Source of the DNA: an uncultured Candidatus Saccharibacteria bacterium
Lineage (GTDB): Bacteria > Patescibacteriota > UBA1384 > CAILIB01 > JAUSJZ01
Direction of reading: 5' to 3'
Assembly: GCA_964421635.1 (NCBI GenBank)
Contig: CAYQWZ010000006.1
Location: 165-64,164 of the forward strand
DNA length: 64,000 bases
Positions 1 through 64,000 of this stretch are shown here, piece after piece; positions within the stretch are counted from its first letter, which is position 1; every line of letters starts with the position of its first letter. The position numbers and the translations under genes were made by a program. The notes below the pieces were generated by a model that saw only the letters and a list, made by a program, of their open reading frames with translations, had not been told where the DNA came from and did not search any database.

Positions 1-2
1 AT

Positions 3-540
3 TTAGTAACAGGAAATATTAGATCAGGAATTAATATCTTTGGAATTGATGGTAATGCTAATGTGGTTAATACCTCAACCGGAGATGCTATAGCTGCAGA
101 TATTCTGTTTGGCAAGATTGCTTGGGTAGATGGTTCTGAAATTACAGGTAATATCTCTACCAATACGCTTTCTGCTGCTAACGACACAGTTTCCGCTGGT
201 TATTACGCTGCTACTACTCTGGCAACAGTAGACACCGACTTAGTCACAGGAAATATTCTTTCGGGTAAGACTATCTTTGGAGTGGCTGGTAACTCTAATG
301 TGGTAAACACCTCAACCGGAGATGCCACTGCAGCAGATATTCTGTTCGGCAAGATTGCTTGGGTAGATGGCTCAGAGATTACGGGAAGCATGGCAACCCA
401 GACCTTATCTGCAGATAGTCTAACGCTATCTGCTGGCTACTATACAGCTACAACCTTATCTACCGTAGATTCTGACTTAACAGCGGCTAATATTAAATCT
501 GGTGCAACAGTCTTTGGTCTTGCGGGAACAGCTGTTGCTG
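3..540. repeat. Tandem ~237-bp intragenic coding repeats (2 full copies plus partial) in surface protein gene
   Basis: Protein repeat units starting at nt 63 and nt 300 are ~80% identical; upstream partial unit runs to window start. Confidence 0.6.
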
Positions 541-1229
541 GTAGTGCTTGTTCGACTCAGGAATACCACGATGGGTATGCTTCCGCCACGGAGGAGAATA
601 ACTGCTCTTTCACCTGGACCACAGCTTCACCGGCAGTAACGGGCGATGACACTAGTGGTAATACAGATCCTCTTACGGGTCTTACTTGGAGCAACTACCT
701 TAGAAACAATGGTGGCATAGTGGAATTTAACACTAATAGCGGCTCTACCTGGAGCTGGGATGGCCAACAGAAGTTTACCGTTACCGCGGCTAATGCCACC
801 GCTGGTGCTACTTACACTAACAACAGCCAAACCTATACCGTAGTTTTAACTATCTCTGGGGGTACCACCCTATATACAATACCAACCGGCACTTCTGAAG
901 CTAGCGGTGCTTTGACTAAGACTTCCGGTACTGGTGACGATACTATCACTTTTTCTTCTCGCTCTGGTGATGCCGACAACATAGCCGTTGGTGGTAAAAC
1001 CGCCAGCGAGCTTTGTAGTGAGCGAGGTGACGGCTGGCGCTTGCCCACCCAAAAAGAGCTTCAGCAAGCTTACATTGATGGTGCGTATTGGAACCTGACT
1101 CAGCCGACAAGAGAATATTGGTCGGCGACGAGCTTCAATAGTACTTACGCGCACTATGTGAACCTGGCTAACGGCAGCACGAACAGCGCCTCTAAGACGA
1201 GTGAGATCAGTGTTCGCTGTGTTCGATAG
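3..1229 (+). CDS. Repeat-containing surface/secreted protein, 5'-truncated by window edge; C-terminal Lcl/DUF1566-like domain
   Basis: Reading frame of ORF 63..1229 is open back to position 3 (LVTGNIRSGINIFGIDGNAN continues the repeat). Two full ~79-aa tandem repeats (VVNTSTGDA.AADILFGKIAWVDGSEITG...) plus a partial third. C-terminal GDGWRLPTQKELQQAYIDGAYW motif typical of the DUF1566/Lcl C-terminal domain. Confidence 0.55.
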   Translation, partial: LVTGNIRSGINIFGIDGNANVVNTSTGDAIAADILFGKIAWVDGSEITGNISTNTLSAANDTVSAGYYAATTLATVDTDLVTGNILSGKTIFGVAGNSNVVNTSTGDATAADILFGKIAWVDGSEITGSMATQTLSADSLTLSAGYYTATTLSTVDSDLTAANIKSGATVFGLAGTAVAGSACSTQEYHDGYASATEENNCSFTWTTASPAVTGDDTSGNTDPLTGLTWSNYLRNNGGIVEFNTNSGSTWSWDGQQKFTVTAANATAGATYTNNSQTYTVVLTISGGTTLYTIPTGTSEASGALTKTSGTGDDTITFSSRSGDADNIAVGGKTASELCSERGDGWRLPTQKELQQAYIDGAYWNLTQPTREYWSATSFNSTYAHYVNLANGSTNSASKTSEISVRCVR

Positions 1230-1350
1230 CAACATAATAACGATACTAGCTAGATAATAAATTGGAGCCACCGCGCATCGAACAGATAGCACAGTTTTTT
1301 TTAATTAGCGTTTATTTGTCCCAAAGCAGCTAACGCTTTAGAATGAATAG

Positions 1351-3324
1351 GTGGATATCTTAGCCGATCTTAACCTGATGCAGAAAGAAGCGGTAGTCAA
1401 CACTGACGGCCCCGTTTTGATTTTAGCCGGGGCTGGTTCTGGCAAAACAAAGACGCTAACGGCTCGCATAGCTTATTTAATTCAGCAGAATAATGTTCAG
1501 CCGCAACATATTTTAGCGGTCACTTTTACCAATAAGGCGGCCGGCGAGATGGCGACCAGAGTTAGCGAAATGTTAGCCGGCCGCAGAAAAAGAAGCGATG
1601 AAAAAAAAGAGAAATCCTACTTTTTGCCGTGGCTGGGAACTTTTCATAGCATCTGTGTCAAAATTTTGCGCCACGAATTAAACAACGCCAAACTGCCCTA
1701 CACCCAGTATTTTACAATCTACGATAGCTCTGATCAGCTCAGTCTAATTCGCATGATAATGAAAGATTTTAAAATTGACCAAAAACAGTATAATCCGCGG
1801 GCGGTAAAAGCATATATAGAAGGAGCCAAGAACGAACTAATGACGCCAGCTGCCTACGCCAAATTTGCGGATAGCTATTTTCAAGAAGTAACATCTAAAA
1901 TATATACGGAGTACCAAAAAAGGATGGTGCAAGCCAACGCTATGGATTTTGACGACCTGATAAATAACACTCTAATTTTGTTTGAGCAGCATCCGAAAAT
2001 CCTTCAAAAATACCAAGTGCAGTTTAAATACATTTTAGTAGATGAATATCAGGATACGAACAAAGGGCAGTATACGCTAGTAAAAATATTGGCTAAGAAA
2101 CACCAGAATATTTTTGTGGTAGGAGACGATTGGCAGGCAATTTATGCTTTTCGAGGTGCTGACTTTAGAAATATCTTGAGATTCGAGAAAGATTATCCTA
2201 GAGCTAAAATTATTAAACTTGAACAGAATTACCGCTCAACTCAAAACATTTTGGATGCAGCCCATAACATTATTACTAAAAACGCTCAGCGCTCAGATAA
2301 AAAACTGTTTACCAATCGTGCGGCTGGTTATCCTATAAAAGTTGTAGAGTGCTTGAACGATTGGAGCGAAGGCGAATATGTCATTTCTGAAGTGCGAGAT
2401 TTAATTAGAAATTCTACTTCCAGCCCCAATAGTTTAGATCAAGTTGTGGTTTTATACCGGACGAATGCTCAATCGCGCGTGTTAGAAGAATCCTTAATTA
2501 AGGCAGATGTGCCGTACAAAGTGGTGGGAGCGGTGCGTTTCTACGATAGAAAAGAGATTAAAGATATTTTGGCTTATTTGCGGCTGTTGCATAATCCTGA
2601 AGATAGGGTCAGTTTTGAGCGAGCGGTCAACCGGCCGAGTCGAAAAATTGGCCCTAAAACTATTAAAGATTTTTACGCCGCGAAGCTGAAGGGCGAAGCA
2701 GGACCGTCAAAAGTGCAGGATTTCTTAAATTTTATGAACAAAATGCGAAGGGAGCTGAAAGGCAAAAACGCGGCCGAAATTGTCAGCGAAATTGTCAATA
2801 AATCTGGTTACAAAGATTGGGTGAAAGATGGCACAGTAGAGGGAGAAGGGCGGTGGGAGAACATAATGGAGCTCAAGAGCGCGGCCGCGGTGCATCAAAA
2901 TTTAGATGAATTTTTGGAGCGCGTGGCTTTGGTGCAAGATACAGATAGCGAAAATGAGCGCCGCCGCGATGAGAATTCTGAAAATTTCGGCTCTCGCCAC
3001 GATATGTTTGGGGAACGACCCGCTTTACGATTACCCGGAGTTTTGACTTTAATGACTACCCATGCGGCTAAAGGGCTGGAGTTTGACACTGTTATTATCA
3101 CCGGCCTTGAAGAAGGATTATTCCCGCACCAAAATTCACTACATGATCCGGCTGAAATGGAAGAAGAGCGGCGCTTGGCTTATGTAGGAATGACGCGTCC
3201 CAAGCGCCGATTGTACTTGGTTTACGCCACAGAGCGCAGAATGTTTGGCTCGGTTGTGGCCAACGCTCCTAGCCGTTTTATTTCCGAAATTCCGGAGAAT
3301 CTAGTAGAACTGGTGGAGTGGTAA
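1351..3324 (+). CDS. uvrD: ATP-dependent DNA helicase UvrD/PcrA family
   Basis: Walker A GAGSGKT near N-terminus, FTNKAA, DEYQDTN (motif II), YRS..NIL motifs; 657 aa. Confidence 0.9.
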   Translation: MDILADLNLMQKEAVVNTDGPVLILAGAGSGKTKTLTARIAYLIQQNNVQPQHILAVTFTNKAAGEMATRVSEMLAGRRKRSDEKKEKSYFLPWLGTFHSICVKILRHELNNAKLPYTQYFTIYDSSDQLSLIRMIMKDFKIDQKQYNPRAVKAYIEGAKNELMTPAAYAKFADSYFQEVTSKIYTEYQKRMVQANAMDFDDLINNTLILFEQHPKILQKYQVQFKYILVDEYQDTNKGQYTLVKILAKKHQNIFVVGDDWQAIYAFRGADFRNILRFEKDYPRAKIIKLEQNYRSTQNILDAAHNIITKNAQRSDKKLFTNRAAGYPIKVVECLNDWSEGEYVISEVRDLIRNSTSSPNSLDQVVVLYRTNAQSRVLEESLIKADVPYKVVGAVRFYDRKEIKDILAYLRLLHNPEDRVSFERAVNRPSRKIGPKTIKDFYAAKLKGEAGPSKVQDFLNFMNKMRRELKGKNAAEIVSEIVNKSGYKDWVKDGTVEGEGRWENIMELKSAAAVHQNLDEFLERVALVQDTDSENERRRDENSENFGSRHDMFGERPALRLPGVLTLMTTHAAKGLEFDTVIITGLEEGLFPHQNSLHDPAEMEEERRLAYVGMTRPKRRLYLVYATERRMFGSVVANAPSRFISEIPENLVELVEW

Positions 3325-3344
3325 TTCGGAGTAAGTACAAGTAA

Positions 3345-3899
3345 CTATTTTGGAAAACCATATTTCTTTTTCAGCTTATTATATTTCTGATGATTGAAAC
3401 GATAAATACCTAAAGGTAAAACTCTCTTTGTTGTTTCAATATTAATTATCGTCATTCTTTCCATTAGAGGAGAAATAAAATCTTGATGATTAAATGTTGC
3501 AAAAAATAATTTTGCTCTGGGTTTAAAAGTTAATTTGGCAATTAAGATATTATCAGCAAGAGATGATTTTGATGAATATTGAGGGTCTATATTATTGTTA
3601 ATATTTGATATTATTTGAGCTTCAATTATATCTTTTTGGGTTGTTGGTAAATAATTGATGTTTGTATAAAGACTACCAAGGAGTTTTTCGATATATTCAA
3701 AATAGCTTTTGGTTTCAGCATAATTTTTTCTGCCCTGAAGGAATTCGGTGGTTACAATATCGTCAATAGTAATATCTATGTTATTATTTTTAATTTCATC
3801 AAAAAAATCTTCAAACGGTTTACGGTCAAGTTTGACTAATTCAAATAGTACGCAAGTATCAAGCAGAAGTGTTCTGCAATCTAAGTCGCTCAATTTCAT
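3345..3899 (-). CDS. PIN-domain protein (VapC-like putative toxin)
   Basis: LLLDTCVLFE (first PIN Asp), TTEFLQG, SLADNILIA, FATFNHQDF (C-terminal PIN motif). First ATG at 3899 is preceded by GAGGA; ORF track starts at TTG 3914. Very AT-rich relative to flanks. Confidence 0.55.
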   Translation of the reverse strand: MKLSDLDCRTLLLDTCVLFELVKLDRKPFEDFFDEIKNNNIDITIDDIVTTEFLQGRKNYAETKSYFEYIEKLLGSLYTNINYLPTTQKDIIEAQIISNINNNIDPQYSSKSSLADNILIAKLTFKPRAKLFFATFNHQDFISPLMERMTIINIETTKRVLPLGIYRFNHQKYNKLKKKYGFPK

Positions 3900-4047
3900 G
3901 TTCTCTATCCTCAAGGTTTTTCTTCACCCTCTCTTTGAGCTTAAGTAGATCTTTATCGTAATGGAAAGGTTGTCTCTCGCGAGCCTCACCACTAATTACA
4001 TATGGACCATACTTAATGTCTTTATTCATAATTTTATTATGACACAA
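3859..4047 (-). CDS. Small ORF upstream of PIN gene, possible antitoxin (unknown family)
   Basis: 56-62 codon ORF (ATG at 4029 or TTG at 4047) directly 5' of and overlapping the PIN gene by ~40 nt; no recognisable SD. Confidence 0.3.
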   Translation of the reverse strand: MCHNKIMNKDIKYGPYVISGEARERQPFHYDKDLLKLKERVKKNLEDREHEIERLRLQNTSA

Positions 4048-4126
4048 AAGTATATGACAAAAAGATTATCAGTATGGCGTCAGTAATCCACAGTTTGTAA
4101 TATGATCGTGCTATAGTTCTTGGGTA

Positions 4127-5128
4127 GTGAAAAAAATTATCCCAGTGGTGGCTTTTTTTCTTCCGGTAGTGGTATTTGGCTCCACCTTATTTTTAAATCA
4201 AAAAAATGAGCAATGGATGACAATCAAAGCCCAAGCTGCCGGTATTGAAGAAGAGCAACAGGTTCTAGGCGCTCAAGTGACAGATATCGCAGATAAAATT
4301 AGCTCAGTTCAAGCAGAAGTTTATTACGGTCCGGGCGAAATTTATACACTCGACGATATGCAAACAATTTTGGGCATTGAGGTTTTCGAAGAAGATATTG
4401 TGACCGCCTTTCCGAATCCTTCGTTAGGAGTAGGCTCAGAAATTAAAGTTTATCGGGCGCAGGCAGTTTTAGTAGTCGACGCAAAAGCAGAAACCGTATA
4501 TAGAAGCTGGATGCGGACTATTGGCGAAATGCTGGCCGAAAAGGGAATTGAGGTTGGCGATGATGATGAAGTGGAGCCGAATCAGGACACTGAATATTTA
4601 ACAGACAATCGGTTGACGCCTGTCAAAATAATAATTACGCGAGTTGAAGAAACAGATGTGGAAGTGCCTCAAAAAATTGAATTCGAAGTGGAGTATCAAG
4701 ATGATAGTTCAATGTTTAAAGGTGAGACGAAAGTTTTACAGGCTGGTATAGAAGGATTGCGCATAAAAACCTATCATGTACGGCGCGAGAATGGGGAAGA
4801 GGTCGCGCGCGATTTAGTTGCTAATGAGGTCACTAAAAATCCGCAAACGAAGGTAATCGCGCGCGGCACAAAAGTGAAAACTTACGGCTCTGGCAACGCC
4901 ACTTGGTACACGAAAAAGTATAGTCATGTAGCCGCCCACAACACCTTACCGCGAGGGACGAGGGTAAAAGTCATAAACAACGCAAACGGCAAATCTACAG
5001 AAGTTACCGTAGTCGGCGGCGGATTATACACTAATGCAATTATAGATTTATCATATGACGCCTTTTCTGAGATAGCAGATCCTTCGGCTGGCGTAATTTC
5101 GGTCAGACTAGAAAAAGTGTACGATTAG
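4127..5128 (+). CDS. YabE-like cell-wall protein: N-terminal TM, G5 domain, C-terminal 3D/RlpA-like double-psi beta-barrel domain
   Basis: GTG start; hydrophobic N-terminus; G5-like segment (VKIIITRVEETDVEVPQKIEFEV...); C-terminal YGSGNATWYTKKYSHVAAHNTLPRGTRVKV...VVGGGLYTNAIIDLSYDAF. Synteny with rsmA as for yabE-ksgA in Bacillus. Confidence 0.65.
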   Translation: MKKIIPVVAFFLPVVVFGSTLFLNQKNEQWMTIKAQAAGIEEEQQVLGAQVTDIADKISSVQAEVYYGPGEIYTLDDMQTILGIEVFEEDIVTAFPNPSLGVGSEIKVYRAQAVLVVDAKAETVYRSWMRTIGEMLAEKGIEVGDDDEVEPNQDTEYLTDNRLTPVKIIITRVEETDVEVPQKIEFEVEYQDDSSMFKGETKVLQAGIEGLRIKTYHVRRENGEEVARDLVANEVTKNPQTKVIARGTKVKTYGSGNATWYTKKYSHVAAHNTLPRGTRVKVINNANGKSTEVTVVGGGLYTNAIIDLSYDAFSEIADPSAGVISVRLEKVYD

Positions 5129-5131
5129 TAC

Positions 5132-5995
5132 ATGGAGCTTGAAGCTAGTTTTGTTCGAGATCTGTTATCCTCAATTAAGAAAAAGCCCACCAAAGAACTA
5201 GGGCAAAATTTTTTGTTAGACGGAGAAGTGGTCAAAAAAATGGTAGAAGTAGCCCTACCAGCTGGCGAGAAAGTGAAAAATATCATGGAGATTGGCCCCG
5301 GATTAGGAATTTTAACTAAAGAGATTATTGAATACTGGCAAGATACACCACCTAAAAAAGGGAGAGCACAAATAATAGCGGTAGAGCGTGATGCCGATTT
5401 GGCCAAAAATTTACCCCGCTGGCTAATGAAACCCAAAGAGTTAAAAATTGTCGAACAGGATGTAATAAAGTTTGATCGCGCCAAGCACTTTAAAGACGAA
5501 GATTTTATTTTAATTGCTAATTTGCCGTTTCAAGTGACAAATTTTATTTTGAGCTCAATGTTGACTCAAAAGCCGCGGCCGAAGCGCGCGGTGGTGATGA
5601 TTCAGAAAGAGGTGGCCGATAGAGTTTTAGCCAAACCTAAGGATAACGCGCGCGGTATGATGTCTGTAATTGCGGAATATTTTTGTGAACGGAAACATAT
5701 TTTACATGTGCCCAGCTCATCCTTTTACCCTGAGCCTAAAGTTGATGCGGCCGTAATTAGTTTGAAAATTCAGCGACCTCTAGACGAAAAAAGTGTCGAG
5801 CTCTTTCGGGTAGTCAAAGCCGGATTTTCGGCACGACGAAAAAATTTAAAAAACGCCCTTTCAGGTGGATTGGGAATTAAAAAGGAAGAAGCAGAAAAAA
5901 TCCTTAAAAAAGCAGAGATAAGTATTAATAGTCGAGCGCAGGAGCTGACTCTAATTCAGTGGCAAGATCTTGCTAATCAGATCGCAACCTGTTAA
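5132..5995 (+). CDS. rsmA: 16S rRNA (adenine1518/1519-N6)-dimethyltransferase RsmA/KsgA
   Basis: GQNFLLDGEVVKKMVE, IMEIGPGLGILT (SAM motif), NLPF motif. Confidence 0.9.
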   Translation: MELEASFVRDLLSSIKKKPTKELGQNFLLDGEVVKKMVEVALPAGEKVKNIMEIGPGLGILTKEIIEYWQDTPPKKGRAQIIAVERDADLAKNLPRWLMKPKELKIVEQDVIKFDRAKHFKDEDFILIANLPFQVTNFILSSMLTQKPRPKRAVVMIQKEVADRVLAKPKDNARGMMSVIAEYFCERKHILHVPSSSFYPEPKVDAAVISLKIQRPLDEKSVELFRVVKAGFSARRKNLKNALSGGLGIKKEEAEKILKKAEISINSRAQELTLIQWQDLANQIATC

Positions 5996-6031
5996 TCTTT
6001 TTGTAATCTAGGAGTTGTTAATGTTCAGTTA

Positions 6032-6709
6032 ATGAGAATATTAGTTGTTGAAGACCAGCCCGACATTAGACAGGCCCTAATCCTTACGCTAGAGAGTGAA
6101 GGGTTTCTTGTTGACTCAGCCTCTACGGCGCGTGAAGCTGTCTTTAAAGCGACGGTTAATCAGTACAGCGTAATTGTATTAGATCTTAATCTGCCAGATG
6201 GCGACGGCATGACAGTCTGCCATGAAATGCGCCAAGATAATATAGAAACTCCTGTATTAATGCTCACCATTCGTTGTGAGTTGCAAGAAATTGTTAAAGG
6301 ATTCGACACGGGAGCAGACGATTATATGACTAAACCGTATTCGCCCGGCGAACTGGTAGCGCGGCTAAAGTCATTAGCGCGGCGCGGTACCAAACAGAAA
6401 ACATCAGTATACAGAACAGACTACCTAGAGTTAAACACTCGAGCGCGTAGTCTCATTTTTTATGGCAAAGATATTGTTCTGACCCGCCGCGAGTTCGATT
6501 TACTACAGCATCTATTAGAGCGCGACGGCGATGTTGTGCATCGAGAAGATTTATGGGAGCAAGTCTGGGGCTGGGATGATTATCCGCTTCACAACACCGT
6601 CGATGTGCATATTAAAAAATTGCGAGACAAGTTGCATGATCGTCGTGGCCGCGTCATTCAAACAGTCCGCGGCGTCGGCTATCGCTTCAACACCGAACAC
6701 GCGAAATAA
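6032..6709 (+). CDS. OmpR/PhoB-family response regulator (receiver plus winged-helix)
   Basis: MRILVVEDQPDIR, DLNLPDGDG, TVRGVGYRF; no histidine kinase adjacent. Confidence 0.85.
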   Translation: MRILVVEDQPDIRQALILTLESEGFLVDSASTAREAVFKATVNQYSVIVLDLNLPDGDGMTVCHEMRQDNIETPVLMLTIRCELQEIVKGFDTGADDYMTKPYSPGELVARLKSLARRGTKQKTSVYRTDYLELNTRARSLIFYGKDIVLTRREFDLLQHLLERDGDVVHREDLWEQVWGWDDYPLHNTVDVHIKKLRDKLHDRRGRVIQTVRGVGYRFNTEHAK

Positions 6710-6725
6710 CGGGTATAATAATGGG

Positions 6726-8012
6726 GTGAGTTTATTCAAAGTTGCTCCTAAAATTCAAATTAAAAAAAAGAGAAGTCGTCATCTAAAACACCGCCGGACT
6801 TTATGGGATTTTATACGGCCGCGCAAATCTGGAGTCATTACGGGCGCGGCCGACAATGATCCTTCGGGAATTGTCACCTATACGCAAACAGGTGCGGTGG
6901 CGGGGCTCGGTCTACTTTGGACAGTTCTTTTTTCGTTGCCAATGCTAGTCGTTGTCGAAGAGATGAGCACCCGAGTCGGTATAGTCACTAAACGCGGATT
7001 AAACAAAATTATCTCTGCCAAATTTGGTTTTGCCTCAGCTGTTTTCACGGCGTTAATTGTGGCAGTTTGCAACACCTTAACCATCGGCGCAAACTTGGCT
7101 TTTATGTCCCAAATCGCCTCCATTTTCAGTGGCATTCCAGCGCAGTATTGGGTCGGGCTGTTTGGGTTAATCCTGCTATTTATATTATTAAAAAAAGGAT
7201 ACGCTATAATTTCTCGTTATCTGTTATTTATTACGCCAATATTTTTGTTATATATTATTTCGGCCTTTATGGTACCCGATATTCCTTGGGCAAATGTGGT
7301 AGTGAACACGGTTGTACCGCGGCTAAATTTATCAGATTTTTCAGTTATTATGCTGGCTTTAGGAGTTTTTGGTACTACCGTTTCGCCGTACTTAATTTTT
7401 TGGCAAACTACGGAAGAGATTGAAGAGAAAAAGAAGGTTAAGGATATTGACGAAGAATCGGCCGGCGTAGTGTCAGGAATGTTTTTTACTCAGACAGTAT
7501 TTTTCTTTATTGTTTTGGTAGCGGCGTTAGTACTGCATGGTCAAGTGGGTGAGGTTGAAACGGCTGAACAGGCTGCTTTGGCGCTAAAACCACTGGCAGG
7601 CAATATCAGCTTTTTCATCTTTAGCATTGGCATAATGGCTTCAGGATTATTAGCCGTTCCAGTTTTGACTGCATCTACTGCTTATACTGTGGCTGATACT
7701 TTTAATTGGAAAGAAGGATTAGACAAAAAACAGATTCACGCCAGTGGTTTTTACACTATTATTATTCTGGCCATGATCGCGGGTATCGGCATTGCTTTGT
7801 CTGGTTTTAGCCCCGTGATGATGCTCGTTTACTCGCAGGTATTAAATGGCGTTTTGGTACCAATCCTACTAGTATATTTAATTTTAATTGCTAATGATAA
7901 GAAAATTATGGGTCAGCACCGAAACTCTTTTTTGGCTAATTTGATCTCTTGGGTGACGGTGTTGGTTATGGGATCGCTAACTTTGTTAATGATTTGGTCG
8001 TGGTTTAAGTAA
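6726..8012 (+). CDS. mntH: Nramp-family divalent metal (Mn2+/Fe2+) transporter MntH-like
   Basis: GAADNDPSGIVTYTQTGA (Nramp DPGN-like motif) and multiple TM segments. The ORF-track start at 6531 overlaps the regulator gene in another frame; the first in-frame start after the regulator stop is GTG 6726, so the start is uncertain. Confidence 0.75.
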   Translation: MSLFKVAPKIQIKKKRSRHLKHRRTLWDFIRPRKSGVITGAADNDPSGIVTYTQTGAVAGLGLLWTVLFSLPMLVVVEEMSTRVGIVTKRGLNKIISAKFGFASAVFTALIVAVCNTLTIGANLAFMSQIASIFSGIPAQYWVGLFGLILLFILLKKGYAIISRYLLFITPIFLLYIISAFMVPDIPWANVVVNTVVPRLNLSDFSVIMLALGVFGTTVSPYLIFWQTTEEIEEKKKVKDIDEESAGVVSGMFFTQTVFFFIVLVAALVLHGQVGEVETAEQAALALKPLAGNISFFIFSIGIMASGLLAVPVLTASTAYTVADTFNWKEGLDKKQIHASGFYTIIILAMIAGIGIALSGFSPVMMLVYSQVLNGVLVPILLVYLILIANDKKIMGQHRNSFLANLISWVTVLVMGSLTLLMIWSWFK

Positions 8013-8032
8013 ATAAAAAGACAAATAAAAAA

Positions 8033-8060
8033 CCGCCGCGAGTATGAGTCACTCGCGGCG
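8033..8060. terminator. GC hairpin (ccgccgcgagt/actcgcggcg) with A-run upstream on plus, i.e. U-run downstream on minus: terminator for minus-strand GC-rich operon; may also stop mntH
   Basis: 10-11 bp perfect stem with 7-nt loop; aaataaaaaa immediately 5' on the plus strand. Confidence 0.6.
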
Positions 8061-8201
8061 ATTGTGTTGGGGCTCGGCGCTGAACACCGCTCGCAGGAAG
8101 CGAGCGATGTCCCGGCCGAGGGCGCGCCAGTCGATCTGGTGGGCGATGAGCGCCCACCAGCGGGAGAACACTGGCTCTCCCTGATTGTCTTGCTGCTTCA
8201 T
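8049..8201 (-). CDS. Unannotated 50-aa ORF (third gene of GC-rich operon), hypothetical
   Basis: ATG at 8201..8199 preceded by AGGAGG (8212..8207) that overlaps the TAG stop of the 65-aa gene. Translates to MKQQDNQGEPVFSRWWALIAHQIDWRALGRDIARFLRAVFSAEPQHNRRE; stop lies inside the terminator hairpin. Confidence 0.4.
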   Translation of the reverse strand: MKQQDNQGEPVFSRWWALIAHQIDWRALGRDIARFLRAVFSAEPQHNRRE

Positions 8202-8210
8202 CTCGACCTC

Positions 8211-8408
8211 CTAGTCGAGCTTGATGTCGCAGTTGAGACAGAAGGTGGTGCCGGTGAGGTTCACCGGCGTCTGCCCCTTGCACACCGGACATGTGGCCAT
8301 CAGCGGCTTGGGCAGCTGCATGGCCAGCTCGGCGCCGCGCGGGCGCACAATGGTGGCCGTAGCAGCGGGTGGCGTCGGCGTTTCGCGCCGCGGGGTAGCA
8401 GTCGTCAT
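8211..8408 (-). CDS. Small zinc-ribbon-like protein (65 aa), hypothetical
   Basis: CPVCKG...CLNC motif; AAGGAG SD 8 nt upstream; ATGA overlap with upstream gene; ~65% GC. Confidence 0.45.
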   Translation of the reverse strand: MTTATPRRETPTPPAATATIVRPRGAELAMQLPKPLMATCPVCKGQTPVNLTGTTFCLNCDIKLD

Positions 8409-8860
8409 GATACTGGCTCCTTCGGCCTCTCGGCCGTCAGGCGCACCTTCTGGGCGCCCTGATCACAGTGCCCACACTCGGTGAAGTCACCCGCGATCGC
8501 TTGGTCGCCGGGGTAAACATGTCCGCACTTGGGGCAGAAGAGGTCAGGAGCGTCTTCCTTGACCTCGTGGCCGCTCATCCACACCAGCTTAGGTGCGCGG
8601 AAGCAACCGGACTTGGTGCAGCGCGTGGCATGGAGCAACTCATTCAAGAAGCCGTACACCGTGTGGCAGCACGGGCAGGCCAGAACGAGCTCTTCGTCCT
8701 CAACATCAGCGATCGGCACGGTGCCGAGGGGTTCTCCTAGGCGCAGGGCCTCACGCTGAGCCTCACGAAGACAGGTTGTCCCGCGCCGCACATGCTCGGG
8801 CTCGCCGGACAGACCGCAGGTCTGACCGTTCGAGCCGCATACGCCACAGATTCGTGGCAT
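8405..8860 (-). CDS. Cys-rich multi-zinc-ribbon protein (151 aa), hypothetical
   Basis: CGVCGS...CG, CPCCH, CPKCGH...CGHC motifs; minus strand; the plus-strand ORFs overlapping here are judged to be GC-driven artefacts. Confidence 0.5.
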   Translation of the reverse strand: MPRICGVCGSNGQTCGLSGEPEHVRRGTTCLREAQREALRLGEPLGTVPIADVEDEELVLACPCCHTVYGFLNELLHATRCTKSGCFRAPKLVWMSGHEVKEDAPDLFCPKCGHVYPGDQAIAGDFTECGHCDQGAQKVRLTAERPKEPVS

Positions 8861-9028
8861 TTCAGCTCACTTTCACCCCTTAAGGGGTAACTAGGTAGAC
8901 ACCCCCGTAAAGGGGGTAGAATATGTGTACTTCAGCCTTTTTCAGGTACAAGCGCTAACCTAAACCCGTAGGCCTAAACTAGGCTTTGATAGCCAGATTA
9001 TAGCAAAAAAAGGGGTAAAAGTCAACCT

Positions 9029-9538
9029 ATGCAAGGTATTTTGCGCTATGCAAGCCAAAAGAGGAAAAATTCCCTAAAACAGGATAAAATAAAGCTAATG
9101 ACAGATTTTGTAGTTAAACCGCAACTAGATGAAAATCCTCTTGGGGAAGGGGCAAAAAAGGATTTTGCACCGGCGTCGAAACAGGTGCCCAAAATTGGTG
9201 CCAGTCAGAATCTAGATGAAATTCCAGAGCAAAAAGCGAATGAAGGAGGATTTTTGGTTAATCCGGCGGGGGTGCCCAAGGAACAAGATTCAGCCGAAAA
9301 TGCGGCCGAAAAATTTAATAAAAGAGATAAGGTACGGGTGCAATCCAGAGCTCAGGCTTATGATCCTTATTCTAGAGAGAATTTCTATATCTCTGCTCAT
9401 TCGATGGGGGTGGTGGTGCCCAGTTTAGATCCGCGAGGAGTGTTAAAAAACAATGTCACTATAATGTTGACCTCGCCAGACAACGGTAGTGGGCGAATTG
9501 TGCAAATTGAAGCAAGGCATTTAGTAAAACAGAGCTAA
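9029..9538 (+). CDS. Hypothetical protein
   Basis: 169-aa ORF with AAAGGGG SD-like upstream; no recognisable domain. Confidence 0.4.
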   Translation: MQGILRYASQKRKNSLKQDKIKLMTDFVVKPQLDENPLGEGAKKDFAPASKQVPKIGASQNLDEIPEQKANEGGFLVNPAGVPKEQDSAENAAEKFNKRDKVRVQSRAQAYDPYSRENFYISAHSMGVVVPSLDPRGVLKNNVTIMLTSPDNGSGRIVQIEARHLVKQS

Positions 9539-9815
9539 CAAACGGTTATTGAATTTAAGGATATCTTTTGTAGAAGCGCTGAAAAAAGGGCAGCAGTAAT
9601 TTACTTATTGACGAAGATTACAAAAAAATGACAAAATAGTTAGGTGTCAATAATTGCCAACAGGCAAGACACAGAAGAAGTAATAGAAGAAGATGAAGAT
9701 GATATTGAGGATGTTGATGGGGCGGCCAAGAAGAAGAAAGCCGCGTCTATTTATTGCCGGATTCGAGTTCAGGCGGTACTTCGCCACTCGTGGGCGGTAG
9801 ATTCGCGGTGCTAGG

Positions 9816-9843
9816 CGCCGGCTCGCTGAGTCGGCGTTTTTTT
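9816..9843 (+). terminator. Orphan rho-independent terminator-like hairpin plus T7 run, ~280 nt downstream of nearest plus-strand gene
   Basis: cgccggctc-gctg-agtcggcg followed by ttttttt. Confidence 0.45.
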
Positions 9844-9898
9844 AATGGCAATCATATTGACAACAGTTAATTATAACGGTTGAATGGCAGTACGGATG

Positions 9899-9922
9899 CA
9901 GATTAGTCGGCTAATCTGTTTT
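9899..9922 (+). terminator. Second hairpin plus T-run in 5' leader of gene 9991 (possible attenuator)
   Basis: cagattag-tcgg-ctaatctg then tttt; followed by a further small hairpin (ccgcc-atcg-ggcgg) just before the GAGGAG SD of 9991. Confidence 0.4.
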
Positions 9923-9990
9923 GAACCTTCCTTGCGAGTAAATTGTTTCCCGCCATCGGGCGGAGGAAATGATTTACCGAGGAGAACAAC

Positions 9991-10779
9991 ATGAGTAGAC
10001 CGAGACCGTGTACATTGGTAACCGCGATGGGCTTGGGTGCGAATTTCTTTTCTTCAATGGCTAAGCTTCTGGCACCATTTTGTGGTGATGTTCCGAGCAA
10101 TGTTGATGCTTTGCTGCGGTTTGCTTGCACGGGTGTCAGCGATGATAACGCTGAATTGCTGACAAGGTTGATGGTTATCTTGGTTGACTTTGACCCTGAG
10201 TCGAGTTGGCAAGCGATAAATCCTTGTAGAAACGAATTTTTAGTATCTAGCCATAAAGAAGCGATGGTCCGGTATGGAGAATGGCCGCGTGAAGGTGATA
10301 GGGATATACCATTTAGATTGATTTCGCTGGCTGGGAAAGGTCTTCTAATCAACATTGGACCAGATCAATATGAGCCTAGACCTGATACTGGTGAGATGAA
10401 TTACGATAGCTTGGTCAGTTCTCTTTCACTTTTTCACACAGGAATGTTTCAGTTTGCTTATCCGGTTGAAGTGTTGGGTTGTTTGATAGCAAAACTAAGA
10501 AAAGCTAAGTTTGTAGACGAAGACCCCAATGCTTGGCGACAAATGCGAACAGAGCTGCTTGCTCTGGGAGCAGTGACAGACCTTGGTCATGGGCCTCTAG
10601 TTGACACAAATCACTTTAGGCAAGCTTACGATACTGAGAGAAGGTTGGGGAGTTTTTACTTTGTTGGTATCAGGGTAGTCGATGAGTTGACTCTGCTTTG
10701 TTCTTTGCACGCCTGTGACCAACCGATAACGGAAGATCAGGTTGTGCCTCTGGTGGTAAGGGATTCTTTCTACCGTTAA
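9991..10779 (+). CDS. Hypothetical protein (Cys-containing, no known domain)
   Basis: Strong SD GAGGAG 7 nt upstream of ATG; 262 aa; GC somewhat above neighbours. Confidence 0.5.
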   Translation: MSRPRPCTLVTAMGLGANFFSSMAKLLAPFCGDVPSNVDALLRFACTGVSDDNAELLTRLMVILVDFDPESSWQAINPCRNEFLVSSHKEAMVRYGEWPREGDRDIPFRLISLAGKGLLINIGPDQYEPRPDTGEMNYDSLVSSLSLFHTGMFQFAYPVEVLGCLIAKLRKAKFVDEDPNAWRQMRTELLALGAVTDLGHGPLVDTNHFRQAYDTERRLGSFYFVGIRVVDELTLLCSLHACDQPITEDQVVPLVVRDSFYR

Positions 10780-10856
10780 TCCTTCCGTTTCGAACTTCGG
10801 CCTCGAGCACGCGCTTGGGGTTTTTTTATTTTCTGAAATTACCATAGAATGTAATT

Positions 10857-11129
10857 ATGCAAAGATTAACAGCAAAAATTTACGGTCAGGTACAAGGAGT
10901 TTTTTATCGGCGGTTTGTAACTAAGGGAGCGCGGAAACTGAATTTGACCGGCTGGGTTAAAAATACCGAAGATGGCGCGGTCGAAATAATGGCCGAAGGA
11001 ACAGAAGAGAATCTATTACTTTTTTTAGACAGTCTGCACGAAGGGTCACCCGCTTCGCAAGTTGAGCGAGTAGAAGACGAATGGCAGGCGGCCACGGGCG
11101 AGTTCCCAAACTTTCAACAGTTATGCTAG
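10857..11129 (+). CDS. acyP: Acylphosphatase
   Basis: GQVQGVFYRRFV...GWVKNTEDGAVEIMAEG, the classic acylphosphatase signature; 90 aa. Confidence 0.8.
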   Translation: MQRLTAKIYGQVQGVFYRRFVTKGARKLNLTGWVKNTEDGAVEIMAEGTEENLLLFLDSLHEGSPASQVERVEDEWQAATGEFPNFQQLC

Positions 11130-11141
11130 AGTTAAACCGGT

Positions 11142-12572
11142 ATGACCGATAAGAAAAAAGATAAATTTTATATTACCACCGCCATTCCTTATATGAATGC
11201 CCAAATCCATGTGGGTAATTCTTTGGAGTATGTACAAACCGATTGTATTGCGCGAGCGGCTCGGCTAGCTGGTCTTAAAACTTGGTTTTTGACGGGCACG
11301 GACGAGCATGGTCAAAAAATTGCCGATACCGCTAAAGCCAATAAATTAGAGCCAGCTGAATTTGTGCAGCAGAATGTCGATTACTTTCAGAAAGCACTCA
11401 AACACCTCAATATTTCTAACGACGATTTTATTCGCACGACAGATAAGAAGCGCCACTGGCCCGTAGTGAAAGCGTTTTGGAATAAACTGAAAAAAAATGG
11501 TGACATCTACGAAAAAGAGTATGAAGGATTATACTGCGTCGGATGCGAGAGTTTCATTTCTAAAAGCGAGCTAGGCTCAGACGGAAACTGCACAATCCAT
11601 AAAAAAAAACCAGAACTAGTCAAAGAGCAGAATTACTTTTTTAAACTGTCTAAATATGAAGATGAGATTTTAGACTTTTTAGAGCACCATGTTGAGCCCC
11701 GCTGGCGAGCCAACGAGATGATAAACTTTGTCAAAGAAGGATTAGAGGACATTTCATTCTCGCGGCCGAAAGAGAAATTAAGCTGGGGAATTCCGGTGCC
11801 AAACGATGACTCGCAGGTAATTTATGTTTGGTGTGATGCGCTAGTTAATTATCTATCCGCCGTTTCAACGGTGAAAGATAACGAAATTATTCCTAATGAG
11901 TACTGGCCAGCTGATATTCATGTGGTCGGCAAAGATATCGTCAAATTTCACACGCTGTACTGGCCAGCTATGCTTACTTCTGTTGGGCTGCCGTTGCCGG
12001 AAAAAGTTTTAATTCACGGATTTATCACTATTAACGGGCATAAAATTAGCAAATCTTTAGGCAATGTTATTTCACCTATGCAGGCTACGGAAAAGTTTGG
12101 AGTAGATGCGCTGCGTTACTACTTTTTGCGTGAAATTCCGACCGTCGATGACGGTGATTTTTCCTTTGACCATTTGGCGGAAATTTACAATGGTGTCTTA
12201 GCCGACAGCCTAGGTAATTTGGTGCAGCGACTTTTGGTAATGGCTAATAAATATGAAGTAAAATGGCAGTTTGCAAAGTTAGAGCCGGATGCCGAAATTT
12301 TACGCACAGTTTACAAAGAGTTAAAAATACAAAAGGCAATTGGCGCATTATTTTCCCAAATTGATAATTTGAATAAGGAAATTCAAGAGTTAGCCCCGTG
12401 GGAACTGTTCAAGACGGATGCAGAAAAAACTAGAATTGAGCTAGAATATTTGCTGTCAAAGTTAGCGGTGATAGCAGTAACCTTGGAACCGTTTATGCCA
12501 GCTACTGCAGTTGAAATTCAAAAACAGCTAGAAACTAGAGAGCCAAAACCGATCTTTAATAAAGTACAATAG
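11142..12572 (+). CDS. metG: Methionyl-tRNA synthetase
   Basis: N-terminal class I synthetase HIGH-region equivalent (ITTAIPYMNAQIHVGN), KISKSLGN (KMSKS). Confidence 0.9.
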   Translation: MTDKKKDKFYITTAIPYMNAQIHVGNSLEYVQTDCIARAARLAGLKTWFLTGTDEHGQKIADTAKANKLEPAEFVQQNVDYFQKALKHLNISNDDFIRTTDKKRHWPVVKAFWNKLKKNGDIYEKEYEGLYCVGCESFISKSELGSDGNCTIHKKKPELVKEQNYFFKLSKYEDEILDFLEHHVEPRWRANEMINFVKEGLEDISFSRPKEKLSWGIPVPNDDSQVIYVWCDALVNYLSAVSTVKDNEIIPNEYWPADIHVVGKDIVKFHTLYWPAMLTSVGLPLPEKVLIHGFITINGHKISKSLGNVISPMQATEKFGVDALRYYFLREIPTVDDGDFSFDHLAEIYNGVLADSLGNLVQRLLVMANKYEVKWQFAKLEPDAEILRTVYKELKIQKAIGALFSQIDNLNKEIQELAPWELFKTDAEKTRIELEYLLSKLAVIAVTLEPFMPATAVEIQKQLETREPKPIFNKVQ

Positions 12573-12576
12573 AATC

Positions 12577-13425
12577 ATGAATCCTTTTTTATTACAGGTC
12601 ATTGCGACCGCGTTGTTTGCGGTTGCTTTAGTTAAAGATAAAAGCAACATTTCTCGCTTCAAAATAAAACCGCGTGAGTATACCTTTATGGTCTTCTCTT
12701 ACTTGGTTGTTTTTTCAGCTGTGGTTGCTTTTTTTACGGCTGACATCCACTGGTCTTTGCTAGCCCAGCCTAAATATTATTTTGGATTTATCGCGCTGGT
12801 AGTTTTGGCTTTCGGTTGGAATAAACTTTTTTATTACTTTGAAGACCGCGAGCAGCTGCAAGATTTTGAAGTCGTTAACTTAACTGTTCCGGCTTTTACG
12901 GCGCTTCTGGGTGGAATTGTTTTTCCTGAAGAGCGTAGCTTAATTGTTTTCGTTGGTGTAATAGTATCACTTATAGCACTATATATGGCACGCGCGCATC
13001 TGCGTCAGTTTAAAATTAACAAATACACTAAAACGATGCTTTTTATGGTGGTGGTGATGGCCGCCGAGACAGTACTGAGAAAAGTTTTGTTAGATGTGTT
13101 TGATCCGGCGACGCTATATTTCTTTAGAGTTTTATTTGTTTGGTTTTTACTCTATCTGTTTTATCGGCCGTGTCGTTTACCACGAGATCTTAAAGTTTGG
13201 GGACATACTGCAATCTCTAATATTTTTGGAGTAACAGCTATGATTATTATGTTTTACGGATACATAGAAATTGGTGTGATTTTAACTACCATGGTCTTTT
13301 TATTAAATCCTATATTAGTTTACATACTTGATTCATTCGTTTTGAAAGAGAAAATTCGAATGAAAAATATTTATGCTTCATTAGTGATCTTAGCGGCTAT
13401 CACACTTGTTGCTATATTAAGTTAA
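12577..13425 (+). CDS. Integral membrane protein, hypothetical (multi-TM)
   Basis: Many hydrophobic segments; between metG and tatD. Confidence 0.45.
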   Translation: MNPFLLQVIATALFAVALVKDKSNISRFKIKPREYTFMVFSYLVVFSAVVAFFTADIHWSLLAQPKYYFGFIALVVLAFGWNKLFYYFEDREQLQDFEVVNLTVPAFTALLGGIVFPEERSLIVFVGVIVSLIALYMARAHLRQFKINKYTKTMLFMVVVMAAETVLRKVLLDVFDPATLYFFRVLFVWFLLYLFYRPCRLPRDLKVWGHTAISNIFGVTAMIIMFYGYIEIGVILTTMVFLLNPILVYILDSFVLKEKIRMKNIYASLVILAAITLVAILS

Positions 13426-14207
13426 TGGTAGACACACATTGTCATTTAGATTTTGATCCATTCAATTATCATGAGGTGGAGTTTTTGAAGCGCGCGGCGG
13501 CCAGAGGTGTGACTACGATAATAAACCCAGGGACGGGCTTAATTGAATCGGAGCGCGCGGTTGCTTTGGCGCGGAAATTTCCCAATGTTTATGCGGCGGT
13601 TGGTATTCATCCGACTTCGGCCCGTGGATTTGACATTACTATGGCCGAAACTTTTCGCGGTTTAGCTGAGCGGGAAAAAGTGGTAGCTATTGGTGAAGTA
13701 GGATTAGACTATTTTCAACTCAAAAATAAACCAGACGAAGTGCCGCCAGCTCGCGAGCAGCAAATAGTTTTTGAACAGTTCTGCTCGCTTGCTGCAGATT
13801 TAAAATTGCCTGTCATTGTTCATTCTCGCGAAGCTATAGAAGACGCTCTACAAATTGCCAAAGGATACATTAGGGATATCAACTTCGTCTTTCACTCTTT
13901 TGACGGCACCCGCGCTCAGGCAGCTGCTATTTTAGACGCGGGTGCCTACATTGGCGTCAACAATATGATTTCGTACCCGAAAAACGAAGAGCTGCGGCGT
14001 ATTGTTAAAGAAATTCCACTTGATAAAATTCTATTAGAAACAGATGCGCCATTTTTGCCACCACAAGAGAGGCGAGGCGAGCACGCCGAGCCGGCCGATG
14101 CAGCTAATGTGGCCGAAGTAATTGCGGAAATTCGAAATATTACTGTGCCAATAGTTGAACGATCAACTAATAACGCTGTCAAAACAGTTTTTAATATAGA
14201 GGTCTAG
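13425..14207 (+). CDS. tatD: TatD-family metal-dependent hydrolase/DNase
   Basis: MVDTHCHLDF start, HSR.., LETDAPFL motifs; conserved metG-tatD synteny. Confidence 0.85.
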   Translation: MVDTHCHLDFDPFNYHEVEFLKRAAARGVTTIINPGTGLIESERAVALARKFPNVYAAVGIHPTSARGFDITMAETFRGLAEREKVVAIGEVGLDYFQLKNKPDEVPPAREQQIVFEQFCSLAADLKLPVIVHSREAIEDALQIAKGYIRDINFVFHSFDGTRAQAAAILDAGAYIGVNNMISYPKNEELRRIVKEIPLDKILLETDAPFLPPQERRGEHAEPADAANVAEVIAEIRNITVPIVERSTNNAVKTVFNIEV

Positions 14208-14566
14208 ACAGTTTTTTCGCTGAGAGTGGCGGAGAATTTGAATTTATAAACTTTTCCGTCTGGCATCTCAATCTCAGATTTACCAACTTTTGAAAAATGA
14301 ACAGCTAATTCTTGCGATAATATTTCGCGTTCTTCTCGTAACTCTTTGGCTGTCTCTTTCATCTTCTCTTTTAATTTGGCGGTCTTTGGCTCATTTAAAA
14401 TTTGGTCTTTCACCAGATTGTATTCACGCGTCATGTGTTTTTTTTGCTCTTTTAGTTCGCGATATTCATCACTGTTTTCTAAAGTGTCATCAATCATATT
14501 CTTCAGCTCTTTAGCCTCGGTTTTTAGTTTCTCAATAATCGCAATCCGTTTAGTTGTTGATGACAT
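14204..14566 (-). CDS. Hypothetical K/E-rich coiled-coil protein
   Basis: 120-aa ORF, highly charged; convergent with tatD. Confidence 0.35.
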   Translation of the reverse strand: MSSTTKRIAIIEKLKTEAKELKNMIDDTLENSDEYRELKEQKKHMTREYNLVKDQILNEPKTAKLKEKMKETAKELREEREILSQELAVHFSKVGKSEIEMPDGKVYKFKFSATLSEKTV

Positions 14567-14647
14567 AATTAGAATTTATTTTTACAAGTTTCAGTATAGC
14601 AAAAGGATTGAGAGGAGATAATTTATATATGATAAACTAAAGTCACT

Positions 14648-15328
14648 ATGAAAAACGAAAATACAGTCATTGTGGCAATTGTTATTGCCACCGTAATAAT
14701 TTTAGGAAGTCTAATATTTATTGGTAATCGTTCGGCTGACTCTTCATCATCAGCTAGTTCAGCTGCCGAAGAAGTGCAAAATTTTTCAGAAGATTTAGAG
14801 ATAGGCGACATATATAATGAGGGTGATTATATGAGCGGCAATATTGACGCCAAAGTAGCCATCGTTGAATTTTCAGATTTTGAATGTCCTTACTGTATTC
14901 TCGCTCATCCGGAGATAAAAAATTTGCGTGATCGTTTTTCTGAAGATGATTTGCTAATTGTATTTCGCCATATTCCGTTAGTGGAAATTCACGAACAAGC
15001 TTACCCAGCGGCGATTGCTGCTCAAGCGGCTACCAATCAAGGGAAATTTAGTGAGTTTGCCGACGCACTGTTTGCTAATTCGGCTAATCTTTCCGAATCC
15101 TTCTATTTAGAGCTGGCACAAGATTTGGGGCTTAATATTGATCAGTTCAATGTTGATAGAGAATCTGAAGAAACGAAGTGGCAGGCTTATCGGGCACGCG
15201 ATTTTATTGATAAAATAGGATTCGACTTAGTAACGCCAACAATCTTTTTGAATAATCGTGAATATCAGGGGGAGCGAACTACAGATGCTATGGCGGAAGC
15301 CATTGAGCTTGAACTTGCTCAAGAATAA
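14648..15328 (+). CDS. DsbA-like thiol:disulfide oxidoreductase (thioredoxin fold) with N-terminal TM anchor
   Basis: FECPYC active-site CxxC; hydrophobic N-terminus. Confidence 0.7.
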   Translation: MKNENTVIVAIVIATVIILGSLIFIGNRSADSSSSASSAAEEVQNFSEDLEIGDIYNEGDYMSGNIDAKVAIVEFSDFECPYCILAHPEIKNLRDRFSEDDLLIVFRHIPLVEIHEQAYPAAIAAQAATNQGKFSEFADALFANSANLSESFYLELAQDLGLNIDQFNVDRESEETKWQAYRARDFIDKIGFDLVTPTIFLNNREYQGERTTDAMAEAIELELAQE

Positions 15329-15342
15329 TATTAAAGAAGTAT

Positions 15343-15492
15343 ATGAAGAAGCAGCTTGGAGGAGAGTTATCTTCTGAGGTTGAAGTAATGTTGTCGCAAG
15401 AAGGTTTGAATGCTGCTATGTCGCTAGCGTTTGGCATGCTTGCTAATGAAGGATTTGACCCAGAAGAAGTCTTAGCTGAAATGTTTGAATAA
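15343..15492 (+). CDS. Possible small acidic protein (49 aa), not in ORF track
   Basis: ATG..TAA ORF MKKQLGGELSSEVEVMLSQEGLNAAMSLAFGMLANEGFDPEEVLAEMFE fills the gap between two genes; weak SD. Confidence 0.2.
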   Translation: MKKQLGGELSSEVEVMLSQEGLNAAMSLAFGMLANEGFDPEEVLAEMFE

Positions 15493-15544
15493 GGTTGATT
15501 ATTCAAATTATTTTATTTATACTTTTCGTGAGAGGAGCTAGGGT

Positions 15545-15814
15545 ATGTGGGAGGAACATGAGCAGACAGTAATAACACTCCGAAGGTTGTGGTTAATGCT
15601 TTCTGATTGCGAAGGATGGCCTGCACTTCTCGGTGTTTTGACTGCTTTTATTTTGTTGGTTTGGGCAGCGAACCATTCGTCAACGATAGTAGCTGTAATA
15701 GCTATCGCTGTATTGTCTATATGCTTGGTTGTTTTGCCAATTGTTACTCATTGCGTCTACATCAAATACGATGCGGCCAGACGAGGCTCAATGCCACCTT
15801 CTCATGGAAGGTAG
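15545..15814 (+). CDS. Small membrane protein, hypothetical
   Basis: GAGGAG SD; two predicted TM segments; 89 aa. Confidence 0.4.
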   Translation: MWEEHEQTVITLRRLWLMLSDCEGWPALLGVLTAFILLVWAANHSSTIVAVIAIAVLSICLVVLPIVTHCVYIKYDAARRGSMPPSHGR

Positions 15815-15821
15815 CGTAACT

Positions 15822-15854
15822 TACCCGTAGCTAATTCAGCTGGCGGGTTTTTTA
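15822..15854 (+). terminator. Rho-independent terminator
   Basis: acccg..agc/gct..cgggt stem followed by tttttt; sequence-similar to terminator at 16445. Confidence 0.55.
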
Positions 15855-15894
15855 GTTGCCAAAAGTTGAATAATTGCTATGGTAGCAGAAGGAG

Positions 15895-16431
15895 GTGAGG
15901 AATATGACACAGGAACGGGAACCAATCCTCTTTGAGACAGTAGAGCCCGCGGAAGTAGAGATCGAAGACCGAGTCGTAGCTGGCCGAATAGAACAGGTCA
16001 CAGTTGCTCGCAGACAGCTTGAAGCGCTGGAAAGCTCTTTGAGGAATTTGAGGGAACAGTGCGGGGAGATAGGACATACTTGGACACGCTTGGTAAAAGA
16101 TAGACCATTGACGCTATCTATTACTCCAATCGGCGATGGCAGTTGGCGAATGATGGATCTTGATTACTTCGCACCACATATGGTCTGTACCAAGTGTGGA
16201 ATAGAGCAGACTCTTGAAGTTGGTGAGCTGTGTCCAATCTGTTTGACAGGAATGCGATCATTCCCTATTTCAGATCGTCGAAGAGCTGATGAATCTGATC
16301 AAATTCAAGCCTGTCTAAATGGTAGACTTACTCATCTTACTTGGCCAGAAAATACTCCACTTTCCTATTACGTTTGCGAGCGGTGCAGAGTGTTTGTCTG
16401 GAGGGTGCACAAAAGGCCGCGGGATCAGTAG
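15895..16431 (+). CDS. Hypothetical Cys-rich protein (CxxC...CxxC zinc-finger-like)
   Basis: Strong SD AGGAGGTGAGG; CTKCG, CPIC and CERC pairs; 178 aa. Confidence 0.45.
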   Translation: MRNMTQEREPILFETVEPAEVEIEDRVVAGRIEQVTVARRQLEALESSLRNLREQCGEIGHTWTRLVKDRPLTLSITPIGDGSWRMMDLDYFAPHMVCTKCGIEQTLEVGELCPICLTGMRSFPISDRRRADESDQIQACLNGRLTHLTWPENTPLSYYVCERCRVFVWRVHKRPRDQ

Positions 16432-16444
16432 AGCGTACAATCTT

Positions 16445-16475
16445 ACCCGTTCGGCCAATAGGTCGGCGGGTTTTT
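16445..16475 (+). terminator. Rho-independent terminator (paralogous to 15822 element)
   Basis: cttacccgt...ggcgggttttt shared with the 15822 element. Confidence 0.55.
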
Positions 16476-16492
16476 AAATATAAGATTTTTAG

Positions 16493-17650
16493 TTGAAAAA
16501 TAACCAAATTTTGGCTAAACTAGCTGCGATGTCAGATAAGCCAAAGCAAAAAGTAATAGTAATGATGAGCGGCGGAGTAGATAGCTCTGTGGCCGCTTTG
16601 TTATTGAAAAAAGATGGCAATGATGTCGAGGGCGTTTTTATGAAAAACTGGAGTCCAAATAATTTGCAATCCCTAACAGATTGTCCTTGGAAGCAAGATT
16701 TGAAGGATGCAGAAGCGGTCGCCAAACAGCTAGATATTCCTTTTCGATCAGTCAATTTTGAGAAAGAGTATCGCTCTGAGGTGGTCGATTATTTCTTACG
16801 CGAATATAAAGCGGGGCGGACGCCAAATCCTGATGTGATGTGCAACAAAGCTATTAAGTTTGGCGCTTTCTATAAGTGGGCGCGGAAGCAGGGTGCCGAT
16901 TTTATAGCCACCGGTCATTACGCGCGGATTTTTGAAACTAGTGGGCAGAAACTTGTGTCGCGCGGAATTGATAAAAACAAAGATCAATCTTACTTTCTTT
17001 GGGCTATTAAGCCTGAAATTTTAAAGCATACTATATTTCCCATAGGTGAATTGAAAAAGACACAGGTACGACAAATTGCTAAAAAAGCCAAACTGAAAGT
17101 TGCTAACAAAAAAGATAGTCAGGGAATCTGTTTTATTGGCCATATAAATTTAGCTGAATTTTTACAAGCAGAGCTAGGTACTAAAGAAGGATTAGTTAAA
17201 ACTATCAAAGGCTCAATAGTCGGTCGTCATAGTGGCGCTCATATTTTAACCATTGGTCAGCGCCACGGCTTCGAAATTACTAATCCTAAAGCATTGGCCA
17301 AAGATCTAAATTTAGATGCTACTAATCTACCACCTTTATTTGTAATAGCTAAAGATATCGAGAAAAATGAAATAATAATTGGATCTCATAGTGAGGTGGA
17401 ACTGTTGCGAGATGAATTTATAGTTAAAGATGTCATTTGGCATCAAAAACCAAATCCTAATCAAAATTTGAAAGTACAAATTAGATATCGCGGTGTTGCT
17501 ATAAAATGTACAGTTGTGGATAAAGGAAGAAATATTATTGTTAAAAGTGTAAAAAAAATTCGAGCACTGGCACCGGGTCAGTTCGCCGTCTTTTATCAAT
17601 CAGATAATAAAAACGAATTTATAGTTGGCGGCGGTACTATAGTGGAATAA
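16493..17650 (+). CDS. mnmA: tRNA-specific 2-thiouridylase MnmA
   Basis: PP-loop VIVMMSGGVDSSVAA; MnmA-like length and motifs. Confidence 0.9.
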   Translation: MKNNQILAKLAAMSDKPKQKVIVMMSGGVDSSVAALLLKKDGNDVEGVFMKNWSPNNLQSLTDCPWKQDLKDAEAVAKQLDIPFRSVNFEKEYRSEVVDYFLREYKAGRTPNPDVMCNKAIKFGAFYKWARKQGADFIATGHYARIFETSGQKLVSRGIDKNKDQSYFLWAIKPEILKHTIFPIGELKKTQVRQIAKKAKLKVANKKDSQGICFIGHINLAEFLQAELGTKEGLVKTIKGSIVGRHSGAHILTIGQRHGFEITNPKALAKDLNLDATNLPPLFVIAKDIEKNEIIIGSHSEVELLRDEFIVKDVIWHQKPNPNQNLKVQIRYRGVAIKCTVVDKGRNIIVKSVKKIRALAPGQFAVFYQSDNKNEFIVGGGTIVE

Positions 17651-17707
17651 TTTTTTACATAGCCAAATATTTGGTATACTTAGAAAGCTAAAAAGTAAAA
17701 ATTAGAA

Positions 17708-18217
17708 ATGAATAAAATTATTCAGTTGTTAATAGTTCTTGTGGTAATCGTTGGTGTTGGCTACGCTGCTTTTACTTCAATAGGTGGTGGTGGCTCAGAT
17801 TTAATCCCTTCATCTGATAAAGCAGCCAAAGAAGGATATTCAGCAGTTTTTCTAGATAACGATCAAGTATACTTTGGTAAGATCGCAACTTCGGGTAAAG
17901 TATTAATTCTTACAGACATATTTTATATCCGTTTGAATGACCCACAACCACAACAAGAAGGGGAAGAGGCTATTGAACCTCAGTTGACTTTAGTTAAGCT
18001 TGGAGAACAGATTCATGGCCCTGTAGATGAGATGCGCATTAATAAAGAACATGTTTTATTTGTTGAGCGCTTAACAGATGAGGCCACAGTTGTAAAAGCA
18101 ATCGCTGAATATAAAGATAGTCAGAAAAATTCTTCATCTGAAACTCCAATCAAGACGGAACCAGCTGCTGCTGAAACTCCTGCCGCTGACACGACTCCTG
18201 CTGATACAACTGAGTAA
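17708..18217 (+). CDS. Membrane-anchored hypothetical protein with Pro/Thr/Ala-rich C-terminus
   Basis: N-terminal TM helix; low-complexity PAAAETPAADTTPADTTE tail. Confidence 0.4.
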   Translation: MNKIIQLLIVLVVIVGVGYAAFTSIGGGGSDLIPSSDKAAKEGYSAVFLDNDQVYFGKIATSGKVLILTDIFYIRLNDPQPQQEGEEAIEPQLTLVKLGEQIHGPVDEMRINKEHVLFVERLTDEATVVKAIAEYKDSQKNSSSETPIKTEPAAAETPAADTTPADTTE

Positions 18218-18230
18218 TCATCATAATAAA

Positions 18231-18260
18231 AAAGCATCCGTAAGTACTGGGTGCTTTTTT
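18231..18260 (+). terminator. Rho-independent terminator
   Basis: aaagcatcc-gtaagtact-gggtgcttt followed by tttttt. Confidence 0.6.
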
Positions 18261-18309
18261 AACAGTCAAATTTAGCAGTCGAAAAAATTTAATTTGCTAG
18301 CATATATTT

Positions 18310-20256
18310 ATGGAGATAAAAAAATCGGTAGTACTGCTTGATGGAGTTGGCCCAGCAAAAAAAGAGACTTTAGCAAAAATTGGTATTACCTCAATTAAGG
18401 ATTTACTCTATTGGCTGCCGAGAAAATACATTGACTGCACTAATCCTTCTTTAATTGAGTCCCTTCAGTATGGTCAGATGACTGCCATTTTAGCCGATAT
18501 AAAAAGTGTTTCTAAGCGCCGTACTCGTGGTCGCAAAACTATTGTTGAAGCAAAGCTTGAAGATGAAACAGGGAGCATTGAAGCCATCTGGTTTAATCAG
18601 TCCTACATTGAGCCGCTGTTACAGCGAATGAAGCGCGGACTTTTTGTCGGGCCTGTTCGAGCTCATTATCAGACGCGACGCTTAATTATGGCAGCACCGA
18701 AGATTGAAAAAAAACCTACGATTTTGCCAATTTATCCTCTGACCGCTGGGTTAACCTCGCGCCAAATTAACAAGTTAGCGTCTGCGGTTTTGGCGCGAAC
18801 TGAATTAAAAGAAACTTTAACTAAAAACGATTTAGACAAGCTAGATTTAGTAGATATTAATAAAGCGCTCCGCTATTTGCATAATCCTAATTCGCTGGAA
18901 GAAGTGAGGGCGGGGCGGCGGCGAGTTATCTTTGACGAACTTTTTTCTCTGCAGAAAAAGTTGGCCAAAATTAAGCTGCAGTATAGTCGGCAAGCCGCCC
19001 TTAAAATTAAAGCTGATGCCAAACTTTTACAGAAATTTGTATCCTCATTACCTTTTAAACTAACGGATGACCAGCGCAAAGCCATTTGGCAGATGGCGCA
19101 AGAGCTGGAGCGGGGAAATCCTATGCATCGTTTATTAAATGGTGATGTTGGCTCGGGAAAAACTGTAGTAGCAGCCGCTTTGGCTTTATTAGTTTTTAAG
19201 GCTAAAAGCCGAACTGTTTTAATGGTGCCGACAGAAATTTTAGCCATTCAGCATGCTCAAAGTTTGACAGAGTTTTTAAGCTCTTTTGGCATTAGGGTTG
19301 GTTTGGTTACTGCGTTTGAGAAAGATTTTTCAGCCGATATTTTAGTTGGCACGCATGCTTTAATTTCAGACCAAGCCAAACTTGAAAATGTGGCTTTGGT
19401 AGTAGTCGATGAACAGCATCGTTTTGGTGTAGCGCAGCGTGAAAAATTGCGTCAAAAAGTGACAGACAGCGACAAATTAACAAGTTTGGCGCCGCATTTT
19501 CTAACCCTAACCGCGACCCCAATTCCGCGCTCCTTAGCGCTAGCTCTATTTGGCGATTTAGATATTACAATTTTAAAACAGATGCCGGCTAATCGTATTC
19601 CTATTAATACTGAGGTTTTGCGCCCGGCTACTGAGCATCTAGCTTTTGAGGCTATTAGAGCGGCGGCCGGGCGCCATGAGCAATCCTTCGTGGTTTGCCC
19701 TTTAATTGAGGAACAATCGGGGGATGCAATTTTATTAGATGAGAAAAAGAGTGTGACAGAAATTTATCGGCGGTTGACCAAGGAAATTTTTCCCAACCTA
19801 AAAATTAAAATGTTGCATGGCCAGATTAAATCTGAGCAGAAAGAGAAAATATTACGGCAGTTTCAGCAAGGTGAGTTCGATGTTTTGGTGGCTACTTCGG
19901 TGGTGGAAGTGGGTGTGGATATTCCGGCCGCTACCGTCATGTTTATTGAAGGAGCGGAGAATTTTGGTGTGGCTCAACTTCATCAGTTACGCGGGCGGAT
20001 TGGTCGGCGCGATAAACAAGCTCAGTGTTTCTTTATGGTGCGGCAAGATATAGATTTAGCGCTGGCGAGAGCGCAGAAAGTGGCTTCTAGTACAGACGGA
20101 TTTGAACTAGCACATTTTGATCTGCAAAAGCGTGGCCCCGGCGAGCTAGTAGGATTAGCCCAGAAAGGCATTAATCATCTATTTTTAGAGAATTTAGATT
20201 TTGAACTTCTAGCCCAGGCGCAAGATTTGGCGCGTAAAAAAGTGATAACCGCGTAA
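18310..20256 (+). CDS. recG: ATP-dependent DNA helicase RecG
   Basis: GDVGSGKTVVA (Walker A), DEQHRFGV, HQLRGRIGR helicase motifs. Confidence 0.9.
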   Translation: MEIKKSVVLLDGVGPAKKETLAKIGITSIKDLLYWLPRKYIDCTNPSLIESLQYGQMTAILADIKSVSKRRTRGRKTIVEAKLEDETGSIEAIWFNQSYIEPLLQRMKRGLFVGPVRAHYQTRRLIMAAPKIEKKPTILPIYPLTAGLTSRQINKLASAVLARTELKETLTKNDLDKLDLVDINKALRYLHNPNSLEEVRAGRRRVIFDELFSLQKKLAKIKLQYSRQAALKIKADAKLLQKFVSSLPFKLTDDQRKAIWQMAQELERGNPMHRLLNGDVGSGKTVVAAALALLVFKAKSRTVLMVPTEILAIQHAQSLTEFLSSFGIRVGLVTAFEKDFSADILVGTHALISDQAKLENVALVVVDEQHRFGVAQREKLRQKVTDSDKLTSLAPHFLTLTATPIPRSLALALFGDLDITILKQMPANRIPINTEVLRPATEHLAFEAIRAAAGRHEQSFVVCPLIEEQSGDAILLDEKKSVTEIYRRLTKEIFPNLKIKMLHGQIKSEQKEKILRQFQQGEFDVLVATSVVEVGVDIPAATVMFIEGAENFGVAQLHQLRGRIGRRDKQAQCFFMVRQDIDLALARAQKVASSTDGFELAHFDLQKRGPGELVGLAQKGINHLFLENLDFELLAQAQDLARKKVITA

Positions 20257-20291
20257 TCTTTATTTAATGTAACCTCAGTTAGTCTGAGAGC

Positions 20292-20789
20292 ATGAATTCA
20301 AAATTACCAAATTATTTAGGTTGGCTGTTTGTGGTGCTAGCCATTGTGGCCAGTCTATTTGTAGCTAGTAAACGACTGGCCGATAAATATGTCAACTCTA
20401 AATTAGAAGATTTATCAGCTGCAATGTCTGAAGAAATCAGTCAGCTGTCTATTAGTCTAGTTGAGTTTGAATCTGGTTTATTAGATTTAAAAAACGAAGT
20501 TCGCGGGGCGGCCACTACTGTTAGTTCTGACGCGGCTGAACCAGAATCTCAACCATCTGAAAATGCAGCGCCGTCAACGAAAACGGCAGCGTCAACAGTC
20601 AGCCAAGCGGGCAAAATTAATATCAATTCGGCCAGTTTGTCTCAATTAATGACCCTGCCGGGCATTGGCCAATCTTACGCTACGAGAATTATTGAAGGCC
20701 GCCCCTATAGTTCAATTAACGATTTAACTCGAGTTAAAGGTATTGGCCCTAAAACGCTCGAAAAAATTGCTGCTCAAATTAGCATCTAG
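20292..20789 (+). CDS. comEA: ComEA-like helix-hairpin-helix DNA-binding competence protein
   Basis: N-terminal TM; C-terminal tandem HhH (LPGIGQSYATRII...VKGIGPKTLEKI). Confidence 0.75.
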   Translation: MNSKLPNYLGWLFVVLAIVASLFVASKRLADKYVNSKLEDLSAAMSEEISQLSISLVEFESGLLDLKNEVRGAATTVSSDAAEPESQPSENAAPSTKTAASTVSQAGKININSASLSQLMTLPGIGQSYATRIIEGRPYSSINDLTRVKGIGPKTLEKIAAQISI

Positions 20790-20850
20790 TAAGTCTCGGG
20801 CACTTGATTTTGGCTGTATTATCAGGTAAAGTTCTGTATAGTTGAATTAT

Positions 20851-20937
20851 GCCGGGGTGGCGAAATTGGCAGACGCGCTAGATTTAGGATCTAGTAGGAG
20901 CAATCCTGTGGAGGTTCAAGTCCTCTTCCCGGCACCA
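20851..20937 (+). tRNA. tRNA-Leu (anticodon TAG), type II with long variable arm, CCA encoded
   Basis: 7-bp acceptor stem GCCGGGG/TCCCGGC, anticodon stem ctaga/tctag, loop tttagga (anticodon UAG), T-loop TTCAAGT, 3' ACCA. Confidence 0.9.
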
Positions 20938-21014
20938 AAGAAAAATGTTCCTTGCTTTTCTGATTTGCGCGCGACCAATTTCTTCTAAAAATGAAAGGAC
21001 ATTTTTCTTTGGTG
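20933..21014. repeat. Inverted repeat (20-21 bp arms) beginning in tRNA-Leu 3' end, ~40-nt spacer
   Basis: caccaaagaaaaatgttcctt versus aaaggacatttttctttggtg; followed by a gttctgtcctct fragment resembling the tRNA T-arm (gttcaagtcctct). Confidence 0.5.
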
Positions 21015-21100
21015 TTCTGTCCTCTAAGCCTTCAATTCAAACGGTTGTCAAAATTTCCGCAGGGTTGGGAATAAGCATTGATGATTTAATTAAATAAAAA

Positions 21101-22900
21101 ATGAATTATTCGTACAACAATATGAAAACCGTGCTTAAAAAACTAAAAGACAACGATTTAGTTATTCTTGATCAACAGATATTTTCTGAGAGAGACCTTC
21201 GTACCCTTGCAAATCTTTTAAGCCTTGAGCAGCAAGAACCTATTATTATTCGTAATTTAATATCTCAATACCCCGCGCATGGTAAAAACTTTGATTGGAA
21301 CATGGGTAGCATACTTCAACATATCGAGGTTTCAATAATCATTGATGTTTTAAGTGAAAATACAAATTTACAACTTTATAATTCCATCGGACTTGTGTGG
21401 GCACTTGGAGAATTTAAGAATATGAATCGCATTATTACTGATTTCTTATATAACACTATCAAGAATTCAACGAGTTCAGATGCGTGGTGGCGCGCCGCTT
21501 TTTCTCTAGAGAAGCTTGGACTTGAGGAGGCGGTGAACTTACTTAAGATGTCTCTTAAAACAACAAAATTACGAGAACTAGATTACTATCTTCATGCGTT
21601 GAGCGACAAACGTTCTGTAATAAGTATTCTTATTTTGAGCAACGTTGAAAATATTGAGCGCGTCGTGTATCCAAAAATAAAAAAGGCGTTTCTTGAGACC
21701 CAAGATGACGCTATAATTATCAACTGCTGTTGGTTAATTGGTAGATTGAAATTAATTGATAAGGAAATTTATGAGAAGTTACTTAAATTAATTTCCCACA
21801 ACAATTACGAGTTAAAATATTACACCTTTTTTGCTCTACAGAATAACGCAACAGAATCACTACGCCCTATTCTGGAGAAATCGCTTAATGATGGTGATCC
21901 GCTGATTAGAAAAATGGCAACTCGAGGTTTAATGAGTATTGGCAATTCAGAATCACTTATGGCTTTGCATGCTGCTTTATTTAAAGAAGTTGAAGAGGCG
22001 GTGGTCTCAGAAATTAGTAACGCGATCTATAATTTAAAAAATCCTGCCAAACACTCGAAGCTTTTACTAAGAATAAAATCATATAGAAACGAGAATGGAA
22101 TGATTTCTGATGAGAGTGATAAGTGGTATCATGACCCATCGATTTATCATGTATTTTCGGAGGCTGAGGATCCAGAAAACCTATGCTTCTCGCTTGTTCA
22201 AGAACGCACAAGTGGAAAAATAATACAAAACCCAATTGATTTAGCAAGTGGAACTGGAAGAATGATATGGCAAATCATTAATAAGATGCCGTTTAATGGA
22301 ACACTGTTTGCTGTTGATGCTAGTGAACAAATGTGCGATTTTATGACAAAAACTATAAAAAGGGAAAGAAAATTTACTAGTGATATACAGATTGTTCAAC
22401 AACCAATTATCGATGCGCCAAGTTCTATACAAGTAAAATCCTCATTTATTATTAGTTCATTTGGGTTTCCGAGCAGGATTACTAATGCAAGCCTGTGTTT
22501 TGCTGAATTGAACGCGGTATATAACTTACTTACAGATAATGGATTATTTTTAACTATTGGGTGGGATGAAACATTCAATGATGAGCTTAATCATATGTGG
22601 TATAAATTTATACCCGACAATATTGCTGCTCAAAATTTTGAAGAATGGCGACATAAACGATCTATAACAATTCAAAGCCCACGAAATTGTGGTTTAACAT
22701 GGCTTAAGAAAGGTATCTCTGTTCCATTGCAATTTGAATCACAAAAAGAAGCAGCATTTGTTATAGGGTATTTATTTGGCCGTGACGCAGCTCAATATGT
22801 TATGAATACTGGAAAAACAGAATGGAACATGTCGCTCGGGATTACATGCAACACAAAAGAAGAATTAAAAGCGATCATTAAATCATATGAAGGAAATTGA
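21101..22900 (+). CDS. HEAT-repeat (PBS-lyase type) protein fused to class I SAM-dependent methyltransferase domain
   Basis: N-terminal HEAT-like repeats (WALGEF..., DPLIRKMATRGLMSIGNSESLMAL); C-terminal IDLASGTGRM (motif I), AVDASEQM, FIISSFGF. ~33% GC by eye. Confidence 0.55.
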   Translation: MNYSYNNMKTVLKKLKDNDLVILDQQIFSERDLRTLANLLSLEQQEPIIIRNLISQYPAHGKNFDWNMGSILQHIEVSIIIDVLSENTNLQLYNSIGLVWALGEFKNMNRIITDFLYNTIKNSTSSDAWWRAAFSLEKLGLEEAVNLLKMSLKTTKLRELDYYLHALSDKRSVISILILSNVENIERVVYPKIKKAFLETQDDAIIINCCWLIGRLKLIDKEIYEKLLKLISHNNYELKYYTFFALQNNATESLRPILEKSLNDGDPLIRKMATRGLMSIGNSESLMALHAALFKEVEEAVVSEISNAIYNLKNPAKHSKLLLRIKSYRNENGMISDESDKWYHDPSIYHVFSEAEDPENLCFSLVQERTSGKIIQNPIDLASGTGRMIWQIINKMPFNGTLFAVDASEQMCDFMTKTIKRERKFTSDIQIVQQPIIDAPSSIQVKSSFIISSFGFPSRITNASLCFAELNAVYNLLTDNGLFLTIGWDETFNDELNHMWYKFIPDNIAAQNFEEWRHKRSITIQSPRNCGLTWLKKGISVPLQFESQKEAAFVIGYLFGRDAAQYVMNTGKTEWNMSLGITCNTKEELKAIIKSYEGN

Positions 22901-23558
22901 AATTTTAATTGAGGTTAAGAGTACGAAACAAATTGCTATCAATGCATTAAAGCAATTTACATGTCACGGTATTAAGCATACGCTAGATATTTATTTTTTT
23001 GATCCATTAAGACAAGATCTGCAGCCAGAAGTTAATGGACGACTGAGGAGATCATTTCGTCTGCGGAAAAAAGATACAGAGTGTTCTATTGCATACAAAA
23101 TTGATCATTTTAAGCAGGGTGGCGATAAATGGCTTTACTCTGATGAACATGAGGTTTCTGTTCATAATTTTGATATCATGCTTTCCATACTGAGACACCT
23201 TGGCCTTCAAGAGCTTGTTGTGGTAGACAATGAAAAGCATGTTTTTACAACACCAGAATATGAAGTAGTGCTAGAAAATGTTAAAAACTTCGGCTTATTT
23301 TTAGAGGTTGAGCAACTTTCTCAAGTTCCTGATGACAAAATTATTGACGCAAAAAAGAAGATTAAAAAATTTCTTAGTAGTTTAAATATTAAATTTGGTA
23401 ATGAACTCAATTCTGGCAAGCCAGAACTTATTTTAAAGAAACAAACAAATCTTTTCTCAATTGAATCCCGCCCGAATTTTGCCAAAAGAAAAAAGCGGAG
23501 GATTTCTCCCCAAACCCCTCCTCCTCCGCTTGCGACATCCAAATTCAAAAAAGATTAG
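22887..23558 (+). CDS. CYTH-domain protein (CyaB/thiamine-triphosphatase-like triphosphate tunnel enzyme) with basic C-terminal tail
   Basis: MKEIEILIEVK N-terminus, LDIYFFDP, RLRRSFRLRKKD, AYKIDHF and LFLEVEQ motifs matching CYTH family conservation; overlaps upstream gene by 14 nt. Confidence 0.6.
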   Translation: MKEIEILIEVKSTKQIAINALKQFTCHGIKHTLDIYFFDPLRQDLQPEVNGRLRRSFRLRKKDTECSIAYKIDHFKQGGDKWLYSDEHEVSVHNFDIMLSILRHLGLQELVVVDNEKHVFTTPEYEVVLENVKNFGLFLEVEQLSQVPDDKIIDAKKKIKKFLSSLNIKFGNELNSGKPELILKKQTNLFSIESRPNFAKRKKRRISPQTPPPPLATSKFKKD

Positions 23559-23565
23559 CCAATTA

Positions 23566-23606
23566 TTTTGCGAAAATCCAATCCCAAAAAAATAGTTTTC
23601 GCAAAA
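23566..23606. repeat. Inverted repeat ttttgcgaaaa / ttttcgcaaaa (11-bp perfect arms, 19-nt spacer)
   Basis: Read directly from the sequence in the 3' region of the CYTH gene. Confidence 0.5.
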
Positions 23607-23679
23607 CCGAGTCCGCATTAGTCCCGCCACCTACTCGAATACTTGGAGGGCAGAACACCAAAAAACAATTAAACATACA

Positions 23680-23705
23680 GCCTGCCTGCCTGCAGGCAGG
23701 CAGGC
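23680..23705. repeat. 26-nt perfect palindrome (GCCT)3G|C(AGGC)3 centred on CTGCAG
   Basis: gcctgcctgcctgcaggcaggcaggc is self-complementary over all 26 nt. Confidence 0.7.
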
Positions 23706-23741
23706 GAGCAAGTAGCTAATTTTTGACGATTAGTAGTGTGA

Positions 23742-23763
23742 AGTCCCATTCGGGACTTTTTTA
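23742..23763 (+). terminator. Rho-independent terminator (gtccc-attc-gggac plus T6)
   Basis: Hairpin followed by ttttttatt; ends the CYTH operon and abuts the stop of the minus-strand gene. Confidence 0.6.
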
Positions 23764-24246
23764 TTAAAGTTTGGTCTTGAGAAACTTAGTAAATCTCTTC
23801 ATCTCTTTCTGATAAGCCGGCAATATTTTCTTTTGTTTTTCTTTTGATAGAGCCTGTATTGCTGTCAAACCAGCGCTATGCAATCTAATGCTGTAACCCA
23901 TTTCAGATAAAATAAGGATTAATTTATAATCTGGCTTATCCTTCTGATAAAATTCAGCTAACAAATTATGAAGTTTATTTGCTAAAGTCGAAATCTGTTT
24001 CTCTACTTTTTGTCGGTTCTTTTTTACTTTATACCAGCTTTTATTCTCTGGAAGTTTGGGGGTTATCTCTACCCAAGGTGCCACTAAGCTCTAGCCGATA
24101 TGGCCTTCGCAAGATTGTGTGGTGGGGAAACCCAGAGAGTTTAAATAAAGCACGGTATCAAAAATACCCGATTCTATTGGTACGCCTAATTTATCGGTAG
24201 TTTCGAGTAATTGTTTTTTGGCTTTAGCTAAATCTTTTTTATTCAT
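23764..24246 (-). pseudogene. Hypothetical gene interrupted by an in-frame TAG (at 24093..24091); N-terminal 51 codons and C-terminal 106 codons share one frame
   Basis: Minus-strand translation from ATG 24246 gives MNKKDLAKAKKQLLETTDKLGVPIESGIFDTVLYLNSLGFPTTQSCEGHIG-TAG-SLVAPWVEITPKL...; the ORF-track 106-aa ORF (GTG at 24084) is the same frame downstream of the stop. Confidence 0.4.
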
Positions 24247-24331
24247 ATATCCATTATCTCATATATGCATAATTCAGTTCGAGGGGCTTTTTGTTGCCAC
24301 CAGATAAAGGATTTGGTAGAGTCAGCGCAGT

Positions 24332-25204
24332 GTGAAAAAACCGAAAATAATTGTTGTTTTAGGCCCGACGGCGAGTGGAAAGACTTCACTGGGAGCTTTT
24401 TTGGGAAAAAAATTAAAGGGTGAAATTATTTCAGCCGACTCGCGGCAGGTTTACAGACGGCTTGATTTAGGCACGGGAAAAGAAAAATTAGAAATCCCCC
24501 AGCATTTAATAGATATAGTTCAGCCAGAACAGCGTTTTACCGTGGCAGAGTGGAAAAAACTAGCAGACAAGAGTATTGCCGAGCTGTTGCAGCGAGGCGT
24601 TATCCCTGTAATTGTGGGTGGCACAAGCTTGTATATAGAGGCGCTACTGAAAAATTATCAGTTTGGGTCGCAAAATTTAAAGCTGCGATCAGAGCTAGAA
24701 AAAATGAGTCTTAAGGATTTACAGAAAAAATTAAAACAAATTAATCCTCAATTAGAAAAAGAGATTGAGAGTAATAACAAGCGCTACATAATTCGGGCGA
24801 TTGAGAAAAACGAAAGTGAGAATGGGGTTGTAGTGAGTAATCCTTTATATGACTATATTTTGCTGACCCCCAAAATTTCGCGCCAAAAGTTGTACCAGCA
24901 AATTGATAAGCGAGTTGACGACAGAATGGATGAGGGAATGCTAAAAGAGGTAAAAGATTTAGTCAAGACTGGAATTTCTAAAGATTGGCTAATGTCACTA
25001 GGGCTTGAGTATAGATATCTGACTAAACTTGTCATGGGAGAGCTTTCGCGCGAAGAAGCGATTTCAAAATTGAAGTTTGATACTCATAGTTTTGCGCGCA
25101 AACAGCTAGCTTGGTGGCGACGCGGAAACTGGCCACAAGAAATAAAAATTATTGATTCTAAAAAACAAGCGCTAAGCTTAGCGCAGAAGTTCTTAAAAGA
25201 TTAG
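24332..25204 (+). CDS. miaA: tRNA dimethylallyltransferase MiaA
   Basis: P-loop GPTASGKTSLG, ISADSRQVYRRLDLGTGK. Confidence 0.85.
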   Translation: MKKPKIIVVLGPTASGKTSLGAFLGKKLKGEIISADSRQVYRRLDLGTGKEKLEIPQHLIDIVQPEQRFTVAEWKKLADKSIAELLQRGVIPVIVGGTSLYIEALLKNYQFGSQNLKLRSELEKMSLKDLQKKLKQINPQLEKEIESNNKRYIIRAIEKNESENGVVVSNPLYDYILLTPKISRQKLYQQIDKRVDDRMDEGMLKEVKDLVKTGISKDWLMSLGLEYRYLTKLVMGELSREEAISKLKFDTHSFARKQLAWWRRGNWPQEIKIIDSKKQALSLAQKFLKD

Positions 25205-25275
25205 GAAGTAGCTTGTTTACTCGCAGCTATCGATGGGCGAGGCAAAGGTAGTATTAGCCCCAATTTCAGTCCATT

Positions 25276-25974
25276 TTGAGTTATAATAAAATCTACATGG
25301 TTGAATTTAGAGACGTATCTCGAAAGTACGGTCAAATTGAGGCGGTTTCAGATGTTAGTTTTCATATTGCCAAAGGAGAGTTTGTCTCTTTAGTGGGGCC
25401 CTCAGGAGCTGGTAAATCTACAATTGTGCGGCTACTATTGCGTGAAGAGCCACCAACCGCGGGAAAAATTTTAGTAGCTGGAAGAGATATAACCCAGCTA
25501 AAATACAATGAACTTCCTTATTATAGAAGAAAGATTGGTGTCGTTTGGCAAGATTTTAGACTATTACCAAATAAAACAGTTTACGAAAATGTCGCTTTTG
25601 CCCTAGAAGTGTCAGATGCAACTCGTGGCGAAATCGAGCAAAAGGTCCCAGCCAGTTTAGAAACAGTCGGCATGCTTGGTCGCACTGATAACTTTCCGAA
25701 AGAATTATCTGGCGGAGAGAAACAAAGAGTGGCCATCGCCCGCGCTTTAGTTCATGATCCTAAAATTTTGGTAGCAGATGAGCCAACGGGAAACCTTGAC
25801 CCCGTTAACACTTGGGAAATTATTGAGTTACTTTTCAAAATTAATCAGCAAGGAACCATGGTGATTTTAGCCACGCACGATAAAGAAATTATCGACACTC
25901 TTAAAAAAAGAGTTATTACTATGCGAGCTGGAAAAGTTGTAGCAGATCAGAAAAAAGGTAAATATCTACTGTGA
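25276..25974 (+). CDS. ftsE: Cell-division ABC ATPase FtsE (probable true start ATG 25297)
   Basis: GPSGAGKST Walker A, LSGGEKQRVAIARAL signature, Walker B ADEPTGNLD. Confidence 0.9.
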   Translation: MSYNKIYMVEFRDVSRKYGQIEAVSDVSFHIAKGEFVSLVGPSGAGKSTIVRLLLREEPPTAGKILVAGRDITQLKYNELPYYRRKIGVVWQDFRLLPNKTVYENVAFALEVSDATRGEIEQKVPASLETVGMLGRTDNFPKELSGGEKQRVAIARALVHDPKILVADEPTGNLDPVNTWEIIELLFKINQQGTMVILATHDKEIIDTLKKRVITMRAGKVVADQKKGKYLL

Positions 25975-26882
25975 ATTTTATTCGACTATTTAGAATTTGT
26001 AGCTTTGGCTGGCAAGGATTTCGTCGCAACGGCTGGTTATCCTTCATTGCCATTATTAATGTAGCGCTAACGCTTTTGATGATTAGTGTGGCGTTAGTTG
26101 GCTCAATTACTCTAAACGAGCAGCGCAAAGAAGTTGAAGAAGAGCTAGATTTAACAATATTTTTAAAAGAAGAGGCGCAAGAGGAAGATATTTTGGCGAC
26201 GGCCAATCGTTTGCAAGAGCGTGGTGATGTCAAAGAGGTTATTTATGTAGACAAAGAGAAAGCGCTGGCTGAATATATTGAGCTCAATAAAGGTGACGAA
26301 GAGCTGTTGGCTATTTCAGATGAAATTGGAAGCTCTCTGGCGCGCTACATTCGAGTTAAGCCAAAAGTTGCCGATAGTCTAAAAGAAATTAATGACTTCG
26401 TTTTAAACAAATATAATCCAATAGTTGATGAGACTAGTTATGAGGCGACGCGCGAAAGTATTAACGATTTTATAAACGCTTCCAAGTTTATTATTAGAAT
26501 TAGCATTGTCTTCAGTGGAGTTTTGACTATTGTTTCTATCATTGTGGTTTTGAATGTCATTCGGTTAGCAATATTCTCGCGTCGAGAGGAAATTCAGGTA
26601 ATGCGCATTGTCGGCGCCTCTAATGAATTAATCCGTTTGCCGTTTGTTATAGAAGGATTAATCTTCGGCATCCTAGCAGCCCTTATTGCTCTTTTGATGT
26701 TCTGGCTAGGAGCGGCTTGGCTAAAAAGTCAAATTCCACTTTATTTCCCATATTCAGAGGCTAATCCTTTAATGTTATTCACGCAGTACTTTGGTGAATT
26801 ATTCTGGTCGAATATGCTGACGGGAATATTACTATCGACTTTCATTTCATATATAGCGGTCAGAAGATATCTGAAGTTATGA
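25971..26882 (+). CDS. ftsX: Cell-division permease FtsX
   Basis: 4-TM topology with large periplasmic loop; overlaps ftsE stop. Confidence 0.8.
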   Translation: MNFIRLFRICSFGWQGFRRNGWLSFIAIINVALTLLMISVALVGSITLNEQRKEVEEELDLTIFLKEEAQEEDILATANRLQERGDVKEVIYVDKEKALAEYIELNKGDEELLAISDEIGSSLARYIRVKPKVADSLKEINDFVLNKYNPIVDETSYEATRESINDFINASKFIIRISIVFSGVLTIVSIIVVLNVIRLAIFSRREEIQVMRIVGASNELIRLPFVIEGLIFGILAALIALLMFWLGAAWLKSQIPLYFPYSEANPLMLFTQYFGELFWSNMLTGILLSTFISYIAVRRYLKL

Positions 26883-28051
26883 ATAAAAAAAATATTATAG
26901 TATTGCTGCTGTTGGCTACGCTCGCTTTTATGCCCAATTTTGCAATGGCTGCTTCGATTTATAATAGTAAATCTATTAGTGAGTTGCGGGCTGAAAAAGA
27001 ACGTTTAGAAAAAATTGCCGAACAAAAAAGGGCCGAGGCTGGTGTGCAGGCGGATATCGCTGACGATGCTGAAGCGGAAATTAAAAAGCTAGATAAAAGT
27101 ATTGCTTCTACGCAGGCGCAAATTGCGGCTACTTCTTCATCTATTGAGTTAACTGAAAATGAGTTAGTTGAGCTTGGTAATCAAATTGGGCAGAAAGAAG
27201 AAGAGATTACAACTAAACAAAATGGTATTAAAGCCACTATTCGCAAATACTTTAAGATGCAGCTGATTCGAGAGAATGTGGGTAATATCGATGTCATTTT
27301 TGGTGAAGGTGGAATCTCTAAAAAAATAAGAGAGAAGAAAAGTTACTCGGCTGTAAAGACAGAGCTTAATCGAAAAAAGGAGGAGCTGCTTTCTATTAAA
27401 CAAGAATTAGAGACTAATAAGAGTGATGCTGAAGATAAAAAAGTGGCGCTGGAGAGCTACAAGGTGCAAAAAGAAATTCAACACAATGATTTGGAGGTTC
27501 AGGAGAGCAGACAAAAGGCGTTAAAGTCTAGCGCCGAAATTGCCTACGCAGAATTAAAAACAGAAGAGAAGAAGGCAATTTCGGAAGAAGCAGAAATAGA
27601 AGCTATTATTACGCAAAAAATTCAGCAGGCTCTACGAAATCGCATGGCTGGTTCTGGCCGCACCGCTTTTGGGGCGGGCACACCTGTTTCTCAGGGAGAT
27701 ATTATTGGTCACCTTGGAAGTACTGGTTTTTCGACCGGTCCGCATGTTCATTTCAGCGTCTTCACGCCTGAGGGGGCGACTGTTAATCCACGGACACGGC
27801 TGGGCAGTATCTACATCTGGCCGGTGGTAGACTACTATGTTTCCCAAGAGTATGGCCCAGCCGGATGGCGAAATCCTGTTTACACATTTCATAACGGAAT
27901 TGATTTAGCGGGCCCTGCCGGACAACCGGTTTACGCGGCGAGCGATGGCGAAATAATTTTAGACGAATACTACGGCGGATACGGTTACGCAGTAGTTATT
28001 GAACACGACGATGGATGGGTAACCTTGTATGGCCATATGATTGGCAGCTAG
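26879..28051 (+). CDS. M23-family peptidase with long coiled-coil (EnvC-like FtsEX-associated murein hydrolase/activator)
   Basis: Signal/TM N-terminus, ~250-aa coiled-coil, C-terminal GHLGSTGFSTGPHVHFSV M23 motif. Confidence 0.75.
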   Translation: MNKKNIIVLLLLATLAFMPNFAMAASIYNSKSISELRAEKERLEKIAEQKRAEAGVQADIADDAEAEIKKLDKSIASTQAQIAATSSSIELTENELVELGNQIGQKEEEITTKQNGIKATIRKYFKMQLIRENVGNIDVIFGEGGISKKIREKKSYSAVKTELNRKKEELLSIKQELETNKSDAEDKKVALESYKVQKEIQHNDLEVQESRQKALKSSAEIAYAELKTEEKKAISEEAEIEAIITQKIQQALRNRMAGSGRTAFGAGTPVSQGDIIGHLGSTGFSTGPHVHFSVFTPEGATVNPRTRLGSIYIWPVVDYYVSQEYGPAGWRNPVYTFHNGIDLAGPAGQPVYAASDGEIILDEYYGGYGYAVVIEHDDGWVTLYGHMIGS

Positions 28052-29333
28052 AATAGGTTGTATGAAGTTAAAACGAAGGGCTAAAAAAATAATTCCTCTA
28101 AACAGCGGTTTTGTGTTGGGACTATTTGTTTTGCTTTTAGTCTTTTTCAGTGGTTTCGTTACGGCCAGAGTTACAGACGAGTCAGTCAGTGGAGAGCCAA
28201 TCAGTTCCAAGTTGCAGTTTGTCACTGGGCAAGACAGTGGCCGACCACAAGAAGTGAGCTTCGCAAAATTCTGGGAAGCTTGGCAGATAGTTGACAATAA
28301 TTTTTTTGGCGATGCTAATAAAGTTAACCGAGTAGATGGGGCAATTTCAGGAATGCTATTCAGTTTGGGAGATCCTTACACAGTCTATTTACCAAAAGAC
28401 GAAAACGATATTTTTCGAGCTGACTTAACTGGCCAAATTACGGGTATTGGTGCAGAGATAGGTCAAATAAACGGATTGCCTACTATTGTTACTCCGCTTC
28501 CGGGTTCTCCTGCAGAGAAAGCTGGAGCTAAACCAAAAGATATTATTATTAAAGTAGACGAACTAGAGACTCAAACATCGAACTTTGCAGAAGTTATTAA
28601 CAGCATTCGTGGTACTGTTGGCACTACTGTTGCTTTAACAATTATTCGCGAAGGAGAACCGGCTGAAATTGTGTTAAAGATTACTCGCGAAGTAATTAAA
28701 ATTCCTAGCCTTACTTATGAGATAAAAGAGCAAGATGGAGTGCGTTACGGCTTAATTACACTTAGCCAATTTTTAGAAGATACATATAAAGGTGCTAAAG
28801 CAGCCTTGGAAGATTTTCAAAGCAAGGGAGTAGACAAGATAATTGTTGATGTTAGAAATAATCCAGGAGGATTATTAGATGTCTCAATTGATGTGGCCAG
28901 TATTTTTATCGATACGGCAGTCAAACCAGAGTTTAATGAGGCGATAGTAAAACAAAAAGACAGAAATGATAAAGTGCTTTCGTATAAGGCTTCTAAAAAA
29001 TCAATCCTTAATGATGAAAAGGTTATAGTTTTGGTGAATGAAGGTAGTGCTTCAGCAGCAGAGATATTTGCTGGTGCAATATCAGATTATGGTCGAGGAA
29101 GGCTGGTTGGTACTACAACTTTTGGTAAGGGTAGTGTACAGGAGCTAAAAAATCTAGCCGATGGTTCAAGCGTCAAAGTGACAACTGCTAAATGGTTTAC
29201 GCCAAATGACTCTACAATTGACCAAGTAGGTATTAAGCCAGATGTGATAATTGAAGAGCAAGAAGATAATGACTCTGGTGAAGAAAAATCAGACAATGTA
29301 TTAGATGCCGCCATTGAGCTACTTAAAGATTAA
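28041..29333 (+). CDS. ctpA: Carboxyl-terminal processing protease (S41) with PDZ domain
   Basis: PDZ segment, NPGGLLD and S41 catalytic region (TFGKGSVQ). Confidence 0.8.
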   Translation: MAARIGCMKLKRRAKKIIPLNSGFVLGLFVLLLVFFSGFVTARVTDESVSGEPISSKLQFVTGQDSGRPQEVSFAKFWEAWQIVDNNFFGDANKVNRVDGAISGMLFSLGDPYTVYLPKDENDIFRADLTGQITGIGAEIGQINGLPTIVTPLPGSPAEKAGAKPKDIIIKVDELETQTSNFAEVINSIRGTVGTTVALTIIREGEPAEIVLKITREVIKIPSLTYEIKEQDGVRYGLITLSQFLEDTYKGAKAALEDFQSKGVDKIIVDVRNNPGGLLDVSIDVASIFIDTAVKPEFNEAIVKQKDRNDKVLSYKASKKSILNDEKVIVLVNEGSASAAEIFAGAISDYGRGRLVGTTTFGKGSVQELKNLADGSSVKVTTAKWFTPNDSTIDQVGIKPDVIIEEQEDNDSGEEKSDNVLDAAIELLKD

Positions 29334-29379
29334 CCTTTCCCTTGCTACAATTAAATAAATAACACCCCGTTTTTTAGTT

Positions 29380-29646
29380 ATGGCTCAAACTCCGCCAAAC
29401 AATCAAAATCAATCAAACACTAGTAATAATACGGGTAATAATCCGAATAGTAATTCGGGCGGATTTATTAATCCGCTAGCTCAGCCTGCACGACAGAAAT
29501 CCTCAACCCCAACCCCAACCCCAACCCCAACCCCAACCCCAACCAGTACCGCCCCCACCTCCGCCCCCACCACCTGTTGCACCGCCTCCTGCAAAACCGG
29601 TTTCGCTGCCACCTATCAAGCCTCCTCCGCCACCTCTAGCCACTAA
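29380..29646 (+). CDS. Low-complexity N/S/T/P-rich ORF, probably the frameshifted N-terminal part of the downstream proline-rich protein
   Basis: Frame 1 overlaps frame 2, which is open from 29480 through 31303; contains the (CCCCAA)6 tract. Confidence 0.35.
   Translation: MAQTPPNNQNQSNTSNNTGNNPNSNSGGFINPLAQPARQKSSTPTPTPTPTPTPTSTAPTSAPTTCCTASCKTGFAATYQASSATSSH
29505..29544. repeat. Hexanucleotide simple sequence repeat (AACCCC)6 followed by C5 tracts
   Basis: aaccccaaccccaaccccaaccccaaccccaacccc read directly; encodes TPTPTP in one frame and PQPQPQ in the other. Confidence 0.8.
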
Positions 29647-29725
29647 TGTTGAGGCAAAGAGTAAGCCACTGCAAACAGGTCAAATTCTATCTCAAGATAG
29701 CGCTAGAGCTAGCGGAGTTTTCTCT

Positions 29726-31303
29726 TTGCCAACAGACGACGAAATTATGGCTGAAAAGAGAAGAGAGAAATTAATGAAAAAACCGTCTTTACCAGAGCCT
29801 GAGTCAAAACCGGCTCCATTACCAAAACCAGTCCCACCGCCAGCGCCAAGACCAACTTCGCTACCACCCCCACCACCTTTGTCACCAAGGCCAACCCCAC
29901 CTCCGCCCCCTCCGCCGTCACCAATGCAAAATCTACAACCAGCACCGAGGCCGGTACCAAAACCAGCACCAGTTTTGACGCAACCAAATAGACCTCAGCC
30001 TCCGCTACCGCCAAAAGGTGATATTCCTTTAGTAGAAACCGAACCGCGACCACCTTGGTTTATTCCAGTAATTAGCGTCAGCGCTTTGGTAGTGGTTGGA
30101 ATAATTTTGCTATTTTTACAATCTAGCGGAGTAATTTACGCTAAATTCTTGGCTAGCATGGTAGGTGGAATTCCGCGAAATCCAGAAGCTGCCCTCAATG
30201 TAGTCCGCGACGCCACACTAAACGGCGGTACATACGAATACACAGCTATTGCTACTATTGGGTTTGAGAATAAAATTCCAGATATTGAAGCAGATGAATT
30301 ACCAACTAGTCCGTCAGAGGCTTCAATCAATTTCTCTGGTCAGGCAGATATTGACAAGGTTTATGCTGAGTTCGAAACTAATATCAACTCCCAGTACATT
30401 CCAACCCTCTCTTATTTAGAAGGAGTTTATGCTAAAGACGGCCAAAACATTACAACCTTCTTAGATTTATTTTTATCTGTTAATAATAGTTGGCGGAAGA
30501 TGTCGCAAACAGAATTTAAAAGTTATGTCGTAGCTGCTCCTTTCGTTGGTTTGCAATCCATTAATTTAATTGAAAGTGCAACTGGTTCGGCTGGTGAATT
30601 AATTGGGCAAAGCGAACTACCAGAGAAAGGGGTGAAGACGGTTGTTTATAAATATCCTTTAGAAAATTTTATAGAGCCTACCGACGCCAGTATTAAAGAT
30701 TCGCAGCTGGCTTTTTGGGTAAATAAGAGAAGCGGATTAATTGAGGTTTACCAGCTAGACACTTTAATCGAAACAGATGTTGGAACAATTTTATTAAGTT
30801 TGCAGGTGACTCCAGAGAAATATGGAGAGGTAGAAGTTGAGACAGCTTCTGGGTCATCTGGAGCAGTCAGTGGTACCCTGTCTGATTATTATTCAGATTT
30901 TGGTTATGGATTACCAGTTGATCCAACAGAACCAGAGCCAATAGGTCCAACAGAACCTGAACCAATTGAACCTACACTGCCAACAGATTCCGCTGCAACT
31001 CGCGATAAGCAACGAACGACAGATTTAAATAAAATAAAAACCGTACTTGAGGAATACAAAGAATCAAAAGGTACCTATCCTATTTCGAAAGCTGTCGATA
31101 GAACGAATGCCAGCACCGTACTTAAGGGAGCAATTGTGCCAAGCTATCTTTCAAGTTTGCCAGTTGACCCTCTTGAAGATAAGTACTGGTACGGCTATAC
31201 TTCAGATGGATACTCCTTTACTCTAACTTCAATTTTAGAAGATACAGATTCGTCAGGATTACAAGGAGACAATGTTAAATATCAAGAAATTACAAATAAA
31301 TAA
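29726..31303 (+). CDS. Proline-rich membrane protein with C-terminal pseudopilin/type IV pilin-like domain
   Basis: TTG start per ORF track (first ATG 29747); cytoplasmic P-rich region; TM WFIPVISVSALVVVGIILLFL; C-terminal RDKQRTTDLNKIKTVLEEYKESKGTYP...LPVDP motif resembling the GspG/pilin globular domain. Confidence 0.55.
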   Translation: MPTDDEIMAEKRREKLMKKPSLPEPESKPAPLPKPVPPPAPRPTSLPPPPPLSPRPTPPPPPPPSPMQNLQPAPRPVPKPAPVLTQPNRPQPPLPPKGDIPLVETEPRPPWFIPVISVSALVVVGIILLFLQSSGVIYAKFLASMVGGIPRNPEAALNVVRDATLNGGTYEYTAIATIGFENKIPDIEADELPTSPSEASINFSGQADIDKVYAEFETNINSQYIPTLSYLEGVYAKDGQNITTFLDLFLSVNNSWRKMSQTEFKSYVVAAPFVGLQSINLIESATGSAGELIGQSELPEKGVKTVVYKYPLENFIEPTDASIKDSQLAFWVNKRSGLIEVYQLDTLIETDVGTILLSLQVTPEKYGEVEVETASGSSGAVSGTLSDYYSDFGYGLPVDPTEPEPIGPTEPEPIEPTLPTDSAATRDKQRTTDLNKIKTVLEEYKESKGTYPISKAVDRTNASTVLKGAIVPSYLSSLPVDPLEDKYWYGYTSDGYSFTLTSILEDTDSSGLQGDNVKYQEITNK

Positions 31304-31312
31304 TATATAAAT

Positions 31313-31867
31313 ATGCCAACAGCAATTATCATCATTTTAGTCGTACTGCTTGTTTGGGTAGTCGGTGCCTATAATGCACTAATCAAACTAAGAGTTCGTT
31401 CAGAAGAAGCATGGAGTGATATCGATGTCCAATTAAAACGCCGCTACGATTTAATTCCTAACTTAATCGAAACTGTTAAAGGATACGCCAAACACGAGAA
31501 AAAAGTTTTCATAGATGTTACGAAGGCTCGAACAGCTGCCATGGGTGCTAAGAGCACTAAGTCACAGCAAGAAGCTGAGAATATGCTTACATCTGCATTG
31601 AAATCTGTTTTTGCTGTCGCTGAGAACTATCCTAAATTAGAAGCTTCTGCCAACTTCTCCAAATTACAAGAAGAGCTTTCAGACACAGAGAATAAAATTG
31701 AAGCTAGTCGCCGTTTCTACAACGCCAATGTACGAGATTTGAATACCAGAATTGAAGTCTTTCCAAGCAATATCATTGCCAGTATGTTCAAGTTTGTGAA
31801 GAAAGAACTGTTCGAAATTGAAGAGGTAACTCAAAGAGAAGCACCAAAAGTAAAATTTGACGAGTGA
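31313..31867 (+). CDS. lemA: LemA-family membrane protein
   Basis: N-terminal TM then [35 protein letters not shown], typical of LemA. Confidence 0.8.
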
Positions 31868-32229
31868 AAACTATATTAGTCGTTGAAGACGAAAAAACGC
31901 TGAGCGATATTATTTCGGAGAAGCTGCGAGAAGAAGGATATGCAGCCGAGAATGCTTACGACGGAGAAGAGGCAGTAGCTTTTTTTAAGAATAAAAAGAA
32001 AGCAGATTTAATTTTGCTCGATATTTTACTACCTAAAAAAGACGGATTCACAGTATTACAAGAGATTAATGATATGGGTGTGAGAGTACCGGTTATTGTT
32101 TTTTCTAATTTCTTACACGATGAAGAAGAAGATAAGGCTCGCGAGCTGGGAGCCAAAGATTTCTTAGTTAAAGCTGCTTTTTCAACTGCCGAAGTGATCA
32201 CCAAAATCAAAGAAGTTTTAGGTGATTAA
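31864..32229 (+). CDS. Stand-alone response-regulator receiver domain (CheY-like)
   Basis: [16 protein letters not shown] (phospho-acceptor Asp), K near C-terminus; no output domain. Confidence 0.75.
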
Positions 32230-33137
32230 TGACTCTCTACAATAATATTGGTCGTAATAAAGTTAACTCCTTCATACTGCTGATGGTTTTTTTGGTAGTA
32301 GTAATTTCTGTTGGTTTCGCAGTTGGCCAGCTTTATGACATTTATTGGCTTTTACCTTTTGTTGTTGTGGTGTCTGCGATTCAAGCTTATGCCTCGTACT
32401 ATTATTCAGATAAAATTGCTTTGGCCGTTTCACGGGCTTATCCTTTAAAAAAGTCGGAAAATAAAACGGTGCATAATTTAGTGGAAAATATCGCTATAGC
32501 GGCCGGTCTTCCGAAACCCAAAATCTATATGATAAAAGACTCTGCTCCTAACGCTTTCGCGACCGGCCGCGACCCTGAACATGCGGCGCTAGCTGTTACC
32601 ACAGGTTTAATAGAGAAGCTTAACCGTTCTGAATTGGAAGGAGTGTTAGCGCATGAAATGGCGCATATTGGTAACTATGATATTAGATTTATGAGTATGG
32701 TGGTGGTGTTAGTAGGAATTATCACAATGATTTCAGATTTTGCTATTCGAATGTCATTTTACCGATCTGGTTCGCGTCGTTCAGACAACGGTCAAGTCGG
32801 GGCTATAATTATGATTATCGGTGTAATTCTTATTGTATTGTCACCAATAATTGCTACGCTTTTGCAGTTGGCAGTTTCTCGCAAGCGCGAATTTCTAGCT
32901 GATTCTACGGGTGCCCTAATTACTCGCTATCCGCAAGGATTAGCCTCAGCTTTGAAAAAAATCTCCGACGATTCGGAACCGCTCGAAGTGGCCAACAAAG
33001 CAACGGCTCATTTGTATATCTCCAATCCTATTAAAGAAAAAGGTAAAAAGATGTCTTTTTTGGCTAGAATGTTCTCTACACATCCGCCGGTAGAAGATCG
33101 TATTGCGGCTTTGTTAAAAGGCGCCGGCGAACATTAA
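32229..33137 (+). CDS. htpX: HtpX-like M48 zinc metalloprotease
   Basis: HEMAHIGNYD (HExxH), multi-TM; lemA-htpX pairing. Confidence 0.85.
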   Translation: MTLYNNIGRNKVNSFILLMVFLVVVISVGFAVGQLYDIYWLLPFVVVVSAIQAYASYYYSDKIALAVSRAYPLKKSENKTVHNLVENIAIAAGLPKPKIYMIKDSAPNAFATGRDPEHAALAVTTGLIEKLNRSELEGVLAHEMAHIGNYDIRFMSMVVVLVGIITMISDFAIRMSFYRSGSRRSDNGQVGAIIMIIGVILIVLSPIIATLLQLAVSRKREFLADSTGALITRYPQGLASALKKISDDSEPLEVANKATAHLYISNPIKEKGKKMSFLARMFSTHPPVEDRIAALLKGAGEH

Positions 33138-33208
33138 GGTATTTGACAGTCTTAATATAAAAGCAAAAACCCGGCACAAAACTACATAAATAGTATAGAA
33201 GTACCGGG

Positions 33209-33628
33209 CTAGAGATTATCCAAGTCGTCAATCTCAACTAGAAAGTCTACCAACATCATATCGGTCTCACAGTCAACTTTTCTTATTCGATGGTTCCCAA
33301 CCATATCACGAATCTCGTCATACATGTATCCTTCTCTTGGGTCAATCTGCATAATACGAATGATTTCTACCTCTGGATTATCTGGATCAGGAACCCGTAC
33401 GACATTTTCCGGATCAATCGAAACCATCTTAGAGAGATCATCTAGGTCGTGATCTTGCCAAAGAAAAATAGAAGCTAGCATTCTAGCTAGTTTTGGATTA
33501 TTGTGGGGATTTAATTCCCAAGCCTTTTCTTGTCCGATTCTATCAATGCCTATTAATTCAGCTTGTTCTGGGCAAGGTTCTGGCCTCTCTGTTTTTGGTT
33601 CACTAGCTGGTTCGATTTCGGTTTGCAT
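33209..33628 (-). CDS. Hypothetical acidic protein
   Basis: 139-aa ORF, D/E-rich; hairpin between it and htpX. Confidence 0.4.
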   Translation of the reverse strand: MQTEIEPASEPKTERPEPCPEQAELIGIDRIGQEKAWELNPHNNPKLARMLASIFLWQDHDLDDLSKMVSIDPENVVRVPDPDNPEVEIIRIMQIDPREGYMYDEIRDMVGNHRIRKVDCETDMMLVDFLVEIDDLDNL

Positions 33629-33671
33629 GGTTGATCCTTTCTTTTTTGGGCGCTGACTAACGCCTTATTAA

Positions 33672-35756
<2,085 letters not shown>

Positions 35757-35757
35757 G

Positions 35758-37296
35758 ATGAAGAATAAAGTTATACTGCTTATTTTAGATGGTTTTGGAT
35801 TGAATCCAGAATCTTTTGGTAATGCAATATTAGAGGCTAAAACTCCTTATTTTGATGAGCTTTTAAAGAATTATCCGGCGGTCAGCTTAGAGGCGTCTGG
35901 TCAAGCCGTTGGGTTACTAGCTGAATCTCCGGGAAATTCACAGGCGGGGCACCTAGCGTTAGGTACTGGTCAGGCGCTACCTTCTGTTATTACACAAGCA
36001 GAGCGAGATATTAATAACGGATCCTTCTTTGATAATGAAAAATTAAAAGAAGCTTTTGCGGTTGCCAAAAAACGCTCTAGCAAAGTTCACCTAGTAGGAA
36101 TTTTAAGTGATGTTCCCGTCCACGCTTCAGAAGAAGTGTTATTTGCACTAATAGAGATGGCTGGTCGCGAGCGAGCGCAAACAAAACTGTATTTGCATTT
36201 GTTTCTAGATGGCCGTGATACTTCTGAGCGTAGTGGTCAAAAATTAATTGAGCGTCTTTATTTGCAAATTAGAAATAAAGGATTCGGCTCAATTGCTACA
36301 ATTATTGGTCGTTACTTCGCTATGGATCGTGACGGCCACTGGGATAGAGTCGAAAAGGCTTGGCAGTTAATTACTCAAAACAAAGGGCAAAGTGTGAAGT
36401 CGCCCTTAGAAGGAATCGTGGACTCTTATGGCCGCGGGCTGACAGACGAGAACTTAGAGCCTTTAGTCGCAGACCCCAATGGTAAAATTGAAAAAGGCGA
36501 TGTAGTAATTTTATTTAATTCACGAGCTGACCGAATGCGACAGCTAACTCAAAAATTTGCTAGTAGTAAAATTGAAGATTTATTTATAGTAGCTTTTACG
36601 CAGTATTATAATCCTTTTCCTTTTGGTGTTATCTACCAGCAAACGCGAATTGAGCCAAACTTAGTATCCTACCTAAATGAACAGGGTAAAAAAGTCTGTA
36701 AAATTTCAGAGACGGAGCGGTACGCCCATATGACATACTTTTTTAACGGCGGGGTGGAAGAGCCATATAAGAATGAAGATCGCTCGTTTGAGCCGGCTGT
36801 ACGACAGGTTGATGTGGCTCGGCATCCACTGATGGCCATAAAACCTTTGACTAAAAGGGTTATCCGCATTATTAATATGCACAAGTATGATTTAATCATA
36901 GTCAATATTCCCAACGCAGATTCACTCGGACACACAGGCAATTTAGAAGCGGCGGTCAAAGCGGTTGAAGCGATAGATAAAAGTTTAGCCCAAATAATTA
37001 GGGCTGCTAGCAGTGAATACAGTGTGTTAATTACTGCCGATCACGGTAACTGTGAATATATGAAAGATAAAAAAAACCAAGATGTGCGCAAGGAGGATAC
37101 TTCAAGTCCGGTGCCGTTTATTGTTGTTGATGAAGGTTTAAAAGGTAAGGGTGGCAACACTTATGAAGAGTTAGCCTCAATGCCGCCGACTGCTGTTTTA
37201 ACAGATGTTGCTCCGACGATTATTTCAATATTACAGGTGCCTCAAAATGCTCAGATGAACGGAGTTGATATAATCAAAGAAGCTATCATTACTTGA
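35758..37296 (+). CDS. gpmI: 2,3-bisphosphoglycerate-independent phosphoglycerate mutase
   Basis: ILDGFGLNPE N-terminus and ITADHGN; 512 aa. Confidence 0.9.
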   Translation: MKNKVILLILDGFGLNPESFGNAILEAKTPYFDELLKNYPAVSLEASGQAVGLLAESPGNSQAGHLALGTGQALPSVITQAERDINNGSFFDNEKLKEAFAVAKKRSSKVHLVGILSDVPVHASEEVLFALIEMAGRERAQTKLYLHLFLDGRDTSERSGQKLIERLYLQIRNKGFGSIATIIGRYFAMDRDGHWDRVEKAWQLITQNKGQSVKSPLEGIVDSYGRGLTDENLEPLVADPNGKIEKGDVVILFNSRADRMRQLTQKFASSKIEDLFIVAFTQYYNPFPFGVIYQQTRIEPNLVSYLNEQGKKVCKISETERYAHMTYFFNGGVEEPYKNEDRSFEPAVRQVDVARHPLMAIKPLTKRVIRIINMHKYDLIIVNIPNADSLGHTGNLEAAVKAVEAIDKSLAQIIRAASSEYSVLITADHGNCEYMKDKKNQDVRKEDTSSPVPFIVVDEGLKGKGGNTYEELASMPPTAVLTDVAPTIISILQVPQNAQMNGVDIIKEAIIT

Positions 37297-37330
37297 TGAA
37301 TAAGATTAGCTTTGTTAGACTGCTTTTGTT

Positions 37331-37627
37331 ATGAAAGACGGTTCTAAATTATCTAAAAAAGATGTTGAGCATGTAGCCGAACTGGCGCGGCTTGAATTGA
37401 GTGAGGCTGAAATTAGTCAGTTCACAACTGAGCTGAGTAGTGTTTTAGATATGGCCGATTCTCTCAATAATGTTGATACCTCAAAGCTAGAAGAGACAGC
37501 CCATGTGACAGGATTATCAAATGTCACTCGTAAAGATAAAAAAGAGAAACAGCTAACTAATAAAGAAGCGCTGGCTAATGCTCCAGTCAAGGACGGCCGA
37601 TTCTTTAGGGTACCAAAAGTGCTATGA
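37331..37627 (+). CDS. gatC: Asp/Glu-tRNA amidotransferase subunit C
   Basis: 98 aa, VEHVAELARLELSEAE motif; precedes gatA with 4-nt overlap. Confidence 0.85.
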   Translation: MKDGSKLSKKDVEHVAELARLELSEAEISQFTTELSSVLDMADSLNNVDTSKLEETAHVTGLSNVTRKDKKEKQLTNKEALANAPVKDGRFFRVPKVL

Positions 37628-39102
37628 GTACATTAGCTAAATTGACTGTTGTTGAAGCTTCAAACCTATTGCAAAAAGGCGAAGTTAAGGCGGTTGATTT
37701 GGTGAAAGATTGTTTAGTTAATATAAAAAAGAATAAAGATTTAAACGCTTTTATTACTGTAGCTGAGAAAGAGGCGCTAGCGGCAGCTAAAGCTTCAGAC
37801 AAGCGCCGAGCGGACAAAAAAGAATTATCAAATATCGATGGAATTCCTTATGCTATTAAAGATTCCTTTTGTACTAAAAATGTTTTGACCACGGCGGGCA
37901 GTAAAATTTTAGACGACTTTGTCCCGCCGTATGATGCAGAAGTAGTAGCCAAACTAAATAAGGCTGGTGCTATTATGCTTGGCAAGACAATTTTGGATCA
38001 GTTTGGTCACGGTAGTAGCACGGAGAACTGTCATTTTGGACCAGCTAAAAATCCTTATGATGTTCAGCGAGTTCCCGGTGGTTCGTCAGGTGGTTCAGCG
38101 GTAGCCGTGGCAGCCGATTTATGTATCTTCGCAATTGGTGAAGATACGGGTGGGTCAATCCGTCAACCGGCATCTTTTACCAATATAACTGGTCTAAAAG
38201 TGACTTACGGGCGAGTCTCGCGTTACGGCAGCATCGCTTACGCTTCTTCCCTTGATACAGTTGGGCCGATGACAAAAACGGTAGCCGACGCAGCCATTAT
38301 ATTGGAGCACATTGCAGGAGTTGATGCTAAAGATGCTACTTCGGGCAAAACTAAAGTTGATAAATATAGCCAAGAAATTTTAAAAGCAAATAAAGATATC
38401 ACTATAGGATTACCCAAAGAGATGTTTGCTAAGGGCGTAGAGCCAGAAGTGAAAGAAGTAGTTTTAGCGGCGGTAGAAAAGCTAAAAAAAGAAGGTTTCA
38501 ACTTCAAAGATATTTCAGTTCCGGTACTTGAGCATTCGCTAGCTTGCTATTATATAATTGCTTGGGCGGAAGCTAGCTCAAACTTAGCTCGCTACGATGG
38601 TATCCATTATGGACATTCCAGTTTGAAGCAGAATGAAAAAGCTCATACTTTGTATGAAGTTTATGCTAAATCTAGAGCAGCCGGATTTTCTACAGAAACA
38701 AAACGACGAATAATGCTTGGCACTTATGTTCTGTCGGCTGGCTACTTTGATGCCTACTATAAAAAAGCATTAAAAGTTCGTACTGCCATTGTCAACGGAT
38801 TCAATAAAGCATTTGAAAATGTAGATGTTATTTTAGCTCCAGTGTCGCCTATACTGCCATTTAAGTTTGGTGCCAAGTCAGATCCATTATCAATGTACTT
38901 GGCAGATATTTTAACAACTCCAATTAATCCGGCGGGAGTGCCTTCGTTAGCTTTGCCGGCGGGCTTTGTTAAGAAAGATAATATAGATTTACCAGTTGGC
39001 ATGCAGATAATTGGTTCGCAGTTTAGTGAATCTAAAATTATGAATTTAGGATATTTCTGGCAAAGTATAGATGAAACGCATAAAATAAAACCAAAATTAT
39101 GA
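37624..39102 (+). CDS. gatA: Asp/Glu-tRNA amidotransferase subunit A (amidase)
   Basis: Amidase signature GGSSGGSAVAVAA; Ser-cisSer-Lys region. Confidence 0.9.
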   Translation: MSTLAKLTVVEASNLLQKGEVKAVDLVKDCLVNIKKNKDLNAFITVAEKEALAAAKASDKRRADKKELSNIDGIPYAIKDSFCTKNVLTTAGSKILDDFVPPYDAEVVAKLNKAGAIMLGKTILDQFGHGSSTENCHFGPAKNPYDVQRVPGGSSGGSAVAVAADLCIFAIGEDTGGSIRQPASFTNITGLKVTYGRVSRYGSIAYASSLDTVGPMTKTVADAAIILEHIAGVDAKDATSGKTKVDKYSQEILKANKDITIGLPKEMFAKGVEPEVKEVVLAAVEKLKKEGFNFKDISVPVLEHSLACYYIIAWAEASSNLARYDGIHYGHSSLKQNEKAHTLYEVYAKSRAAGFSTETKRRIMLGTYVLSAGYFDAYYKKALKVRTAIVNGFNKAFENVDVILAPVSPILPFKFGAKSDPLSMYLADILTTPINPAGVPSLALPAGFVKKDNIDLPVGMQIIGSQFSESKIMNLGYFWQSIDETHKIKPKL

Positions 39103-39929
39103 ATCCTCGACAAGAAAGTAAAGTGTTAACAGGAACAGCGGCGGTAGTTATTATCTTTGCTTTTGCACTAGTGGCAGTAATTGGCATAATTGTATCAAAG
39201 TCGACTAGCTATCAAGGGGCAAAAGAAGTTTCAGCCGATGACGATTTAGCGGTTGAGGTAAAAGAAACAATTGATAAATCAGATTTCAAAATAGCTGATT
39301 TCGCTTTAATTGATACTTCAAAAGGTCGCATTATAGTTGAGCTTTATTCAGATAATGCACCAAAAACCGTAACTAATTTTGTGACGCTGGCTAACCGAGG
39401 ATACTACGACAATTTGATTTTTCATCGAGTAGTGAAAAATTTTGTAATTCAAGGTGGTGATCCTTTAGGTAATGGCAGTGGAGGAGAATCAATTTATGGA
39501 GAGCCTTTTGAAGATGAAATCAACGCTGAGAGCTTGGAGCTAACGGCAGAAATGATTGCTATGTACGAAGATCTATATAAATTCAAATATCGCACAGACA
39601 TCACTACAAAAAAGATTGAGAAAGGAACGCTGGCTATGGCTAATCAAGGAATTGCCAAAACGAATACTTCACAGTTCTTTATAGTGACAGGTGATATTGA
39701 TGGCATGTTAGACGGTAAACACACTCCTTTTGGCCGAGTAGTAGAAGGCTCAGATGTAGTGAATAGCATTAACGAACTTGAAGTTGATGGCCGCACCGAG
39801 AGACCAGTTGAGCTTATTACCATTAGTCGAATAATCACGGGTAATTCTATAGATGAGATAAAAAGTCTTGCCGACCCTGAACCACAAGATGAGCAAGAAG
39901 AGAGTAATGGTGAGCAAACAGATGAGTAA
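39099..39929 (+). CDS. Cyclophilin-type peptidyl-prolyl cis-trans isomerase with N-terminal TM
   Basis: FHRVVKNFVIQGGDPLGNGSGGESIYG. Confidence 0.85.
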   Translation: MNPRQESKVLTGTAAVVIIFAFALVAVIGIIVSKSTSYQGAKEVSADDDLAVEVKETIDKSDFKIADFALIDTSKGRIIVELYSDNAPKTVTNFVTLANRGYYDNLIFHRVVKNFVIQGGDPLGNGSGGESIYGEPFEDEINAESLELTAEMIAMYEDLYKFKYRTDITTKKIEKGTLAMANQGIAKTNTSQFFIVTGDIDGMLDGKHTPFGRVVEGSDVVNSINELEVDGRTERPVELITISRIITGNSIDEIKSLADPEPQDEQEESNGEQTDE

Positions 39930-41346
39930 AGATTATCAGATAAAAATTGGGCTAGAGACTCACATTGAATTGGATACAGAATCAAAGATGTTTTCAGGAG
40001 CCGAAAATAACCCTTTTAATGTTGAGGCTAATTCCAACCTGACCCCGGTTTGTATTGGTATGCCTGGCACCTTGCCCGTACCTAACATTGAAGCTATCAA
40101 AAAAACGGTAGCCTTTGGTTTGGCACTTAACTGTAAAATTCTGACTATCTCAAAGTTTGACCGCAAGCACTACTTTTACCCAGATTTGCCGAAAGGATAC
40201 CAGATTAGTCAGTTTGATCAGCCATTATGCGAGGGTGGCGAAGTAATTTTCGGTGAGCACAAAGTTGGCTTAACCAGAATTCATTTAGAGGAGGATGCAG
40301 GCAAGTTACTTCACTCCAAAGATGGCACTTCAAGAGTTGATCTAAATAGGGCCGGAGTTCCACTGATGGAGATAGTATCAGAGCCTGAAATCACATCGCC
40401 GGCTATGGCTCGCGAGTATTTAAAACAGATGCAGTTAATTGCTCGACATCTGAATGTCTCGCAAGCCGATATGGAGAAAGGGCAGCTACGCTGCGATGCC
40501 AATGTTAGTATTATTTTTGAAGACGGAGGTAAAAAAATTGCTAGCTATATTTCAGAAATCAAAAACCTTAACTCTTTTCGGGTAGTGGAGCGCGCTTTGA
40601 TTTACGAAGCGGAGCGAATTTACAAAGAATTAAAAACAGATAAAAGTACTCGCAAGCGAGATAAAAAAATGACAGTTGGTTGGGACAATAATAAACAACA
40701 GACATATTTACAACGAGATAAAGAAGGATCCGCTGACTATCGTTACTTCCCAGAGCCCGATATTCCACCTTTTAATCCTCACGAATTAGTAGATATTGAG
40801 AAGTTGAAGAAAGAGGTTAAAGCTAGTTTACCGTCTAACCAAGATAGTGAGATGCAAAAAATGGGGCTTCGAGTTGATCAAATTAAAGATATTTTATCGA
40901 GCAAATGGCGCGCTGAAATTTGGCAGAATTATATAGCTATTGATGCAAAAAGAGATAAAGACTTTCATTATAAAGTTGCCAACTTGCTAGTCAATGATGC
41001 AAAAACTGCTAACACAGCTGCTCAATTAGTTGAAGTTGTTGAGGTTATAAAAAAAGTTGAGCTATCGAGCGACAGTGTGGTAATACTTTTAAATGAATTA
41101 GCCAAAAATAGCGAGCTTGAAGTTGAAGAAATAATAGAGCAGAAAAAATTACGACAGCAAAGCGACGAAGGTGAACTAAAAAAAGTTATAATGAAGGTAA
41201 TTGAGACAAACCCAGAACCTGTCAAAGATTTTAAAGCAGGCAAGGAACAATCAATTAAATTCTTAGTCGGCCAAGTTATGAAAGCTACTAAAGGTCAGGC
41301 TAATCCAGAGGTGGCACAGAAATTATTAAGAGCACAGCTTAAATAA
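39922..41346 (+). CDS. gatB: Asp/Glu-tRNA amidotransferase subunit B
   Basis: MSKDYQIKIGLETHIEL start (ATGAGTAA overlap with the PPIase stop); GatB/YqeY C-terminal domain. Confidence 0.9.
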   Translation: MSKDYQIKIGLETHIELDTESKMFSGAENNPFNVEANSNLTPVCIGMPGTLPVPNIEAIKKTVAFGLALNCKILTISKFDRKHYFYPDLPKGYQISQFDQPLCEGGEVIFGEHKVGLTRIHLEEDAGKLLHSKDGTSRVDLNRAGVPLMEIVSEPEITSPAMAREYLKQMQLIARHLNVSQADMEKGQLRCDANVSIIFEDGGKKIASYISEIKNLNSFRVVERALIYEAERIYKELKTDKSTRKRDKKMTVGWDNNKQQTYLQRDKEGSADYRYFPEPDIPPFNPHELVDIEKLKKEVKASLPSNQDSEMQKMGLRVDQIKDILSSKWRAEIWQNYIAIDAKRDKDFHYKVANLLVNDAKTANTAAQLVEVVEVIKKVELSSDSVVILLNELAKNSELEVEEIIEQKKLRQQSDEGELKKVIMKVIETNPEPVKDFKAGKEQSIKFLVGQVMKATKGQANPEVAQKLLRAQLK

Positions 41347-41351
41347 AAAAA

Positions 41352-41885
41352 ATGGATTATCTAAAGGGGGTAATAAGCGTCATTCCAAAACTGCCAGAAA
41401 TAGTGTTCTTACTATTAATTGGCCTTTTTGGCATTCCTATTTTACTGTGGATTTTCAATAAAACGATGCGCCGACTGAAGATGTCGATGGCAGTTATTGG
41501 AGTCACTGGTCAAATTATTCGCTACATTATGTGGTTGCTAATTTTAATGGCTATACTTTATCAAGCTGGCTTCACTGGTTTAGCAGCTACAGTTTCTGGT
41601 GGTGTGGTGTTGACGGGAGTGGTTTTGTCTCAAGCGTTTAAGAATTTAGTGCAAGATATCGTTTCAGGATTAGCCTTAGCTCGTGACAATGATTTTGAAG
41701 TAGGCTATAAGGTAGAGATTAGTGGTAAATTTAAAGGAGTGGTAAGAAAGATAGGGCTGCGCAAAGTTCGCCTTATTGATGAGCAAGGATACTCGCTGAT
41801 AATTCCCAACAGTACTGTAGAAGAGAATGAATGGCGAGTGCTAGACAGAGAAACAAAATTAAAAACAACTAAGAGAAAGACATGA
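41352..41885 (+). CDS. Small-conductance mechanosensitive channel (MscS-like, short form)
   Basis: GLALARDNDFEVGYKVEISGKFKGVVRKIGLRKVRLIDEQGYSLIIPNS matches the conserved MscS beta-domain. Confidence 0.6.
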   Translation: MDYLKGVISVIPKLPEIVFLLLIGLFGIPILLWIFNKTMRRLKMSMAVIGVTGQIIRYIMWLLILMAILYQAGFTGLAATVSGGVVLTGVVLSQAFKNLVQDIVSGLALARDNDFEVGYKVEISGKFKGVVRKIGLRKVRLIDEQGYSLIIPNSTVEENEWRVLDRETKLKTTKRKT

Positions 41886-42157
41886 ATGATGTAATTAGAC
41901 TAACAATTTTAGAGGTATTATATTTAGTGCTAATTGTTTCAGTCTCAACCCTAACTATTTATATTGTTGTTACCCTAGCGAAAGCTAACGATGTTTTACG
42001 AAATTTGAAGAGAGTTAGTCAGGTGGCAGCTGGAATGGCTGAGGGTGTAGATGAAGTTAAAGCAAAAGCGGTTAGCACTATTAATGCAGCTGCAGATAGC
42101 TTAATTGAAAGATGGGGTGACAAGAAAGGGAAAAAGGTTGACGTAGACGAAGAATAA
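41882..42157 (+). CDS. Small membrane protein, hypothetical
   Basis: 91 aa, one TM, charged C-terminus. Confidence 0.35.
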   Translation: MNDVIRLTILEVLYLVLIVSVSTLTIYIVVTLAKANDVLRNLKRVSQVAAGMAEGVDEVKAKAVSTINAAADSLIERWGDKKGKKVDVDEE

Positions 42158-42173
42158 GAATTACTATTGGAAT

Positions 42174-43370
42174 ATGCCAACATTGACTAATTTGCTTGGG
42201 GACAAGAATAATCGACGAGGGCGGGTCAAAACCATTGGCTTTGCTGTTTTTATGTCAGCTATCATTTTGGTAATTGGAATGCTGGGTGGCGTTTGGGGCT
42301 TTTTAATTTTGTCCAACACTGAGAACGATTCTATTCAAAACTTTCGTCGAAGCATTGGGTTAGCAGATAATCCTACTATTCCTTCAATTCAGGCCATTCA
42401 TATTGACGAGTCTTCGGGTATTATTGATGCCGTTGAGAAGATCAGCCCATCTGTGGTTTCGGTAGCCACTACCATTAAATTCCAAGATTTCTTCGGTTTT
42501 GTTGGTGAAAATGAAGGTGGTGGTTCAGGAATAATTTTTAGTTCAGATGGCTATATTTTGACCAACAAGCATGTAGTAGAAGGATTCGATGAGGTGTCTG
42601 TAATTTTAAACAACGGAGAAGAATATGAGGCTACCGTGGTGTCGCTTGACCCTTTGAGTGATCTAGCGGTTTTGAAGATTGAAGCTAAAGATTTGCCCGT
42701 AGTTGAGCTTGGTAATTCAGACGAGTTAAAGATTGGCCAAAGAGTAATTGCGGTTGGTAATGCTTTTGGAGAGTTTAAAAATACTGTGACTGCTGGTGTT
42801 GTTTCGGCCAAAGATAGAACTTTATCGTCTGAATTGACTGGTAGTGATCAGCTGACTCGTTTAATTCAAACAGACGCCGCTATTAATCCTGGCAATTCAG
42901 GTGGTCCGCTAGTAGATTTAAGTGGGCGAGTAGTTGGTATTAATACCGTTATTGCCACAACTTCCGGTTCAAGTTCAGGTGTCGGTTTTTCAATCCCTGT
43001 CAATTCATTCAAGAGTGTAGTTGAGAGCGTTAAAGAGTACGGAAAAATTATTCGTCCAGTTTTGGGTATTCGCTACATTACAATTAGCAAAGCTTTGGCT
43101 GAGCGAAATAGTTTGGCAGTTCAGTACGGTGCCTTAATCTCTCATGGTGAAACTGCAGCTGCGGTAGCTGTAGCACCGGGCTCTCCAGCCGCTAAGGCCG
43201 GCCTAAAAGAAGGAGACATTATTCTATCAATTAACGGTGAAAATATTACTATAGATAATCAGTTGTCACCAATTATTGCTCAGTATCAGGTGGGAGACAG
43301 CGTGGAGTTAGAAGTTTTTAAAAACGGAAAGAGAGATAAAATTAAAGTTACTCTGGAAGAACTAAAATAG
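42174..43370 (+). CDS. htrA: HtrA/DegP-family serine protease with PDZ domain
   Basis: Trypsin-like TNKHVV, D, GNSGGPLVD catalytic triad context; C-terminal PDZ. Confidence 0.85.
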   Translation: MPTLTNLLGDKNNRRGRVKTIGFAVFMSAIILVIGMLGGVWGFLILSNTENDSIQNFRRSIGLADNPTIPSIQAIHIDESSGIIDAVEKISPSVVSVATTIKFQDFFGFVGENEGGGSGIIFSSDGYILTNKHVVEGFDEVSVILNNGEEYEATVVSLDPLSDLAVLKIEAKDLPVVELGNSDELKIGQRVIAVGNAFGEFKNTVTAGVVSAKDRTLSSELTGSDQLTRLIQTDAAINPGNSGGPLVDLSGRVVGINTVIATTSGSSSGVGFSIPVNSFKSVVESVKEYGKIIRPVLGIRYITISKALAERNSLAVQYGALISHGETAAAVAVAPGSPAAKAGLKEGDIILSINGENITIDNQLSPIIAQYQVGDSVELEVFKNGKRDKIKVTLEELK

Positions 43371-43424
43371 TTTGGTTACCCCAATTGTTTTGATATACTA
43401 ATAAGGGCTCTGAAATAGAGCATT

Positions 43425-43447
43425 CCCTAAAACAGTTAGGGTTTTTT
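43425..43447 (+). terminator. Rho-independent terminator
   Basis: ccctaa-aacag-ttaggg followed by tttttt. Confidence 0.65.
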
Positions 43448-43453
43448 ATATAA

Positions 43454-45199
43454 ATGCCAAAAAATAAAAAGTTAAATACAAAATATATTTTTGTTACGGG
43501 GGGTGTCCTTTCTGGCCTAGGAAAAGGCATCACCGCTGCTTCTATTGGTAATATCCTCTCTCGTCGAGGATTTTCTGTTTTTATGCAGAAGTTTGACCAA
43601 TACTTGAATGTTGATGCTGGCACGCTAAACCCAAATGAACATGGTGAGGTTTTCGTTACAGATGACGGTGCCGAAGCAGATTTAGATTTAGGTCACTACG
43701 AGCGTTTTATAGATGTCAATATGACAAAAGAGAGTTCTGTAATGAGTGGTCAAATTTACGAGACAGTTCTAGAGAACGAACGCCGAGGAGACTATTTGGG
43801 CAAAACTATCCAATTCATTCCGCATGTGGTGCCTGAGGTGAAAAAACATATTACCAATGCTGCTTTGAAAATTCAACCAGATGTACTAATTACTGAAATT
43901 GGAGGGACAGTTGGTGATTACGAAGGATTACACTTTGTCGAAGCCATCCGTCAGTTTCAGATGGATGTCGGCAAAGAGAATGTTTTGTATGTTCATGTTG
44001 GTTTTTTACCGTATCTTCGGGTGACCGAAGAAGTTAAAACGAAGCCGTTACAAAACTCTATAAATGACTTACGCAAGTTTGGTATTCAGCCAGACATTGT
44101 GGTGGCTCGCTGTGATTATGATGTGCCGCCATCGGCCTTAAGAAAAATTGCCTTGTTTGGTGGACTAAAAGAGCAGGCAGTGGTTCCTTTAACTACAGTT
44201 AAAAGTGTGTATGCTGTGCCTTTAATGTTAGAAGAATACGGAGTGGACAAGTTAGTCATTTCTGAGCTATCGTTGCCTAATAAACGGCTGAAGAATGGTG
44301 GTTGGAAAAAACTAGTTAATACAATATTTGATGTTGAAGAGCTTGAAGATAAATATAGTGTAACGGTGGCATTAGTAGGCAAGTATATGGAGATGAAAGA
44401 CACCTATATCTCTATCACAGAAGCTATTAAGGCAGCTTCTTGGAGTGAAAAAGTAAAGGTTAATCAGATATGGATTGAAGCAGAAGATTTAGAGAAGCTA
44501 GGACCCAGAAAGATGAATCAAATTTTTCGTAATGTTGACGCGGTGGTAGTGCCAGGCGGTTTTGGCACGCGCGGAGTTGAAGGAATTATTTTAGCGGCTA
44601 ATTACGCGCGGCGAAAGAAAATTCCATATTTAGGTTTATGTTACGGTTTACAATTAGGAATAATATCTTTTGCACGAAGTGTATGTAAACTTAAAGATTC
44701 ACACACAACAGAAGTTAAGAAAAAGTGTGAACATAAAGTAATAGATATATTACCAGATCAAGATTTAAAAAAGTTGGGCGGCACTATGCGGCTTGGCTCT
44801 TATCCGGCGTATTTACGACAAGACAGCCAAATTGCGAAGCTTTATAGTGAGCTAAGACCAAATGAAGTAAAACAAGTTAGCAAAAAGAATAAGAAAGAGT
44901 ACGGATGGCCAGATGGTGAAGATCTAATTGAAATTTCAGAACGGCATCGACATCGCTATGAAGTTAATCCTCATTATCATAATCGCTTGAGTATTAAGGG
45001 AATGAATTTTGTTGGCAAATCGCCTGACGGCACACTAGTTGAGTTTTTTGAATTAAATAAAAAAATGCACCCATATTATGTGGGTACCCAAGCTCATCCT
45101 GAGTTACGCTCGCGCCCTAATAGACCGCATCCTTTATTTGTCGGATTAGTAAGAGCGGCAATTGCCAAGGCTAATGTAAAAAGTCCTCTAAAGAGATAA
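43454..45199 (+). CDS. pyrG: CTP synthase
   Basis: N-terminal synthetase domain (FVTGGVLSGLGKGI), C-terminal glutamine amidotransferase (GLCYGLQ). Confidence 0.9.
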   Translation: MPKNKKLNTKYIFVTGGVLSGLGKGITAASIGNILSRRGFSVFMQKFDQYLNVDAGTLNPNEHGEVFVTDDGAEADLDLGHYERFIDVNMTKESSVMSGQIYETVLENERRGDYLGKTIQFIPHVVPEVKKHITNAALKIQPDVLITEIGGTVGDYEGLHFVEAIRQFQMDVGKENVLYVHVGFLPYLRVTEEVKTKPLQNSINDLRKFGIQPDIVVARCDYDVPPSALRKIALFGGLKEQAVVPLTTVKSVYAVPLMLEEYGVDKLVISELSLPNKRLKNGGWKKLVNTIFDVEELEDKYSVTVALVGKYMEMKDTYISITEAIKAASWSEKVKVNQIWIEAEDLEKLGPRKMNQIFRNVDAVVVPGGFGTRGVEGIILAANYARRKKIPYLGLCYGLQLGIISFARSVCKLKDSHTTEVKKKCEHKVIDILPDQDLKKLGGTMRLGSYPAYLRQDSQIAKLYSELRPNEVKQVSKKNKKEYGWPDGEDLIEISERHRHRYEVNPHYHNRLSIKGMNFVGKSPDGTLVEFFELNKKMHPYYVGTQAHPELRSRPNRPHPLFVGLVRAAIAKANVKSPLKR

Positions 45200-46046
45200 G
45201 TAGATATCTGTTTTTACCAGAAAAATCTTGGTATGAAAATGTATGAACTTTAGGATTGAGTTTTTTAGCTAAGCTAGTTAGCGTTTCGGCTTGGTTGTCG
45301 CCGTGTTCAAGTAGTACCTTTGGGGCTGGCGCTTCGTGAATGAATTGAGCAATAAACTCTTCAATAATTTCTGTTCCTTTCTCTCCACCTAGCAGAGCGG
45401 TGGAAGGTTCCTGTTGCAGTTCAACGCTTTGATCAGATTTTGTCAGCCACTCTCGTTCCACATAGGGCAGGTTAGCCACAATTAGGTCAAACTTTTCCGT
45501 TTCGCCTTCAAGTAAATTCTGTTCTTTAAATTTTATGCGATTATCGACATCGTGTTTTGAGGCGTTTTTTTTGGCAATAATCAAAGCATCAGCTGAGATA
45601 TCGGTGGCAGTAATTTGGCTGTCGGAAAGTTCGAGTGCTAGGGTAATAGCAATTACGCCCGAGCCCGTACCGACATCTAAAATTTTTGGCTGCTTAATAT
45701 TTTTAACAATTGTTTTGGCGTGATTTATTAATCCTTCTGTTTCGGGACGAGGAATTAAGGTGTTAGAAGTAACAATAAAAGGGCGGCCAAAAAATTCTTT
45801 CTGACCTTCTAAGTAGGCGAAGGGCTCACCGTTCTTGCGGCGCTCAATTAAATTAGTGACAGATTTAATTTGCCACGGTGTCAGCAGGCGGTTAGGATTA
45901 GCCAAAATATCTAGTCGATCTTTGTTTAGGCTTAAAGCTAAAATCAGTTCAGCCTCAAATTTAGGATTAGAAACATGAGCCAGATTTGACTCAATAAACT
46001 TGAGCGTATTATTTACTGTCGGTTGATTCTCCTCCACCTTTGGCAA
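45171..46046 (-). CDS. prmC: Release-factor glutamine N5-methyltransferase PrmC (HemK)
   Basis: [13 protein letters not shown] motif, IVANLPYV (NPPY); overlaps prfA 3' end. Confidence 0.85.
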
Positions 46047-47085
46047 AATTCTTTAAAGCTTTAGTTATCTCTTCAATGTTCCCGTCTAAAATATCTTTTA
46101 AGTTATTCCAGCTCTTTTTTATTCTATGGTCTGTGACTCTGTCTTGGGGGAAGTTGTAGGTACGAATTTTTTCTGAGCGATCGCCTGTTTTTATCATCTC
46201 TTTGCGGGCGGATCCTTCTGCTTCGTGCCGTTTTTCATCTTCATTGGCTTTAATGCGGCTGGCTAAAATTTTCATCGCCTTATCTTTATTTTTGTGTTGG
46301 CTTTTTTCATCTTGCATAACTACTACTGTACCCGTAGGAATATGAGTGATGCGGACGGCTGAGTCGGTAGTGTTGACGCTCTGGCCGCCGGGGCCACTGG
46401 AGCGAAAGACATCAATTTTTAAATCGTTGTTATTTATTTCAACTTCTTTTACATCTGTCTCAGGGAAGACAGCCACAGATGCAGCAGAGGTGTGTATGCG
46501 CCCTTGTTTCTCTGTTTCGGGTACTCGTTGTACTCGGTGTACGCCCGACTCAAATTTAAAGATTCCATAGGCTCCTTTAGCTTTAACGGTAAAGATAGCA
46601 TCTTTAATGCCGCCCAAGTCTGAGCGAGAGATATTGCCTGTCTCTACGAACCACTCTTTTCTTTCAGCGAATCTAGAATACATGCGTACCAAATCAGCGG
46701 CGAAAAGTTCTGCTTCGCCACCACCTGTGCCGGCCCGAACTTCAATAATGGCGTTTTTTGTGTCATTGGGGTCAGAAGGATTCAAAATTTCTTCTAAATC
46801 ATCATTCAGTTTCTGAAAACTCTTTTCTGCTTTTTGCATCTCTTCCGCAGCCATATCTCTCATCTGTTCATCTTCAGAGTCGAGCAGCTCCTTTGATTCA
46901 CTAATCTTCTTTTGCCAAGAGATAGCTTGCACTAACTTCTCTTTTAGCGATTGCAACTCACTATTTTTTTGTCCTAACTCTTTAAGCTTATCTGGGTTAG
47001 AAGTATTTTCAGATAACTGTAAATCAGCCGCTATTTGTGCGACCTCCGCTTCGACATTCCCGAGTTCTTTATTAAAATCAATCAC
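46009..47085 (-). CDS. prfA: Peptide chain release factor 1
   Basis: [20 protein letters not shown] (GGQ) and PVT-type tripeptide region. Confidence 0.9.
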
Positions 47086-47121
47086 AACTAAACCGTAGCA
47101 AGAATAACAGTTAGCTTCTAG

Positions 47122-47421
47122 TTAATTATCTTTTTGACCGAGTTTCTGAGCTTTTGGCTGCTCTTTTTTGGTATCCTTTTCTTCTTTCTTTTCGGCTGGT
47201 TTTCCCTGCCTCATTTGTTCAGTTTTAGCTTGGCGTTCTTTGAATTTATCGACGCGGCCAGCGGTGTCAATTAAGTTCTGTTTACCCGTATAAAAAGGAT
47301 GACATTGGCTGCATACTTCAAGTTCAATATTTTTATCTAAGGTTGATTCAATATCAAAGCTAGCGCCGCAGGCACACTTAGCTTTAATGATTTGAGTTTT
47401 AGGATGAATTCCTTCTTTCAT
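47122..47421 (-). CDS. rpmE: 50S ribosomal protein L31 (with extended K/E-rich tail)
   Basis: MKEGIHPK...CACG...CSQCHPFYTGKQ zinc-ribbon L31 signature. Confidence 0.85.
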   Translation of the reverse strand: MKEGIHPKTQIIKAKCACGASFDIESTLDKNIELEVCSQCHPFYTGKQNLIDTAGRVDKFKERQAKTEQMRQGKPAEKKEEKDTKKEQPKAQKLGQKDN

Positions 47422-47574
47422 TACTGAAATAACTTACCATAATGCTTGCTTTTAGTCAAAGGTTTTGCTAAATTACTTTAGTAACAAGTAAATAAACACG
47501 CGCCGACAAAACCTCCTGCCCAATAAGTCTTGCGAGATTTATTGAGGGTTTGAGCGCGGAAGACCAAGGAGCAT

Positions 47575-48324
47575 ATGAGTAAAAAAACCAATATTTCAAT
47601 TGAAGATTTAATGAATGCTGGATGTCATTTTGGACACACAAAAGCACGCTGGCAGCCAAAGATGAAACCTTTCATTTATTTGACTAGAGAGCGAGTGCAA
47701 ATTTTAAATTTAGAAAAAACCAAGGAAAAGCTAGATAGCCTATTACAAGTGGTTGAAGATTTTGTAGCTGAGGGTAAAACCTTAGTTTTGGTTGGTACAA
47801 AAAGACAGGCCCAAGATATTGTTGAGGCCATTGGTAAAAAAACGGGAATGCCTTATGTTGTTAAGCGCTGGTTGGGTGGTACTATGACCAACTTTGAAAC
47901 TATGAAAAATAGCATCAAGAAGATGAACGAAACAGAAAAGTTTCTAGATTCAGACGATGCGCAAAAAATTACTAAGCGCGAGCGCTTAACCATGCATCGC
48001 GAATTAGTGCGCATGAACGATAAATTTGGAGGATTAAAAGATATCAGAGAAATACCCCAAGGTCTATTTTTAATTGATCCTTCTTACGAAAAGAATGCTT
48101 TGAAAGAAGCTCGTCAAATGGGAATAAAAGTTTTCGCTTTGCTAGATACAAACTCTAATCCTAATTCAGTTGATGAATTTGTACCAGCCAATGACGACGC
48201 AGCTAAAAGTATAATGATTATAATGAACGAAATTCAAGGAGCTATTGAACGAGGGAAGAAAAGAGCTGCAGTTCGTAGCAATGTAGTCAAGCCAGAAAAA
48301 AAAGAAACTAAGTCAAAAAAATGA
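47575..48324 (+). CDS. rpsB: 30S ribosomal protein S2
   Basis: AAGGAG SD; MLNAGCHFGHTKARWQPKM-like start, VLFVGTKRQAQ. Confidence 0.9.
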   Translation: MSKKTNISIEDLMNAGCHFGHTKARWQPKMKPFIYLTRERVQILNLEKTKEKLDSLLQVVEDFVAEGKTLVLVGTKRQAQDIVEAIGKKTGMPYVVKRWLGGTMTNFETMKNSIKKMNETEKFLDSDDAQKITKRERLTMHRELVRMNDKFGGLKDIREIPQGLFLIDPSYEKNALKEARQMGIKVFALLDTNSNPNSVDEFVPANDDAAKSIMIIMNEIQGAIERGKKRAAVRSNVVKPEKKETKSKK

Positions 48325-48773
48325 ATAAAGACTTGTTAATCGAAATTAGAAAAGAGACGGGTCACTCAGTGATGGAAATTAAGAAAGCCTTGGAAGAGAC
48401 CAAGGGTGACAAGGCCAAAGCATTAGAAATTTTAAAGAAGCGCGGGGCTGAGGTGATGGCCAAGAAAGAAGATCGAGAAGTTAAAGGCGGCTACATTGAC
48501 GCTTACTCTCACAATGGCCAAGTGGCTGTATTAGTTGAGGTGCAATGCGAAACTGACTTTGTAGCTAAAAATCCTGATTTTCAAGCTTTCGTGCACGATA
48601 TCGCTTTGCAGGTTTCTTCAATGAATCCTAAAAATATTAAAGAGTTATTGGCTCAACCATTTGTTAAAGATGACAAACAGACAATTGAACAGTTACTTGG
48701 TGAGATGACGGCCAAAATTGGAGAGAAGCTAGTTATTTCAAGATTTGAACGAATGCAAATTGGGGAGAAGTAG
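48321..48773 (+). CDS. tsf: Elongation factor Ts (short, ~150 aa)
   Basis: N-terminal UBA-like LIEIRKETGHSVMEIKKALEE; rpsB-tsf synteny. Confidence 0.8.
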   Translation: MNKDLLIEIRKETGHSVMEIKKALEETKGDKAKALEILKKRGAEVMAKKEDREVKGGYIDAYSHNGQVAVLVEVQCETDFVAKNPDFQAFVHDIALQVSSMNPKNIKELLAQPFVKDDKQTIEQLLGEMTAKIGEKLVISRFERMQIGEK

Positions 48774-48863
48774 CCAGCTAATAACACCTATTCCAGGTTA
48801 GTTATTACATATGACATACTGTTAAAGTTGTGTTAATGCAACATTTGATACATTATTAAAGTA

Positions 48864-49229
48864 ATGAAGAATACAAAAAGAAAAGGCATATTAAGGTTTT
48901 TTACATATTACGATTCAAAAGATAGAGAATATGTAGGTTTTTGTATTGAACTTGGAATAATAAAAACTGGCAAAGATCTAAACGAGGTTAAGAAAGATCT
49001 TATTAATGCATCTATTGGTTATGTAGGGGTAGTAAAAAAAGAAAAAATGCCAGATAAGTTACTGAATCAAAAACCACCAAGTCAGTATATGGATCTATTC
49101 AATAAATATCAGTTAGTTATGAACTCTGATAGAAGGATTCGTCAAGGGACTAATCTAAGGGATTCTATTAGTGCAGATAGAGTTGATACTTTTGTGAGAG
49201 ATCTTGGTTCGTTATGCCCCGCAATCTAA
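48864..49229 (+). CDS. hicB: HicB-like antitoxin (UPF0150 fold), putative
   Basis: YVGFCIELGIIKTGKDLNEVKKDLINASIGYV resembles the HicB N-domain; AT-rich; precedes the HicA-like ORF with 16-nt overlap. Confidence 0.45.
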   Translation: MKNTKRKGILRFFTYYDSKDREYVGFCIELGIIKTGKDLNEVKKDLINASIGYVGVVKKEKMPDKLLNQKPPSQYMDLFNKYQLVMNSDRRIRQGTNLRDSISADRVDTFVRDLGSLCPAI

Positions 49230-49513
49230 GAAACTGGAACTATAATGATATTGTTGCTTTTTTAAAGCAACATTTTTTCGTGGAGATATATTCAAATGCA
49301 GGTTCCCATCAATATTTTAAAGGCTATGTAGATCAAGTAAAAAAATTAGTTGAAGTGCAAAAACATGGAAGTAAATCCATTAGTATCAAAAGTCTTCAGC
49401 ATGACATCATTCCCAAATCTGGAATACCCGAAAGTATTTGGAAGAAATGGGCAAATGCAGGGAATAAAAAAACAAGAAAAAAGATTCAATATTTAGGTGC
49501 TATGTCTGAATAA
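49214..49513 (+). CDS. hicA: HicA-like (YcfA family) mRNA interferase toxin, putative
   Basis: YNDIVAFLKQHFF...NAGSHQYFKGY...LVEVQKHGSKSISIKSLQHDIIPKSGIPESIWKKW matches the HicA pattern (GSH..F, K..L..il). Confidence 0.5.
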   Translation: MPRNLRNWNYNDIVAFLKQHFFVEIYSNAGSHQYFKGYVDQVKKLVEVQKHGSKSISIKSLQHDIIPKSGIPESIWKKWANAGNKKTRKKIQYLGAMSE

Positions 49514-49570
49514 TTGATGTGGTTTTTTGTTGCCAATCTGGTTATACTATAAAAAAGTAAAAACGAATTT

Positions 49571-50128
49571 GTGCAAGATATTATAAAAAAAACAGAAGAG
49601 AATTTTAAAGAAACCCTACATTTTTTCGCCGATCGCCTAAAAACGGTGCGAACAGGAAGAGCTAATCCTCAGCTAGTTGAGAATATTAGTGTCAATTATT
49701 ACGGTCAACCAACGCCCCTTATGCACATGGCATCAATCTCTGTTCCCGAGCCAACCGTTATTGCTATTAAACCTTTTGACGCTAACGCTATGGACGACAT
49801 TGTACTAGCCCTAACCAATGCTAAAGATTTAGGATTAACTCCAAACAATGATGGGCAAGTGGTGCGACTTAAATTGCCAGACCTGACAGCTGAGCGCCGA
49901 GAACAGTTAAACAAACAACTGAATCAAATGGCTGAAGAGGCGCGCATTGCCATGAGAAATATTCGTGAAGATACTTGGAAATCCATTCAGCACAAACAAA
50001 AAAATGGTGACCTCACTGAAGATGATAGAGAAATGGGGCGCAAGAAGTTAGATGAGTTAATTGAGGTGTATAATCAAAAGGTAGCTGACCTCTTAGCTAC
50101 CAAAGAAAAAGAAATTTCAGATATATGA
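49571..50128 (+). CDS. frr: Ribosome recycling factor (GTG start)
   Basis: LKTVRTGRANPQLVENISVNYYG, ERREQL motif; 185 aa. Confidence 0.9.
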   Translation: MQDIIKKTEENFKETLHFFADRLKTVRTGRANPQLVENISVNYYGQPTPLMHMASISVPEPTVIAIKPFDANAMDDIVLALTNAKDLGLTPNNDGQVVRLKLPDLTAERREQLNKQLNQMAEEARIAMRNIREDTWKSIQHKQKNGDLTEDDREMGRKKLDELIEVYNQKVADLLATKEKEISDI

Positions 50129-50313
50129 GTTTATTTTGGCCGGCAGTAATATTTATTCTGGTTTTCGCCGTACTGTTTAAGTTGTTTAAAGGATTAGCAG
50201 TTTCACTTCTTTTGTTTTTGGTTATAGAGATAATTTTGATAATAATTAAGCCAGAAATTTTAACATTATTAGCAGATATTGCGGTTAAAGCGCGAGGTTT
50301 ACTGGGTTCATAA
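50125..50313 (+). CDS. Small membrane protein, hypothetical
   Basis: 62 aa with two hydrophobic helices; overlaps frr stop and rseP start. Confidence 0.3.
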   Translation: MSLFWPAVIFILVFAVLFKLFKGLAVSLLLFLVIEIILIIIKPEILTLLADIAVKARGLLGS

Positions 50314-51389
50314 TGTTGTTAAACATTTTAGTTTTTGTAGTGGTTTTAGGGGTCTTAATTCTGGTTCATGAATTAGGCCATTTTTTTGCGGCCAAAGCAG
50401 TGGGCATAAAAGTTGAAGAGTTCGGCGTTGGCTATTCTCCTAGACTTTGGTCGTTCAAAAAAAGCGATACGGTATACTCCCTAAACTGGATTCCCTTCGG
50501 TGGCTTTGTCAAATTGAAGGGAATGTTCGCGGAAGGCACTAGTAAAGCCAAAGACTCGTTCTCCGAAGCATCTGTTTGGGCGCGCATATTCGTGATAGTA
50601 GCGGGAGTATTAATGAATTTCGTGCTGGCTTGGGTATTGTTGTTTGGTGGTTATTTAATAGGATTTTCTCCAGCTACTCAAGATTTAGCTGCTTACCCAG
50701 GGGCAAAAGTGGTTAAAGAAGAGATTGTCATTGCTGGGCTACTAAAAGATTCAGCGGCTGCAGTTGCGGGCATAGAAGCTGGAGATATTGTACAAAGTGT
50801 CAATAATATACCAATTACTAAAATTGAAGATTTACAGCAAGCCACTAAGACGCAGGCAGGAGAAACTATTGAGCTTTCAGTAATTCGTTTAGGAGAGGAA
50901 AAAAAATATTCGATAGAGTTGGGGACGAATACTAATGCTCCGCTGGGTGTTGAGCTTTTTCCAACCAGTGTTATTAAACTGCCAATACTGCAAGCAGCCA
51001 AGGCGGCCACACTCGAAACATATGGCATTACCAAAGCCATATTTATAATTTTTGTAGATATTATTAAAGATGTTTTTTCAGAGGGTCAGGTACCAGAAGG
51101 CGTGTCGGGGCCAGTAGGAATTTATCAGGCGACAGCAGCAGCTACTCGAGTTGGCTTTTCGGCCATTATGTCTTTGGTCATAATCCTAACTCTAAACTTG
51201 GCCATTATTAATATTTTGCCGTTCCCGGCGCTCGACGGCGGATATCTTTTTTTCTTAACTTTGGAGGCAATATTTAGACGCAAGATTGTTAAAAATAAAA
51301 TTGAAGCTTATCTGACGACTTTCGGTTTTGTTTTTCTAATTCTGATTTTATTGATAATGACTTTTAGAGATTTTGCTAGATTTGGCTAA
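50313..51389 (+). CDS. rseP: RseP-type site-2 zinc metalloprotease with PDZ
   Basis: HELGHFFAAK (HExxH), PDZ, C-terminal LDGG motif. Confidence 0.85.
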   Translation: MLLNILVFVVVLGVLILVHELGHFFAAKAVGIKVEEFGVGYSPRLWSFKKSDTVYSLNWIPFGGFVKLKGMFAEGTSKAKDSFSEASVWARIFVIVAGVLMNFVLAWVLLFGGYLIGFSPATQDLAAYPGAKVVKEEIVIAGLLKDSAAAVAGIEAGDIVQSVNNIPITKIEDLQQATKTQAGETIELSVIRLGEEKKYSIELGTNTNAPLGVELFPTSVIKLPILQAAKAATLETYGITKAIFIIFVDIIKDVFSEGQVPEGVSGPVGIYQATAAATRVGFSAIMSLVIILTLNLAIINILPFPALDGGYLFFLTLEAIFRRKIVKNKIEAYLTTFGFVFLILILLIMTFRDFARFG

Positions 51390-51435
51390 CAGGCGGCGAA
51401 TTGTTAGTATGATAATAGATTGAAAAAAAGAAACT

Positions 51436-52863
51436 ATGAGCAAAAATAAAAAGAACATAACACCACAGACAGAGAGTTTTTCGAAGTGGTATCAAGATGT
51501 AGTACGAGAAGCAGATTTGGCCGAAAGTTCAGAAGTTAGAGGCAGTGGCATCGTCAAACCTTATGGTTTCAAAATCTGGAAATTAATAAAAAAACAATTG
51601 GAGAGTCAAATTGAAGCCACGGGCGCAGAAGATGTTTATTTCCCACTGTTAATTCCTATTGCTAATTTAGAGATTGAAAAGAAGCATATAGAAGGATTTT
51701 CCCCAGAATTGGCCGTTGTAACTCATGGTGGTGGAGAAGAGTTGACCAATAAATTAGCCATTAGACCAACCAGTGAGACAGCTATGTATACATCGTATGC
51801 TAAATGGATTCAAGGTTATTCAGACCTGCCTTTGCGTCTAAATCAATGGAATAATGTGATGCGATGGGAGAAACGACCACGAGCATTTTTACGCTGGAGT
51901 GAATTTTTATGGCAAGAAGGGCATTCCGCTTTTGCTACAAAAAAAGAAGCTATTGATGAAGTCTGGCAGATGATAGGTGAATACGAAAAGCTGTATAAAT
52001 ATTTAGCTATTCCTACATTTATTGGCACCAAGTCTGAAGCCGAAAAATTTGCCGGTGCTGAAATGACTGTTAGCGCAGAGGTGATGGCCAGAGATGGAAA
52101 AGCTATTCAGGCGGCGACTAGTCATTATTTGGGTACCAACTTTGCTAAAGCTTTTGGTATTAAATATTCAGACAAAGACGGGAAAAGCCAGTTCGTTCAT
52201 CAGAACAGTTGGGGTTTGTCTTGGCGCTCAGTGGGTGCGGTAATTATGGCTCACGGTGATGATAATGGATTACGCTTGCCACCAAATGTAGCCCCAATTC
52301 AGGTAGTAATTGTGCCTATAGTGAAGGACAATAACGCGGAAGAAATATTGAGTTACTGCCATAAACTCGATGTTCAGCTAAAAGCTTTCAGAACAAAAAT
52401 TGATGAGCGTACAGATTTGAACCCCGGTTTTAAATATAACTATTGGGAAGTAAAAGGTGTACCTGTTCGATTAGAGGTTGGCAGTAAAGAAGTTAAGACT
52501 AATGAAGTGTCAGTCTTTAGAAGAGATACAGCTGAGCGCCAAAATGTAGCAACATCAGAAATTTCGAGTACTGTTAAAAAAACCTTGGCTGATGTGCAAG
52601 ACAATTTGTATCAACAAGCTCAAGAGTTTGCCAGCAGCCACATTCATCGCATTGAAGATGTCTCAGAGATAAAAGAGCAAGTAGGTTTTTTTGAAGCTAG
52701 CTGGTGTGAATCAGAAGAGTCTGAAAAGATGTTGAAAGAGAAATATTCAATCACTTCACGAGTTTTACTAACAAAAGACAAAGAGAGCAAGCCTAAGAAT
52801 AAACAGTGTTTCATTACCAAAAAAGAGGCAAAACACGATTGGCTTTTTGCGCAGAGCTATTAA
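51436..52863 (+). CDS. proS: Prolyl-tRNA synthetase (archaeal/eukaryote-like class II form)
   Basis: FSKWYQDVVREADL start, class II motifs, C-terminal zinc-binding-like domain; 475 aa. Confidence 0.9.
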   Translation: MSKNKKNITPQTESFSKWYQDVVREADLAESSEVRGSGIVKPYGFKIWKLIKKQLESQIEATGAEDVYFPLLIPIANLEIEKKHIEGFSPELAVVTHGGGEELTNKLAIRPTSETAMYTSYAKWIQGYSDLPLRLNQWNNVMRWEKRPRAFLRWSEFLWQEGHSAFATKKEAIDEVWQMIGEYEKLYKYLAIPTFIGTKSEAEKFAGAEMTVSAEVMARDGKAIQAATSHYLGTNFAKAFGIKYSDKDGKSQFVHQNSWGLSWRSVGAVIMAHGDDNGLRLPPNVAPIQVVIVPIVKDNNAEEILSYCHKLDVQLKAFRTKIDERTDLNPGFKYNYWEVKGVPVRLEVGSKEVKTNEVSVFRRDTAERQNVATSEISSTVKKTLADVQDNLYQQAQEFASSHIHRIEDVSEIKEQVGFFEASWCESEESEKMLKEKYSITSRVLLTKDKESKPKNKQCFITKKEAKHDWLFAQSY

Positions 52864-52880
52864 GCCTTAAATAAAAAAGA

Positions 52881-52907
52881 GTCCCAGCGGCGCGCCGCCA
52901 CCGGGAC
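52881..52907. repeat. GC-rich palindromic hairpin (gtccc-agcggcgcgccgcca-ccgggac with internal 12-nt perfect palindrome gcggcgcgccgc); terminator on minus strand
   Basis: A-run immediately 5' on the plus strand (U-run after the hairpin on minus); starts a ~110-nt GC-rich stretch foreign to the AT-rich surroundings. Confidence 0.5.
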
Positions 52908-52980
52908 CCTGGGTCGTCGGCACGATTGGCACCAAGCATTATCTGTCGCCCGAGGAGGTGATCCCGCTTGGTAACCGTTG

Positions 52981-53072
52981 ATTATAGTATCATTAAAAGC
53001 TAAATTGTGTCAATGAGGTAGAAAGTTATTATGGTAATTGTTTTGTAATGATTATGTGTTATTATAGTGTCA
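52981..53072 (+). promoter_or_regulatory. Promoter/operator region of rSAM cluster: direct repeats ATTATAGT(A/G)TCA at 52981 and 53061, the second containing a TATAGT -10-like hexamer
   Basis: Two 12-nt near-identical copies 80 nt apart; the second lies ~20 nt upstream of the peptide ORF SD. Confidence 0.4.
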
Positions 53073-53091
53073 AATAATAGCTGGAGTTTGT

Positions 53092-53145
53092 ATGAAGATA
53101 GTAATAAAAAAGAACAGAGGGTGTTCTCTCTGTGTTCCAACATAG
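53092..53145 (+). CDS. Candidate RiPP precursor peptide (17 aa, two Cys), not in ORF track
   Basis: ATG preceded by CTGGAG SD at -8; translates to MKIVIKKNRGCSLCVPT; stop 27 nt before the rSAM gene SD. Confidence 0.4.
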   Translation: MKIVIKKNRGCSLCVPT

Positions 53146-53172
53146 CACCTTATTTATTAAGGACATTGTGAT

Positions 53173-54147
53173 ATGAGCGAATGTATTAATATCGCCAATC
53201 CTTATTATGTTCAATTACATCTGTTAGCAGATTGTATTTTTAATTGTTCGTACTGTTATTTAAAGGGATATGATAGAAAAAGCATGCTTTCAAAAAAACA
53301 AATTAATACCTTTCTTAACAAATTTAACAACTACTACCAGGACTTTGGTCTCAGAGTACACATAAATTTGACAGGTGGTGACATATGGCTATATGAAGGT
53401 ATTAGCGAAATATTCTTTTTACTAAAAAAACACAAAGTTGTTCAAGATTTTAGTTTGTTGCTCAATAGTCTATGGCATGAAGATTCTTATAAAATTATCA
53501 AAGACAATAAAAATAGCATATCACTTGTACAGCTAAATATAGATGCGATAAATAATAGAGATAAGGACATTCAATTTTTAAGTAAAGAAAAAATTAGATT
53601 TGTTATTAAAATTCTTCTATCAAATAATGAGCATTATTATATAAAACAACTTAATATTCTTCGCAAATTATTAAGAAAATATCCAGATTTATTAGTTTCT
53701 ATTGATAGAATTTGTCCCACCAATCAGTCTAACAAAAAAATGAGACTTTCAGTAAAAAATTTAAAAAAGAAATTATTGGAGATACGATCAATTGCAAATA
53801 ATGTATTAATCGTTGATGATCCTTTAGTTTCTGCTTTTTTTAATAAAGCAAAATCAGAATCGGAAAAAGGATTTTGGAATGGATGTGTAATCCCAAGCGG
53901 TGGCTTAGCTGTATATCCTAATGGGGAAGTAAAACTCTGTGCACGAATACCCAATTATACTACAGGTTTTACAATAAACAATTTCACTTTAGAACATTAC
54001 ATAGATAGTTTTAGTGAGATTAGAAATCAGCAAATGAAAAATTGTAATAAATGTCCAATATCTGCGCAGTGTCAGGGTGGTTGTCCAGCTACATCTTTTA
54101 TTGACAAAAATATTATTACAAAAGATCATCAATGTTTATATGAGTAA
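53173..54147 (+). CDS. Radical SAM enzyme with C-terminal SPASM domain (peptide-modifying maturase candidate)
   Basis: CIFNCSYC (CX3CX2C) near N-terminus, NLTGGDIW glycine-rich SAM motif, C-terminal CNKCPISAQCQGGC (CX2CX5CX3C) plus additional Cys; AT-rich. Confidence 0.8.
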   Translation: MSECINIANPYYVQLHLLADCIFNCSYCYLKGYDRKSMLSKKQINTFLNKFNNYYQDFGLRVHINLTGGDIWLYEGISEIFFLLKKHKVVQDFSLLLNSLWHEDSYKIIKDNKNSISLVQLNIDAINNRDKDIQFLSKEKIRFVIKILLSNNEHYYIKQLNILRKLLRKYPDLLVSIDRICPTNQSNKKMRLSVKNLKKKLLEIRSIANNVLIVDDPLVSAFFNKAKSESEKGFWNGCVIPSGGLAVYPNGEVKLCARIPNYTTGFTINNFTLEHYIDSFSEIRNQQMKNCNKCPISAQCQGGCPATSFIDKNIITKDHQCLYE

Positions 54148-55069
54148 TGAAAATGAAAGGACCAATGAAAACTTGCCTGAAGAAAATAGGTTTGAAGCTA
54201 CAAGGGTAACTTCTTCAGCTGATTTATTGAGAGCAGATTTTCTTTCTGACCAATTAGTTTCATTTCTTACAAATACCACAAAAAGATATTCTCTTTCTGT
54301 GGCTGACATTGAATTAGTGATGGATCTATTATATAGACCTGGTACAGAGGTCAATCGGGAGATTGTTCTTGCACTATCAAAAGTGCTTGAATATAGAGAT
54401 GATTTTTCACCGGAGGGAATGGACCAAGACTATTTAGCAAATTTGCATTTGAATAGAAAATTTAGATATCGTCCTCATTATTATCATTTTAGACAACACT
54501 CAGCTTACACATGTGGTATAGTTTGTTATCTAATGGCTGCGAATGTTCATACATCAGAATTAGTGCCATCAAAGCGTCAAGAAAGAACTCTTTATAATGA
54601 ATTAGCCGATGAAGAAGGTCTTGTATCTACGATTGCTCTAATGAGAGATGCTGCGTCGAGAGGCTTATACGTTCGAGCGTGTTCTGATAATAATTATTTA
54701 GATATTGAAATGGATGATGAAAGGGCAGAATCTCTGAGAAGATCATTTGTCGCTTTATTAGAATCACCAGATGGTCAATCTTTCGTTCGGTATTCTCCTT
54801 CTGTAGATCTTAATGCTGATTATATTCGCGATCAACTGTATCGAGGCGAGATGATGTTAATGAATGGCACAGTTGGTGGAAATATTCCTCATATGAGACT
54901 TGTCGGCGGTTATCATGGTGAATCGATGTTAGTATCAGATCCCTTAGAAAATCGAATACAGCCTCAACAAACGGAAATTTTAGAAGCAAATATTCAAGCT
55001 CCATTGGGAAAATTCGGCTTTAGTGTCTCAAGCAAACCTTTCAATTTTTATGGAGATCAAGAAATATGA
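54140..55069 (+). CDS. Protein with C39-like papain-fold cysteine peptidase domain (putative leader peptidase) plus unknown N-terminal region
   Basis: Start ATG 54140 (ATGAGTAA overlap with rSAM stop). RQHSAYTCGIVCYLMAAN (Q-x5-C-G..C..M, as at the C39 active-site Cys) and HMRLVGGYHGESMLVSDP (His/Asp region like HxVVL....VxxxDP). Confidence 0.5.
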   Translation: MSNENERTNENLPEENRFEATRVTSSADLLRADFLSDQLVSFLTNTTKRYSLSVADIELVMDLLYRPGTEVNREIVLALSKVLEYRDDFSPEGMDQDYLANLHLNRKFRYRPHYYHFRQHSAYTCGIVCYLMAANVHTSELVPSKRQERTLYNELADEEGLVSTIALMRDAASRGLYVRACSDNNYLDIEMDDERAESLRRSFVALLESPDGQSFVRYSPSVDLNADYIRDQLYRGEMMLMNGTVGGNIPHMRLVGGYHGESMLVSDPLENRIQPQQTEILEANIQAPLGKFGFSVSSKPFNFYGDQEI

Positions 55070-56130
55070 GTGAATACTTAAGGGCAAATGTTGCCGAAGT
55101 ATTTACTGGTGAAGAAGAGGTATCTTCAATGGACAACGAAAATCTGACCATTACCGAATCACATGGGCTAGATTTTGATTTTGGGCATCTGGGATCAAAT
55201 GTATTACAAGTTATGAGTGGTCTTAATATTCGATATGACTATTTAAACCCAGAACTAGAATTAACACTTGGTCAGATACAAGAAGAAATAGTATTCCCGA
55301 TATTACAAGAAAGAATTAGAAACAAGGAAAATCCTTTAGTATTGAAAGAACAAATTGATGCAGTCGCAGCAGTATTAGATCCACGATTAATGCCCGCAAG
55401 TTCTTTTGTTGAATTAATGCATTCTGTCTATCGAAGAAAAATAGTAAATCAACAACAAATGAGTTTATTGTTAAGCGGGTGCATTGACAATGCCTTTGAT
55501 GAAGATCAACTTCAAAGAGCAGGAGACCTCTTAGCTGAATCTGAAAGTGTTGAGCCATATTTTTTTGCTATTTCACAAAGAATGAAGGATTTTATTGATT
55601 TTGCTCTAAATAATATTTCTGAGAGATATCAATTGTATGAAGAAGATGAGCTGCTTCTTTCTTCTCCTGCTCAGGCTTCTTTTTACACGCTTAGAATGTT
55701 GGATCATAGAGAAGCAGTACTTGTTAGTAGAGGGTTAATGGTTGGCACAGAATTATCGGTCGAAGATCATGTTGAAATATTGGCCAATCGTTATTATAAC
55801 GGGTCATTATCTAGGGCAAGAAAAGCAATTGAAAATGAAAGGGATATCAATGTTAATGTAGTCGGTTTTGAAGCAATGAAGGAAGGGGTACATCAGTGGT
55901 GGTTAAGAAAATTTTATTACTTACAGTCTAGAAAATTGTATGGTGCATTAGATGTTGACGAATTATTATTTTTCGATAATACTGTTGACAAATTTTTTCA
56001 GTCGAAGAATTGTCTTATGCATGATATTTTTTTAAGGGCAAAAATGGAAGAGATACCCAAAAAAAACTGGTCTCAATGTGATACTGCTGAAATGAGAGAA
56101 AAAGTTCGTAATGTTATCAATAATTTGTAA
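55066..56130 (+). CDS. Hypothetical protein (354 aa), no recognisable domain; part of rSAM cluster
   Basis: ATGA overlap with upstream gene; same low GC as cluster. Confidence 0.45.
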   Translation: MSEYLRANVAEVFTGEEEVSSMDNENLTITESHGLDFDFGHLGSNVLQVMSGLNIRYDYLNPELELTLGQIQEEIVFPILQERIRNKENPLVLKEQIDAVAAVLDPRLMPASSFVELMHSVYRRKIVNQQQMSLLLSGCIDNAFDEDQLQRAGDLLAESESVEPYFFAISQRMKDFIDFALNNISERYQLYEEDELLLSSPAQASFYTLRMLDHREAVLVSRGLMVGTELSVEDHVEILANRYYNGSLSRARKAIENERDINVNVVGFEAMKEGVHQWWLRKFYYLQSRKLYGALDVDELLFFDNTVDKFFQSKNCLMHDIFLRAKMEEIPKKNWSQCDTAEMREKVRNVINNL

Positions 56131-56196
56131 TAGCATTAAAAACTTGACAATTACTCAATAATCCGTTTTAGTTACCTAAAATAAGCAAATATCACG

Positions 56197-56865
56197 ATGA
56201 CAGCCTTAGTTGTTGAAGACGACAGAGATATCGCTACATTTATTGAGAAGGGGTTGAAGTTAGAAGGATTTGTTACGCAGCTAGCTTTCGATGGTGAAGA
56301 GGCGTTGGACTTAATTGAAAGTAACGATTACGACATAGTAATTTTAGATTTAATGCTGCCTAAACTTAAGGGAGAGAAGGTGCTAAGCACTGTTAGAGAG
56401 GCAGGTATTAATGTTCCAATAATTGTGCTAACAGCCAAGACAGAGACTAATTCAAAAGTTAATGCCCTAGACCAAGGGGCCGACGATTATCTAACTAAGC
56501 CTTTTGCTTTTGAAGAATTAATGGCGCGCATTCGAGCTCTGACTCGTCGCGGCAATCAGCTACAACCAAACATTTTACAGGTAGGTGAGTTAGAGCTTAA
56601 TCCGGCGACGCGAGAAGTGAAGCGGGCAGGAAAAATTTTAGAGCTGACCAAAAAAGAGTACGCCATAGTGGAGTTATTGATGCGAAATACTGAGCGAGTT
56701 TGTACCCGTAGCATGATAGGTGAGCATGTTTGGGGTTTTGAATTCGATATGATGAGCAATGTGATAGATGTGCATATCGCTCGTTTGCGTCGTAAGGTTG
56801 ATAAAGGATTTTCAAAAAAAATGGTTCGTACTATTCGTGATGTCGGATACCGATTGCAGGTCTAA
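56197..56865 (+). CDS. OmpR/PhoB-family response regulator (orphan)
   Basis: LVVEDDRDI, DLMLPKLKG, VRTIRDVGYRL; TTGACA -35-like hexamer 17 nt from TTTAGT upstream. Confidence 0.85.
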   Translation: MTALVVEDDRDIATFIEKGLKLEGFVTQLAFDGEEALDLIESNDYDIVILDLMLPKLKGEKVLSTVREAGINVPIIVLTAKTETNSKVNALDQGADDYLTKPFAFEELMARIRALTRRGNQLQPNILQVGELELNPATREVKRAGKILELTKKEYAIVELLMRNTERVCTRSMIGEHVWGFEFDMMSNVIDVHIARLRRKVDKGFSKKMVRTIRDVGYRLQV

Positions 56866-57182
56866 CTGTATTACCTACTAAACTAGTTGGTCAATGTCAT
56901 CTGGTTGTAATTTATTTTTGTCATAATGTATTTAATGATGACTAGACTCCGGGGCGCAAAAGCTGCCAGCAAGCCAAAAGGTCCCGAAGACAAAAAGATT
57001 CATGACCTCAAGGGTCTGAAAATGCGCAAAGGGGAAAAAAGACGAAAGGATTATTTTCCCCAGTATAGAGGTGGTTGAAACCATCTTGTAAGCTGACCAG
57101 GCAATAATGAAAATTAATCTGTTTGCCTGGCAGTTTATTTGTTCTATTAACAAATCCTCTAATCTGTGAGAAGTTGCTTTTA

Positions 57183-58556
57183 ATGCTCAAGAAAGATTTA
57201 GCTAAATTTGTCAAGCCCCTATCTTCGAATCCTGGTGTTTATATTTTTAGAAATAAAGCGGGTAAAGTTTTGTATGTGGGAAAAGCGGTCAAATTAAAGG
57301 AGCGAGTAAAAAGCTACGCTGACCCCAAAGAGCGAGGGCCAAAAATTTTGAGAATGATGCAACAGGCCAGTACTGTGAAGGTGGAAGAGACAGATTCAGA
57401 GATCGAAGCTATTATTTTAGAGGCCAATATTATTCGGAAACTTAAGCCGCCGTATAATACTTTAGGAAAAGATGATAAAAGCGCCAATTATATAAAAATT
57501 ACTTGGAGCGAAGAGTATCCTCGGGTACAGCTATTGCGGGGGAGAGTAATAGAGTCGGGACAAGATAAGAAGACAAACGAGAAAAGCAAAAAACAAGATA
57601 AAATCTTTGGCCCATATGTAGCTATTGGTATGTGTGATGTTTTGCGTATTATTCGTAAAATTTGGCCTCACCGCGACTGTGGCCAATCGAAATTTAATTC
57701 TTATAAAAAGCTCCGCCGCGGCTGTCTGTTTGCCCAAATTGGTCTTTGCGATGCGCCTTGCATTGAGAATATTTCAGCTAAAGAATATCGCCAGCAGATA
57801 AAACAGATTGTAGATTTTCTATCTGGCAAAAAAGTTAAAGTAATTGAAGCTATGAAGCGCGATATGGAAGCGGCTGCAATGCTTGAACGGTACGAAAAGG
57901 CGGCCAAGCTGCGCGATCGCGTTTCTGCACTCGAGCATTTGAAAGAATTTGTCGGGCGAGGAATCTTGCGAGGATTTGAAGAGAATAAAGAAAAAATTCG
58001 ACAAGGCATTAAAGTCGAAGCTTATGATATTAGTAATATGCAGGGCGATTACGCGGTAGGAGTAATGGTCAGCGCATCTATTATTTCGCAGGAAGATAAA
58101 ATTATGCCAGCCGATGTGGTCTTTACTAAAGAGAATTATAAAAAATTCAAAATTAAAACTGTTAAAGGGACCAACGATGTAGCTATGTTAGATGAAGTTT
58201 TGCGGCGGCGCTTCTCTCGGGCACGAGTCAGTCGCGCCGCCGCTTTAGGGGCAGAGCGCGGAATGGGTGAGTGGGAATTACCAGACTTAATTATTTTAGA
58301 TGGGGGCGAAGGACAGCTGTCGCGGGTTAGGGCGACGGCTAAAGGAATGGGTATAAAAGTGCCAATAATCGCTGTTTCAAAAGGCCAAACTCGCAAGCGA
58401 GTAGATTTACATATGCGAGCGCAAGATAAAATTAAGATAAAATATTCCAATCGACAGTTGAAAAAAATTGCTCTTACTATGCGAGAAGAGGCTCACCGAT
58501 TTGCAATCTCATATTATAGAAAAACGCATCGGCGTAGTTTACGCTCTTCATTTTAG
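57183..58556 (+). CDS. uvrC: Excinuclease ABC subunit C (short UvrC)
   Basis: GIY-YIG (PGVYIFRNKAGKVLYVGKA...YNT), Cys cluster CLFAQIGLCDAPC, UvrB-interaction helix, PDLIILDGGEGQL endonuclease region; ORF-track start 57123, first ATG 57183. Confidence 0.8.
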   Translation: MLKKDLAKFVKPLSSNPGVYIFRNKAGKVLYVGKAVKLKERVKSYADPKERGPKILRMMQQASTVKVEETDSEIEAIILEANIIRKLKPPYNTLGKDDKSANYIKITWSEEYPRVQLLRGRVIESGQDKKTNEKSKKQDKIFGPYVAIGMCDVLRIIRKIWPHRDCGQSKFNSYKKLRRGCLFAQIGLCDAPCIENISAKEYRQQIKQIVDFLSGKKVKVIEAMKRDMEAAAMLERYEKAAKLRDRVSALEHLKEFVGRGILRGFEENKEKIRQGIKVEAYDISNMQGDYAVGVMVSASIISQEDKIMPADVVFTKENYKKFKIKTVKGTNDVAMLDEVLRRRFSRARVSRAAALGAERGMGEWELPDLIILDGGEGQLSRVRATAKGMGIKVPIIAVSKGQTRKRVDLHMRAQDKIKIKYSNRQLKKIALTMREEAHRFAISYYRKTHRRSLRSSF

Positions 58557-58581
58557 GCGCCAACTCTTCTAATATAGAAGT

Positions 58582-59334
58582 ATGAAACGGAATGTTTTAG
58601 TTGTTGCTAATTGGAAAAATAATACTACTCTTTCAGATGCTCATGTATTAGCTATGGGGGTCAGGAATGAAATCGAGCACCTCGATGGTGTTAAGGTTGT
58701 GCTTTGTCCGCCAGCTGTTTGGGTGACTGAAGTGAGAAACATTGTGCACGATCAAATTCATCACATGGGAGTAGGATTACAAGATATCTCAGCTGAGCAA
58801 CCGGGGCCAACTACAGGAGAAATTGCAGCAGACTTGGTGGAAAGCTTAATCGATTACGCAATTATTGGTCATTCTGAAACTCTTAAACTCCACAATTACG
58901 ATGTAGAGACAATTTCGGAAAAAATCCATTCGGCCTTGGCATCTAAAATTACGCCTATTATTTGTGTGGGCGAAAAGTCACAATCCTCAAGCTCTCGTCA
59001 TTCGCTGGCTCGTAAACTAGATTCATATTTGAAAGGAGTATCAGCGGAGAAGCGGTCAAAGTGTATTATTGCTTATGAGCCAATTTGGGCAATATCTGGG
59101 GGCTCAAAAAAATCACGACGCGCAGCTTCGGCCGAGTATGTCAACGATGTAGCAGTCCAGCTTAAGAAAGTGGTACCAGCTAATACCCGAGTTTTATATG
59201 GTGGCAGTGTTAGTGCTGAGAATATATTACAGTTTATAGCGCAGCCAGAAATTGATGGAGTTTTAGTTGGTGGCGCATCCCTTCATTTAAGAGAATTCAC
59301 TACATTAGTAAAAAACGCTGCGCGAGGCTCCTGA
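58582..59334 (+). CDS. tpiA: Triosephosphate isomerase
   Basis: VVANWKNN, AYEPIWAI, GGSV motifs. Confidence 0.85.
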   Translation: MKRNVLVVANWKNNTTLSDAHVLAMGVRNEIEHLDGVKVVLCPPAVWVTEVRNIVHDQIHHMGVGLQDISAEQPGPTTGEIAADLVESLIDYAIIGHSETLKLHNYDVETISEKIHSALASKITPIICVGEKSQSSSSRHSLARKLDSYLKGVSAEKRSKCIIAYEPIWAISGGSKKSRRAASAEYVNDVAVQLKKVVPANTRVLYGGSVSAENILQFIAQPEIDGVLVGGASLHLREFTTLVKNAARGS

Positions 59335-59335
59335 A

Positions 59336-60481
59336 ATGCATCTCTCTATATCTGATGTTGATGTTGCGCTTAAGCCTGTCATTTACCGAGTCGATTATAA
59401 CGAACCGGTGAAGGATGGCGTTGTTTTGAGTGATTTTCGTATTCGCGCTACGCTGCCAACACTTGATTATTTATTAAAGAACAAAGCCAAAGTAATAATT
59501 TTATCTCATTTTGGCCGACCTATGGGGCGGTTTGATCCGAAATACAGTTTGCGACCAATTGCTCAACATTTGATGAGTTTTTTTGATAAAACGCAAATAC
59601 AGATATCTGATGGAATTTTCGGCGATCAAATTTTGCAATCCTTAAGGTCTATGAAGCCAGGAAGTATTTTCTTTTTAGGCAACACCCGTTTCTTTCCTCA
59701 AGAAGAGAACAACGATTTTGAATTTGCTATGTCTATTTCTAAAATGGGGGAGATTTATGTATCAGACGCTTTTGGTGCATCGCACAGAAAACACGCCACT
59801 ACTACGCAGCTGCCAAAAATTATGGAGTCTTACCCAGGAATGTTAATGCAAAAAGAGGTGGCGGCACTCGATAGATTACGCAATAATCCTTCAAGACCTT
59901 TTACAGCCATTATTGGCGGGGCCAAGTTAAAAACAAAACTGTCTTTACTGAAGTCGTTGTTGCCCAAGGTTGATTATATTCTAGCCGGTGGGGCGATGGC
60001 TAATCTGCTAGCCAAGAGTATGGGTAGAAATATTGGCGAATCATTTACAGATGACTCGTTGTTGGAAATAGCCAAAGAGATGATTGAAAAATCTGAAGGA
60101 AAAATTATTCTGCCTGTAGACTTTATGAATGAAGGACGGGGAGAGAAGTTTCGCTATGTTGATATTGGTAATAAAACCGTTGAATTATTTAAACAGTATA
60201 TTGCTGGCTCGAAGGAGATATTTTGGAACGGTACTATGGGAATCGCTGAAGAAGCTCGTTTTGCCAACGGCACCCGCGCAATATCCGATGCCCTAATCAA
60301 CGCCAAAGGGGCGACTACAGTGGCGGGGGGCGACACAGTTTCCTATATTGAACAGAATAACATTATAGATAAATTTGACTTTGTCTCTACGGGTGGTGGG
60401 GCGGCGGTCGCCTATATTGCCGGTGAAAAATTGCCTGGAATCGACGCACTAAAAACTTGGGATACAACGACTACTGCATAG
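59336..60481 (+). CDS. pgk: Phosphoglycerate kinase
   Basis: RVDYNEP, ILSHFGRP, SDAFGASHR, GGGA motifs. Confidence 0.9.
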   Translation: MHLSISDVDVALKPVIYRVDYNEPVKDGVVLSDFRIRATLPTLDYLLKNKAKVIILSHFGRPMGRFDPKYSLRPIAQHLMSFFDKTQIQISDGIFGDQILQSLRSMKPGSIFFLGNTRFFPQEENNDFEFAMSISKMGEIYVSDAFGASHRKHATTTQLPKIMESYPGMLMQKEVAALDRLRNNPSRPFTAIIGGAKLKTKLSLLKSLLPKVDYILAGGAMANLLAKSMGRNIGESFTDDSLLEIAKEMIEKSEGKIILPVDFMNEGRGEKFRYVDIGNKTVELFKQYIAGSKEIFWNGTMGIAEEARFANGTRAISDALINAKGATTVAGGDTVSYIEQNNIIDKFDFVSTGGGAAVAYIAGEKLPGIDALKTWDTTTTA

Positions 60482-60538
60482 CTTGGCAAGTACTCTTAAA
60501 TCTGATAGAGTAAAGCACTGTAAACACTAAATTTAAGT

Positions 60539-61738
60539 ATGAAATCAAGCGCTAAAAAATTACCAAAAGCCAAATTTGAGTTATTAATTAAGGTTGCGGC
60601 CTCTGAGTTAGAAGAGTTTTTTGAGCAGGCTTTAAAAAAAGTTACTAATAAGCTATCTGTAAAAGGATTTCGCAAAGGCCGCGCTCCGCGAGATGTCGTT
60701 ATAAAAGAGGTAGGCCGCGCGGCTATTGAAAAAGAAGCTCTAGACTTGGCTATGAGCGATACTTACTTTTTGGCTTTGAAAGAGCATAAATTGAGCCCTA
60801 TTGCGCATCCGGCTATTGAAATTAAAAAATATCAGGCGGCTTCAAAAAATAAAGACGATATTGCATTAGAGTTTAAGGCAGAAGTAGTAGTCATGCCAGA
60901 AGTGAAACTGAAGAATATCGACAACATTAAGGTTAAAAAAATTGAGGCTCAAAAACCAACAGACGAGGAAGTGCAGAAAGTAGTAGACAATTTGCGTCGC
61001 CAAAAAGCCATGTACAAAGAAGTGAAGAGAGAAGCGCAAAAAGGCGACTGGGTAGATATTGGCTACAAGGGCAGCATTAATGGGGTAGAGCAAGAATCTA
61101 TGAAGAATAAGAATCATCCGGTCATATTAGGTGAAGGCTCATTAATTCCTGGTTTTGAAGAGAATATTATAGGATTAAAAAAAGGTGATAGCAAAAAATT
61201 TAAAATAAATTTTCCAAAAGATTATCATGCCAAAGATGTGGCTGGTAAACAGGCCCAGTTTGAGCTGCAGTTACATGAAGTAAAAGAAGTAGTCATGCCC
61301 GAGTATGACGCCATATTTACAAAAGATTTTGGCTACGACAAGCCAGACGAAATGCTAAAAGCTATTAAGGAAAATTTAGGAATTGAAAAAGAGCAAGACG
61401 CCGTAGCCCAAACGCAAAGTGCAGTAATGAAAGAGTTTGAAAAAAGAATTATTACCGAAATTCCTGACGAGATGAACAGCCAAGAAGTCGATCGAATGGT
61501 CGCTGAATTACAGCAGCGAGTTGAATCGCAGGGCCTAAAGTGGAATCAATATCTGCAATCCATTAAGCGTGATGTTGACCAAATTAAGAAAGACTTACTT
61601 TTGCAAGCTGAGCAAAATGTAAAGATAGGATTAGGCTTGGGCTCTCTAGTCAAAGAAAAAAATATTGAAATCAAGGACGAGAAGATGGTTGCCGCTCAAG
61701 CAGTTGAATGGCTCGTCAAACAGGCTACAACAAGCTAA
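60539..61738 (+). CDS. tig: Trigger factor
   Basis: GFRKGRAPRDVV ribosome-binding signature; PPIase-like middle domain; 399 aa. Confidence 0.85.
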   Translation: MKSSAKKLPKAKFELLIKVAASELEEFFEQALKKVTNKLSVKGFRKGRAPRDVVIKEVGRAAIEKEALDLAMSDTYFLALKEHKLSPIAHPAIEIKKYQAASKNKDDIALEFKAEVVVMPEVKLKNIDNIKVKKIEAQKPTDEEVQKVVDNLRRQKAMYKEVKREAQKGDWVDIGYKGSINGVEQESMKNKNHPVILGEGSLIPGFEENIIGLKKGDSKKFKINFPKDYHAKDVAGKQAQFELQLHEVKEVVMPEYDAIFTKDFGYDKPDEMLKAIKENLGIEKEQDAVAQTQSAVMKEFEKRIITEIPDEMNSQEVDRMVAELQQRVESQGLKWNQYLQSIKRDVDQIKKDLLLQAEQNVKIGLGLGSLVKEKNIEIKDEKMVAAQAVEWLVKQATTS

Positions 61739-61765
61739 AATAAAGACAATAACTAATTTGTAGTA

Positions 61766-62350
61766 ATGTCTTATTTAATACCAACTGTTTTAGAGAAATC
61801 GCAATATGGTGAGCGGGCTTACGATATCTACTCGCGATTACTAAAAGATCGTATTGTCTTTTTGGGTGGTCCAATTTCTGACGATGTAGCCAACTTAATT
61901 ATGGCACAGCTTTTATTTTTAGAGAGTGAAGATGCTGAGCGCGATATCCAGCTATATATTAATTCCCCTGGTGGTTCAGTAACGGCTGGTATGGCAATTT
62001 ACGACACTATGGAATATATTAAGCCAAAAGTTTCCACTATTTGTATGGGAATGGCCGCTTCTATGGGTGCTTTCTTGCTGGCTGCTGGGGAGCCGGGTAA
62101 GCGCTACGCGTTGCCGCATTCTAAAATTTTAATCCATCAAGTAATGGGTGGGGCCGAAGGTCAGGCTTCAGATATTGCCATTCATGCGCAAGAGATTATT
62201 CGTACTAAAAAAGAGATGAACGAGTTGCTTGCCAAAATGACGGGCAAAGATTTAAAGGCAATTGAGAAAGATACTGACCGAGATAAATTTCTAACCGCCG
62301 CCGCCGCTAAAGAGTACGGAATTATCGACAAAGTTATTGCTAAAGAATAA
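61766..62350 (+). CDS. clpP: ATP-dependent Clp protease proteolytic subunit
   Basis: GMAASMG (Ser), H and D triad context; 194 aa. Confidence 0.9.
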
Positions 62351-62371
62351 GCCGCCCCGAGGGGCGGCTTC
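62349..62371. terminator. Bidirectional rho-independent terminator (gccgcccc-gag-gggcggc)
   Basis: Perfect 8-bp GC stem between convergent clpP and the minus-strand small genes. Confidence 0.65.
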
Positions 62372-62395
62372 TTGGTCGTCGAAATCGAACTTGGT

Positions 62396-62623
62396 TCATT
62401 GCGTCACTTCTTGTTTTGCTTGTTCAGGTTGCGTTTCTTCGTAGATGCGTTGGGTGTCGGTACTGCCTTGCTGATACCCGTCGCTGTGACCGATAGCGTA
62501 CATCTGTTTCCCGTACAAATGGGCGCCCACCATCATCAGCAGACCAATGAGTAGCACCAAGACCAGAACAAGGCTGGTGAATCTGCTGTTTCGTCGCTGC
62601 TGTTCCGCGTAGTTACGGCTCAT
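62396..62623 (-). CDS. Small TM protein (75 aa), paralogue of upstream gene (shared Y..GY..GYQQG motif)
   Basis: ATG 62623 with GGAG SD lying inside the 3' end of the upstream paralogue; one TM. Confidence 0.45.
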   Translation of the reverse strand: MSRNYAEQQRRNSRFTSLVLVLVLLIGLLMMVGAHLYGKQMYAIGHSDGYQQGSTDTQRIYEETQPEQAKQEVTQ

Positions 62624-62807
62624 GGGGATACTCCTGAGCTTCGATCACTCCTTGCTGGTAGCCACTTGCGTAGCCAGTCCAGTACATCTCGTGGCTGAGT
62701 TTGACAGCGAAGCCAAGCACCAGCCCGATGATGATTGTTCCCGCTACCAGTATTCTGGTAACGAGTTTAAGATTGCTTTGCAGCAGTGCTCGGTAGTCTT
62801 CGCTCAT
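62613..62807 (-). CDS. Small TM protein (64 aa from ATG 62807), paralogue of 62396..62623
   Basis: AGGAG SD 8 nt upstream of ATG 62807; the ORF-track start 62864 extends through the promoter; YWTGYASGYQQG motif. Confidence 0.45.
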   Translation of the reverse strand: MSEDYRALLQSNLKLVTRILVAGTIIIGLVLGFAVKLSHEMYWTGYASGYQQGVIEAQEYPHEP

Positions 62808-62835
62808 GTTGCGCACTCCTTTCTCGAACGGGTAT

Positions 62836-62864
62836 AATTTAACAAATAAACTGCTGTTTGTCAA
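62836..62864 (-). promoter_or_regulatory. Sigma70-like promoter for the small TM protein operon (TTGACA, 17 nt, TAAATT)
   Basis: Minus strand reads cTTGACAaacagcagtttatttgtTAAATTatacc, then AGGAG and ATG. Confidence 0.5.
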
Positions 62865-62890
62865 GGTTGAATCTTAAATTAATTAAGGTG

Positions 62891-62919
62891 TTGACTCCCG
62901 TATATTATTATGGTTATAT
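62891..62919 (+). promoter_or_regulatory. Putative rRNA operon promoter (TTGACT, 17 nt, TTATAT)
   Basis: ggtgTTGACTcccgtatattattatggTTATATatt, ~150 nt upstream of 16S 5' end. Confidence 0.45.
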
Positions 62920-63067
62920 ATTAAAGCACAGCCAGATTACTGCTGGCTTGTATTTAATTGAAACTGAAAAATTAGAAGTAGAAGAAATTACCATTTCTTC
63001 TGCAGTAAGAACCGTAAATTCTTTTTGAGCTTTAGGGTCTGATTGCACCATATACGCAATCGTTTTG

Positions 63068-64000
63068 TATATTTAAGAGTTTGATCCTGGCTCAGGACTA
63101 ACGTTGGCGATGTGCCTAACACATGCAAGTCGAGCGGCCCTTCGGGGCAGCGGCAGACGGCTGAGTAACACGTCCGTAACATACCCCAAAGCGGGGGATA
63201 GCTCGTCGAAAGACGGGGTAATACCCCATGTGGTGTCACCATAATTTGGTGCCATTAAAGTATTTATACACTTTGGGAGTGGCGGGCGGCCTATCAGGTT
63301 GTTGGTGAGGTAAAGGCTCACCAAGCCTACGACGGGTAGCTGGTCTGAGAGGATGTACCAGCCAGACCGGGACTGAGACACGGCCCGGACTCCTACGGGA
63401 GGCAGCAGTTGGGAATTTTGCACAATGGACGAAAGTCTGATGCAGCAACATCGCGTGTAGGAAGACGCACTTCGGTGTGTAAACTACTTTTATTTGGGAA
63501 TAATTTTTTGAAGGTACCTTATGAATAAGCACCGGCTAATCTCGTGCCAGCAGCCGCGGTAATACGAGAGGTGCAAACGTTGTCCGGAATTACTGGGCGT
63601 AAAGAGTACGTAGGTGGTTTGATAAGTCGTTTATTAAAGATCAGGGCTTAACCCTGGGAATGTGAGCGAAACTGTCTTACTTGAGTTAAGCAGAGGTGTG
63701 CGGAACACTCGGTGAAGGGGTGACATCCGTTGATATCGAGTGGAACACCAAAGGCGAAAGCAGCACACTGGGCTTTAACTGACACTGAGGTACGAAAGCG
63801 TAGGTAGCGATCGGGATTAGATACCCCGGTAGTCTACGCTGTAAACGCTGCTCACTAGGCATTGGAAAGTATCGACCCTCTTTAGTGCCAAAGCTAACGC
63901 GTTAAGTGAGCCGCCTGGGGAGTACGAACGCAAGTTTAAAACTCAAAGGAATTGGCGGGGAGACGCACAAGTGGTGGAGCGTGTGGTTTAATTCGATGCT
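63068..64000 (+). rRNA. rrs: 16S ribosomal RNA, 5' ~930 nt (continues beyond window)
   Basis: AGAGTTTGATCCTGGCTCAG at 63076, GTGCCAGCAGCCGCGGTAATAC at ~63545, ATTAGATACCCCGGTAGTC, AAACTCAAAGGAATTGGCGG; overlapping minus-strand ORFs are spurious. Confidence 0.92.

Follow-up and report, generated by a model that had tools for sequence, protein, structure and literature searches.

Results

A four-gene unit with a small peptide and an rSAM/SPASM enzyme

The window, that is, the whole 64,000-nucleotide stretch of DNA analysed here, carries four co-oriented genes that encode a 17-aa peptide, an rSAM/SPASM enzyme without an RRE, a C39-like peptidase and an all-helical partner protein. The peptidase gene starts 8 nt inside the end of the rSAM gene, and the stop of the peptidase gene overlaps the start of the partner gene by 4 nt. 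No exporter gene is encoded within the unit. The peptide-maturase-like rSAM/SPASM enzyme (53173..54147, + strand; 324 aa) contains a CX3CX2C cluster motif (C21, C25 and C28), which is preceded by only 20 residues and no N-terminal RRE domain, as well as a SPASM motif of the form CX2CX5CX3C (C291, C294, C300 and C304). Both Pfam Radical_SAM (36.3 bits, cut-off 29.5) and the NCBIfam SPASM domain model TIGR04085 (37.9, cut-off 27) are matched above threshold. All specific maturase models of NCBIfam stayed far under their cut-offs, the best being rSAM_ACGX with 48 bits vs 400. The enzyme is 40-44% identical to the products of rSAM genes upstream of P0003, a relative of the peptidase, and of P0002. 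Neither Pfam nor NCBIfam detected a PqqD/RRE domain in the rSAM enzyme, the peptidase or the partner.

The candidate precursor peptide gene (53092..53145, + strand) has a GGAG 7 nt ahead of the start codon and encodes the 17 residues MKIVIKKNRGCSLCVPT, for which we propose a split into the leader MKIVIKKNRG and the core CSLCVPT. A small ORF of 16-26 aa is conserved in all seven loci with readable upstream DNA (the window, L004, L005, L006, L007, L008 and L011), and in the latter six it immediately precedes the rSAM gene or fusion. N8, C11 and C14 are invariant across the seven peptides and form the motif N-x-[G/A/M]-C-x-x-C, which is often followed by V-P-T. Position -1 to the first Cys is occupied by Gly in four loci, Ala in two and Met in one (L006), while R, E, K or N is found at -2; the leaders measure 8-11 residues. 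Across all six frames of the window (127,996 positions), N-x-[GAM]-C-x-x-C occurs a single time, at the 17-mer. Tails of 4-10 residues follow in L004, L005 and L006, and the peptides of the window, L007, L008 and L011 have none. The original prediction had noted the lack of a double glycine, and indeed R-G, not G-G, precedes the first Cys of the 17-mer; a GG/GA/GS leader end with hydrophobic residues at -4, -7 and -12 is absent from all seven peptides. Three of the peptides reach 20 aa or more, and NCBIfam assigned none of them to a family. The small ORF of L010, MLKGLSCNIFCV, was not counted as a peptide, as it has CxxxC, lacks the Asn and falls outside the motif.

A soluble peptidase with a predicted papain-like catalytic domain

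The third gene (54140..55069, + strand) is a real, stop-free ORF as originally proposed and encodes a C39-like (clan CA) soluble cysteine peptidase of 309 aa. Both motif strings on which that proposal relied are present, FRQHSAYTCGIVCYLMAAN at residues 117-135 and HMRLVGGYHGESMLVSDP at residues 251-268. Counted from the ATG at 54140, the numbering given with them (~150-290) is too high by ~20-30 residues, and the N-terminal region measures ~110 aa instead of ~125. Those numbers would better suit a GTG start at 54077 (330 aa), which was rejected in view of a 71-nt overlap with the upstream gene and of homologue lengths; the ATG is preferred because homologues overlap the upstream gene by just 4-11 nt. 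The maximum 19-residue hydropathy is 1.1, and the peptidase therefore has no membrane segment or signal peptide. In agreement with its description as a stand-alone protein, a scan of the peptidase, the operon and large ORFs at 45-64 kb turned up no ABC domain.

The papain-like catalytic domain spans residues ~113-300 (54476..55039, + strand). Conservation and alignment with ComA place the catalytic codons, on the same strand, at 54494-54496 (Q119), 54512-54514 (C125), 54890-54892 (H251) and 54938-54940 (D267). A word-indexed homologue search returned just the window protein, P0017 and P0022, whereas the exhaustive search of representatives gave 20 relatives. Together with the window protein the family is small, with 21 representatives, all metagenome-derived. 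In the family alignment H251 is invariant (21/21), C125 and D267 occur in >=90% of the 21 members, and Q119 is mostly conserved. A family profile searched against the PDB aligned Q/C and H/D onto the catalytic residues of ComA PEP, with identical spacing of 6 residues from Q119 to C125 and 16 from H251 to D267 (vpQidtrdCG and QHYYVVYGSQNNQLIIGDP). The best match of this kind of search was Alr0975, a phytochelatin-synthase-like transpeptidase (4e-4), with ComA slightly behind (4.9e-3); the Alr0975 match is carried by the Cys-helix half. A PDB search with the single peptidase sequence gave no meaningful match.

Against every Pfam family the window protein falls short of the gathering score. It scores 16.2 bits against Peptidase_C39 (PF03412; cut-off 22), over residues 114-145 only, and 20.3 bits against DUF3335 (PF11814; cut-off 25), and it has no match to PF13529 (Peptidase_C39_2) at E<=1. 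The PF13529 cut-off of 24 is passed, over nearly the whole model, by two rSAM-linked relatives, P0003 (32.4) and P0006 (27.2), and by the peptidase-partner fusion P0007 (26.2); that of PF11814 is passed by P0006 and P0017. DUF3335 and Peptidase_C39_2 are matched by 11 of the 21 family members. The Phytochelatin family (C83, PF05023) is matched by P0006 alone, under its threshold (19.1 vs 24.9 bits). By its Pfam scores the family thus appears closer to Peptidase_C39_2 and DUF3335 than to bona fide Peptidase_C39. Because the window protein is sub-threshold in Pfam while three close relatives pass Peptidase_C39_2, we call it C39-like and not a true C39 peptidase. PADLOC and PHROGs returned no match for the peptidase or the helical partner, and a defence-system or phage origin was rejected on these grounds.

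The AF2 model of the peptidase (pLDDT 90.6, pTM 0.87) has a predicted papain-like fold in which C125 begins a helix (125-134), H251 lies within a strand (249-259) and D267 follows a strand (262-266). In a Foldseek comparison with the PDB the top match was the pseudomurein endoisopeptidase PeiR (4.6e-5), and ComA PEP was matched at 4e-4 (TM 0.72 over the target), the PCAT1 PEP at 6.8e-4 and the 'C39-like peptidase' 3erv at 2.3e-3; the probability was 1.00 for these three and >=0.99 for all four. The model thus gives the peptidase a papain-like fold, and its conserved Gln119/Cys125/His251/Asp267 residues show C39-type spacing. Of the C39 assignment made originally, the papain/C39-like fold and the Q/C/H set are retained, in the model as well as in the profile comparison with ComA and its shared spacing; membership of PF03412 proper is not.

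An N-terminal four-helix domain and an all-alpha partner protein

Ahead of the catalytic domain the AF2 model predicts a four-helix domain (54215..54463, + strand; residues 26-108) with helices at 26-45, 54-64, 73-83 and 96-108; the block-mean pLDDT of residues 21-110 is ~73-96. The modelled domain is all-helical and not a winged helix. Its motif [RY]-[YHF]-x-[LP]-S-x-x-D is conserved, with D56 invariant (alignment A8), and the short family members (~170-215 aa) do without the domain. It has no Pfam match, and its profile found no sequence relative in the PDB (best E 0.22).

The fourth gene (55066..56130, + strand) encodes an all-alpha partner protein of 354 aa of no known family or fold, with an all-helical AF2 model (pLDDT 69.8). 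Pfam, NCBIfam and PADLOC gave no match, a PDB profile search found nothing, and the best Foldseek hit in the PDB had an E value of 0.23. Generic helical bundles and pore-forming toxins aligned with TM <0.2 and were not read as homologues. The partner is homologous to the C-terminal ~300 aa of P0005, P0007, P0008, P0013 and P0015, and its homologues are separate genes in L004 and L013.

Recurrence and fusion of the unit

The unit was seen on 11 contigs, one of them from a Patescibacteria MAG. A locus scan with a 6-sequence subset yielded one genome locus and two metagenome loci. In 9 of 11 informative loci (the window, L004, L005, L006, L007, L008, L009, L011 and L013/14) an rSAM/SPASM gene lies directly upstream of the peptidase or is fused to it. 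P0005 and P0013 are triple fusions that join rSAM enzyme, peptidase and helical partner in one chain of 928-950 aa, and P0007, P0008 and P0015 are peptidase-partner fusions. With overlapping genes, a conserved order and outright rSAM-peptidase fusions, the placement of the peptidase inside an rSAM cluster is well borne out. The peptidase-partner fusions of L010 and L017 have no adjoining rSAM gene on the contigs at hand, which counts against the pathway reading.

Discussion

In this study, we describe a four-gene unit that is a small, previously undescribed pathway, and we lean towards seeing its peptidase as an enzyme dedicated to processing in the cytoplasm within a compact, RiPP-like route. 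It is most likely a candidate leader peptidase that is complexed with the maturase and cuts a non-double-glycine site in the cytoplasm, a location backed by the absence of a hydrophobic segment and by the fusion of some relatives to an Fe-S enzyme. Leader removal as such we infer. In the proposed mechanism, rSAM enzyme, peptidase and helical partner would work as a complex, and the rSAM enzyme would act on the invariant CxxC of the core, most likely through chemistry centred on Cys, such as thioether cross-linking. Since the maturase lacks an RRE and the leader has just 8-11 residues, the substrate would probably be captured by the N-terminal helical domain of the peptidase or by the helical partner. 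Cys125 would then attack the peptide bond between the first Cys and the small residue ahead of it (N-x-[G/A], R-G|C in the window), and this cut would free the modified 7-residue core CSLCVPT inside the cell. An N-terminal segment is present in every locus and a C-terminal tail in three of seven, so the N-terminal cut is the common denominator. Several observations count against a leader peptidase: the Met at -1 in L006, the lack of GG or of a hydrophobic -4/-7/-12 pattern, a PDB profile ranking with Alr0975 ahead of ComA, sub-threshold Pfam scores and a tiny family known from metagenomes only.

The same peptidase could serve the pathway by a different cut, either of a few N-terminal residues or of C-terminal tails, or by degrading un- or mis-modified peptide in quality control or immunity. 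The very short leader, a position -1 that is not strictly small and the tails in L004, L005 and L006 would fit such a role. We nevertheless consider it unlikely, as the peptidase is kept in the tail-less loci and the sole invariant leader residue (Asn at -3), together with the mostly small residue at -1, adjoins the proposed site. Phytochelatin synthase, CtaG and BtrH act through acyl-enzyme intermediates, and the papain-like domain might likewise be a transpeptidase, ligase or acyl-transferase that macrocyclises the core or joins it to another molecule. The profile match to Alr0975 points in this direction, as do weak matches of P0006 to Pfam Phytochelatin and Guanylate_cyc_2, the presence of the amide synthase CtaG among the Foldseek matches (1e-2) and a Cys-to-His spacing of ~125 residues, which is nearer to larger relatives than to the reduced C39 domain. 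Loci L004 and L006, in which a follower-like tail coincides with two peptidase paralogues, recall the two-protease logic of cyanobactins. These matches are all weak and under family cut-offs, however, and C39 peptidase domains give the stronger structural matches. In addition, the unit has no conserved second substrate gene, and four of the seven peptides lack a follower, which means that follower-dependent cyclisation cannot be general; an acyl-transfer role is accordingly given a small chance.

It is far less probable that the peptidase has nothing to do with the peptide and is a cell-wall or protein-directed papain-like hydrolase (endolysin-, PeiR- or effector-like) that merely neighbours the rSAM gene. 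PeiR tops the Foldseek list of PDB matches, a Gordonia phage endolysin is the top viral match (1.4e-5), and PF13529 occurs in phage lysins, judging from titles. Against these stand the missing signal peptide and membrane segment, the lack of any PHROG or PADLOC match, the conserved order of overlapping genes and the in-frame fusion, in P0005 and P0013, to an Fe-S rSAM enzyme of the cytoplasm. Equally remote is a regulatory function of the small upstream ORF, for example as a leader for Cys-sensing attenuation, with peptidase and rSAM enzyme acting on another target. While the ORF is tiny, contains Cys and lies just upstream of the operon, the window copy has its own Shine-Dalgarno-like GGAG, there are just two or three Cys codons, not in tandem, and the amino-acid motif N-x-x-C-x-x-C is kept across loci whose enzymes share 25-45% identity.

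As a candidate leader peptidase, the protein has a fold and chemistry that are conventional. It resembles ComA PEP (3k8u), PCAT1 and LahT150 (6mpz) in its modelled papain-like fold, its Gln/Cys/His/Asp set and its Q-6-C and H-16-D spacing, and PCAT C39 domains in being linked to a short, ribosomally made peptide whose -1 residue is small. Unlike PCAT C39 domains, it is neither fused to nor encoded beside a transporter, has ~125 residues between Cys and His instead of ~80 and carries an extra N-terminal four-helix domain. C39 leaders end in GG, GA or GS with hydrophobic residues at -4, -7 and -12 (PMC10885120), whereas the leaders found here have 8-11 residues and end in N-x-[G/A/M]. A 2023 review of RiPP leader proteases presents C39 only as a transporter-borne PCAT domain that needs a double-glycine leader, and soluble C39 tools such as LahT150 are engineered truncations (PMC10885120). 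Contrary to the earlier view, stand-alone C39-like proteins as such are not rare, PF13529 and PF11814 being families of single-domain proteins (PMC10318531). The unusual point is a native soluble C39-like protein that is devoted to an rSAM peptide maturase and in some cases forms one chain with it. The peptidase shares with PF13529/PF11814 proteins a single-domain, soluble build and a longer Cys-His insert; it differs in scoring under both cut-offs and in being rSAM-linked, as these families have been described with transporters, GNAT domains or phage lysins, not with rSAM maturases (PMC10318531). In the papers found, no member of these families is a characterised RiPP leader peptidase.

Lasso B proteins couple a protease to a peptide-binding domain that is either separate or fused. 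Lasso-peptide B2 (C96) and PoyH (C1A) are soluble Cys leader peptidases that act in the cytoplasm (PMC10885120), and the protein described here would likewise be a stand-alone cytoplasmic Cys protease, with intracellular leader removal predicted. Those enzymes belong to other papain-clan families and their systems use long leaders and an RRE, whereas here no RRE is detectable and protease and maturase can share one polypeptide. In having an rSAM/SPASM enzyme with the full 7-Cys motif beside a tiny Cys-containing precursor, the unit is similar to PqqA/PqqE, MftA/MftC, PapB and SCIFF, and its maturase shows weak NCBIfam similarity to the ACGX, SbtM and PapB maturases (<=48 bits vs cut-offs of 340-400). 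It departs from the PQQ, mycofactocin and thioether pathways in lacking a PqqD/RRE partner, in its other type of peptidase and in a helical partner without counterpart.

If this reading is true, a natural soluble C39-like enzyme tied to an rSAM maturase would widen the known routes of leader removal. Because it appears to act on a minimal, GG-less leader, the peptidase could yield a small tool protease of new specificity. The unit, with its 16-26-aa precursor, RRE-less maturase and orphan helical partner, is a candidate for a new RiPP class; to our knowledge, few natural-product pathways have been described from Patescibacteria. A bolder and doubtful extension is a self-contained machine, in some organisms one 930-950-aa chain, that would recognise an 8-11-residue leader without an RRE, modify the CxxC by radical chemistry and release the product through a C39-like activity re-tuned from Gly-Gly to Asn-x-Gly/Ala. 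The 6-7-residue product would be kept in the cytoplasm as a PQQ- or mycofactocin-like redox or metal cofactor and would not be a secreted bacteriocin; in another version, the papain-like domain of such a machine could act as a transpeptidase.

A second, short peptidase paralogue is encoded in L004 and L006. It accompanies a C-terminal peptide tail in 2/3 tailed vs 0/4 tail-less loci, which is a hint of a link only, because Fisher's p is ~0.14 on these counts.

Operon structure and genomic location

The peptidase gene (54140..55069, + strand) is an open frame of 309 aa in translation. At its ATG it shares 8 nt with the end of the preceding gene, which encodes a radical SAM/SPASM protein (rSAM, 53173..54147), and its stop overlaps the start of the downstream partner gene (55066..56130, 354 aa) by 4 nt. 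Similarly short overlaps of 4-11 nt recur in homologous loci; therefore, ATG 54140 was preferred over GTG 54077, which was dropped as a start. Both motif strings quoted in the original prediction were found, at residues 117-135 and 251-268, although its numbering (~150-290, after an N-terminal region of ~125 aa) is ~20-30 residues too high for this ATG. The rSAM enzyme, the peptidase and the partner contain no hydrophobic stretch (maximal 19-residue Kyte-Doolittle mean ~1.1), and all three proteins are soluble. The peptidase was correctly described as having no fused ABC transporter, and none was found among the large ORFs scanned at 45-64 kb of the window either. The unit is flanked by housekeeping genes (prmC, prfA, rpsB, frr, an M50 protease gene, proS, a response regulator gene, uvrC, tpiA, tig, clpP). 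The G+C content of the peptide-rSAM-peptidase-partner block (53000-56200) is 23-38%, compared with ~40% in these flanks. This suggests that the block is an acquired island and is consistent with horizontal acquisition.

A divergent C39-like cysteine peptidase

Sequence profiles and an AlphaFold2 model compared by Foldseek identify the protein as a clan-CA, C39-like cysteine peptidase whose nearest group is the single-domain Peptidase_C39_2/DUF3335. By itself it stays below the Pfam cut-offs, with DUF3335 at E 4e-4 (20.3 bits, cut-off 25) and Peptidase_C39 at 16.2 bits (cut-off 22, residues 114-145 only), and it has no match in NCBIfam, PADLOC or PHROGs. A word-indexed protein database search returned only the protein itself, whereas an exhaustive HMMER search of 1.84 billion representatives yielded 20 relatives at E up to 1e-3, ten of them at E up to 1e-10. 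The family is thus rare. Among its 21 members, DUF3335 is matched by 11, Peptidase_C39_2 by 11 and Peptidase_C39 by six, and three relatives exceed the PF13529 cut-off of 24 over model positions 5-142 of 143 (P0003, 32.4 bits; P0006, 27.2; P0007, 26.2). H251 is invariant in the family alignment, C125, D267, P268, G257, P288 and G290 occur in at least 90% of members, and Gln119 is part of a HYRQxxxxxC motif present in most. Against the PDB, the family profile matched the phytochelatin-synthase-like Alr0975 (E 4e-4) and, at E 4.9e-3, the peptidase domain of ComA (3k8u). In this alignment the family Q and C fall on ComA 'vpQidtrdCG' and the family segment 'lHmrlvsGYeneeflvsDP' falls on 'QHYYVVYGSQNNQLIIGDP', so that the Q-6-C and H-16-D spacings are identical in the family and ComA. 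In contrast, the Cys-to-His distance is ~125 residues in the peptidase and ~80 in transporter-borne C39 domains.

The AlphaFold2 model (21-sequence alignment) is confident, with a mean pLDDT of 90.6 and a pTM of 0.87. It predicts four helices (residues 26-108) followed by an alpha/beta domain in which a helix begins at C125, H251 is part of a strand and D267 comes after the following one, which in the model is the papain arrangement. Among PDB structures, Foldseek matched the model to PeiR (4.6e-5) and ComA PEP (4e-4, TM 0.72 normalised to target), and further to PCAT1 PEP, GtgE, 3erv ('C39-like peptidase'), CtaG and AvrRpt2; among viral models, endolysin-type peptidases matched best. The predicted structure is thus papain-like in fold, and the catalytic residues are all present. 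The proposed C39-like papain-fold identity is supported by the predicted fold and the Q/C/H/D residues, but the peptidase is not PF03412 proper. The N-terminal helical domain carries a conserved motif, [RY]-[YHF]-x-[LP]-S-x-x-D, is missing from short family members, and had no detectable relative in our searches.

Conserved synteny and precursor peptide

In loci with separate genes, the gene order is the same as in the window. A MAG titled 'Patescibacteria group bacterium' (L004) carries rSAM, peptidase and partner genes, and metagenome contigs carry rSAM and peptidase(s) (L005, L006), rSAM and a peptidase-partner fusion (L011), an upstream rSAM fragment 44% identical (L009), or an upstream rSAM fragment 40% identical and a downstream partner 26% identical at E 3e-34 (L013/L014). 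The L004 block begins directly after a tRNA-Ile(TAT) gene (4299-4374). In L005 (954-1940) the rSAM ORF spans just 238 aa and a ~270-nt gap separates it from the peptidase gene, probably owing to a frameshift or an assembly error in the contig. The contigs of P0010 and P0016 are too short for judging the rSAM neighbourhood. The sequences show rSAM-peptidase-partner triple fusions (P0005, 928 aa; P0013, 950 aa) and peptidase-partner fusions (P0007, P0008, P0015). Together with operon structure and synteny they indicate a conserved unit of four parts (peptide, rSAM enzyme, peptidase, partner), and the fusions are the strongest evidence of a functional link between its proteins. On the contigs available for two of the peptidase-partner fusions, L010 (4666-6453, P0008) and L017 (2748-4368, P0007), no rSAM gene lies next to the fusion; these proteins either rely on a maturase gene located elsewhere or function independently of an rSAM enzyme.

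The rSAM protein has a CX3CX2C motif at C21/C25/C28 and a complete CX2CX5CX3C SPASM motif. Since only 20 residues precede CX3CX2C, it has no RiPP recognition element (RRE). The only models whose cut-off it reaches are the generic Radical_SAM and SPASM ones; specific maturase models are all far below cut-off (ACGX, 48 bits versus 400; SbtM, PapB and others lower). The partner has no family match, its AlphaFold2 model is all-helical (pLDDT 69.8), and no structural or sequence relatives were found in the PDB.

The candidate precursor is a 17-mer, MKIVIKKNRGCSLCVPT (53092..53145), with GGAG 7 nt upstream. Wherever the DNA immediately preceding the rSAM gene or fusion is available, it encodes a counterpart (7/7 loci including the window): MEKIQIVENEGCTLCVPT (L008), MERIELVQNKGCSLCCAA (L007), MLKAKKNKACNICCPA (L011), MKVKLVKNKGCKICVPTAPTK (L005), MLILKKNKACKICQPSKNPKRGKKNG (L004) and, with a TTG start, (M)KIKKNNMCHCCVPSNKEDKKKR (L006). 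Asn at -3 and both Cys of CxxC are invariant in the seven peptides, and position -1 is G in four loci, A in two and M in one. As originally noted, the 17-mer has no double-glycine, only RG, and position -2 varies (R/E/K/N) across the loci. In a six-frame scan of the window (127,996 positions), N-x-[GAM]-C-x-x-C was found a single time, at the 17-mer ORF; therefore, chance recurrence in six further loci is negligible (~3e-3 per locus, a rough estimate). At the sequence level, the putative precursor is thus conserved. Three of the peptides have sufficient length for an NCBIfam scan, and none of them matched a model. The longest C-terminal tails (9-10 residues, Lys-rich) belong to L004 and L006, where a second, short peptidase paralogue (~187-222 aa; L004 5557-6120, L006 1418-2086) follows the rSAM gene and precedes the main peptidase. 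This paralogue has no N-terminal helical domain and keeps Cys, His and Asp. With seven loci, this association is only a hint.

Proposed function

A 2023 review of leader proteases in RiPP biosynthesis describes the C39 enzymes of these pathways as the N-terminal part of PCAT transporters, cutting after GG/GA/GS and dependent on hydrophobic side chains at -4, -7 and -12; their soluble forms, for example LahT150, are constructs excised from the transporter (PMC10885120). In a classification of papain-like proteases, PF13529 comprises single-domain relatives of C39, and DUF3335 is often GNAT-fused (PMC10318531). A stand-alone C39-like protein is therefore no rarity in itself, contrary to the original prediction. 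The peptidase belongs, as a divergent member, to a known superfamily, and what is novel is its genomic context rather than its stand-alone state. Full-text literature searches (C39-like/PF13529/DUF3335, CPR/Patescibacteria rSAM clusters), whose coverage leaves out most subscription journals, returned no description of the unit. As far as can be told, this form of rSAM-dependent peptide maturation is a variant not described before.

We propose that the rSAM enzyme, peptidase and partner act as one complex in which the rSAM/SPASM enzyme would modify the CxxC core; where rSAM/SPASM substrates contain Cys, the most frequent precedent is a thioether. The peptidase would then hydrolyse the bond that follows the small residue at -1 (between G and C of R-G-C in the window) and release a 7-residue core into the cytoplasm. 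Because no RRE can supply it, substrate recognition would come from the N-terminal helical domain of the peptidase or from the partner. We consider this joint reading somewhat better than an even chance. The very short leader and the Met at -1 in L006 would also fit a pathway peptidase with another cut site or a trimming or quality-control role, which is unlikely given that the peptidase is kept where the peptides have no tail. A transpeptidase or ligase, to which the phytochelatin-synthase-like and CtaG similarities point, is rather improbable, as these matches are all weak and four of the seven peptides have no follower.

Two further explanations have very little probability. PeiR and endolysin are top structural matches, as for an unrelated cell-wall-type hydrolase, but the peptidase has no signal peptide and rSAM fusions exist. 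The small ORF is tiny, Cys-containing and located upstream, as for a regulatory leader, but is conserved in amino acids at the motif level.

Other features of the window

Between proS and the peptide gene lies a GC-rich element of ~100 nt (52870-52985, minus strand). A sequence resembling a promoter, TTGACA-18-TACTAT (with TG), is located at 53013..52984, and positions 52910..52878 form a 15-bp terminator hairpin with a T-run. The minus strand of the element folds at -48.7 kcal/mol (z = -2.5, versus -0.5 for the plus strand). It has no Rfam match at E<=1 and may represent a small RNA that has escaped annotation. Two small overlapping ORFs (121 and 99 aa) between tsf and frr (48864-49513) may encode a HicB/HicA-like toxin-antitoxin pair, since the second has a weak HicA-toxin match (E 0.02). 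A bacterial 16S rRNA gene is present with its 5' part at 63069-64000 and continues past the window end.
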